Positions 1-64,000 of a DNA stretch of 64,000 bases are shown here, piece after piece. The position numbers and the translations under genes are program-made. Origin of the DNA: the human T2T-CHM13v2.0 reference genome, Homo sapiens. The notes under the pieces were generated by a model, which was given only the letters and a program-made list of their open reading frames with translations, did no database searches and was not told where the DNA came from. Location of the stretch: the NCBI RefSeq assembly GCF_009914755.1, contig NC_060927.1. One strand, given 5' to 3'. Every line of letters begins with the position of its first letter. Within the stretch, counting starts at the first letter, position 1.

Positions 1-678
1 ATTTAAAGTATTATATTTTTGATTTTGCTATAATGTGTGTCAATTACCAGTCGATAGTGCATTTTTTCTAACACCTCTGTGTTCATGTGTATGTAATTTT
101 ATTTTTGGGGTTAGAATATAGTGGCACATTTCGCAATCAGGTAAATCTGCAGGTGACAGTCAAGTGAATTTAAACACTATAGTCTTTAATTATAATTCCA
201 ACAAATAGCCTGCAAGTAGTTAAAGAGAAATGGATGATGGCTGTGGTAAAGCAGACAATAACAAGTTCATCAGAGTGACGACTAATGTTAATTTTCTTCT
301 CTTCCATGAATAACTTTATTCACTCTGTGATTGATGATCTGCATTTTTGTAAGAAATCATAGGGGCAGATAGTTTAAAATAACAGATGAACCCCTAAATC
401 ATTTATACGTAACCTTAGAAAGACTTCTAAAACTTGGACAGGGAGTGGATTCACATCGTTATTTCTTCCTTTAGCTAAAACTGCAATGTGAGGTGACCCA
501 AAGAAATTCCGGGTAAAGGAGGAAAGCCCTAAAATTATCAATTTTGATTACACATTGTGACTTGCCCTTAGGTTGTTCTGCTTATTTCTCTAACTAAAAG
601 TCTAGTCCCTGTTTGTTCTTTATTATTTTGCTGATTTATCCTAACCAAAGACCAAATACATGATTATAGGCCAAGAAT

Positions 679-996
679 GGTTCTGGTTCTGCAGGTTGTA
701 CGAGAAGCTTGGAGCTGGCATCCGGTCCTGCTGAGGCTGCAGGAGGCTTACAGTCAATCAAGCAGAAGAATAGTGGGAGCATGCATGTCACATGGCAAGA
801 GTAAGAGAGAGATGCCAGGCTCTTTTAAACAATCAGATTCTGCAGTAACAGAGTGAGGAGTCATTCATTACTGCAAAGACCGCACAAGCCATTCATGAGG
901 GATCCATCCTCATGACAAAGACCTCCCACTAGGCGCCAATCACGTTAGGAATTACATTTCCACATGACAACTGGAACAAGTATCCAAACCATATCA
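679..996 (-). mobile_element. MaLR LTR, MSTA/MSTB-like (partial)
   Basis: The reverse complement begins TGATATGGTTTGGATA. It contains the MST-type segments CCATTCATGAGGGATCC and ACCTCCCACTAGG. Confidence 0.8.
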
Positions 997-1094
997 GTTA
1001 TTAATAATGGTTTCCTCTGCTGCAAAAGCCTCAACAGCAACAATTAAAATGATTCCTATGAATAATTATTCTTATTTTTAAAAAAATCTAAATT

Positions 1095-2331
<1,237 letters not shown>

Positions 2332-2458
2332 ATCTGATACAAGAATACTGACCCTCACTCTTTTTTCTTTTCCATTTGAGTGATAGATCTTTCTCCATTT
2401 CTTTACTTTAAGCCTATAGGCGTCATTACATTTGAAATTGGCCTCTTGCAGTAGCAGA
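2332..2458 (-). mobile_element. L1 ORF2 endonuclease-region fragment
   Basis: The reverse complement resembles the ORF2 segment CxQETH..[30 protein letters not shown]. Compare 34570-34700 in this window. Confidence 0.75.
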
Positions 2459-2857
2459 AAGAAGGGAAAGTTCTAAAAAATTATAAAATGTTATATCTAT
2501 ATATTGAAAGAACGAACTTTTATTTGATGAAAAAGATGAATATAAAAGAGTATTTTAAAGAATGTATTTAATTTTGGAAGACATTACAAAAACAAAATAG
2601 ATTGTTTAAAAAACTTGTGAAATTTTAAATGTTTTGTAATTTTCATGTTTATGATGATTTATTAAATTAGAAAATCATCTTTAAAACTTATAGCAGTATG
2701 TTTTATCAAAGAACAAGCAGTATCTCCTAAAAATCTATTATATTTTGAATTAAATCCTTTATTTTTCTTAAAGCGTAACCAGGAGGAAGGTTATGGGGTT
2801 GTGGGACAGATGTAGAGTAGCCAAGATAATTGGCCTTCAAATGTCATCTTTTCTAAA

Positions 2858-2974
2858 GCTATCTATCTGTCTATCTATTTATCTATCTATCTATCCATTT
2901 ATCTATATATCTATTATGTATCTATATGTATTTGTGTGTGTGTTTGTATATATATAAATATATATACATATACA
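2858..2974. repeat. (TCTA)n/(TA)n/(TG)n compound microsatellite
   Basis: Seen directly. Confidence 0.85.
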
Positions 2975-3915
2975 CAGTCCATCCTCATTATCTGTAGATT
3001 CTGTATTTGTGAAATTGCCTACTCACTAAAATTTATCTGTAACCTCAATATTAACACCTGAGGCATTTTCATAGTAATGGACATACACACAGTGGCAAAA
3101 AATTTGGGGCCCAGCAGCACATGTTCCCAGCCAAGATCAAACAAGGTGACATTCTGCCATTTGTTTCACCTCTCATACTGCAAAAACATTTCCTTTTCAT
3201 GGTCTGTTTGTTGCCAAGTTTTTTTTTTTTTTGTGTATTTTCTGGGCTTTTTTGTAGGTTATTTCACTGTTAAAAATGTGCCCCAAGCATTGTGCTGAAG
3301 TGCTGTCTAGTGTTCCTACTTGAAAGAAGGTTGTGATGTCTCTTTCACAGAAAATAACAACAACAACTGTTAGATAAGCTCCCTTCAGGCATGAGCTATA
3401 ATGCTGTTGGTCCTAAGTTCAATGTTAATGAATCAATAATGTGGGCAAGGGGAAATTCATGATTTGTATATCGGTCACTCTGGAAAGTACCAAAGTAACA
3501 TCTATAGTGAATGATGAAACTACGGTAAAGGTAGAAAAACTGCTAAATTTGTGAACTCGAGATTGCATCTGATTTTTAAAAACTTATTGCATAACACTGC
3601 TGTGAGGTTGAAAACCGATGTCTGATCATGTTACTCAAAGTCAGGAAAATGTAAGACCCTTTACATCTAGTGATTTATTATAAATTAATACTGCATATAA
3701 TTAGTGTAAGAAATATGTATTAAATAAAATGGATTTAAACGGAAACACGCATAAAATAAGCTTATGTATTGATAAGCTGAGAGAAATACCGTGACCCGAG
3801 GTTCACGGGAATTTAACCCTGCATTTTCCCAATGAGCAATGGCTTTGTATTTACTAATTCAGTGTTTATGGTGACTTTGTAATACAAAAGTACTCTGAAT
3901 AAAGGGAATTAACTG
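2975..3915. mobile_element. TcMar-Tigger DNA transposon fossil (Tigger6/MER82-like)
   Basis: Termini CAGTCCATCCTCATTAT and AATAAAGGGAATTAACTG form imperfect TIRs. The internal GCTGAAGTGCTGTCTAGTGTTCCTA is typical of MER82/Tigger6. Confidence 0.7.
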
Positions 3916-5534
3916 TGTACAATACATATACTCAGAAGGTCAACTTCATGACTTTATTGAGAGTCCAGTATGTGAATAAATAACGTTAAGAATTGACATT
4001 TGCGTAATGTTTTCCATGTTAAAAACCTGAGGTGTTTTCATGTATATTATATTCAGGGAGCCAGGATTTTATTGATTTCAAAATGTTGTTTCAATAGCAA
4101 TAGCTTTGATATATGTATATTGAACAGAAATTCTATTAATAATTTCAAAGTACCTGCAATAGTGTTTTTTGACTATAATCAGGACTCCTAACAACAACAA
4201 TTACAATGAAAAAACAAAGCATACTGATGTTCTTCAAGGACACAGTATGATTGACAGAGTCAAAAATAATAACAATTAATGAGGGAAAATTCTCACAGGA
4301 AATCTGAATTTTTCTTTAGTGAATTTTACATTCTGACAATGTTTCGTTTTTCAGTCATCATGACTTTTGGTTTGTAGTAAAGAGGTCAGGTATTTAAAGA
4401 TCTCCTACTGGTTAAGCTGCTCTAAAGTTCCCTTGGTAGATCTACTATTTTGACACTCAAATTGTCTCAATTATAAACTCTGACATTCTCATTGGCAATT
4501 ATCGGCCACTGTTGTGTGTGTGTGACAAATGAAATTAATTTTAGCTTAAATATATTTATGATTATAATTAATTTATATTACGTAAATTAATATTAATGTA
4601 TTATTAAATAATCTATCAAGTAGTAATTTAATTCTAAAATTTTATATATTTTAAGTATTTCATTTTAATACTTCTTATACAGATGAATGCGTTCCTTTGA
4701 TTTGGATTCATGTACCTTTTTAAGATACAGTTGGGAAAAGAAAGTAAGGTGTTTCTATTTTCTTTCCTAATGTTATGGTAGCGGGGACATTATTGATGGA
4801 GCAACCTTAGGCTGTCTTAAGATTTAATTATTTTACAGCTTTTCCTAGCAAGGAGCAAAATTAGGCTGCTTTTCCTGATGTCTAAGAATTCCTTCCCTGG
4901 GTTTCCAAAATAGACGTCACATGAATTAAACCTTATGTGGAAAACTGATAAGATTTTTCAGAAAACCAGATAGATTTCAAGTTTTCAAAATATTGAAAGA
5001 ATGAGTAGAGTGCTGCTTAGTTCTACAATTACTGATATGTTTTACAAATGTTATGATAGAAAGACTTGGCCTATTGATTCAACTTTTAATTTATTACTCA
5101 GTAATTACAGTTGTGAATAGAGTCCCAAAATAATAATATTAGGGAGAGCATTTATTTGTGTATTGCCAAAAGAAACTATTTTACCTCTATATGCTTTTCA
5201 GTTCAGTTTTTCCTAACATTCTGTGAAAGGTTTGGTGAACAAAATTGCATTATTTATCCAGCGCTTCTTTAAACTTTTTGGTTTTTTAGGCAGTAAAACA
5301 GCAGAATATATATTTTTTCAGGAATCATAGTTTATTTTCTATAAAAAAATGGTAAAAATGCTCTAGTTAATCAGTTTAAAAATGCATATGTTTGCAACAG
5401 TTTCCAGCTCCGAAATTGGAATGTTTGATTATAAATGATATATTATACTTTAATTGGTAAAGTTTCATCTCTTAGTAATACATAAAATAATGGTGTGTCT
5501 TATAATTGATGGCTTATTGGTTTTGATGAAATAA

Positions 5535-5862
<328 letters not shown>

Positions 5863-7980
5863 TGCTACTTTTTACTTGATGTGAACACTTCCTATTGTTG
5901 AGATTATGTTTGCCATGCAGTCACTGAAATTTCTCAAGGTCTTGATTTTCAAAGGGAGTTTTGCAATTAAGCTCTCAGACTATCAAAGCCAAAATGGGCA
6001 TTTCCCTCATTCAATTTCTGTGGATATATGTGAAAACATAGCCAAAGATATTATTAAATATCCACAGAAATTATTAAAACCATTACATTTAAATTTATTA
6101 AAATATAAACGAATGTCACCAGTTGTTTTCAGATTACCAACCAAAAATCTGAAGTACTCATATAATGATTTCAATTCAGTTTTACTTATTTGCACATCTT
6201 TATATCAAGCCTTTAATGATTTGGTCAAAGCAAATAAAATAATTAAAATGTGGTGATTAGGATAATGTAACATCTATTTTACTTGAAAGATTGGTATTAA
6301 ATGTCAATGACTTTAAAAGTTTTAAGTATCTTCTCCTTAAATATTAGAGAAAAGATTGAGCAGAATGACACTTAAGCCTTAGATTTTGTGTAAATGCCTA
6401 CCTGATGCAGAGTAAACCATTTTCACCTATGCTTCCATCCTTTGTTAAGTTAGGAAAAATAACATTTTTCACAGGAATTTACCAAGCCTTCCTTGAGATG
6501 AAATAGTATTATCAACACAGCAGGTACTCAATAAATATTTTGGAATGAGAGAATAAAGAATTGTAAGAGACCTAACGTTGTATGAATTTTTAAAAATATT
6601 ATTACCAGTTAGCTTGAAAATATATGACACCAGACAACTTAAATTCAAATTACTAGAAGAGAATAACAATATATTTATATCATAATTTATACTTCAATAT
6701 GTATTTACATATTCTTTTGTATTTAGCAGTCATTAAAACATTACATACATGTATATACACGCACATATATATTTGAATATGCACATATATGTATATCTTC
6801 GTTTAATACTTTGCCAGTGGTTGCTACCAATGAGAACATGCTCTTGGGTTTGATAATCAGTTAACGTATAAAATGTACATTGTATGAGAATAATGTAAAT
6901 TTTTTGAAAAGCCAATTAAAACATTTATTATATCTCCTTTCTTGTCCTTAAGCCAAACACAGTCTATCTCTAAGGTAGTACAAAAGGATATCACACAATT
7001 GGCTAGAGAAAAGACTAATATAATTCTTCTTCTAAGAAAGCATGAATTTAAACGCTGAAAAAATGCAGGAAGTATTACAAAAGAATGAGAGAGTAGTGAC
7101 TGAGACTTTAGGATTCAATAAAGTACACATCACAATGAAACTTTATTAAAAATGGCTTAAAGTAAAGGATACACGGAGTAAGTAATTGAGTAGATGAATT
7201 GAAATATTACTGAGATGTAAGATGTCACACCTAGGTAGAGTTTATTTACTTGTTTTCTAGAAACCCCTTAATCCACCTAGTTTCCTTCTGACCACTATTT
7301 CTTGCCACTTCAGTGAATGGAGTTCAGAATGCTGTAGATTTCAGGTCTTGCAAAGGAAAACAAAATTGCTCAATTAGACTCTTGAGAAAGGCTTCATTTG
7401 TCATTGTGAATTACTTTGGTCGTTGGCTACTCTTAAGGAGGAAAAAGGAAAGGGAATGAGGGATCATGCTCTGTGAACAGGTCAGATTAAACTAGCTAGA
7501 AGGGTTCATAGTGTCATATATATTGTTAAAAAAAAAGAAAAAGAAAAAGAGAAAAAGAATCTTTGATAGCCAATAACTTAATTATCTGCAACTATCAGTT
7601 TGGAAGGGCTTTTAAACATGTCCAAAATGTCTACCAAATTTTCAACAGGAGTGACAGCAGATTTTTAAGTAAGAAAAAAAATGTAGCAGTCTTTCTAGAA
7701 TAAAACTCTGACAGACTATGATGAATTACCTTATTATAGCTGCTCGCATGACAAATGTACTTGATCACTGTTTCTTCCTGGGAATAGTTGAGCTTATCCA
7801 GAGGCAAAAGTTGAAAGGAAATGAGAGCTAACTAGTAATCTTAAGTGTAATACATCAGCATTTCTATAAAAGTATTCAAGAAAACCTTATCAATTACTGT
7901 TTATGTCAACAGAAAGTATTTCTTCTATTCCCTCATGATATAACCTTTTTTTGAGGATTTAAGTGATATAGATCCCTTTT

Positions 7981-8030
7981 TAAAAGATTGTAAAAGAAAA
8001 ATTGTAAAAGATTGTAAAAGAAAAAAAGAT
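7981..8030. repeat. Short tandem repeat of ATTGTAAAAG(AAAA)
   Basis: About 4 copies, seen directly. Confidence 0.7.
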
Positions 8031-9073
8031 TTTTATTTTACAAGTTCTATAAGGTATCCAGCTTTAAAAAAGATCCTCAGATAGGTTCCCACCCTAAGTT
8101 TTAGTTGAAATGGTAGCCACACATACCATTTCATAAATGTAAAAACATAAAGTTTTACTTATTCAAATATTTTTATATGAAGAAATGACAATTCAGAAAA
8201 ATAGTGGAATTAAGAAAACTCAGTGGATGTTAAAAATGTTTACTGAGTAAAAAATTTCTCAACAAGTTTATTTAAAGAAATATTTTGATTTCTGAATTTT
8301 TAACATTTCATTTCTGGATTTGCATAAGCATGCTTCTGTTGGAAAATATGCTCAGGAAGTCAAATGCATTGACAAAACAGTTATATTGATTTTTATTCCA
8401 CTATTTAAGGATGAATTGTAAATAAGTCTCCTGGGTTTCATAATTTTAAATAATGCATGTATAAAGCTAAGGATTTTGGTCATTACTTAGAAATTTAATG
8501 GTAGGTTAGGTTGCATTGTTTTGCATTATTTTTCTTTATTTGAATGTAACACAATCTAGATCATGCTGGATCATTCTTTTATTATTTCTTTGAAGAATTG
8601 TGTTTCCTGAGTAGGTTGAGTATTTTATAGACAACACATTAATAGTCAAATACTTATGAACTGTCAACACCGTATTGTATATTTCTCTACATACCAATTT
8701 GGATAATTGGAGTTAATGAGACCAAACGATCAAAACTAGTGTGATGTGTTCAGATAGTACATGATGTAGGAAGATCCAGCTATAAAACTATCACTTCAAA
8801 GTGGTCAATACAGATGCTCAGTGAAGCTTAGTTTTTGAAATATTATGTACCTAAGCAACACAATGAATGACTTTGCTGAGTGAATTTTACAAACCTATAG
8901 TCTTTTCTGCATTTCATTAATTCTCTTAGAGTGCACTGTGTTAAGGCAGAATGTATTACGTGTGAATAAGAAGTGTCCAGTAATTTTCGAAGTGCAGATT
9001 GTGATCCATTAGTGAATTACCTTAACAGTTCAGATGTTTATGACAAGAATCAAACATAGATAATAGAAAATAT

Positions 9074-10288
9074 TGTGTCCGGACTTGGTGGGTTCTTGGT
9101 CTTACTGACTTAAAGAATAGAAGCCGCTGACCCTCGCGGTGAGTGTTACAGTTCTTAAAGGCGGCGTGTCCGGAGTTTGTTCCTTCTGATGTTCAGATGT
9201 GTTCGGAGTTTCTTCCTTCTGGTGGGTTCGTGGTCTCGCTGGCTCAGGAGTGAAGCTGCAGACCTTCGCGGTGAGTGTTATAGCTCTTAAGGTGGCGCGT
9301 CTGGAGTTGTTCCTTCCTCCCGGTGGGCTCGTGGTCTCGCTGGCTTCAGGAGTGAAGCTGCAGACCTTCGCGGTGTTACAGCTCATAAAGGCAGTGTGGA
9401 CCCAAAGAGTGAGCAGTGGCAAGATTTACTGCAAAGAGCAAAAGAACAAAGCTTCCACACTGCGGAAGGGGACCGGAGCGGGTTGTCACTGCTGCTCGGG
9501 CAGCCTGCTGTTATTCTCTTATCTGGCCCCACCACATCCTGCTGATTGGTAGAGCCGAGTGGTCTGTTTTGACAGGGCGCTGATTGGTGCATTTACAATG
9601 CCTGAGTTAGACACCAAGCTTCTCCATGTCCCCACCAAATTCAGGAGCCCAGCTGGCTTCACCCAGTAGATACCTCACCGGGGCTGCAGGTGGAGCTGCC
9701 TGCCAGTCCCGCGCCGTGCGCCCGCACTCCGCAGCCCTTGGGTGGTCGATGGGACTGGGCTCCGTGGAGCAGGGGGCGGCGCTCATCGGGGAGGCTCGGG
9801 CCGCACAGGAGCCCACGGAGGGGGTGGGAGGCTCAGGCATGGCGGTCTGCAGGTCCCGAGCCCTGCCCCGCGGGAAGGCAGCTAAGGCCCGGCGAGAAAT
9901 AGAGCGCAGCGCCGGTGGGCCGGCACTGCTGGGGGACCCAGTACACCCTCCGCAGCCGCTGGCCCGGGTGCTAAGCCCCTCATTGCCCGGGGCCGGCAGG
10001 GCCGGCCGGCTGCTTCGCGTGCGGGGCCCGCCAAGCCCACGCCCACCCGGAACTCCAGCTGGCCCGGAAGCGCCGCGCGCAGCCCCGGTTCCCGCTGGCG
10101 CCTCTCCCTCCACACCTCCCTGCAAGCTGAGGGAGCCGGCTCCGGCCTTGGCCAGCCCAGAAAGGGGCTCCCACAGTGCAGCGGCGGGCTGAAGGGCTCT
10201 CAAGTGCCGCCAAAGTGGGAGCCCAGGCAGAGGAGGCGCCGAGAGCGAGGGAGGGCTCTGAGGACTGCCAGCACGCTGTCACCTCTCA
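9074..10288 (-). mobile_element. Solo ERV9 LTR, LTR12C-like
   Basis: The reverse complement starts TGAGAGGTGACAGCGTGCTGGCAGTCC and ends AAGAACCCACCAAGTCCGGACACA (TG...CA). A 4-bp TSD ATAT lies at 9070-9073 and 10289-10292. U3 is CpG-rich and U5 has tandem repeats. Confidence 0.95.
9485..9590 (-). promoter_or_regulatory. LTR12 core promoter (CCAAT x2, GATA, variant TATA-like box)
   Basis: ATTGG at 9545-9549 and 9583-9587; CTTATCTG at 9518-9525. The TATA-like box reads AATAAC on the - strand (9510-9515). Confidence 0.65.
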
Positions 10289-11611
10289 ATATCACAAGTG
10301 TAAGAAAGGTTATTGTTTTATGTAACTTGTGTTTCAGTTCAGTATATATGCGTATATTCATATATACAAATGTGCTCACAGGATCACATTACACAGTGCA
10401 TTTCTTTCCTCTGGGGTGTAGCCAAAAACTGAAAATCTAGGAGGGGAATCATTGATTAACACAGTAACAGCAAATAAACTTAGCCCACATTTGAGACCTT
10501 AGGTAAAGTTCTCCTCTCTGCTGTTCATCAGAACCACCTGTGGAGGTTCTGAAACATACAGAAGAATGTTTCTGATTATACCAATTAAATCCCAAACACT
10601 TGGTGTGGGATAACATTAATGTGTTTTGCTTTTGATTTAGAGCTCTCCAGGCAGTTAGGGTATGCAACTAAGTCACAGAACCTTTGTCATAAAGTAGCCA
10701 TCATATGTTAGAGATATATTACATTCTATGATTATACAAACTTTTATCTGTGTACCAGTCAATGACAGGAGTATCATAAAGACAAGTAGGACAATTAATT
10801 GATCAAGAGTGTTGTAAATATTGGAAACATTAAGAATGCAGTAATTGATTTTCCATCTTCTTTGAATTAAACATATGTTAGCTCTAGTCAAACAGCAATG
10901 AAACATGTTTGGTATTTTTGCTTTCGGTTATTGTTTTTGGGTTTTTTTGGTATGTTAAATTCATAATTTCAGCTTTAATATTTTTTTGCTATAGGTCAAG
11001 TTTTCCTTTATCTGACATGTCCACAATTCTTACAGTCCTTCTTTTTTAGAATAGTCAAATCTGATCCTTTTGTTTGATAAGGCAAAAGACAATTAAAACT
11101 TGCATTATAATACTACTGCAATTTCTACTATCAGCGCCAGGGTGTACAGAGGAGTAAACTATTTCCCCTGCATTATTTTCATCATCATTATTTGGTGCCT
11201 ATTGTTTTGTGCATCAGGTAAATTGTGGAGATAAGGGCAGCATATACAAAGTAAACAAGTAGATTTGGACTTCAGTGTTCTTTTTCACTTTGTGTTGTTT
11301 GTTTTGTTCTGCTTAATTTAGCTGCTCTTTAGCTTGTAACTCTCAAAGTCAGTGGAAAGTCAAAGTCAGAGAAGATCTAAATGTTATAAACAAGTTTGAC
11401 CAGCCCCAGTGATGTGTATAAGTTTGACATCTATTTAGAATGTATGAATTGGACCAGGACATGCAACATTAACTTTCCAGCCTTATTCCTGATAGTTTTC
11501 AATAACATGTTAAAATTCAGCAGCATGTGTTGAAATGTAAAATGAACACAGCATAAATTTAAAATGAAATAATTTCAGAGTTTGTATTTTAATTACACAA
11601 AAGTCTTCTGA

Positions 11612-11748
11612 TTTTTTTTTTATTTTTTTAAGAGCCGGGATATCACTATGTTGCCCAGGCTGGACTCCAACTCCTGAGCTCAAGTAGATCCTCCTGCGTT
11701 AGCTTCCCAAAAAGCTAGGACTACAGGCACACACCATACCCCATGGCT
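11612..11748 (-). mobile_element. FLAM (Alu monomer)
   Basis: Poly-T plus a single arm, TCACTATGTTGCCCAGGCTGGACTCCAACTCCTGAGCTCAAG. Confidence 0.85.
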
Positions 11749-12231
11749 TCTGCTATTTACTCCTCAGTCTGTTTGGCCTTTGTGTTTTTGGATTCATGTT
11801 AATTCTTTTTAACTGATATATACTTCATGAAAGATGAAATACTGGCATGGTAATTTCAATAATTTTTGCACTACAATTCCTCTCTTTTATTAAAAGTAAA
11901 ATTATCATTATAGAATTAACTACCAAAAATACAGTGTTTTGCCCAACATTTTAAATGTTATAGTCCCAAAAATAAATATTCTAACACTTAAGTTATTTAC
12001 TTTAAAGCACTATGCTACAGAATAATTTATCTAAAACAAGGTTTTTAAGTATGAAAAACATTAATTATGATAGTAAAATAAATGTATGAAGGTAACCAGG
12101 AGAATGTGTTTCCAAGTTTGTATTTAAATTCAGCTATGCAGATATATAATATTTGTAAAGTTATTTCTGTGAAAAAGAATCCATATGTACTTATTATTTT
12201 AAGAAAGGTTTTTGCCCTGTCACCCAGTGTA

Positions 12232-12541
<310 letters not shown>

Positions 12542-13084
12542 TAAACGACAACAAAAAAATACATTATATCTTTGTTATGAAACATTATTTATATCCAAAC
12601 ATTATTTGAAATCCATATGATCTGTCACTTTGCAAGTTTAGCTCCTCCATTAGGCAATCATTTCTTCAAGGAATATAATCTTAGTTAACATATTTGTCTT
12701 CATAACTCTAGGGCCCTCCATGGTGTTTAAATGAGAGAGTGAAAGAAAGAAGAATTTAAACTTTTGTGCTCCTCAGCAATATTATATTTAAGGATTTTTA
12801 CATATCAATATTTTCTCATGCTCTCAAAATGTATCAAAGAAAGTTAATAAGCATATCTGTTTCTGGGGGATAATTTAACCAATTTTACACTTGTGGCAGC
12901 ATCTAGGTATGCAATTACAAATAAAATGTTCTTGCACTTTTTAAAAGTGCAGTTACTGTTTACCTGAGTTGTAAAAACTATAGATATCTGATGAATTTTG
13001 CCTTGGATATGCATTTTTGCTTATTTTGGCACAATAGTGAGTCTCCTTATCAATAGTAATGATTTCTTACATGTCTCAACATGT

Positions 13085-13190
13085 CCCAGTGGAAAGATCT
13101 TTGAAGATTATCTATTCCAACTGCCTTCAATATATAGATCAGGAAAGAAAGTACAAAGAGGTGAAATCTTGGACTTGCCTTCATGGACTG
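13085..13190 (-). mobile_element. MIR-family fragment
   Basis: GGAAAGATCTTTGAAGATTATCTATTCCAAC...TAGATCAGGAAA...AGAGGTGAA...GACTTGCC resembles a decayed MIR core. Confidence 0.5.
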
Positions 13191-13875
13191 TCCTATTTCG
13201 CTTCAGAAATAGGCCTCCATGAGCACGTATTGTTTTCTGTATTATATCCTTTGGCTTTTTATGACCTACTATTTCACCTGATAACCACAATATTATTATT
13301 TGATGAATTACATATTATTAGACATTTCCCCCCCAAAATAACCTATCCCAGTAGTCAGCAAACTATGACTCTTTGTAGAAACAGTTTCCTGGTCTCTGTC
13401 TTATACTATGATCTAAATAATGTGTATTCTGTGAAGAGACAGACAGTTTAGCTGTGCATAAGCAAGTTTGTTGCTAACCCTTGTGCAGAAACAGAGACTA
13501 CACTTTAAAAAGGCAAACACTTTTTCTACTTCCAGCTACTTGGATGTTGGACCTGAGAGGGGTTAAGGTGACAGTAAAAGCCTCAATTAAAGTGAGAAAG
13601 AATGGGTTCTGGAATAAAAGAACTCAAAGGGCAAAATAAAATATGGGAAATGCTTTCGGCTAGAAGATTAGTATCTCCTTATCTGAGAAAAGAAGTCTCA
13701 GTGGGAATCAGGTAAATGTATAAAGGAAAATTCTTTGGTCTTGTTTTAAGTTTAATAATGAATAAGCCCAGTAGTTTAGGACTTTAGAGATTTTAAAACC
13801 TGAGTGCAAAGTGGGAAAAGAACAGAGTGAATTTTCTGAGTGAAAACGAAGAGCCTCATCCTGAAAGGATATCTC

Positions 13876-13910
13876 TGTGTGTGTATGTGTGTGTGTGTGT
13901 GTGTGTGTGT
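13876..13910. repeat. (TG)n microsatellite
   Basis: Seen directly. Confidence 0.95.
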
Positions 13911-16870
13911 ATTGAGGGTGTACACGCCCATGTTTACCAGAAACAGTGGCTGGAGATCAATGTCCAACATGAAGCCAAAATATTTCTATTTAAATTTTAG
14001 CCCTAAATGTGCATATGTCACAAGAATTCTGTGAATATATTAAATCATATTTTAATTGATGTTTTTATGAAGAATGTGTTGCTTTTGAAAGAAAGAAAAA
14101 GGAATGATGATCTCCAAAGTAACCTGAAAAGACTGTTGAACTAGAGTTCAAGAGCTATGGGACGCTAACCAAATCTCTAGACTTTACTATTTGACATTTA
14201 AAACATGAGAGCTGAACTAAAACTTACCTAAGTTCTTTCCAATCTTAAATGCTATATCCAGCATCCAAAAGCTGGGGGCAGTAGCAGGAAGAGGGTGGTG
14301 GCAGTTATAAATAAACTATAGTAGGGGAAAGTAGAAATTGTTATGAACTATTTTGACACAGGGTTTCTATAAGAACCAGCCAGCACATCATTTTGGAAAC
14401 ATAATCCCTTATGGTATCACTATCACGATCATGATCCAAACAATATTGCAATTTATATCCTGGTAGGCTACTGTGGCCTGGTTAGGAAATTGATATACTA
14501 TTTAGCTTTCTCCAGTGACTGCATTTCAGAAAAATAGGTATACACACAATTAAATGACATGTTTAACAGATTCAAGTTACATTAACTGTTTTTAGCTTTT
14601 TAAATATTATACCTCATGTCTGTAATATAAATTTAATTATGGTTTCCATCCATGAGGGCAGTGATGGTCTGCGTGACATTAAAAGTGATGGTTTGTTAGC
14701 AATATCCTATTTTACAGAAAAGCATTGTGAGATGTGTGACAATAATAAATAGTTATATCAAAAATGAATTAAAACCGCTATATAAATAGGTTTCTGGTTT
14801 TAGGAAACAGCCTGGCACAGTTAAAATCATACTGCTTCCTGAACACAGTTTAGAGAGTCAGGCAATATTAAAATTAAATACTCTATCCATTTAAAGTAGC
14901 ATTCCAATAAATATATATAGTATTTAGCTTATTGTAAAATAATGGAAGAATCTTCTTATATTAAAATCTCACAGAGTGCCAATATTCCTATAATCATGGT
15001 AATAATAATTTAGAATATGCCCTCTCACAAGAATCTAGGACAGTCTACAAGTAATAAACAAAAAAATAAAGCAATGTGGGCTCACTGCCCAGATGATCTC
15101 AAATATGTATAATGGAACAAAGAAAGAAAAGAAATACTTATAAGCAAAATCACTCCATGAAGGAAGAAAAAATGGAATAGTAATTGGTCAAAATTGTGGT
15201 AGAAAATAATTATAGGGTGCTCATGAATCTCCTTTATAAGGAGCTATGTGTATCTAAGAATATTTTTTCCTGCTTTAGAATTCTTCAGAAGTCCCTTTGA
15301 GATAAATACAAAAGAAACAAAGGAAGCTACCTGTACATCTACCATTTTACAACACAAGAAAACTGCAACTGACGTAAAATGTGCAAATCTGCCTTAACCA
15401 TGTTAATTGGAAAATCAGCATATTCCAATTAGAAATTCTTCCTCTCAAAACAGACATTATGTAAAATGAATTACATTTTTATTGGTAAATAGCAATTTGT
15501 TTTACATTCCGAAAATTGCCTAAAATTGCTCTCTAATGTCCTATTGATGTGACATTGCAGTTTATTGAACCACAAAACACTTTTGCTTTTTTCAGTTTTA
15601 ATTTTTTTAATTTTAATGAAATTTTGTTTTGTTTGAGCTTTACGAAGTTAAATAACCAGTCAATAAAATAAACCAATATACCTATGTATTCAATATTCAA
15701 CTCTCCTAGATTTTATTGGATACTCACTTAACTCACTCAGTTAACTCACTTAACTCACTGATTTTTTGCTTTCCTATGTGATTAGTTCAATTAGTCTTTC
15801 ATTCATCTATCTATTTATTTATTTTATAAAAACAATTGAGTTTCTACTTCATATGTAATACTGTGCTAGGTATTGTATTAAAAGGATAAATATAATTCCT
15901 GGTCACAAGGCAATCAAAAAATAGTAGACATTAAAAATAAGTAATGTAATGAGGGTTCATAAGCTCTAGTTTCCAATATCCAATACAAAACATAGATTTC
16001 CAAGGGTTATACAAGAGTAAGCAGTTCATAAGTGCATAGATGTAATTATATTGGAATTTTAAATGTAATTTTAAAACATTTATAACCCCAATAAGGTACT
16101 CAACTAATATTTCACACGTTAGACCTTTCGAATGCCTACCCTCACACTTCAGTTGATGTAAACTACCCCGGTTTAAAAGCACACCTCACCCCTAGGAAGG
16201 GACCAATATGCCCTATAGGTTTTGGCTACTTTCTCAAATTGGATATGGGTGGGAACACAGGAAAATATCCACTTGTAAGGATCATAAATGCTCTGTAAAA
16301 CAGAACAATTTATTTAACTTTACCTTCTAATTTACTAGGATAGAAGAGTAAAATGTGACATTTCCAGTCTTACCACAGACCTATACTTGTGCTTGTAATT
16401 TGCAAACAGTGTAATTCTTTACATACTTTGTTATTTCCACTGCATTGTTACTGAACCTGATTCTAAACAGACCTGTTTTTTAAAATTTTTCAGGAAAGTA
16501 AATGTGGATAGTATGAATGATACTGTAGTAACACCAGAAATAATACATTTGTAATAAGGATGTTTCTAAGCTGTTTTGGAAAGTAATACAATTCCACCAA
16601 TGTTTTTTATTTGATACATTGTATGCTGGTGGCAGGAAAGAACTGACAAAAATAGATGTCTTCAACTCAATAAAAACGTATTTGCCACCAAGGCATCTAT
16701 AAAGGTTCTTTTGACTATGCATTTTTGGAAACAACATTCCATTTGATTGTGTCACATCATAAAGATCTCCGGGGTGCAAAAGAAAATAGAGGTTGGAATG
16801 AGAATTGTGACTGTAATCCACCATCTCTCATTTTGTCCACTGCAAACTTCGAAATAATATCCCTTTGAAA

Positions 16871-16950
16871 CTAATGGCATGTTTTATTTCTTTCTGTTTT
16901 AGGTAAGCACATTAATCATTCCAGTGTAATCAGACTGCATCAAGGTAAAA
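16871..16950 (+). promoter_or_regulatory. Candidate recursive splice site (AG|GT) with a 42-nt RS-exon (16903-16944)
   Basis: CTAAT branch motif at 16871, tract TTTTATTTCTTTCTGTTTT, AG at 16901-16902, GTAAGC at 16903-16908, and a downstream donor AAG|GTAAAA at 16944/16945. Confidence 0.55.
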
Positions 16951-17044
16951 CAAGAAAAAGTGGTGAAATTATATCTTATAGCAATGTTCAATATATAAAT
17001 ATATATGTGGTTTTGAAAAAAATGTTTTAAAGCCAATGTTCTTT

Positions 17045-17502
17045 TAAAATTTTTTTCAACTCTCATTACATTCACAGGGTACATGTACAGGTTTGTTAGA
17101 TGGATGCATTGCATGATGCTGAATTTTGGAGTATATTGATCCCCATCACCCAGGTAGTGAGCAGAGAGGCTAATAGGTAGTTTTTCAGCACTTTCTTCTC
17201 TTCCACTCTCCCTACTCTGGTAGTCCCCCATTGTCTGTTATTCCCATCTTTATGTCCATTTGTACCCAATGTTTAGCTCCCAAGCTCCCACTTATAAGTG
17301 AGAACAGGCTATATTTAGTTTTCTGCTCCTGCATTAATTCACTTAGGAGAATGGCCTCCAGCTGAAACAATGTTGCTGCAAAGGGCATGATTTTGTTCTT
17401 TTTTATGGCTAAATAGTATTCCGTGGTGTATGTGCACCAGATTTTCTTTATCCAATAGACCGTTGATTTCATGTCTTTGTTATTGTGAGTAATGCCTCAA
17501 TG
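17045..17502 (-). mobile_element. 5'-truncated old L1PA (L1PA15/16-like) 3' end
   Basis: Antisense 3'UTR plus an ORF2 C-terminus (WIKKIWCTYTTEYYLAIKKN). Flanked by a degenerate TSD, CCAATGTTCTTTT / CCAATATTCATTT. Confidence 0.85.
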
Positions 17503-20300
17503 ACCAATATTCATTTTGGTGTTTGTTTTGTTATGACATCAATTCAGTAAACTCAATCTCTGTATTATATGGAATTTCTAAAATATTTATTAACTGCTAA
17601 TATTATTAAAGGATTTATTCTTAAAGTAAGAAATGCAAATTAGAATAAATTTTAAATGCAAAACTACTTTGTTAGCAATGTGCAAATTTATATTTTTGCA
17701 GCACGTATTGCATCTAAAAATAAAATATAAAAAAGAAGTGATTTTCAAATACAAAAAGATACTTCATATACACATTGATTTTAAAGAATGAACAGTTTGT
17801 AAAGATCATACATACAACAGAAAAAATTGAGGACTATTAATATTATTTATCATTCTGAAGATTAGTTAAAAACATATAAGGAATAAACTTCTCTGTAAAA
17901 AATGAATCAATCATTTCCCTAGGGAAAATATGGATTGTCTGTAAAATTCACAATATTGCTTTTTGTAAACTAAATCAAATTCTATTTTAACATGCTAGTT
18001 TTGCATTCACAACTTAGAGAAGAGGCCAAGTTTAATCATAGTTATGAGGAAACACATGTTCCAATGCTTTCTAGAGATACGTGTAATATCTAAATTAATA
18101 TATTCTAAAAAATATTTGTTCTGCTTCCAAAATAGAAGATTGCTTATAATTATTTTAAATTTAGCCTGCTTATTTCATGCTTAAGTTGGAGGCCATGAGA
18201 ATTCAAGTTTGTAGAAGCATATTCTATCCAGTATAGGCAGGCATTTTTAGAGATGCAAAACCAAAATTAGTTCTTTTTGGAACAAAGTCCTCAAATTGGT
18301 AGTTAAGGAATCTACATGGCTTTAGAATTTTGTACTCTTGAGTCCTGCAATGCTGAAAGGGAAGGCAAAGTCTCATTTTGCCTTCTCAGAAAAAAAGGAC
18401 AAAGTATTTTAATTAATCAAGACCCATCGTCATTCATTTATAATAGTTTGATAGTAAATAATAATTTACTTTTTTTTGATGATTATACATTATGCCACAT
18501 CTCTGGGGTCCTTTGTAGTAGATGATCTAATAAAACAACATGAAAATGAAAAATATATGAATACGTGCTTTTACCCAAACAAGTAAAAATGTAAACCAAA
18601 GAAATAAAAACCTCAACAGCAAAATATTCTTTATCATATTATAAATCAGCTTATTTTATTGGCTTTTGTCATTTTCCTTTAAATAAAGAGTAGAAAAAAC
18701 TTTTTTGGCATAAACTGTTAGTTGGATTCCAGTTAATTGATGCTTTACTTAATGTAAGCATTCTAGACTGCATGATATATGTTCCTTGTCCATTTGAGGC
18801 TATACTTTGAATGTAAATACCCAACAATGACATTATGAGTCTAAGATTGATAGTTATTTGATTTAGCAACATCTGTTGTTGTTTAATGTACTCCAAGCAG
18901 ATGCTCTTTCTTGATATTCAACATACAATTTGACTTACTCTTATGATATAAAACCTTACCAGAAGAATGTTATTGTTATTTGAATATAGCTATTAGTATT
19001 AGCAATTGTATATGTCTTTGCTCAAACAAATGTCTATAGACTGGGTCAAGCATCGTTAACTTCTATAAGAATGGCAATGGACAAACTCTTTGAATCACTT
19101 ACTTCTTACAATGACATAATTCTTTCATGTGCCAGGGCATCTAGAGTCATTTTTTTCAATTAGCAATTTTTTTCTTTTAATGTTCTTGGAGGATTAATGA
19201 AAACACAACAATATGAACTATCAGAATGATGTGCTTTTCTATGTTCGTCATTGTATTTTAAACCTGCCACATTACACAAAGAGTTGTAATGAGAATAATA
19301 CCTGGAGACAGACACTACTGTTTATTTGATTCTCTATTCACGTTTTGTAATATGCCTCAAAACAATAAAAACCTACATAATTGTAACTGATCACATTGTT
19401 TCATGGTTTATATGAGTACTCACAGGGATTTAGGATAAATATAAGAGTGATCATCCTGAGGATTAGAGAATTCTGATCAAGGTTTTACTGGGCAGAGAAT
19501 ATCTTTGAAATGTAAGCAAAAATGTGTTTGTCCTAGGAAGGACATTCAATATATATAATATCATAGTAGAGATTACATGCACTGTAACTCTAAGAAGACC
19601 TTGATGTCCTATAATGGGATATGCATCTGATTCCCCTTTTCTGAGAAAGTCTCTTATTCAGTGTTAACAATCCAATGATATCTTGTGACCTTTTCTATGC
19701 AAATATGAACAATTTGAGGCTATCACAGTCTCTCATGCGTTGCTCCTTAAAGGGACATTCTTAATTGCTTTTATAATCTCAATTTTATTTTAACCTCCAT
19801 TACCTATAATATCTTACTTGAAGCTTGAAATTAACTTTTCTTTCTTCAGCATTTTATCCTTTCCTATTTCGGTAAGCAATGATTTTACTTTTCCACCAAA
19901 GTTTTAGGGGGTTTCATCCAGCATAGACATGATTAATTCACTGTGATAAAGTATATCTTTATTACCCTATTCTATTAATCACATTCACTGAAAGAGAAGC
20001 ATGTCTTTCTTTTCTATGGAGACTTTTCAAAGATATACTGTCCTTTTGCATATAGAAGTAAAACTAATGGTGTTATAAAAATAGTACAAAAAGTCTTTAG
20101 ATATTTTCTTGGTAATTAGGCTGTTTTATACCCTCTCACTTAATTTCTTGTTAACTCAATCCTTTTGTAATCATCAGATGGGCATCTGTTAAGTGACTGA
20201 CCTAGAAATCAAAGTTGTAACCTTAGTCTACTCAGAATAATACTCTAAACAATAATGGGAACCCCATTTAGGCTATAATTTGAGAAAGAGAATAAGATCA

Positions 20301-20419
20301 GTTAACAAATGTAACATCACCTTTTAGATTAGTTAACAAAGATAACATCGCCATTAGATTTTCGAAGATAACACCATCTTTTTTTGATGTTAACAAAGAT
20401 AACATCATCATTAGATTTT
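20301..20419. repeat. Minisatellite, ~30-bp unit, ~4 degenerate copies
   Basis: Unit is approximately GTTAACAAAGATAACATC..CATTAGATT. Confidence 0.8.
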
Positions 20420-20440
20420 CTTTTCTACCTAAGAGTTTCT

Positions 20441-20822
20441 CTTTTCTTTTGTTTGTTTGTTTGTTTCTTTTTTTTTTTTTATTATTATATGGAGTCTGGC
20501 TCTGTTGCCCAGGCTGGATTGCAGTGACATGATCTCGGCTCACAACAACCTCTGCCCCCGGGTTCAAGCGATTCTCCTGCCTCAGCCTCCCGAGTAGCTG
20601 GGACTACAGGAGAGTGCCACCACGCCCTACAGGAGAGTGCCACCACGCCCACTAATATATGTATATATATATATATATATTTTTTTTTTGTATCTTTAGT
20701 AGAGACAGGGCTTCACCATGTTGGCCAGGCTGGTCTCAGACCTCGAACTCCTGACCTCTTGGTCCGCCCACCTCAGCCTCCCAAAGTCCTGGGATTACAG
20801 ACATGAGCCACTGTGCTTGGCC
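20441..20822 (-). mobile_element. AluS-like element with an internal duplication and a (TA)n linker
   Basis: Alu dimer. TSD CTAAG(A/T)GTTTCT at 20429-20440 and 20823-20834. Confidence 0.9.
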
Positions 20823-23056
20823 CTAAGTGTTTCTTTGAAACAGGCTAAATATGCCATCCCCTCCTTAAAGTTAAATGTATTTAAATATGTTCCTATTACT
20901 ACTGATTTATGAGGCAATGACAATGCATATTTCCTTATTCTAAAATTAAATAAGGCAATTTAGCCTTTGTGTTTGTGTAATTAAACAATAGTGACAGCTT
21001 TAATTTTTAAACTACACAAACTTGTCATCCTCATAAGGAAAGGAAATCAAATACAACTGTAATAACAAGTGATTAAGCATTTTAAAGTTTCAAATGGGCA
21101 GTGAATGTGCACTTAGAAGAAAATGTTAATAATATTCATGATCATTTCAGTTTCCATGCCACAGTCCTCAAATGTTTGAGTCTGTGATGTGAATAATCAA
21201 TTCATGGTCAAATTTGGCCCATGAAGTTGAAAGTTCTCCTAATGCAGATCCTGTGTTCCATTGTCTTTTGTGAGCTCCTTTTACTCAGAATAGTGTTTGG
21301 CATATTTTTAGGCTGTTATGAATATTTCTGTTATTGTTAGTGATAGATTTATTTGTTAGATTATTTTATTGATAAAAGCTCTGTATTGGCTCCATGCCAG
21401 ATTCCACACAACAGAATTGACTTTCACAAATTATTTATTAAAAATTATCTGTCTCAAGCTTCTTCTTATAGTAAGGAAACATAAATAAGTTGGTAGGCAG
21501 GTAGGTAGGTAGATAGAAAAAATAGAAGGAAAATCATAATTTCCTTTAAAACTAATTGCTCAATATCATACTCTTTTCAATTACCAGAGATTTTAGTAAT
21601 ACAACCATTAGTTTCATATAGTATTCTTTTAAATAAGCAGTATATATTTAGTGTAGCCTTTTTTCCCCAGAATCTGTGCCAACTTCTTAAGATACAAAAG
21701 AGATGACATGAAACATGTTCTCAACGTCACAATCCAATTATAGGTCTATTATTTATAAAAAGAGATATAAGAAAGGTAGTTCAACTGGGGCAAATAATTT
21801 CAAAATGGACAAAAATAATTTATTTTTAAAATCATACTTCCAAAATTGTACCTTTGAACTACCTCTTTCAATGGTTAGACATTGGCAACTGAATAAATGC
21901 AAAGGTACATTAATAAATTAAATTTATTTATTTAATACCATTTACAGTTTATATTTTACTCAAATCCTTTTCACTTCCTTAATGTTTCCAACTGATCACA
22001 GAATACCTGTTTTCTATTGTTCCTTTGAACACTTTGTCATTTTTATTTATGCACAATTTTCTAACAATATATTAGTATATAGTATACAGTATAAAGACAA
22101 CTACACCACTCTGGTTATTTTAAGCTTAAAAGAATAATCTTATAATCTATAGAATCACAATCATGGATCTATAATAACCTAGTCTCTTAGCTCAAGAAAA
22201 ATAAAATTATTATTGTGTGATGGTTAGATCTTTTAAAAAAAAACACTAAATTTCAATTTTACTCACTTTTATACATAAAATACTTCAAGAAAAGCTTACT
22301 GTAAAAAATTATTGATGCTACCATTACTTGTGGTTTAGCTTTAATAATAAAAGTTCTGGATCTATTTCAAATGAATTATTTTGTTGTTTTAGATCTCAGA
22401 TTATTAAAGTACTAAGAAATTATTTTGAATTCTAGGATTTATAGCCCTTGGCAATTTCTAAGCCAAGTGCCATTGTAAATGAGAATATATATCAACTTAT
22501 ATATTTAATCTCAGCTGAAAACATACCCTCTGTACTAACCTAAGTGATTCAGTTGTATTATTTCAGGAATCTTAGGCTGTCAATATCATTAGAATTATAT
22601 CGTCATGATTTTAACAAGATGACAGCCATGACTATGCTTAACTCTAAAACTCAATTTTGTTAGATTTTATTTTGTTCTTCAAGCTGCACAGTTATGCAGA
22701 CAGTATTGAAGATGTTTTCCAAATATTTCCCCATTAGTTTAATTAAAAATATATGAAGACAACTAGAATAATAAAAGATTAATTATTTAGAAAGCAGCTT
22801 ATTTAGTACTTATACCCCATTTCCAAATAGTGGGCAGAATCAAATTATGGAGACAAATATAATTTCTTACTTATTATTTAACCTCTGGTTCAAACACTGA
22901 TTTAAGTTATTTATTTTTGTAGGGGTAGGGAATGGCTCTAAGTGTATGGCGAATATAGTGCTCATTTTTGTTCCTATGTGATAGGCCTCTTTCAATACTT
23001 TCTTCTTATTTAGAAAGACAAATGCATGACTCTAGGACACAATTCAGCTATGTTTT

Positions 23057-23336
<280 letters not shown>

Positions 23337-23511
23337 TCAGCTGTTTTTCTGAAACTAAGAATCAACTTTGGTTTCCAATAACATGTTCTTCATTTCTTTC
23401 TCAGACTTCAACAAAAGCATCTTTAACATTCATATTCTTACCAACATTTCGTTTAAAACAATCTAGGCTTTTTTTTTTTTTTAAATCAAATCCCAAAGTT
23501 ACTTCTACATT

Positions 23512-23987
23512 TGTATTTGTTACATCAGCTCTCCACTGCCAGGTAACCACATCTTATTGTTTATATGAGCAAAAATGTTTTCTTTCACAGTTCTGGGAGC
23601 TGGAAGTCTGAAATTAGTTTCACCTGGGAAAAATTAGTGTTCGTGGGGCCACGCTTCCTCTGGAGTTTTAAGGGAGGAATCTGTTCCTTGCCCCTTCCAA
23701 CTCCTGGTGGCTGCTGGCATTCCCTGGCTTATGGCTGCATCACTTCAGTCTCTGCCTCCATGGTCACTTTGCCTCCTCCTTTTTTCATGGTCTCCCTCTT
23801 CCACACTCTCATTAAGGACATTGTAATGGCATTTAAGGCCTACCCAGATGATCTGGGATAATCTCTTCATCTCAAGATCTTCAATTTAGTCACCTCGGCA
23901 AAGATTTTTTTCTTATAAAATAACATTTACAGATTTCAGGAATTAAGATTGGATGTCTTCACGGAACATTTTTCCAGCCTACTACCA
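23512..23987 (-). mobile_element. MaLR LTR, MLT1D/E-like
   Basis: CACAGTTCTGGGAGCTGGAAGTCTGAAAT...GGAGGAATCTGTTCCTTGCC...CAGCCTACTAC. Confidence 0.75.
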
Positions 23988-26900
23988 GGGCCATTTTAGA
24001 ATTCTGCCTACCATATTCCTGAAAAAAGAAAGTTATACTATATTTTTCAGAGTACTTCAGGACTAGTCATATTTGTTTTATTAATTCCCTTTAATCATGG
24101 AATATAGTATAATGTAAATAATTATAAATATATGTATAATAGAGCATTACACAAATTGTCTAGTTTAGGCAGAGCATACATTTGTCATTACTTTCATCTC
24201 TAATTCATTTCAAGTCCACATTCTCGCTTGTTTGGAAATGATGGCAGTAGGGAGGTAGTAGCACAAGCACCCCGTTTTTGCCTTTCTTAGACAACTATAG
24301 CAGTAATATATATTTGATAATCCTTTACAAAGTAAAGAATACAAAATAAATATGTACTTGAGCGATATATTTCCCTCGAAGTCATGCTTAGTTTTTTTAT
24401 TTTTAATCTTATTTCTTTTGTAAAATCATATTGGATTTTATTCTCAGCCAATTACTTACTCAATTATATCGTTATAGCAATCATAAATCAATATTTGTAT
24501 TATATAACCTGGTTCTTCCACTAATTAGATCTGTGGTTTAGTTTCTTTTGTTTATATTGGAATAATACTTACCCAACATATTCATTGTAAAAAGCCAATA
24601 TCGTATGGCTTATATTTTGCTAGTGTAATGAAGCATTTTTGTCATTTTAACCTGACTCATTATAATATTAATAAACACGACATCAACTTTTTACATGTTT
24701 TAGTAAGTAAAGTTCTAAGAAGAGCTTGGACTGTAAGCTAATGACTACAATGCAATATAAACACAGAAATGACATTGAGTTAATTATAGAGTTAAAGTAA
24801 ACCCGCAGCTACATTGATTTTCTATTCGGAAGAAATAGTGAATACTTTGGCAAAGTTCCTGGTACTATTTTAAATATATGAATACAAGTTAGAGAAAGCA
24901 ATCCCGTAGAGGTTTTATTTTGTCTTTATACCCACCGAATTTGTAAGGAGATTGCTTGATGAGAAAAGATTCCACTCCACTGAGTAAAAAGTGTGAAATA
25001 TGTTGCAAAACAGAATGTGTATTTTTATTAACAATTAACATTAATTTTCTCAATCAGATGCACTAAAGTCTACCAACAGTACTATTGTCCCTGGAGACTA
25101 TTATAAAATATCAGTATGTTAATTCATTTTAATTTCATATGCATAATATGCTTATTATTGTTTATGATTGATTAAAGGACATTGTTACAGAGGTAAACTT
25201 CAACTCTTTCGTTTAGAACTCAAAGTGAACAATATCATCTGTGAATTATTTACATATGTAATTCACAAGGATTTTCATAAAAAGTGTCCTTTTAAAAAAA
25301 GTAGCATACAGATTATTATATATTGTTTATTGAAAATTGTCATGTATATAAAATATTTATTTTATTTAGTATATAAGAAACACAAATGTAAAGAAAACAT
25401 TTTCACACTAACTGATCAAAATATGTTGATTTCTGCATATATATCTAAATATATTAATATTTTAGTCCATGTGTACAATGCTAATTCTGAATTTTTATAA
25501 CTACTAAGAAGGAAAATAATGTTTTAAGCACTTACTCTGTGCCATGTACTGTGATACAGAAACTTTATTTGCATTGCGTCAATGCATTCTTGCAATTATA
25601 TTTTTAGGAAGAAAAAATATTGCCACTTTCCTATTTGAGTCATAGCTGTAGGAAACTATTTGGATGTTTATGTAGATTCATCTTCTATTAGACATTTATC
25701 AGTCATCTCTAGCTTATATCAGAGAGGAAAAAGTAATACAAATTTGTCTGGTTGTCTTAAGAAATTTATTTAAAGAAATACATTAATTAAAAAAATGAAA
25801 GTGAACCTGGGCAAATTTGAACTAGGTATTTTTGGACATGCATGTTTTTAAGTAATAACTGAGTTTAATTCCAAATTATTGCAGATTAAGGGGTGGATTG
25901 TATTGTTTTTCATGGTGGAAAAGTTTTTGGAATGGCTTCTTAGTATACTAAACTGTGATAATCAGGATAGCTTGAGTATGGCCAGTTTCCAGTGAGAATT
26001 TATGCTATTCCATAAAACAAAATGTGGTACAACATAACTTACCTACAAAAATGAGTATTGCCATGAAGTTACATGATACACCATCTGATTTCCTATGTAA
26101 ACTCATAAAATTATTCAGTGATCTACTTTTCTTAATTCGTCTTCAGCAAAGTAAAAATGAACGCAATTGTTTAGAGAAAGCCTATGTAAATCCACTTTTC
26201 CTCAAAAATGAAACTCTAGGAATAAAGCAGCTATTTTAGAACAGATTTCTGTGATTGTTTGCATTCTCACCTCAGCTTTGGATGTGCCGCAGTAATATAT
26301 TTTTATTATTTTCCTTGATTTTAGGCAAATCCATTATATAACTGAATAAATGGCCTCTTTTTCCCCAGAAGAATTACATATCCATGTATGAAAGCTTCAT
26401 AGATCTAAGCTAACTATGTTTTTACACTCAGTGCTATCAGCTACTTACGGCTATACACTTATCGATATCATTTGCATTTAAGTGAGATGATTAGGTCACT
26501 CTTTTATGTTTGCGTCTTTGTTTACTGAAACAGCACTGTTTAGGATTTGTTTGCTTTCATGATTGTAAGCATGTGATTCTCCCTGAAAGCAATTCTTTTC
26601 TGTAAGTGAATATTTGGAAAATGAAAAGTAATTAAAGATTAACAAAAGTAAGCAAAATGGATTTTTAAAGCCCCTTAATTATTATTTAAGACACAATGGG
26701 CATTTAAGATAACCAATCTTCTGCAGAAAATTTAAAACCCTGTAGCTAATTTACATATTCCGTGAGTTTATTGAATTCGTTCACATTTGACGGGTGAGGG
26801 AATTGTGGCAGAGAATTTAAGAGATTTACGGAAGGTCACTCGAAATCAGTGAGAGTCGAAAAGGACATAGAAAGCACTTTTTGTGTATTCTTGGTGGTGA

Positions 26901-29900
26901 TACTCAGTAGCTGAAAATGAATGCTGCACTGAACCACACTTACTAATGGGATTCTGCCCTCTCCCTCAGAAATGAGAGTCCAGAGCAGTACCAGTCGCTT
27001 TTCTGGGGCGTGCTAGCTAGCAAAAGATTTTCACAGGTCTCTGAGGGAATGCTTATGGGTTTGGGGAAATAACCCTCTAATGTCAAAGACAGTATTTATT
27101 TTTGTTTCCTTTGTATTTTTGTAGAAGTCTTAGCTATTTCATCCCACTCATCTCTTCTCACTTCACTATTCTGTTCATTCATTCAGGTTTTACTTTCTGT
27201 TAGGTGATAGGCAGTATACATCACGATATTATCCGTCCCCTTCCCCGTTCGCCTTCCCTTTAGTTTGTTCATTCACCTTGCCCAATTATACATTAATAAT
27301 ACATTAATGATTAACAATACTTTGAAAATAATCTGAAAATATTTCAAAACTTATTTTTTCCTTTTCTGATGGTAATTCACCTTTTTTCTGTTATATTTGA
27401 AGCGAGTTAATTAAATCATGTTTGTAGAAATGCTTCATGCAGTTCGTCCCACAAAGTCGATGTAAGATAAATGACAATTTCTGCCATTTCTTTATAGCAT
27501 AGAGGTAATTCCATTAAATAAAGATCAGAAACTTAATACTGTAGTCAAATTGTGATGTAGCAAATATTGACTTTTTAAACTACATATGGCAATTCATTGT
27601 CATTGTTATTAGTATAAACAAGTCTGGACAATGTAGTTCCAGAGAAACAGGTTCATAGAACACATATATTAACTGTTTTTGGATCCCATTCTGTTTCTCT
27701 GTTCTGTTCCACCAAGAAATCAAGAAGCTTGTGAATTTGCTGCCTGTTGTAGGAGCAATGAAGATACTCATTTACTGATTCTCAAGTCTAAAATAGGAAG
27801 GGAGAAAGTATCAAGAAATACAAATCTGAGGAATTTGGGTTTACAGAGTGATAGAAAGACACAGGGCTGATAGCTCCTGTATCCCAAGCATCAGGAATTC
27901 TTGGAGAAAGAGAAGAGAGGTCACAGGTAACACCATGATTAGGGATTTAGTATGAGAAATGAAAGAAACACAATGTAATTTTATAGCCCAGCTGCTACCA
28001 AGAAACAGGACCACATTATTTGTAGCCTACTTTTCCAAGAAAAAAAAAAAAAAAAGAAAACTTGAGGAAACAGCAACAAATATTTCTTTTGATCAGACCC
28101 CCACACATTTGCTAGATTAAATTTACATTAGTGTGTATATATTGCCTACAAGCTGTAAGCTACTTGAAGGTAACACAAGGCTTTGGGCAGATCCCCACAC
28201 ATCCTGATTTATTTCTTGCACTTGAAGCAGAGCATCTTGGCAATAGAAAGCCTTCAATATATGGTGAGTTAATAAGTGGCAAAACACATTTCTGTTTCAA
28301 ATCTAATCAGAGATAAAGGAAGGAAGGCTGCATCCCAGAAGTTTGAGTTAGGAGTGTCTAGTTTGGATTCCCAGAGTCATCACTTGTGCATAAGCTAGGG
28401 CAAGATAAATGAATTATGCATCTCTTTCTTCATTTGTAAAAATTTGTTAATAAACATAACTCAAGGCAGTTTGAACAGGAAAATATAATTATATAAATAA
28501 AGGGCTTAAGTATATGTTAAACAATCAAAGTGATAACTGAAAATATTTGGCTGGAAAACTCATGTAAATTTCCATTGGCAAGGAAAAGGATTCCTTTTCC
28601 AAAATATGTATCTAATTGTTTGATATCTGAAATTTTTTTCTGGAGCTTCAATTACAACAATCCTCAGTAAAAAAAGAAAATAATAATAACTTATCAATAG
28701 TAGTGAGTCTCATTCATTATATAGGAAACTGATTTTATTATCTTCTTTTTACTTCATTTTTACTGATTTTATTATCTTCAATTTTACTACTTTCTTTTTT
28801 ACTGCAATACATTATTAAAGTATAGAACAATATGGGGTCTATAATTAAAAAGGTATATCCATAGAGAGGAAAAATTGAATGCATGGATAAAACAGAGTTT
28901 TGTTGATCTATTTTAAATAAACAGAAAATAAGTAGGGATGCATTTGTACACTGTAGCCCAACAAAAAAATAAATTGATCATCCATTGGTTGTCTAAATCA
29001 GAGATAAATTTAAAATATTGTTAATTATTTAGGGACAGACCTTGTGAATGTCAAGATGTACATATGCTTCCAAGTTATAAGGAAATCATCAAACACTGTG
29101 AAGATCATCCACAAGGAGCTCTACCTGTAATCAAACTAGGAATGTCTTGCCTTTGTGAGTTACCATCCCCAAAATAAATTGACTAAAGTTTGATGGATTT
29201 TATGAGCCTTCCCAAAGAGGCAGCTTTTAATTTCATTGATTATCTTTGTTGTCCTGTTTTCTATTTTATTAATTTCCACACTGATCTTTATTATTCTATT
29301 TTTTGTGTATAATTTTTTCTTCTTTTTCTAGTTTCTTAATATGAATGATGTCATTGATTTGAGACCTTTCTTATGTTTTAACGAATGTACTCAGTGCTAT
29401 AACTCCATTCCTAAGTACTGGCATTTTACCCATTGTGACACCTTGTTTTTCATTTTCATTTAGTTATTTATATGTTTGCTATTTAGTTTTCAATAGTTGG
29501 ATATTACTAAAAAACTTTCTGCCATTGTTCAAAGAATATACTTTATATGACTTGAATCTTTTTAAATTCAATAAAATTTGTTGTATGGCTTAGCACGTGT
29601 TCTATCTTCATAAATGTTTTACAGGTACTTGGGAAGAATGTATAATCTACTGCTGTTGGGTGGCATATTCCCAAAATTTTGATTAAATTAGTTGATAAGG
29701 TTGCTCAAGTCTACTATATCTTTACTGATATTATCTTAATTTTTTCTGTCAATTATTGGCAAAGGAGTTTTAAATTTTCAGACTGTGATTATGGATTTGT
29801 CTATTCCTCCTTAGAGTTCCATTAGTTTTGCTTTATGTATTTGAGCTTACACTCAATACACATGCTCAATATTACATGTGTAAATCCTTAGTGTTTTTAT

Positions 29901-30021
29901 GTCCTCCTGATGAACTGATACCTGCATTAAGAGATTATATTCTTCATTCATGGTAGTATTTATTGTTCTGAAACCTATTTTGCCTGATATTGATATAGTT
30001 ACTTCATGTTTCTTTCCTTGG

Positions 30022-30220
30022 GAGTGGAACATCACACATCAGGGCCTGCCAGGTGGTAGGGGGCTAGGGGAGGGATAGCATTAGGAGAAATACATAACGT
30101 AGATGACAGGCTGATGGGTGCGGCAAACCACAATGGCACCTGTATACCTAGGTAACAAACCTGCACGTTCTGCACGTATATCCCAGAGCTTAAAGTATAG
30201 TAAAAAATTAAAAAATAAAA
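30022..30220 (+). mobile_element. L1PA7/8-like 3'UTR end
   Basis: GGGGCTAGGGGAGGGATAGCATTAGGAGAAATAC...CTTAAAGTATA followed by an A tail. Confidence 0.85.
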
Positions 30221-30224
30221 CATA

Positions 30225-30525
30225 AAGTTTTACATATTAAAATAGTTTTAGATTTACAGAAAAAATTCAAAGATTGAATGGAGAATCCTCATGTATTCAG
30301 CATCCAATTTCTTCTATTATTTACATCTACCATTAATATGTCACATCTCTTACAATCAGTAAACCAATCATGCTAGGTTATTTTCAACTAAAGCCCATGC
30401 TATATTCAGATCTTTAGTTTTAATCTAGTGCTATTTTCCTGTTCCAGAATGACAACCAAGATGCTGACATTATATTTAGTAGTCATATGTCCTCAGGTTA
30501 TTCTTGGTCGTGACTATTTCCAGCT
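30225..30525 (-). mobile_element. L1MB/MC-like 3' end
   Basis: AAATAGTTTTAGATTTACAGAAAAAATTCAAAGAT is a typical antisense L1M terminus. Confidence 0.6.
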
Positions 30526-31579
30526 TTCTTCTATTAGTGGTAGTGTGCTGTGTCTTAGTTTATCCTATTTGTGTCTTTATAGTTGAAATGTGTTTCTTGG
30601 AGGCAGCATATAGTTAGTTAGGTCCTGATTTTTATCAGTGTGATAATCATTGTCTCTTAACTAGGACAATCTTTGCTTTTTAATCATTCCTACCTAATAT
30701 GATTATTTATTTGGTTAAGTTTATCATCTTCTTATTTTGATGTGTCAACTTAATTTATTCTCTGTTCCCATTTTCTTCTTTTTTGCGTTCTTTTGGATTT
30801 GCTATTTATGACTCTTTTTAAATCGCTTTTTGGGTTTATCAGTGAAACTCTTTTAAAGTATTTTAGTAGTTGCTTTAAGATGTATAGTTTACATCTTTGA
30901 TTTGTCACACTGTACTTTTAATTAATATTATGCCACTTAATATAAAGAAAAATAACCCACAATTTCATACTTCTCCTTCTCTCCTAGTATTTGTGCTATT
31001 ATTGCCATTCTTTTTACCTTTACATAGTTATAAACCTTACACTGTATCATTATCATTTTTATTTTAAAAAATCAATTATCTTTTCTCTCTGACACCCTGT
31101 TCTAAGAACTGTAGCCACCTCGTGAGTCAGCCAGGCCTCTCCTGGATTTCCTGTTCCTCTAGTGGAACTTGAAAATTCTCTCAATATAGTAAATTGGAAA
31201 ATTTTATACCTCATCCCATTTGTCTTTGATCTTTCAAGGCTCACTGTCCTTTATTTCCTTATAACAAGTGTTTTGAAAGCTGGCATTTCATATATTTTGT
31301 TTGTTTAGTAGGAAGGTAAATCTGGTCCTTTTTATTACATTTTGGCCTTCCAAAATAAGTTAAGAGGAGAGTAGTTCTTTATGTAGTGATTTTTTGCAAG
31401 TGTTCTAACAGGAATTTAAACCTCATGTGGCAATATCAAATATACACACACACAGTTATGTAGCTTCTCAAATCCCAAGCCTCCTTATACTAGGAATTAT
31501 GGAAGTAGGTTTTCAACAAAACAAAACAAAAGCGTAATGCTATGTAAGAATGCGATATAATAGGAGGAACACTGACTTG

Positions 31580-31990
31580 TGTCAGATGACCGGGATTAAA
31601 ATCCAAGAATGTATCCCTGTGACTATGAACAAATAATACAGCCCATTTGAAACTCATTTTCTTCACATAAAAAAACCGAATTAATAATTCCAAGCTTACA
31701 AGTTTTTATTGAAGACCAAAAATGAAACACTGTGTGGCTCACACTGGATCCCTAAAATGCTTTATTCTCTACTAAAATGGGTTAGATTTCATATCAACTT
31801 GTATGAACCTGAATGCCTAATATGTGCAAGACATCATCATGTGTTATAATTTACCCTATCAAAACTAAAAATACAAGTATTATCCCCGTTTTATAGCTAA
31901 GGGAACTGAATATCCAAAAATAGATAATTATGGCTGAATTTACAAAATGAGTAAGAATTTGTTTAGGATTTGAACACAATTCAGTTTTAA
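31580..31990. mobile_element. Two MIR fragments in opposite orientations
   Basis: CTCATTTTCTTCACATAAAAAA-type core near 31650. TATCCCCGTTTTATAGCTAAGGGAACTGA...AGGATTTGAAC near 31880-31975. Confidence 0.5.
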
Positions 31991-32155
31991 TCCGTGATTT
32001 TTTAATGCTCTTTCTGCAGGGATTAAGCTTCTTTGTCGTAAAATAATTTAAATGTATATTTTAGTTTTAGAAATATGGACAAAATACCAGATTTTCACAT
32101 ATCCTTCACAGACACTTGCTATTTTGTGTGCTAATTATATCTACAGTTCTATAGA

Positions 32156-32469
32156 GGCCAGGCACGGTGTCTTACACCTGTAATCACAGCACCGTGGGAT
32201 GCCAGGAAAGTAGGATAGCTTGCAGTGAGAAATTTGAGACCAGACTGGGAATCTTTGGAGACATGGTCTCTACAAAATATTTAAAAATGAGCTGGGTGAG
32301 GTGGCATCATGTCTATACTTCCATCTACTCAGGATGCCAAGGTGAGAGGCTTATTTGAGCCCAGGAGTTGGAGAGTTGGAGCCTACAGTGAGCTATGATC
32401 ATGTCACTGCACTCTAGCCTGGGCGACAGAGCAAGACACTCTCTCCAAAACAAAGAAAGAAAAAATTCT
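32156..32469 (+). mobile_element. Old Alu (AluJ-like) whose A-tail is the L1HS target
   Basis: GGCCAGGCACGGTG...GAGCTATGATCATGTCACTGCACTCTAGCCTGGGCGACAGAGCAAGAC followed by an A-rich tail. Confidence 0.9.
32452..32469 (+). repeat. L1HS 5' target-site duplication
   Basis: AAAGAAAGAAAAAATTCT, identical to 38523-38540. Confidence 0.9.
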
Positions 32470-33374
32470 GAGGGAGGAGCCAAGATGGCCGAATAGGAAC
32501 AGCTCCGGTCTACAGCTCCCAGCGTGAGCGACGCAGAAGACGGTGATTTCTGCATTTCCATCTGAGGTACCGGGTTCATCTCACTAGGGAGTGCCAGACA
32601 GTGGGCGCAGGCCAGTGTGTGTGCGCACCGTGCGCGAGCCGAAGCAGGGCGAGGCATTGCCTCACCTGGGAAGCGCAAGGGGTCAGGGAGTTCCCTTTCC
32701 GAGTCAAAGAAAGGGGTGACGGACGCACCTGGAAAATCGGGTCACTCCCACCCGAATATTGCGCTTTTCAGACCGGCTTAAGAAACGGCGCACCACGAGA
32801 CTATATCCCACACCTGGCTCGGAGGGTCCTACGCCCACGGAATCTCGCTGATTGCTAGCACAGCAGTCTGAGATCAAACTGCAAGGCGGCAACGAGGCTG
32901 GGGGAGGGGCGCCCGCCATTGCCCAGGCTTGCTTAGGTAAACAAAGCAGCCGGGAAGCTCGAACTGGGTGGAGCCCACCACAGCTCAAGGAGGCCTGCCT
33001 GCCTCTGTAGGCTCCACCTCTGGGGGCAGGGCACAGACAAACAAAAAGACAGCAGTAACCTCTGCAGACTTAAGTGTCCCTGTCTGACAGCTTTGAAGAG
33101 AGCAGTGGTTCTCCCAGCACGCAGCTGGAGATCTGAGAACGGGCAGACTGCCTCCTCAAGTGGGTCCCTGACTCCTGACCCCCGAGCAGCCTAACTGGGA
33201 GGCACCCCCCAGCAGGGGCACACTGACACCTCACAGGGCAGGGTATTCCAACAGACCTGCAGCTGAGGGTCCTGTCTGTTAGAAGGAAAACTAACAACCA
33301 GAAAGGACATCTACACCGAAAACCCATCTGTACATCACCATCATCAAAGACCAAAAGTAGATAAAACCACAAAG
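32470..33374 (+). promoter_or_regulatory. L1 5'UTR: internal sense promoter, CpG island and antisense promoter
   Basis: YY1 site CAAGATGGCC at 32481-32490. RUNX3 site TGCATTTCCATCTGAGGTA at 32551-32569. SOX sites AACAAA at 32940 and 33040. CpGs are retained. Confidence 0.9.
32704..32919 (-). CDS. ORF0: L1 ORF0 (71 aa, antisense, primate-specific)
   Basis: [36 protein letters not shown]...VRHPFL with the ATG at 32919. The ORF track extends the frame upstream from a non-ATG codon. Confidence 0.9.
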
Positions 33375-34391
33375 ATGGGGAAAAAACAGAACAGAAAAAC
33401 TGGAAACTCTAAAACGCAGAGCGCCTCTCCTCCTCCAAAGGAACGCAGTTCCTCACCAGCAACAGAACAAAGCTGGATGGAGAATGATTTTGACGAGCTG
33501 AGAGAAGAAGGCTTCAGACGATCAAATTACTCTGAGCTACGGGAGGACATTCAAACCAAAGGCAAAGAAGTTGAAAACTTTGAAAAAAATTTAGAAGAAT
33601 GTATAACTAGAATAACCAATACAGAGAAGTGCTTAAAGGAGCTGATGGAGCTGAAAACCAAGGCTCGAGAACTACGTGAAGAATGCAGAAGCCTCAGGAG
33701 CCGATGCGATCAACTGGAAGAAAGGGTATCAGCAATGGAAGATGAAATGAATGAAATGAAGCGAGAAGGGAAGTTTAGAGAAAAAAGAATAAAAAGAAAT
33801 GAGCAAAGCCTCCAAGAAATATGGGACTATGTGAAAAGACCAAATCTACGTCTGATTGGTGTACCTGAAAGTGATGTGGAGAATGGAACCAAGTTGGAAA
33901 ACACTCTGCAGGATATTATCCAGGAGAACTTCCCCAATCTAGCAAGGCAGGCCAACGTTCAGATTCAGGAAATACAGAGAACGCCACAAAGATACTCCTC
34001 GAGAAGAGCAACTCCAAGACACATAATTGTCAGATTCACCAAAGTTGAAATGAAGGAAAAAATGTTAAGGGCAGCCAGAGAGAAAGGTCGGGTTACCCTC
34101 AAAGGAAAGCCCATCAGAATAACAGCGGATCTCTCGGCAGAAACCCTACAAGCCAGAAGAGAGTGGGGGCCAATATTCAACATTCTTAAAGAAAAGAATT
34201 TTCAACCCAGAATTTCATATCCAGCCAAACTAACCTTCATAAGTGAAGGAGAAATAAAATACTTTATAGACAAGCAAATGTTGAGAGATTTTGTCACCAC
34301 CAGGCCTGCCCTAAAAGAGCTCCTGAAGGAAGCGCTAAACATGGAAAGGAACAACCGGTACCAGCCGCTGCAAAATCATGCCAAAATGTAA
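33375..34391 (+). CDS. ORF1: LINE-1 ORF1p (RNA-binding nucleic-acid chaperone), 338 aa
   Basis: Full-length MGKKQNRK...NHAKM with REKG235-238 and RR261-262 intact. YPAKLS reads YPAKLT. Confidence 0.98.
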   Translation: MGKKQNRKTGNSKTQSASPPPKERSSSPATEQSWMENDFDELREEGFRRSNYSELREDIQTKGKEVENFEKNLEECITRITNTEKCLKELMELKTKARELREECRSLRSRCDQLEERVSAMEDEMNEMKREGKFREKRIKRNEQSLQEIWDYVKRPNLRLIGVPESDVENGTKLENTLQDIIQENFPNLARQANVQIQEIQRTPQRYSSRRATPRHIIVRFTKVEMKEKMLRAAREKGRVTLKGKPIRITADLSAETLQARREWGPIFNILKEKNFQPRISYPAKLTFISEGEIKYFIDKQMLRDFVTTRPALKELLKEALNMERNNRYQPLQNHAKM

Positions 34392-34430
34392 AGACCATCG
34401 AGACTAGGAAGAAACTGCATCAACTAATGA

Positions 34431-38282
<3,852 letters not shown>

Positions 38283-38484
38283 ACAATGAGATCACATGGA
38301 CACAGGAAGGGGAATATCACACTCTGGGGACTGTGGTGGGGTCGGGGAAGGGGGGAGGGATAGCATTGGGAGATATACCTAATGCTAGATGACACATTAG
38401 TGGGTGCAGCGCACCAGCATGGCACATGTATACATATGTAACTAACCTGCACAATGTGCACATGTACCCTAAAACTTAGAGTAT

Positions 38485-38485
38485 A

Positions 38486-38525
<40 letters not shown>
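38485..38525 (+). terminator. L1 polyadenylation signal and poly(A) tail
   Basis: AATAAA at 38485-38490 runs into an uninterrupted A tract at 38488-38525. Confidence 0.9.
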
Positions 38526-38527
<2 letters not shown>

Positions 38528-38540
38528 AAGAAAAAATTCT
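38523..38540 (+). repeat. L1HS 3' target-site duplication
   Basis: Matches 32452-32469. The left edge is ambiguous because it merges with the poly(A). Confidence 0.9.
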
Positions 38541-39499
38541 ATGGAGTCTGTAGTTATGTACTATTACTTCTACAAACTCTATAAAATGGTAAATATTCAA
38601 CATGCATTTCTGAATAAGTGGAATTCATTTTCTACACACTATATATGAGATAAATTATCATTATTTTCCTTAAGATATTGTTTTTGACAATGACATCTCA
38701 AAAGACTCTTAGTTGTAACCTGAAAAAAAAATCAAAATGCACACCCATAAGGAAATAGCTACCACTTTTTTAGTTTCTGATTCAGCATGTTTTGGTTGTT
38801 TTTATAACATAACATGAATTTCTGTTATGCATAATACAAATTGACAATGTCGAAAAAGCAGCATTTCAGAAGCCTGGCAAATGCCATAACTACTCTTAAA
38901 ATCACATCCTGCTATTTTATGTTAATATTTTAAAATGCTTTGCATTAACAATACTCTGAATCATTATAACGAGGATTACATTTTTTCTCCAAAGAGTAGT
39001 ATTTTATGCTCTTTTAGTATGACCTTTCTTTTAGTCTATTTTGAGTTCAGTCTATCTTCTTTTCTGTCAAGTATTATTTAGTAAAAATGTTTTAACAATT
39101 CATTGCTTATATATGATGTTTAAGACTGGATTTCTCAATCTGACTCTGTGTCTTCCATCTGCACTTAGAGACAAAGATCACTTTTGCCACCATCTCGCAA
39201 GCACAGAAATCACCTTTCAAGTTTATACATTTTCCCACTAGCCAAGCTCTCAGGGGTCTCTCTTGCTGCTTCTTCATATTTCTCTCCTCAGGAACCTCTT
39301 CTGTCCCCTTCCTGTTGTCATTATCACAGACATCCTAAGTGCCACACATCAGTTTGCTGCTCTGCTTACCTATGTGGTTTTCTGAGGGAAAAATCCTAAA
39401 GTAGCTTAGTTCAAGAGTAACAATGGGAGAAACATCAGCATACTCACGCACACGCACACGTGCACACATAAAATCTTACTGTTTTCTCTTTATAGTTTA

Positions 39500-39740
39500 G
39501 TAGCTATGACTTCAAAATGTGGAGTAAGCTTTCTGGGTTCAAATCCCAGCTCTTTCAGCAAATAACTGCATGACACTCAACAATATTGTTTAACCTCTTT
39601 GTGTTCCAATCTTCTTACAAATTAAATGAAAGTAGTCAATGTACTTACTTTTCAGTGTTCATTATGGCATAAGCATAACCCTCTTCTAACCATAGCTACA
39701 CTGATAAGTCTGGCATGTAATATTTATCAGGTAAAAGTTA
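39500..39740 (+). mobile_element. MIR
   Basis: CTGGGTTCAAATCCCAGCTCT...TTAACCTCTTTGTGTTCC. Confidence 0.6.
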
Positions 39741-41103
39741 GCTATGACTACTGCTGCAGATAATACTAATACTGTTACTATTGCAGTGAGTAGTACTGCT
39801 ATAGTATACAAATAAAGATTCACTTGGTTAAAAGCATACCAGAGGCAAAATGTTGACATTGGTGCCTCCATTTTATGTACTTCTACACTAATCCCAGATT
39901 TAGAGAGTCACTACTAGTGTTGTTTATTTCTTTCTTATCCAAAATCTTCTCTCAGAAAAAATCAAAGCAATGAAATAAACAAAAACCAATTCCTTTAACC
40001 ATGATCATAAATAATATTTACTTTCCAAACATTTCTCTTTTTAATAGAAAGAGGACTGAACCTGGAAATAGTTAGCTTTATTAAACAATTTTTAAGAGTT
40101 AGAAAACTTTACATGTATCACTTTATTTAGTCATGTAACAACCCTATCAGAAAAGGAATTATTAGAACATTTTATAAATGAAGAAATTAAAGTTCAGAAA
40201 AAAAATGGAATTATGTGGTCAAGGTCAGATATAAAATAAGAGTTGATAATGAGTGTCAAGACCAGTCTTTGCTGCCTTCTGAGATAAAGAGATGAGAACT
40301 TAAGTCTAAACCTGGAATTTCTGACTGAATTGCACTCTATACCTAGCTGACTAGAAAGGTATTTTGAGCACTTAGCGATTGGGTCTTTGCTAAGTACACC
40401 TGCAGTTATCCCTTAAAGTTGACATCTTTATGCTTCTGTGGCTTTCCCAAGCTTGAAGAAATAATTAAGCAGTAGGTAAGGTGACATTTGGATACATGCA
40501 TTTTGAGCCAGAGCAGAGACAGCTGCCAGTCTTATCTTATATCCATTGATTGCTTCTGCCAATGATTTAATTAATTCCCAGCATATGAAAGACCTTGTTG
40601 CTCTTTTAGTATACTCACTATATGTGAGACCATAATTGCTAGAATGATTATACTTAAAACCATAAGTTTTATAGCCTCTGATCATCTTGGATCTCTCTTT
40701 GAAACTCTTCAACGATTACTCATTGCAATAAAATTAAAACATGGTCTACCTTGTCTCTGACCTCCAACTGCCACCACTGAAGCATCATGTGGAGCCCCAT
40801 CCTCTCAGTCACTGCTTGCTCTATGCATTTACCTGCCCTCAGCATTTGGAACGTATTTCCACTATCCGGGCCTCTGGGTGCAGTTTTATTCCTTCTACCT
40901 ATGATACTCAGATTCACTCTTCTGGTTAATTCATCTTCAGGTACCTGCTCCGATGTTATTTTCTAGAGACATTCTTTCTGAATTTCAATATCTTATAAAT
41001 TAAATCCCTCTCTTATTTTTTCTGTTAACAACTTACTTTTTTCCTTCATAGCACTTATCTATGTAATAATTTTTATCCCACCTGGTAAATGCCAATGGGG
41101 TAG

Positions 41104-41802
41104 TGATATGGTTAGGCTTTGTGTCCCCACTCAAATTTCATCTTGAATTGTAATCCCCATAATCGCCATGTGCCAAGGAAGAGACTTAGTGGGAGGTGAT
41201 TGGATCATGAAAACAGTGCCCCCCATACTGTTCTCATGATAGTGAGTGAATTTGCATGAGATCTGATGGTTTTATAAAAGTGTCTGACAGTTCCTTTTTC
41301 ACACACTTGCTTGCTCTGAAATACCTGCCGCCACATAAGACATGTCTCTTCCTCTACCGCCATGATTGTAAACTCCCAGAGGCCTTCGCAGCCATGTGGA
41401 AATGTGGAACTGTGAGTCAGTTAGACTTCTTTTCTCCTTTTTTTTTTTTTTTTTTGAGACTGAGTCTCACTCTGTCGCCCAGGCTGGAGTGCAGTGGCGC
41501 GATCTCGGCTCACTGCGAGCTCCGCCTCCCGGGTTCACGCCTTCTCCTGCCTCAGCCTCCCGAGTTGCTGGGACTACAGGCGCCCGCCACCACGCCCTGC
41601 TAATTTTTGTATTTTCAGTAGAGACGGGGTTTCACCGTGTTAGCCAGGATGGTCTCAATCTCCTGACTTCATGATCCACCCTCCTTGGCCTCCCAAAGTG
41701 CTGGGATTACAGGCATGAGCCACTGCGCCCGGCCCACTTTTCTATATAAATTACCCAGTCTTGGGTAATATCTTTATAGCAGTGTGAGAATGGATTAATA
41801 CA
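41104..41802 (+). mobile_element. THE1D-like MaLR solo LTR (interrupted by an AluY, inserted in an L2 remnant)
   Basis: TGATATGGTTAGGCTTTGTGTCCCCAC...GGATTAATACA. 5-bp TSD GGTAG/GATAG. Confidence 0.85.
41438..41734 (-). mobile_element. AluY-like
   Basis: GGGTTCACGCC and CCGTGTTAGCCAGGATGG; CpG-rich. Confidence 0.9.
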
Positions 41803-41971
41803 GATAGGGACCATGTTTGTTTACCATTACAATCTTAGCATCTAGCCAAGTATGGCACATAGAAGGCACCTAATACATTCTTATTGGTAGGTAAAAGCAT
41901 GATTAAAAGAAAAGATTCTGTCTTAGCAATTAAAATTATGTGGTCTTCAAAATCAAGTGGTTTATGTAAAA

Positions 41972-41973
<2 letters not shown>

Positions 41974-42022
<49 letters not shown>
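41974..42022. repeat. (CA)n microsatellite
   Basis: About 24 units, seen directly. Confidence 0.95.
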
Positions 42023-42026
<4 letters not shown>

Positions 42027-43003
42027 TCATTATTGTGGAATGTCAGGGGGTTCCTTAATATTCCCAAAACTCAGATTTCTTGTCTGTAACATGAGTTTTA
42101 AAATACCCTCTCCATCAGAATACTTTGAAAATTGTGTATGAAAGCTTCTACTCAGTATCTGTTGTTTACCTTCTGTTTCCATTCACGACTTAGCATTGGT
42201 TTTTACCTGTGAACCCGCTTCACTGAATATCCTTCTACTAAAATCATAAATGCCTTATAAGAGCAGCTCTTCAGTTTTTGTCAGATTCATTATTATTTTG
42301 ATTCATTTATATTTTTCCCCTCACAAGTTCCTAGCTAAATTTGTCATTAATTTTTTGATTTCAGTAAGTTGGAGAATAATTATAACACCTTTCACTCACC
42401 TCTGAAAATGAGACCCAAGGAGACATAAAGACACTTATTTGGGTTGAGATGGTGGTTGTTTCAGTGTAAGCAGTTTATTTTTTTGACAGTATGAACTGTG
42501 ATAAATTATTTGGAGATGTTAGTGTCTGTAGTCTGGGGATGACTTACCACTTGAAGAGTGAGTATAAAGGTATAAGCCAAAGAGGTTAAAAAAGTGTAAA
42601 ATAATACATACTAGTGTTTGATTTTCCTCAAATGGATATTTTTATTTTGAGTGGCTCTAACATTTGCAAGAGTATGTTCACCAACATTCCTCCTGTGTTT
42701 ATTTGCAACTCTCTGGTTTTTCCAGCCTCTGTTTTTTTGCCCTCTCCTCCTAAATGTTATATCCAATGATAAAAGTATCTAGGAAAATACATATCCTTTT
42801 ATAGAAAGTTATTTTCCCCCAGTCTAAAAATATACCCATGATCTATAAATAAACGAAATAAAGGTAGAAAAATAAAAAAGTATATGAAATCAAACAAAAT
42901 TGGCTTTCTTCATAAATCCATCCTCTAATTGCTTGTGATAATCCCCATTTCAATGTTTTTTAAATGGTACATGGTTATGTTTTAATATTTAACAAATAAA
43001 AAA

Positions 43004-43373
<370 letters not shown>

Positions 43374-43741
43374 TCAAACTGAAATAATTCAAAGTACTTG
43401 TTATTGTTGACTTGAAATTTTTTAAATTGAGAAAAGCACTATCTCCTTAAGCACATGTATGACATTTCTGTCCCCTGGAGCAAATTTTTTTTATCTTTTG
43501 TTCTTTCTTTAAATTTTAATTGTATTTCACACAGTATTTGTATTTTAAATATCTTTAAATACCCCAGTAAAATAAATCACTATTTGTGAGCTACAGTCCT
43601 TTACTAGTTCACTCCACTCCACTCTAGTTACTCAAAACTCATAACGGAAAATTACTCAACAATCCTAAAAATAAAAGCATCAGTGTGTGGTGGCAAATGG
43701 CAGGAGAAATTCTATTTCATTGGTTCTTCTAGTAATATTGC

Positions 43742-44270
43742 CACCCACAATTCCATTACCTGGTATGTACCCAAAGGACTATAAATCGTTCTATTATAAA
43801 GATAAATGCATGCATATGTTCATTTCAGCACTTCATAATAACAAATACATGAACTCAACCTAAATGCCCATCAGTGATAGACTGGATAAAGAAAATGTGG
43901 TACATATATGCCATGGAATACTATGCAGCCATAAAAAATGAGATCATGTCCTTTGCAGGGACATGGATGGAGCTGGAGGCCATTATCCTTAGCAAACTAA
44001 TGCAGGAACGGAAAACCAAATACCACATGTTTTCACTTGTAAGTGGGAGCTAGATGATGAGGAGTCATGGACACATAGATGGGAACAATACACAGGGCCT
44101 CTTGGAGGGTGGGAGGTGGGAGGAGGTAGTTGATCAGGAAAAATAACTAATGGGTACAAGACTTAATACTTGGGTGTTTAAACAATCTTTACAGTAAATC
44201 CCCATGACACAAGTTTACCTATGTAACAAACCTGTACATCTATCCCTAAACTTAAAATAAAAGCTAAAGA
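43742..44270 (+). mobile_element. 5'-truncated L1PA (about L1PA10-13) 3' end
   Basis: ORF2 C-terminus and 3'UTR ending AACTTAAAATAAAAG. Confidence 0.85.
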
Positions 44271-45370
44271 CAACATGAAAATCTCACTGAAGCTGGTTCT
44301 TTGTGTGTTGGCCATACCTGAATGAATCACCTAGGCAACTTGGTCTATGTAATTTCCTTTATAAGCAAATTATATATGTTCTGTTATATGATGTCAAACA
44401 TAAGAATAGAGGTAGTCTTTTTTGATGCAGGAATCTATAGCACAGCAGGTGATATTGGTAACTGATTTATATGTGAAACTATTATGCATACTTTAAAATG
44501 CCCAATATTGATACCTAACTGAAAACCAATTTTTAAAATATTTCTGAGGAGGCAAAAGTCTGTGTGTAGCAAAACACAGATTTTCTGAGATTTTATTGAA
44601 ATTTAGGAAATTAATGAAAATTTGGCTTACACAGACTTTATTCAAATGGCAAGTGTCATTAAGACAAGATGTCATATAATTTCTCTTAAAATAAATCATT
44701 TATTTTCAAATAGAATCATGGTGACTGTTCCAAGTATTTTTCTCCTAAAATAAGTAAAACCCTGTGAATCTAGACAGAAACAGAGCGAATAGGGCATGAA
44801 AGAAATTATTACAGTGGAAAGTTATTAGCTAGAATCAAGGGCCAGCTTAGAGACAGAACAGGAAGCAGAAGGTGAGTTTGATCTTTAGCCAGATCAGAAG
44901 CCATGCACCATGGAGGCCATCTGGATGCCGGAAGTTAGTTTAAATTCTGGTCAATGCTTAATTTGGAGTAAGTCTTTAAATTCTAGGGAAAGAGCAAGCC
45001 TTTCCACAGACAGGCTATTTTACATATTCTACAGAATATTTTACTACTGTAAAATATTCTAAACTTATCATTTAGAAATGCCATAGTCAAAGAAGCTAAG
45101 ATGCAAAATGACATTATGGTGCAACCCTAGGAAATCTGAAATCTCCGTATTTACTCAGATGTGTAGCATATGTTGATATTTTCCTTTTTGTATTCTTTAG
45201 AAAAAAGTTCACCATCCACTTAGGAAAATAATAATTTTTTTTTAAGTTTAAACAGCATTTGTTGAAATTTGCGATGTCTGATATCTTTACAGCAATTCAT
45301 TTCTTGGAATGTTAATGTTTCCCTTAACTCTTGCCATTTACTTATTGCTGTCATATAAAACCATCTAAGA

Positions 45371-45552
45371 CAGTACTGTTCAGTAAAGTAGCTACTGACC
45401 AGATGTAGCTATTTAAATCAGAATATAACTTAGTTAAAATAAAACATATTAAATATCCAGCTCCTCATTTATACTAGCCATATTTCGAGTCCTCTGTAGT
45501 CTTGTAGACCAACTATTTCCATCATCAGAGAACGTTCTAAAGGACAGCCCTA
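45371..45552. mobile_element. hAT-Charlie MITE, MER3/MER33-like
   Basis: CAGTACTGTTCAGTAAAGTAGCTACT...CTAGCCATATTTC...CATCATCAGAGAACGTTCTAAAGGACAGC. Confidence 0.65.
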
Positions 45553-45560
45553 TTCTAGAG

Positions 45561-45778
45561 ACGATGTTGGTAAGTTATGGCCCATTGGCCAAATCTAGCC
45601 CACTGCCTATTATTGTGAATAAAGAATTATTGCAACACAGTCACACTCTTCTGTTCAGTATTATCTAAGACTGCTTTACTATACAGTGGCAGAGTTGAGT
45701 ACTTGTAACATATACCTCCCACAAAATCTAAAATATTTACTATCTGGCCCTTTGCAAAAGACATCTGCTGGCCCCATA
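45561..45778. mobile_element. hAT-Charlie MITE, MER58A-like
   Basis: GGCCAAATCTAGCCCACTGCCT...CTAAAATATTTACTATCTGGCCCTTT. Confidence 0.75.
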
Positions 45779-47341
45779 TCTAGGCTATTGTCTAAAGTGC
45801 ATTTTTAAGGGCTATTAAGGTGAATAGCTCTTGACGTTTGTTTCCCATTCTTTTAATTTTCATGTAATTTATGTTTTGCAAAAATTTGTTTCAAGGTCCC
45901 TATCTTCTATCTCAAGCTCTCTTTGCAGTGTGCTAGCCTTAAGTGCTTTTTCAGATTCAGGTAAGAAAATGATTGCAATGAGTGGCTACTTTTGTTGTTT
46001 ATGTCAAACTGAAGTCATAATCTCTATAAATTTTGGGAATGCTGAGTGTTACAGTGGATAGGCCTGACATTACAGCCACAAAATGTATCAAAAATCAGTT
46101 TGGAACTGGAAATATTTACGTGCTCTTTTCTTCATGTCTGTTTCATAATATGTGACAAATGCAGTTCACGATGTTACTCAGTAATTTGAAGTTCATTTTG
46201 TATTTACAGACTCGATTGCACTTTATATGCAAATGACTCATTATACTTTAGAAAAGCAGTATGTTAATTTGATTAATTTCTTACCTTATTTAAATCTTAT
46301 GAAATGTCACCTGCCATTCAATCTACACACCAGTTATAACAAAACAACAAACATTACAAAGAACTGAAGCATTAAATTTCTCCTAATCAGAAGGTGGATA
46401 TGACAGGATTCACTTTATGCACATATGAATACTGAATATGTTGGAGGTTTGGAACTCTCTGTTTCCAACGCCTCCATGGGCCCTAAGTAACAGACTCTTA
46501 ATAATAAAATTGTCCATCTAAAATAAACATCTGGGAACGTTGATTTCATTTTCTATGTGGTTTGCAGTAGTTTTTGAATTAGACAAGCTCTGTTTGCAAG
46601 GCTGAGGTACACTATAAATAAAACATTGCTTTGCAAGTATCTTTTTGTGGCAACTCCTTGTATCTAACATGATGCCATCCCCTTTGAAGGAGTTTGTTTC
46701 CTCTTGTCATTGCCTTTGGTCATGGGGAATGATAAGGATAATTATGTTGTCTACCCCTGTGATATTTGGTGCTGTGTGTCTCCCTGGTAGGATGCCATAT
46801 TTCCTCTTTTCAAAGCAGCTTCTGTTCCTTCTGTCCACTGACTCTCAGCTTTAGGGAAAGGGGAAATGTACAGCATGACACTGCAGGCGAGAATTTATTC
46901 CTGGAAGCCACTGAAGGGAAATTAGCATGGTTAGATGAAAAAAGGAAGCCTTGAGCAGAGCAACCCTGTAGATCAGGTGGCTGTCGTACAGTAATGCTGT
47001 GTGTAGAAGGAATAGTATTTTAGGCTGTAGACTTGTGTCTGCATGTGGTTCTTCTGGTGTAACAGGATGGTTTATTAAAGAGAATAAAACTTTGGGACTC
47101 TTGTTTGTCCCAGCAATGCCATAGGAAATTGTAGCACATGAAAAAATATATAGTATTAGGGGATTCACAGACCAGTAGGAAGTCTAGGGGTATTTAGAAA
47201 GAAAGAAAACATATGGAAAGGAAATAAAGTTATTGTGTGTTTAAGGGATTAACTGATAGAAGAGAAACACTAATTTAAAGACTATTAAAATATTAGAAAA
47301 GTTGAAGAGAAGATTAGAAAAATAAAAGATATTCAAAGCTA

Positions 47342-47384
47342 GAATCTCAGGTATGTGAGAAAGGATAGCTCATACCTGAGATTC
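47342..47384. repeat. Perfect 14-bp inverted repeat with a 15-nt loop
   Basis: GAATCTCAGGTATG (47342-47355) and CATACCTGAGATTC (47371-47384). Confidence 0.9.
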
Positions 47385-50300
47385 ATTAGGAAGGAGAAAT
47401 TCAAAAGAAACACTGAATAGACCAATAACAAAGAAAGTATATTAAATCATTCTAATTGGCTTGATCATATCTGAGGAGCTAAATATTCCTTTTTCTAAAA
47501 AAAAATTGATGTTTATGTTAAAGATTAGCCTTTTTAAATTTTTGGTACTATTAAATATAGTATTTTTTTTTCTTTTTCTTTGTTTTAAATAAAAAATGGC
47601 ATTTATTATTTTCAGGCTTTGTTAGGAATAGTTCTTATTTCTCATTGATTACTCTAAGTTTTTCATAAGATATTTACTCTGAGGTGGTTCTGACTTGCAT
47701 TTTCTTTTCACTGGATTACTTAACAAGGAGGCTTTGCAGCCTTTTCACTGAGAATCTTTGTAGTGACCTTGAGTAAACTAGGAGTGTGTAAGCAGACATC
47801 TGGTAATTCAGAAATTTGTTGTTTGCAATCAAAAATAAAGGGAAGATTAAGTAAATATGAGAGATATGTATAGCCAGATTAGGAGAATATTATTAATGAC
47901 TTTAGACTATTATATATATATATTTAATTGATGTTTATAAATAGCTTTGCTCCCTGTGGTTTTGTAATATAACATTTACCAAACTTCTTTTTTGATAGAA
48001 TTTACATATGGCACATCAGGATGATTAAAAGCCAGCAGTCTTTTCACAGCATGGCAAAAAAAAATAGGATTTGATTTATCTTCATGCCTTGCCTATCCCT
48101 TGCTGTGACTGTACTTTTGAAATTTTAATATTCTCATTTCTCATGAGAAGTTTGTTATGTAAAATATTATGTAAATAACTTTCTACAGTTCTGAGAATTG
48201 TTTCTTGAATCATTATTTAACACAATAATTGTGTGATGTGAGAAACAGTATACTTAGTTCTCAGAATCGATCATGTTTTCTTAAAGCATGTGTTTTAACT
48301 TAAGCAGAATTATACCTATTCTAACATATTGGAATGTTGAAATTGCTAATACAGTAACTTTTTCAACATTTTTTAAGTATCAAAATATTCAGGCTATGTA
48401 GAAGCATCTACCTTGGCATATATTAGCATTGTTAAAACATTTTTAAAAAATTAGCCCCAGAACTGAGTTTGTTTTTCTAGTACCCAATGTAATTCTGAAT
48501 TCAATGTTAAATTGATGCAATGTAAAGAATATATGTTAAAATCTTATATGGTTATCAAGGCTGATTGGTCAAGTACAAGTACGCATGCATGGTTGTGTGT
48601 GTGTGTGTGCGTGTGCAAGAAATAACATGTTAATATGAGAAGAAAATGTGTTTATTTCCACAAATAGAATCATCAAACTGTTTGGTGATTATAGATTATG
48701 CTATTTAACATGTCTATTTTAACATGTCATATTATAACCAGTTAAATTGAACAATATTCTGATTTGTGTAAAATAACTACAAACTCACTTTAATAATAGT
48801 ATCCCTTCTGAGGACAATGGGATTCTGTGGGGAAAAAAAAATGTTATCTATGACTCCATGTAAAATAATGCTAGTTACTGTGAAATTAGAACTAATTATA
48901 TATCAAAATTTAACAGCATCATCTTCAAATTTATCATAACCTTGACTCATAAGTAGCATTTGTGCTCCAAAATCAGAATATGTTTTGACTCGGGGCTTGA
49001 TGGTCATGCCAGAAATCACAGACAGCTAATGGCAGTGTCAAGATTTGAGCTCAGGGACAAATATCTTGCAGATGTTTATAGCAAAAGTTTTGTTCATATC
49101 ATAATGTATTGTTTTATCTAAAAATTATATTGTTCTTCCCCTTATCAATAAAACCAAGATATATAAGATTTGCTTTAATATTGCCATTTTTGTCTATAGT
49201 ACATCCTCCTTGGGTGTGGGGTTATGTGGTGAATATTTAACATATTAAACAGGAAGTGTAGGAATAATTTCCTTCCAATGCCATGAGACACAATTCTAAT
49301 AAGAACTCACACTCATATAGTCCCTTTAATGGTGCCACATCTCATATACAGTGTCTAAACCACTTTCATGACCATAGTTCCTTTTGATCCCCACAGCTTG
49401 CCAACAGCTCTGTGAAGTGAGATTCTCATTAGATCCATGACACAGGTGGAGATACCAAGGCTTCTTGGAGAAGGGCACATGGTTATGAAGGGACTATGCT
49501 GAGATGCAGGTTCAGGTCTTGAAAGTAGCTGTGCCCTTTCCACTTCGCCACAGCTGCTTTCATGAATGAAAGAGGAAAGAGACTGCTTTGTTCATGTTTG
49601 TTTTAATGCTTTAAAAATGTATATATTACTGAGACGTTTGAGATGCTGGGAAAGATTTCAAAGTTAAAAGCCATGGTTGGAGGTCAGGGTCAGATGACAG
49701 ACACTATGTTGTATAAAATTTTTATCAAGAAAACTATTGTCAGAAAATTGTTGATGCAATTTCTAGTCTGTTTATAATAAAATCATGGTGTTAAAATCAC
49801 TCCACATTCACGGCTTCTGTGGGAGATTTGATTCTTTCTGATGTACTTGGGTTTCTGCCATTTCAGTCTGATGTGGGAAGTGAGAGAGGTGATGGCTGGG
49901 ATACAGGAAAGAGTGCCTAATCAGCTACACTGACCTTTAAGGACTATAATATCGTGAGTTGAATACATTATATTGCAGAGCTATATATAAAACATTGCGT
50001 GGGGAGGCAGAAGAATTTGAAATATATGCTTTTTAAGACTGAATATATTTGTGAGAGAAAAGCCTTCTTAATACAACACTAAGATTATCAGTACTTTTGC
50101 CTTCCCTTATACAGGGAAGCCTGAATTTCATACCTCTATGATGGATTCACAAACATAACCTTCTCGGTTTAAATGACACTTAAAGATAATTTAAATGACA
50201 ATTATTTAGATTTACATTAAAAAAAAAAAACAGCTGTATGAGATTCTTCCAAGTCTTCTAGTGCTTAACTTGTGGTTTCACAATTTTGCCAAGTAGACTG

Positions 50301-50779
50301 ACACAGAAGGCTGTAATAGATCAGTGTGAATAAGATTAACTATATGGAAACATTTCTCAAGAGTTCAAAGTGTGCTAATTATATCAGTAAAATAAAATAT
50401 TTTAGATGATACTAAATTTAAAAAATGATTTCATATTTTTTATTATTGTCATGAACTACTTCCAGAACATGCGAAGCATTTGAAGTTTTCAGAGTATCTC
50501 AGTTCCTCTTTTAACTTCTCCAATGCTCATAATGCCTAGTGTACAGAAATTCCTTTGCAAACATATCCCTAGCACCCCTACTAAATGCCTTACTAATGGT
50601 ATAGATGCTCTAGCTCTTTCATTCCAAATTTTCTTTAATTTTAATATATTTATCTTTAGTTCTATTCTGTTGGAACAACACCAGGTAATTTAATTAAATC
50701 CTTATAAATAGTTCATTTACTTGCCAATGACTGATATGTATTCCTCCATTTATTATTTTTCTTTATTTTTTAATGGGGT

Positions 50780-51140
50780 AGAAATGCAATGGATTGGGTA
50801 AGAGAGGTGGATAATTAAAGATAAACCATGTTTTCAGCTTGAGCAACTTGGTAAATGCAAGTGCCATTTCTAACATAGGGGAAATGGACAAGGTGACGCT
50901 GAATAAATGGACAGTGGTGTCGTTGGATAAAATCAGGATTTCAACTTTTTAAATACTAAGTTTGAATTGCCTCTGTGACTGCAAAGTAGAAATGTCATGT
51001 AGAAAGTTCAATATATAAGTCTAGAGTTAGAAAAGAAATATGACTGGGGATGATAATGTCTGATTCTTGGAATAGGTATGATTATTTCAGGAGAGTAAAA
51101 GAGAGACCAGAGCCCAGGAGGAAGCCCTTGGGATTTTCAT
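50780..51140 (-). mobile_element. L2 fragment
   Basis: CAGCTTGAGCAACTTGGTAAATG...AAGTTTGAATTGCCT...GTAGAAATGTC is typical of L2. Confidence 0.6.
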
Positions 51141-51794
51141 CATGATAAATCTATTCTCCCGTAAGTGCGATTTTAATGGAATTCTTACTTTCAGCTTGCA
51201 TATTATCATATTATTCATGTTATCATAAAAGCCAAATGAAATCTTGTAGGATTATATTCATTTTCATCAAAATCTGTGTGATAAAGGTGGCAGTAATCAT
51301 ACTAAATTATAACCTGTAGTAAATAATATGCTCCTAAATCTCTTTTAATTACCAAGGACAAACACACCAGAGCCTCTTAACAGTACTCTACCTACCAAGT
51401 ATTTTGACTTTTTTAGGTACTGGGCTCTATTTTAGAGCCTTGTGGAACACAAATGTCAGTAGATAAACATACAATATTTCATTGACATCCTTAAGGACAA
51501 ACAGATACTTGGCACTTTAGATTTGAGACTACTTAAAACATATTGACTATAAAATAAGTTAGATATAACAAATATGCTCATCTGTGCTGACATCCACAAC
51601 TTTCATGCCAGTGGATATGTAATCAACATTTACGGCACGGTTTTCCTGAACTGAGACTTGGTTTCAGAGTCCTCCTCTGTACTCTAGTACAAACTCTCAC
51701 ACTGAAATGTAAAGATTAATCTCATTTATCATTTCCCTCTATTATCATAAAGTTATCAAGCATTTGCAAAAGGCATTTTATTGCAATAGAAACT

Positions 51795-52165
51795 GTGTTC
51801 ATCTACTAGGGTTCCCATAAGAAAATACCACGTACTGGATAACTTAAACAACAGAATTTACTTTTCTATAGTTCTGGAGGCTGGAAGTACAAGATCAATG
51901 TGTCAGCAGGTTTAGCTTCTCCTGAAGCCTCTCCCTAAGGCTTGCAGATTCTTCCCACTGTGTCCTCATATGGTTCATCCTCCGTGTGTGTCACTTCTGT
52001 GTCTCTTTCTTTTCTTATAAAGACACTTGCCGTATTGGATCAGGGTCCCACCTTTCTTTTTTTACTTATTTAACTTTAATTTCCTCTGTCTCCAAGTACA
52101 GTCATTTTGCAGGTTATGGCTTCAATATGTAAATTTGGAGGTGAGGGGTACAATTCAGTCCACAA
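51795..52165 (-). mobile_element. MaLR LTR, MLT1A/B-like
   Basis: AAATACCAC..ACTGG..TTAAACAACAGAA..AGTTCTGGAGGCTGGAAGT...ACAATTCAGTCCAC. Confidence 0.75.
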
Positions 52166-52215
52166 TTCAATAAAATTATTATAATAATATATAATCTAAT
52201 ATTCATATAATCTTC

Positions 52216-52440
52216 AGCCAATTTGACACATATATACATTTATATATTTATTATATATACATGCGTGTATATATATTAGCCAATTTGGCACATATATACA
52301 TTTATACATTTATTATATATGTGTGTATATATAAACACAGATCATGTATGTGTATATATGTCACATATATACACACATGCTTACACACACGTCTGTACAC
52401 AAACACATATGCATGTATATACATTATATTCACAAATATT
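52216..52440. repeat. 62-bp tandem duplication within a TA/CA-rich low-complexity tract
   Basis: AGCCAATTTG(A/G)CACATATATACATTTATA starts at both 52216 and 52278. Confidence 0.8.
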
Positions 52441-52787
52441 GAATGTAAATTGAATTCAAAATTGAATGAATGTGATAGCTTTTTATGATAAGTATAAAGT
52501 ATTACCAAAGTTTTGACATGTATTATTAATAGGTAGATAAATGAGAGTAGATATCAGAAGAGCATTTAGAAAGGAAAGATAGGAGAACTATATATTAAAA
52601 AAATGACTAGGTACATTACTACAGGATAGTAAATGCCAGACTTCAGAGAAAGGCTGAATAGGTTCAAATCTTGGGTCCACTCATTGTATAACCTAGGGAA
52701 AATTACTTCTTCCTCTACACAATTACAATGAAAAAAAAAGCAACACTAACAACAAAATCTGAATCTTGAATTGTTGAGGGAATTAAA

Positions 52788-52866
52788 TTATATATATATA
52801 TATTTTTATATATATATATTTTATATATATTTTTTATATATATATTATATATATATATATATATGT
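52788..52866. repeat. (TA)n microsatellite inside a MIR remnant
   Basis: Seen directly. Confidence 0.9.
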
Positions 52867-54187
52867 ATAGTGTTTATGTCAGAGACTGGCACAAAATAAG
52901 AGGCCCCTAAATATCCTTTATTATTATCTGTAGGTTGAGTAGAAAAAAAGTAGGCAGAAAAGCATAAGAACGACATGGAGTATACACTGTGTTTTAAAAA
53001 ATAATTCTAAAAAATCAACTTCTCATAATCTTCTCTCATGAAAATATAGTGGCTCTCACTCAATTGTGCTTTACTAAGACATAATCTATCATCTCTCAGT
53101 GAGTGATTGCCTGCCCTTTCCCATGGGTTGATTGCATTATGGCAGCTCCTAACTTTTGCTACTTTTAAAAATCCTTAAGATGCCCTGTGACATTGCTTCC
53201 AGGTTTTAGAGCTGTCTCTCACCCATTGAGCCACAAAAAGTGAACCTTGATCTAGAATGTGCACATTGTAGATCATAAAGGCTAGCTCTCTCGGTCCCTC
53301 AAAGAAGCACAATGAGAAAAGAGATATCTTACTGCTATAATACCTAATTCCTGCCCTGAGAAATTGTTCTCATTCCCCCAAAAGGAGTTTACCTAAACAT
53401 TAATGAAATTGATTGAACAAAGACCTTTTGATTATGTTCTAGACATCATGCTAGATACTGTAACAGCTCCTTCAGAATAAAATTCATTCTGCTTTAGAAC
53501 ATTGTCATGTCATCATCCTATCACCTTTTCGTCTCATAAGATAACTTGCATATTATATTTACCAGGCTTTTAATGAATCTTTAAAACTCATATAAGCATG
53601 CCACTGTTGAAATCAGTCATAAGAATGGTTTTATGACAGCATGAAAATCTTTATAAACAGTATTTTGAATAGCCTATGCCCTAGCTCTCTTGTTAAGCTT
53701 ACATTTAAATATATTGACATAGCTATTAAAAGAATTAGCTGCATTTCCTCCACCTACTGCAAAAAGAAAGAAAAACATTATCCCTATTGCTGACATGATT
53801 ATATTATTTCTAATAAAGAATGGTCTTGAAAGCATTTGAGCCTGTTAGCTAATTATTGCAACAACATAAGAAAGTTTAGCATCAAATATGTTAACCCTAA
53901 TGTCAAGAGTGGCAAATATTTCACCTTTAAGTGAGCAGTACTTTATAACTTTAGTAATTGAAATCATTCAACTATTTAAGAGTACATTGTGCAGCTAACT
54001 CATGCTAACTCATTGGACCAGACCAATCAGAACAGAGTTCTCAAACTCATATGGTCTATATTGGTCAAACTATCATTTTTATCATTAAATGTGCTTGTTA
54101 TATGGTAGAAAATCTAGAGAAATCAAGAACTTGTACACATTTTTCTCCATAAGCTGTGTTACTTCCTCAGAAAATTCATTCTTTTGA

Positions 54188-54647
<460 letters not shown>

Positions 54648-54659
54648 AAGTTCTAGAAC

Positions 54660-54996
54660 TCTTAATCCATTTTGTGCTGCTATAGCAAAATACCACAGGC
54701 TGGGTAATTTATAACAAACAGAAATTTATAGGGTCACAGTTCTTGATGCTGAAAGGCTATGATCAAGGTGTTGGCATCCAGCAAGGGCCTCTTACTCTGC
54801 TATCACATGGCTGAAGGCAGAAGGGCAAGAGCAAACTCACTTCTTAAAGCCCTTTATATAATGGCATGTATTGACTTATGAGAGCAAAATCATCATTAAT
54901 TAAACATCTCCCACTGTTCTCCACCTTTCAACACTGTCACATAGGGGATTAAGTTTTCAACACTTGAATTCTGGGAGACACATTCAAACCATAGCT
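54660..54996 (-). mobile_element. MaLR LTR, MSTC/D-like
   Basis: TCCATTTTGTGCTGCTATAGCAAAATACCACAGGCTGGGTAATTTATA...CATTCAAACCATAGC. Confidence 0.75.
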
Positions 54997-55360
54997 CCTT
55001 TGGCCCAAAGCATAAATATCAAAGCATATGTTCAGTAAAACTTCATTGGCTTCCAATATCCTGATAGCATCCATTTTTGTTTTTCAAATTAGAAAGCAAC
55101 TGTAACATTTATGGGTACAAAAAGAGAAAAAATTAAATGATTAATAATAAAACACAATTTTTAAGAAAAAACTAATGTCAAGTAAGACACAGGCAAATAA
55201 TGACACCTTGTTTTGAGAGAGGATGTGTTTCTGGTTACAATAAATGTAAAGGAGAGAAAAATTCACAGTTGGACCAATATGCAAGTATACAGTAAAGGAA
55301 GGCTGAAGGAGGCCCATTGAGCTAGCTTAAATAAATTACAGATTTATATAAAAAAGAGGA

Positions 55361-55792
<432 letters not shown>

Positions 55793-55885
55793 CTAGATTG
55801 GGCATAATTGACAATGGGCCACTTTTACAATTTTGCATATCTCATGGCTAGAGCTAAATTTGTTGATAATATGCTACATGTGTTC

Positions 55886-55960
55886 AAAAAAAAAGAAAAA
55901 AGGAGAAAAAGGGAGGATAGGAAGGAAGGAAGGAGAGGAGAGGAGAAAGGAAGAGAAAAA
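55886..55960. repeat. GA-rich polypurine tract
   Basis: Seen directly. Confidence 0.8.
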
Positions 55961-58900
55961 ATAGATCTTGAGCGGTGCTTTGTGAACAATCATGTTTACA
56001 TACTCCTAAATCGATAACTTTGCTGTTTCTTAGGTCATCCAACTCCCACCCAGACCTGCTCCTTGTCAAAACCTATACACTGGCTCTGTCCTTGCACTTT
56101 GGTTTTCTATAAGTCTTGGCAGTTTTGTAAGGCACAATGTGTCTTTAAAAGACACAACGGAAGAAAGCATGCTGATGTGTTATTTGGTGGGCTGGTATGG
56201 GACTAATAATTTTTTGAAGTTGCAGTTAATCATGCCAATAATAAGCATGGCATCGTTGGTTCCTTAAACCTATGACTACAGGAAACATTAATTAAACAAA
56301 TGCTTCTTAAGCACTTAATATGGTGGAAGTGTAAAAAACCAATTGTAATGACTATTTTTTGGGCTCTTACTATGTTCCATGCACTGTGTTATGTGTATTC
56401 CACACACAGTCTCTTTCAATTTTTAAAACACTAAGAAATAGAAAATGTAATTCTGTTTGTTTAATATATAGGGAAATTTTAGCTTAAAAACTTTAATAGC
56501 CCAAGGTCAGATAGTTGGTAAGGGAGTACAGAGAGATTCCAAACTATATCTGTGTGATTCCAAAATATATGTTATGAACTGATAAACTGTATACCACTTA
56601 CTTCAGAATTACTCCCGTAAGCTCAAGTTCAATGTGTCTGACCTATTCATTGCTCAAGATTTAAATATCATGTTTCCTAGATGCTCTGAAACTATGAGGT
56701 CTTTTTTCACATCTGTGTTTGATGCATCCAATATGGACCGAATAGGGCTGGGTGGACCCCTGCTGCACTCTGAATCATAGACCAAAGTTGTGGTTTAGGA
56801 GCAGTATCATAAAATCTGGCACTTTCCAAGGCATATTTTTTCCCATTCACCTTCTAGGGAAAAAAGTAAACCTGAAATTTAATTTTTTATGTCAGGTTGG
56901 ATGAAGAAGAACCAGAACTTCTGCTTTATATGATCTCAGTTTACCAGAGATCTAAATTTTGGTATGAGAGCATATAGATTAAAATGCCTACTAATTTCCA
57001 TCAAATGAATTTCTTTCCCATCCAGTTTCCCAGTGCAAGAACACATGGGAAAGCCACAATTTTAGAGGAAGTATTTTATTAATTAAATAGCACATTCTAT
57101 ACCTAAAATATACCTGACCATGGCAGCTCCTCATACAGTAATACCTCTTATGAATGTCCTAAATTTTACTTCTTTATTACCTTTATGCTCAAGTCCCTGA
57201 ATATAGATTTTTACCTTCCTAAGAAGGTGATCTGATAAGAATGTGCTTCAAAATTCTAGCACCATGCTGGGCAAATCTTGGATAGTCCTGTTGTTTGTCA
57301 ATCTTGACACCTCTTTCATTTTTTAAGGCAATTAATCACCTGCGGTGATACTAAGGTTTGCTTGGAATTTTTACATTTTGAGTTGCTTCTTTGATAGCAT
57401 CATCCAGATTTTATTAAATGGGAATCAAATAAACAATTAAAACAGCTAATCGTGCCATCTCCCTCTCTTTCCCCTTGCTGAAAGACACAGGAGGCTTTTC
57501 AGCCTTCTTTTTCAACTCCCCCTCTCTTGTTCTTTTGTTTTCAAAGCTGATCAGAAATAAGATACCCTAAATATATATATAATATTGCTAACATTAGAAT
57601 GGGCTCCAAGAAATTAAAATAACACTACTAATATTAAATTATATATGATAAAATTAATTGGATAAAAGATAATAAAAGGATGGAAGTGGTAGTAAATTGA
57701 GTTGCAGATATCAGCTGCAGCTGACTCACAGACATCAGAATACTAAGATGAGGACTGCATTGATAAGTTGATTTCCCTGCTAATATCTGTTTTCTTTATT
57801 GGTAAAGAAAAGATTACAGAGTCAAATGTAAAAAAGTGAGTCAAATAAGGCCAAATAAGGTAAATAGCATAGTAAATAATTCAAGAAGTAGTCGGCAGGC
57901 AAAAAAAATATTTTGAGACATCTAAGCCAAGACTATGCATATATAGCAGAGAAAAATCTGTCAAACACCATCTTTTTCAATCACAGTGTTTTATATTTGA
58001 AGTTGTCTACAGAAAGTATTTGTTTTTATTTTGTAAGCTTTTTATGGTTAAAATGAAAGAAAAGAAATTTATTTTTCTTATTTTTTTAATGTCTGGAAGT
58101 AGGGATTCAAGCTGATAAACAAAATATATTGTGTTGAATTTATACTATTTTGATGAATATATATATATATACATCAAAATTATTGAAATAATGAAAATTA
58201 AATATTTGTTGTATTGATGCAAAATTTCATTTGAAAGCTGCATTTTTTCAGGCTGGTGATAGCAGATCTGTAATATAATATCTAACAAATGGATAGTTCT
58301 TTGCAAATATTTGTTCAGTGCTAAGCACTTGGAAATTTGGGCATGACGATTTCATAAAATTCAAGCTGCTATTTATGATTGTTTGAATTATATAGTGCGA
58401 TGGATGGCAGCAATTAACCAAGAAAATATGAAGTGAATTATCCAAATAATTAAATCAGAGGCTAAGCTGTAATTACATATTGAAAATCCACTTGCAACAT
58501 TTAATTATTCAGCAAGACTTGCATTATTTTTTGTCATAGAGAGCTGTTTGATATGGTGGGAAAAAAGCTGACCTGGCAGTCAGAAACCCTAGCTTCTGCT
58601 GTCAACTACAAAACTATCCCACTCAGTGTCTTATTCTGTCACAGATTCTCTAGCTTTAATATAGGAAAGGAATTTGTGATTGCTTAGGCCCTTTCCACCT
58701 CAGAAAATGTTAGGAGTCACTGTAACACATGTAGAAACAACCAACCCTATGTAAAAACAACCAACCACGAAGTTGAATCTCCACTTTAGTCAACATGTGA
58801 TGCATTATTTAGACTTAGGAAAGGGATCGCTGGTGCTCATTATCATGAAGACAATCAGCTTTTGGAGGAAAATTTAAAACTCCAGCAAAAATCTTAGCAT

Positions 58901-59816
58901 GGAGAGCACAAGTCATCTACATAGTCACAGAGATGGCTTCTAGAACATGTTGGCCACTGTAGGTGAGCTAACCACTACCCCATGCCATTCAGTGTTAGAA
59001 CCCAGGACTGCTGAACCTTAGGTGGATAACTGCTACACAATATGGAAATTAACATATAATTTACTTTTATGTTTAACCTGATTTCAGTGATCAGTCCTCA
59101 GTTGTAAACTAGCCTCCGTCACTTACTAGCTGTGTTAACTAGAGCCAGTTATTTAACTTTTCAACGTTACTTTCTCTATTTATGAAATGGGAAAATAGTT
59201 CCCACTTCACAGCGTGCCAGGATGACTAAAGAAATAATGTCCTTTATGGTGGATTTATCATAATGCTCACCAGACAATAAATGCTTCATAACTGATTCAT
59301 TATTTTGATAGAAGGTATTGGATGTAGAGGGAAAATACTATCAGAGATGAGGAGTGTATGACATGGATAAATTAATTTACATCCTCTCCTGTCATATCCC
59401 CTAAATGATTATTTTGCAAAAGAGACTAAATCTGTGGAGTTTCTAGATTTTTCCCCCAAGACAATTCCCACAAATGGAATTGTCTCATTTCCATTTGTTT
59501 GCATTGTGTACTTTCACAAATATTCAGGAGTAAACTCTTAAGAATCTGGTAGGTATGTACTGCTCAAGCTTTATGCATCCTTTTTAAGTTAGACCGAACA
59601 GCTTATCTTTGTTCCACAGAATAGCATACAGTACATAGAGTGTTGACTATTACAGAGAAAGGCTCTAACTCTGCTTGAGAAGATTAAGACACCTCTGAAA
59701 AATGAACCCTTTGTCTAACCACAGACCAGGGAGAACACGGGCCTAGAAAATGACTCCTTCCTGCTGCCTTTGCTGTCGCTCTGAGGCCTGCCCGAAGGGC
59801 ACTGCCACTCACTTAC

Positions 59817-59873
59817 CGTCAAACACCTCTCTCAGCTCTGGAGCGGCACTGCCATATGACTGATAATTTTCTA
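59817..59873 (-). other. Candidate 57/54-nt exon (unverified)
   Basis: On the - strand: TCCACTTTTCTTTTCAACAG|TAG|AAA...GACG|GTAAGT. One frame is open (ENYQSYGSAAPELREVFD). Confidence 0.25.
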
Positions 59874-61616
59874 CTGTTGAAAAGAAAAGTGGACTGTCCC
59901 ACAGCTCTGTGCTGTCCGTCTTGTGGGAAAACCTACCAGGAGAGGTTCCCATTATTTACTTGCAGCCAATATAGAAGGAGTACAAAGAGTCGTAGAATTT
60001 CATTTCAGACCCTTTTTTATTTTTTTTTCTTGGATTTCAAAACAATCATAATGAAGATTTCTAAGATTTTGGAAGGGCCTTAAATAGGAAGCACTATTTC
60101 TGCTGCCTGGGAACACTGTAGATGGTGCGTGGTGTGAGAGTGCATGCCTCAGACCTTCTCTGTGGCACTATTAAAATAAACATGTACCGTCTTGTTAAAT
60201 CACAGGTGATTTAGATTTCAAGTTGCTGACAGTTTGCTTGGAACTCCTATTTAATCCTCACATTTATCCGAAAGCTCAACTTATTTCACGTTCTTTCACT
60301 GGGCTTGAGCTCTGTCATGTTATGACCTCAGAGATAACATGCCATAGTCTAAGATGTTTAGCTAATATGAAACTGTTTTAGCCTGTGGCTTTGCCTAAGG
60401 ATAAATGTGTGCCACCCTGGCCAACATGAAGGAGAAATTTGCAGTAGTAAGAGCTCGACAGTCTAATTAATTATTTAGAGGTTTCAAGGGGAAAAAGAAG
60501 CCTAGAGTCCCAGAGTTCCCATTTGCAATGTATTAAACAATCAGAATAATAATAAGAAACAGCAGAGAGAGACTGTCCTGGCTGTCTGGAATGTGTAGGA
60601 TGTAATTTGAAGGCCCAAATTAGAAGTAACCTAGGATCTTAAAGACAGTTTTAAGGCTGAAGGTTTCAGGAAGGCAAGTCCTTCTAGAATTGCAATAGTA
60701 TTTTTTCCTCCTTTTGTCTTTATTTTTGTATCTTGAAATGTCTGTAGAGCTTTACTTCCTTGCTTCTAAATTGCCTTCATGTATTAGAAGTCTTTGGCTG
60801 AGCATATAATTAGAGTCCAAATGTGAACACGAAGGAGAAAGGTGTCTAATAAAGTAAGTGGCAAATGTGAATTTATTAAAAGTAGGTCATGTCATACATT
60901 GTAATAGCCTTCTGTGGCATATCTCCTAAGTTAGGAAATAAAAGTAGTGAAAGATACTGAATGCTTAAGTTTGCAAAATGTGTTTGTTATAGTGCTACAT
61001 AATAGACGCCTATACATTAATTGGATAAATACCTGAAAGAAAACCTGGTCCTATGAAGCCAAGTAAGCATAATCAATAAATGTACAGCCTCAAAGTGGAA
61101 AGCTGCAAGAGGAGTCTCAAGGGGTCAGTATTAGCACATATTAAGTATTTTGTTAATAATATGCTCACATCTGTGGAATATATTTTCTGATACGAAAATC
61201 AAATTAGCCAGGAAACACACAGAAGGGCAGAGCAACCTGCAGAGTTAACAGTAGTGGGATGAAAGTCATAATGAATATAAACTAATATTAAGATAAAGAA
61301 TAAACAACAGGCAAATGCAACAGGAGAACCCAGTCTGGAAAAAAACAAATTGAGACACATGTCTGATACACACAGGTGTTTGCGGTTAATTTTGAACCGG
61401 TCTCATATATAAGAACAATTGCATGCATGGGAGAAATAACAAGAACTATAGATATCTATACATCATCGCCTAACAGAGTTTGCCATAGACTTTAGAGTAA
61501 GTGAATGATGAGTAGATGAACATAAAGGAATAAGAACAGATAATTGGTGAAAGAGGAAACACAAATGGCTAATCAACATTTCAATGTTTACACTCTGTGG
61601 TTATTAATATATTTAA

Positions 61617-61925
<309 letters not shown>

Positions 61926-62374
61926 TAAAGGCCTTTTTTTAATTAAAAATGAGCAAATAAAAAAATGACAATAGTAACAGCTAACACATGTATTTGTATA
62001 TGTCAGATATTGTACTATGTGACATAATATAATTTATTTCATAATCCCAACACTCTTAGGAGGCAAACACTGTAACAGCCTTTTACCGATGAGATAGGGA
62101 GCAGTGAGTGAGTAGTCCAAGGTCACACACTGTAATGGTGGAACTAGAATTTGAACTCAAGCATTCTGCCCCTGCATTTCTGCTCTAGTTTATTACATTT
62201 TACTAACCTGTCCAGCATTTCTGGGGCTTAAAAGGTGTGGGTTGCATTGTATATTTTAAATTCAAGGACAGTAAGCCATGTATTGGTTCTGATGTAGTTC
62301 AGTAAAAATTTGCTCAAGTATTTGATATGGGGGAGAGATTCACAAGTTTATGTCCATTTTCTATTGATGGAGAT

Positions 62375-62555
62375 CCATAGTTCTCAATGTGTGGTCCCCA
62401 CAACAGCAGAATGGCAATACCTGGGCTGCTACAATTGCAAATTCTCAGTCCCTAACCTAGATGTATTGAATCAGAAATTTGTGACTGGGACCCCTGCTGT
62501 GTTTCAACAATTCCTCTGGGTGAGTCTGGTACACTCTCAAGTTTGGGAATAACTG
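62375..62555. mobile_element. hAT-Charlie MER5A
   Basis: GTTCTCAATGTGTGGTCCCC...TGCAAATTCTCAG...TGAATCAGAAAT...AAGTTTGGGAATAACTG. Confidence 0.8.
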
Positions 62556-62954
62556 ATGTAGATAACACAAACTCTTTTCTAGTGGTAAATTAGCTCACCA
62601 CAAATTAAAGAAATTTATTCTTTATATTTCCTAAATTTATATACAAGATTCTAAGAGCAACTAATTGTGTTCCTGTGTCCAAAAACCCTATTCTCACCAA
62701 AATGTTTCCATTACTCTGGATCAAAAGACAAAGCCTCTTAACTTGATCTAAAATGCTTGGTTTTCTTATTGCCCTACCTTCCTCTCCCGTCTCACCTTGA
62801 ACTAGGCTCTCCTTTGCACTCTGATTTTCAGCCACAGGCCATTCAGTCCTTAATGGTCAAATCATTTCACTGCACAGGTGTTTTGTACATGGCTTTCCCA
62901 AATTTGTTAATCGTATTTTTTACTTCTCTACTGAACTCCAGTTCAGTCATTGAT

Positions 62955-63282
62955 TTTAATTTATTTATTTGTTTGTTTGTTTATTTATTTATTTATTTAT
63001 TTGAGACAGGGTCTCACTCTGCCACTCAGGCTGGAGTGTAGTGGTGTGATTTTGGCTCACTGCGACCTCTACCTCCAAGGTTCAAACAATCTTCCCACCT
63101 CAGACTCTCAAGAAGCTGGGACTATAGGTGTGCACCACCATGCTCAGTTGATTTTTTATTTTTGTAGAGACGAGGTTTCTCTATGTTGCCCAGGCTGGTC
63201 TCCAGCACTTGGGCTCAAGGGATCCTCCAACCTCGGCCTCCCAAAGTGCTTACATTAGAGGCTTAGGCCACTACACCCTGCC
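62955..63282 (-). mobile_element. AluJ-like, inserted in an L2 remnant
   Basis: GAGACAGGGTCTCACTCTG and CTATGTTGCCCAGGCTGG. Flanked by L2-like sequence at ~62690-62900 and ~63330-63510. Confidence 0.85.
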
Positions 63283-64000
63283 TAGTATTCATTTTCTTAG
63301 CAATCCTTCAGCAATTCTGTGATAAGCAAGTCCTTATTAATCTTGTGGCTGCAAGGATCTGTCTCTTAAAGCCTGTATTGCAGTTGCACTTTTATAATTA
63401 CTAAGATTAATACTGCCCATCTATCCTGCTTGGACTGTGATCTTCATTTAGTCAGGTACCCTAAGTAGCCTTTGATCATATGGTGATTCACTGAATAAGT
63501 GAATGCATACATTTCTCTCATTTCTTTAAAGTTCCAAGCATGGCATGGTTTTTCATGAATTAGAAAATTGATATTTTGTCTTTTCAAAAATCAGTTAAAG
63601 GGTTGTCTACTTAAAGAAACTCTTTCATTCTTTTGTTAAAATATGTGTACAGAACTGAGTGCATTATCCATGAAGCTGTTCAGCTTTTTAAATAGCAGTA
63701 CTAACACAACACAAGGCAATCCTTTTTCGAGTACCTTATTGAAAATCTAATGTAAACTCTGTACTCTCTTTTTCAAAAACATTTCCTACTCGGTATATAA
63801 TTTCATAGAAATCACAGACTTGCTGAAGTCCATGTAAATCCACTATTTTAGATAGTTTTATCCTATGATAATTCAATTTTGTCCTGTTTCAAATTGTGTT
63901 TTACTTACAGTTATTCATTTGGACAAAGGTGATGGTAATTCCTAAATTAATAATTAAAATATTTTTGTGATTATATACACTTTTTTACACATTAAAGATT

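What the first reader, a model, noticed from the sequence alone, without database searches (positions are those of the whole stretch)
16871..16950. Complete recursive-splicing (ratchet point) architecture in unique intronic DNA
Seen: CTAAT (branch motif, A about 28 nt upstream of the acceptor), an AG-free 19-nt pyrimidine tract, then TAG directly followed by GTAAGC. A second donor, AAG|GTAAAA, lies 42 nt later. The 42-nt segment has stops in two frames and is open in phase 1 (KHINHSSVIRLHQ). Known: vertebrate recursive sites are a 3'ss abutting a reconstituted 5'ss, with a downstream RS-exon donor needed for exon definition. They occur in very long introns of neuronal genes such as CADM1, CADM2, ROBO2, HS6ST3, PDE4D, OPCML, NTM, NCAM1 and ANK3. 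Inference: this may be a zero-length exon used to remove a giant + strand intron in steps, with optional in-frame inclusion of 14 codons. I have not identified the host gene, and the site may already be catalogued.
Basis: partly seen in the sequence, partly recalled or inferred. Interest (0 to 1): 0.8.

Follow-up and report, generated by a model that had tools for sequence, protein, structure and literature searches.

The report
Known CADM2 recursive splice site RS2

Summary
The motif is in the sequence exactly as described. It has a CTAAT branch motif, a pyrimidine tract, TAG|GTAAGC, a 42-nt segment and the donor AAG|GTAAAA.

It is the published CADM2 site RS2 with its recursive exon RE2. Window 16903 maps to GRCh38 chr3:85,511,857, which Boone et al. 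2025 call the "RS2 exon start", and they give RE2 as 42 bp. Window 16944 maps to hg19 85,561,048, an annotated intron start in the supplement of Zhang et al. 2018. The same coordinate logic recovered RS1 with its 73-nt exon.

The composite motif is rare locally. It is 1 of 62 AG|GTRAG sites in 528 kb of strand, an expectation of about 0.01 per window strand. Genome-wide the motif alone would not be proof.

The main exon 1 ends in AAG, so the rebuilt donor AAG|GTAAGC pairs better with U1 than RE2's own donor (-9.5 against -6.8 kcal/mol). The alternative first exon ends in AGT and rebuilds a weaker donor (-5.3). This matches the published skipping and inclusion.

Two side results:
- RE2 is open in the exon 1 frame.
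- The alternative first exon lies in an LTR12C that I read as antisense to CADM2.

Verdict: real, correctly interpreted, already known.

The parts
16871..16875 (+). Candidate branch-point motif CTAAT (yUnAy), with the branch A at 16874, 28 nt before the acceptor G
   Evidence: Sequence read. The scan found it as the only YTNAY motif 18-40 nt upstream. Its use as a branch point is inferred, not shown.
16882..16900 (+). Polypyrimidine tract, 17 of 19 pyrimidines, AG-free
   Evidence: It has 17 of 20 pyrimidines in the 20 nt before the AG, which ties for the highest of the 62 AG|GTRAG sites examined.
16901..16902 (+). Acceptor AG of recursive splice site RS2
   Evidence: RefSeq annotates an exon starting at 16903 (hub table). 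The position maps to GRCh38 chr3:85,511,856|7, the RS2 exon start in Boone et al..
16903..16944 (+). Recursive exon RE2, 42 nt. It begins with GTAAGC, which becomes the intronic half of the rebuilt 5' splice site. It is open in phase 1.
   Evidence: Boone et al. give RE2 as 42 bp. Its end maps to the annotated hg19 intron start 85,561,048.
16945..16950 (+). RE2's own (exon-definition) donor, AAG|GTAAAA
   Evidence: U1 duplex energy is -6.8 kcal/mol with 6 contiguous pairs.
9665..10299 (+). Alternative first exon of the minor-promoter CADM2 transcripts. It is GC-rich and ends AGT|GTAAGA.
   Evidence: Hub table. GC content is 72% and CpG observed/expected is 0.66. There is no ATG in the phase-1 frame after the last stop.
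9071..10295 (-). Solo LTR12C that holds the alternative first exon. I read it as antisense to CADM2.
   Evidence: It is a dispersed repeat with 3,955 first-look candidates, and the best scored copies are 88-94% identical. The review's Table 1 lists LTR12C chr3:85,504,025-85,505,239 as a CADM2 alternative promoter. Orientation comes from the order of an AATAA-like motif, a degenerate start-site motif and U5-like repeats on the - strand. The left edge is taken from the published coordinates and was not measured here.

Best explanation
Window 16871-16950 is CADM2 recursive splice site 2 (RS2) with its 42-nt recursive exon RE2. It lies about 552 kb into the 767-kb first intron.

Proposed mechanism:
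1. RE2 is first defined as an exon. Its strong 3' splice site (CTAAT branch motif, pyrimidine tract, TAG) and its own donor AAG|GTAAAA do this.
2. Exon 1, which ends in AAG and has already passed through RS1, is ligated to RE2. This rebuilds a donor, AAG|GTAAGC, at the junction.
3. The rebuilt donor pairs better with U1 than RE2's own donor. The second splicing step therefore uses it and removes RE2 together with the next 214-290 kb of intron. No trace is left in the mRNA.
4. When transcription starts instead at the minor first exon in the LTR12C 6.6 kb upstream, that exon ends in AGT. The rebuilt donor AGT|GTAAGC is weaker than RE2's own donor. Together with the published repression by the exon junction complex, this keeps RE2 in the transcript as an annotated exon.

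Shown here: the anatomy, the identity with the published site, the intron phase and the relative U1 complementarity. Taken from papers: actual use of the site (sawtooth coverage, junction reads, reporters, the mouse site). Inferred: the branch point and the order of events on single transcripts.
For: Anatomy.

Identity:
- hg19 to hg38 differs by 49,150 at the exon 1 end and at RS1.
- T2T minus hg38 is 65,046 at an independent AGGT candidate at window 7479-7482 (hg19 85,551,584).
- With that offset, window 16903 is hg38 85,511,857, Boone's 'RS2 exon start'.
- Window 16944 is hg19 85,561,048, the start of annotated CADM2 introns in the Zhang 2018 supplement.
- Boone et al. give RE2 as 42 bp and RE1 as 73 bp. 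I found RS1 within 30 nt of its predicted T2T place, with a 73-nt exon.
- RefSeq annotates exon 16903-16944 (hub table).

Mechanism. U1 duplex energies, in kcal/mol:
- exon 1 + RS2: -9.5, 7 contiguous pairs
- RE2's own donor: -6.8, 6 pairs
- alternative exon + RS2: -5.3, 5 pairs

Literature (passages and named sections read, not whole texts):
- Boone 2025 bioRxiv reports a sawtooth with waypoints RS1 and RS2, transcripts ending in or containing RE2, and RE2-exon 2 junction reads. [quoted passage not shown]
- Blazquez 2018 (PMC6224609) used aCADM2 and mCADM2 reporters. Competition between the rebuilt and the downstream donor, and repression by the exon junction complex, decide inclusion.
- Moon and Zhao 2022 (PMC8797253) list mouse Cadm2 RS1 and RS2 and detected RS intermediates for Cadm2 sites by RT-PCR.
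Against: No RNA data could be examined here. Use of the site rests on papers, and the founding paper (Sibley 2015, PMC4471124) is not held. I saw it only as cited by others.

The Zhang 2018 candidate table does not list RS2. No row lies between hg19 85,551,584 and 85,697,268. This is probably because RS2 coincides with an annotated exon boundary, but I did not check their filter.

The step in coverage at RS2 could partly come from the internal promoter about 7 kb upstream.

Donor strength was judged by U1 pairing only, not by MaxEntScan or SpliceAI.

Conservation could not be tested with these tools.
Confidence: 0.93

Rival explanations
1. It is only an ordinary alternative cassette exon of the LTR12C-driven minor transcripts. 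Its GTAAG start is incidental. The coverage step reported at RS2 reflects transcription starting at the internal promoter, not recursive splicing from exon 1.
For: RefSeq annotates 16903-16944 as an exon together with a first exon at 9665-10299 (hub table). The promoter lies only 6.6 kb upstream, so a sawtooth step could be confounded with it. The rebuilt donor from the alternative exon is weaker than RE2's own donor, which fits plain inclusion.
Against: Boone et al. reconstruct transcripts that join exon 1 to RE2 and report RE-containing junction reads. The mCADM2 reporter 'normally undergoes very efficient RS'. Mouse has a Cadm2 RS2, although LTR12C is primate-specific. The exon 1 + RS2 donor is the strongest of the competing donors.
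Confidence: 0.05
2. It is a chance juxtaposition of splice-like motifs with no use in vivo.
For: The core YAGGTAAG is not enriched in the window. By my estimate several hundred such composites should occur by chance genome-wide.
Against: It is an annotated exon with exact coordinate identity to a published, experimentally studied site. It is the only one of 62 AG|GTRAG sites in 528 kb of strand with all features.
Confidence: 0.01
3. Besides acting recursively, RE2 is a genuine coding micro-exon of major-promoter mRNA. Its inclusion adds 14 residues just after the hydrophobic core of the signal peptide and yields a distinct CADM2 protein form.
For: Exon 1 has 61 coding nt, so intron 1 is phase 1. 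RE2 is 42 nt and open in that phase. It ends in the same base (G) as exon 1, so the downstream codon is unchanged. Boone et al. detect RE2-exon 2 junctions and a full-length transcript that contains RE2.
Against: That full-length transcript also carries RE1, which has a stop in frame. Boone et al. treat RE-containing transcripts as intermediates or decay substrates. The rebuilt donor out-competes RE2's own donor. No protein evidence was seen.
Confidence: 0.07

Closest known systems
CADM2 RS2 / recursive exon RE2 (Sibley et al. 2015 as cited; Boone et al. 2025 bioRxiv 10.1101/2025.08.14.666599)
   Same: It is the same locus. The coordinates are identical after conversion (window 16903 = GRCh38 chr3:85,511,857), the exon is 42 nt, and it sits downstream of a minor promoter.
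   Different: Nothing differs in the site itself. Added here: RE2 is open in the exon 1 frame, whereas Boone et al. speak of stop codons in the recursive exons. Their Figures S5 and S6 could not be seen.
CADM2 RS1 / RE1 (same intron, 273 kb upstream)
   Same: It has an AG|GT junction after a pure pyrimidine tract, a short RS-exon with its own donor, and a rebuilt donor made with the AAG end of exon 1.
   Different: RE1 is 73 nt, is not a multiple of 3, and has stops in all three frames. RE2 is 42 nt and open in phase 1. By U1 pairing, RE1's own donor (-11.9) is about as strong as the rebuilt one (-12.3), whereas at RS2 the rebuilt donor is clearly stronger. RS1 has no nearby promoter and is not in the hub's exon list for this window.
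Annotated RS-exons repressed by the exon junction complex (Blazquez et al. 2018, PMC6224609), such as KPNA1 and the aCADM2 reporter
   Same: The exon begins with a partial 5' splice-site motif. Inclusion or skipping is set by competition between the rebuilt and the downstream donor. The aCADM2 reporter comes from the rare CADM2 isoform that retains the RS-exon.
   Different: Most annotated RS-exons are constitutive. This one is cryptic from the major promoter and is included only in a rare isoform.
Drosophila zero-nucleotide ratchet points (Ubx; Duff et al. 2015, seen only as citations)
   Same: Long introns are removed stepwise at an AG|GT junction that rebuilds a donor.
   Different: The vertebrate sites are described as needing a downstream RS-exon donor for exon definition. 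This site has that donor at 16945.

Membership tests
Vertebrate recursive splice site with RS-exon (Sibley type) | A 3' splice site (pyrimidine tract plus YAG) directly abutting GTRAG | tested here: met
   TAG|GTAAGC at 16900-16908, with 17 of 20 upstream pyrimidines and no AG.
Vertebrate recursive splice site with RS-exon (Sibley type) | Lies on the sense strand in a very long intron of a long, brain-expressed gene | tested here: met
   The hub table places the window inside CADM2 with no exon of the selected transcript. Exon 1 ends at T2T chr3:85,024,684, which is 552 kb upstream on the same strand. Boone et al. give the intron as 767 kb.
Vertebrate recursive splice site with RS-exon (Sibley type) | A downstream 5' splice site that defines a short RS-exon | tested here: met
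   AAG|GTAAAA lies 42 nt downstream with 6 contiguous U1 pairs. Such a donor is found at only 9.0% of random positions.
Vertebrate recursive splice site with RS-exon (Sibley type) | The donor rebuilt with the upstream exon is stronger than the RS-exon's own donor | tested here: met
   Exon 1 + RS2 gives -9.5 kcal/mol against -6.8 for RE2's own donor. This is U1 pairing only. MaxEntScan was not available.
Vertebrate recursive splice site with RS-exon (Sibley type) | RS intermediates: upstream exon-RS junction reads, lariats and sawtooth coverage | not testable with these tools
   No RNA data are available here. These are reported by Boone et al. for RS1 and RS2.
Vertebrate recursive splice site with RS-exon (Sibley type) | Conservation across vertebrates | not testable with these tools
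   No vertebrate genomes other than the window's own are held. Moon and Zhao list mouse Cadm2 RS2 at chr16:67,142,935 with RT-PCR support for Cadm2 sites. Orthology to this site is assumed from the order of the sites, not aligned.
Vertebrate recursive splice site with RS-exon (Sibley type) | The RS-exon carries a premature stop, so that inclusion triggers decay (typical, not strictly defining) | tested here: not met
   RE2 is open in the exon 1 frame (phase 1), whereas RE1 has an in-frame stop.
Annotated RS-exon (Blazquez type) | An annotated exon that starts with a partial 5' splice-site motif | tested here: met
   The RefSeq exon 16903-16944 (hub table) starts with GTAAGC.
Annotated RS-exon (Blazquez type) | Inclusion depends on the exon junction complex repressing the rebuilt donor | not testable with these tools
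   Reported for the aCADM2 reporter.

The most novel reading that the evidence does not exclude
Three points that I did not see made in the passages I read:

1. Unlike RE1, RE2 is not a poison exon in the major-promoter frame. Exon 1 ends in phase 1, and the 42-nt RE2 is open in that phase. Exon 1-RE2-exon 2/3 mRNA would therefore encode CADM2 with 14 extra residues right after the hydrophobic core of the signal peptide.

2. The human switch between RE2 skipping and inclusion appears to be a primate novelty laid over an RS site that mouse shares. The first exon that gives inclusion runs in antisense through a hominoid LTR12C and ends in AGT a few bases outside the LTR.

3. The region that Boone et al. 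call the main GWAS hotspot of CADM2 might then act through the balance between LTR12C-driven RE2-including transcripts and recursive removal.
Probability: 0.1. Interest if true: 0.4.

Novelty: already known. Interest (0 to 1): 0.12.

Why it matters
Recursive splicing is one proposed way for cells to remove introns of hundreds of kilobases in long neuronal genes. CADM2 is its best-studied human case. Boone et al. report that deleting the sister site RS1 lowers CADM2 expression and is associated with ADHD risk. They also say the minor promoter/RS2 region is the gene's main GWAS hotspot.

For the scan, this finding is a positive control. A reader without tools recovered a real, experimentally supported recursive site from sequence alone. 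It adds no new biology about the site's existence.

The side results are small, testable leads. They are the open frame of RE2, the antisense LTR12C origin of the inclusion-promoting first exon, and an intact full-length L1 15.5 kb downstream.

Tried and rejected
- Sibley 2015 (PMC4471124 and its DOI), Sibley 2016 (PMC5154377) and Sokol 2016 (DOI) are not held. What they say is taken from papers that cite them.
- The supplements of Blazquez 2018 hold no 'CADM2' (0 of 3 files). bioRxiv supplements are closed, so Boone's Tables S4 and S6 and Figures S5 and S6 (RE2 sequence, isoform census, stop codons) could not be seen. I did not try the supplements of the 2026 large-scale RSS paper, whose Table S3 compares RSS sets, because the tool description says none are held for papers added after August 2026.
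- The exact numbers 85561006, 85561007 and 85561008 are not in the Zhang 2018 supplement. The exon end 85561048 is there.
- My first strict pattern missed the site because of the G at 16896.
- A scan of the whole 767-kb intron as an empirical null was cut short. Only the first 200 kb plus the window could be used.
- Exons 2 and 3 of CADM2 were not found in T2T. They were not at the simple offset, not at that offset plus the L1 length, and not by a search for 27-nt or 150-nt open AG...GT exons in the fetched pieces. So I could not describe the protein context after RE2, nor test whether the L1 is missing from GRCh38.
- Rfam found nothing at gathering score in 9000-18000. No notable repeats or hairpins lie around the site.
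- The LTR12 start-site motif GCCAGCAGTGGC is not present within 2 mismatches at the expected place. Only a more degenerate version is there.
- A search for 'CADM2' with 'L1HS' gave one paper with nothing specific to this L1.

Full report
**Observation.**
- CTAAT lies at 16871-16875, with its A (16874) 28 nt before the acceptor G.
- A 19-nt tract at 16882-16900 has 17 pyrimidines. There is no AG between the branch motif and the acceptor.
- TAG|GTAAGC has its junction at 16902|16903.
- AAG|GTAAAA has its junction at 16944|16945.
- The 42-nt segment has stops in two frames and reads KHINHSSVIRLHQ in the third.
- The stretch is single copy in the window's own genome. A 201-nt query matched only itself. 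It has no notable internal repeats and no Rfam match.

**Is it more than chance?**
The bare core is not. YAGGTAAG occurs 7 times in the window against 4.41 +/- 1.89 expected, and 13 of 100 shuffles reach 7.

For an empirical null I added the first 200 kb of CADM2 intron 1 to the 64-kb window and read both strands, 528 kb of strand in all. A fuller scan of the intron was not possible.
- There are 62 AG|GTRAG sites. Three have at least 16 of 20 upstream pyrimidines and no AG.
- On the sense strand this is 1 of 32, the finding itself.
- Of the three, only the finding has a donor with at least 6 contiguous U1-complementary positions 25-150 nt downstream.
- At 80,000 random positions such a donor occurs at 9.0%, a YTNAY motif 18-40 nt upstream at 42.3%, and both at 4.0%.

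From the two decoys I estimate about 0.01 chance composites per 64-kb strand. That is unlikely here, but it still implies several hundred genome-wide. The motif alone would not prove function.

**What it is.**
The hub table places the window in CADM2 and lists an exon of non-selected transcripts at exactly 16903-16944. Boone et al. (bioRxiv 10.1101/2025.08.14.666599; abstract, sections 3, 5, 6 and 10, and passages read) describe two recursive sites in CADM2 intron 1. Their GRCh38 coordinates are:
- exon 1 end, 84,959,669
- RE1 start, 85,238,956
- RS2 exon start, 85,511,857

They give RE1 as 73 bp and RE2 as 42 bp.

The supplement of Zhang et al. 2018 (PMC6110456; one part of file 1 and passages read) gives hg19 values:
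- exon 1 end, 85,008,819
- RS1, 85,288,106
- annotated CADM2 introns starting at 85,561,048

Both shared points put hg19 minus hg38 at 49,150.

One of their candidate AGGT sites (hg19 85,551,584) is the AGGT at window 7479-7482. This fixes T2T minus hg38 at 65,046, only 9.4 kb from the finding. With that offset, window 16903 is hg38 85,511,857 and window 16944 is hg19 85,561,048. Both ends of the 42-nt exon therefore match the published RS2 exon to the base.

As a control on the method I read the window's own genome.
- Exon 1 ends at T2T chr3:85,024,684, an offset of 65,015.
- RS1 lies at 85,303,944|5, an offset of 64,988. It is the only AG|GTRAG in the 2 kb fetched there, and a 73-nt exon follows it.

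**How it works.**
Exon 1 ends in AAG. I compared donors by pairing with the 5' end of U1. The U1 motif is recalled textbook knowledge. Values are duplex energies in kcal/mol.

| Donor | Sequence | Energy |
|---|---|---|
| Exon 1 own donor | AAG\|GTAATC | -6.6 |
| Exon 1 + RS2, rebuilt | AAG\|GTAAGC | -9.5 |
| RE2 own donor | AAG\|GTAAAA | -6.8 |
| Alternative exon + RS2, rebuilt | AGT\|GTAAGC | -5.3 |
| Exon 1 + RS1, rebuilt | AAG\|GTGAGT | -12.3 |
| RE1 own donor | TGG\|GTAAGT | -11.9 |

From the major promoter, the rebuilt donor at RS2 beats RE2's own donor, so RE2 should be skipped. From the alternative first exon (9665-10299, ending in AGT), RE2's own donor wins, so RE2 should be kept.

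This is the published behaviour.
[quoted passage not shown] - In the aCADM2 and mCADM2 reporters the exon junction complex adds repression of the rebuilt donor.
- Use in cells is reported as a sawtooth with waypoints RS1 and RS2, as transcripts joining exon 1 to RE2, and as RE2-exon 2 junction reads.
- Mouse Cadm2 has RS1 and RS2, with RT-PCR support for RS intermediates at Cadm2 sites (PMC8797253, passages).

I could not examine RNA data, conservation or MaxEnt scores. The branch point is inferred.

**A caveat on the published evidence.**
An internal promoter 7 kb upstream could by itself raise intronic coverage near RS2. The junction reads and the mouse site argue against this as the whole story, since LTR12C is primate-specific.

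The Zhang 2018 candidate list has no row for RS2. This is probably because RS2 coincides with an annotated exon boundary. I did not verify their filter.

**Side results.**
1. The start codon of exon 1 is 61 nt before the donor, so intron 1 is phase 1. RE2 is a multiple of three, is open in that phase, and ends in the same base as exon 1. Inclusion of RE2 alone would add 14 codons in frame, just after the hydrophobic core of the signal peptide, with no stop. RE1 has an in-frame stop. Boone et al. speak of stop codons in the recursive exons. Their Figures S5 and S6 were not visible to me, so I cannot say whether they address this frame.
2. In the alternative first exon the phase-1 frame has no ATG after its last stop. 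RE2 is then probably 5' UTR in those transcripts.
3. The alternative first exon lies in a dispersed repeat. There were 3,955 first-look candidates, and the best scored copies are 88-94% identical. [quoted passage not shown] That corresponds to window 9071-10285.
4. I infer with moderate confidence that the LTR is antisense to CADM2. On the - strand the order is an AATAA-like motif, a degenerate version of the LTR12 start-site motif near 9485-9497, and then U5-like repeats (compared with the description). The start-site motif sits about 66% along the LTR. The RefSeq first exon would then start about 175 nt away from it, pointing the other way. Its donor lies 4-10 nt outside the LTR edge.

**Verdict.**
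The object is the already published and experimentally studied CADM2 RS2/RE2. Its value for the scan is as a positive control, and its novelty is nil. The open frame of RE2 and the antisense LTR12C origin of the inclusion-promoting exon are minor, testable additions.

Noticed in passing
window 9071-10299: The alternative first exon of CADM2 (9665-10299, + strand) lies almost wholly inside a solo LTR12C. From the motif order on the - strand, the LTR appears to be antisense to CADM2. The exon would then start about 175 nt from the LTR's own degenerate start-site motif and point the other way. Its AGT|GTAAGA donor sits 4-10 nt outside the LTR edge. A review already lists this LTR12C as a CADM2 alternative promoter. 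The antisense orientation is my inference.
   Followed up: partly
window 32470-38522 (+ strand): A full-length L1, 6,053 nt including a long poly(A) tail, lies in the sense orientation 15.5 kb downstream of RS2. Both reading frames are open (338 aa at 33375-34391 and 1,275 aa at 34455-38282). A perfect 18-nt target-site duplication flanks it at 32452-32469 and 38523-38540. These are signs of a young insertion. I could not establish whether it is absent from GRCh38.
   Followed up: partly
window 16903-16944 with G000:C3:85024624-85024684: RE2 is open in the frame set by the CADM2 exon 1 start codon (phase 1, 14 codons, downstream codon unchanged). RE1 carries an in-frame stop. The passages of Boone et al. 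that I read speak of stop codons in the recursive exons generally.
   Followed up: yes
window 32648-32674 (- strand) and G000:C3:85097809 (- strand): These are the only two other AG|GTRAG sites with a strong AG-free pyrimidine tract in 528 kb of strand. Both are antisense to CADM2 and neither has a downstream donor. The first lies inside the L1. I treated them as chance decoys.
   Followed up: partly
G000:C3 85,024,684 to 85,576,903 and beyond: The T2T minus GRCh38 offset drifts by small indels: 65,015 at the exon 1 end, 64,988 at RS1, and 65,046 at window 7480 and at RS2. Exons 2 and 3 are not at this offset in T2T, so a larger difference between the assemblies lies downstream of RS2. Its place is unknown.
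   Followed up: partly
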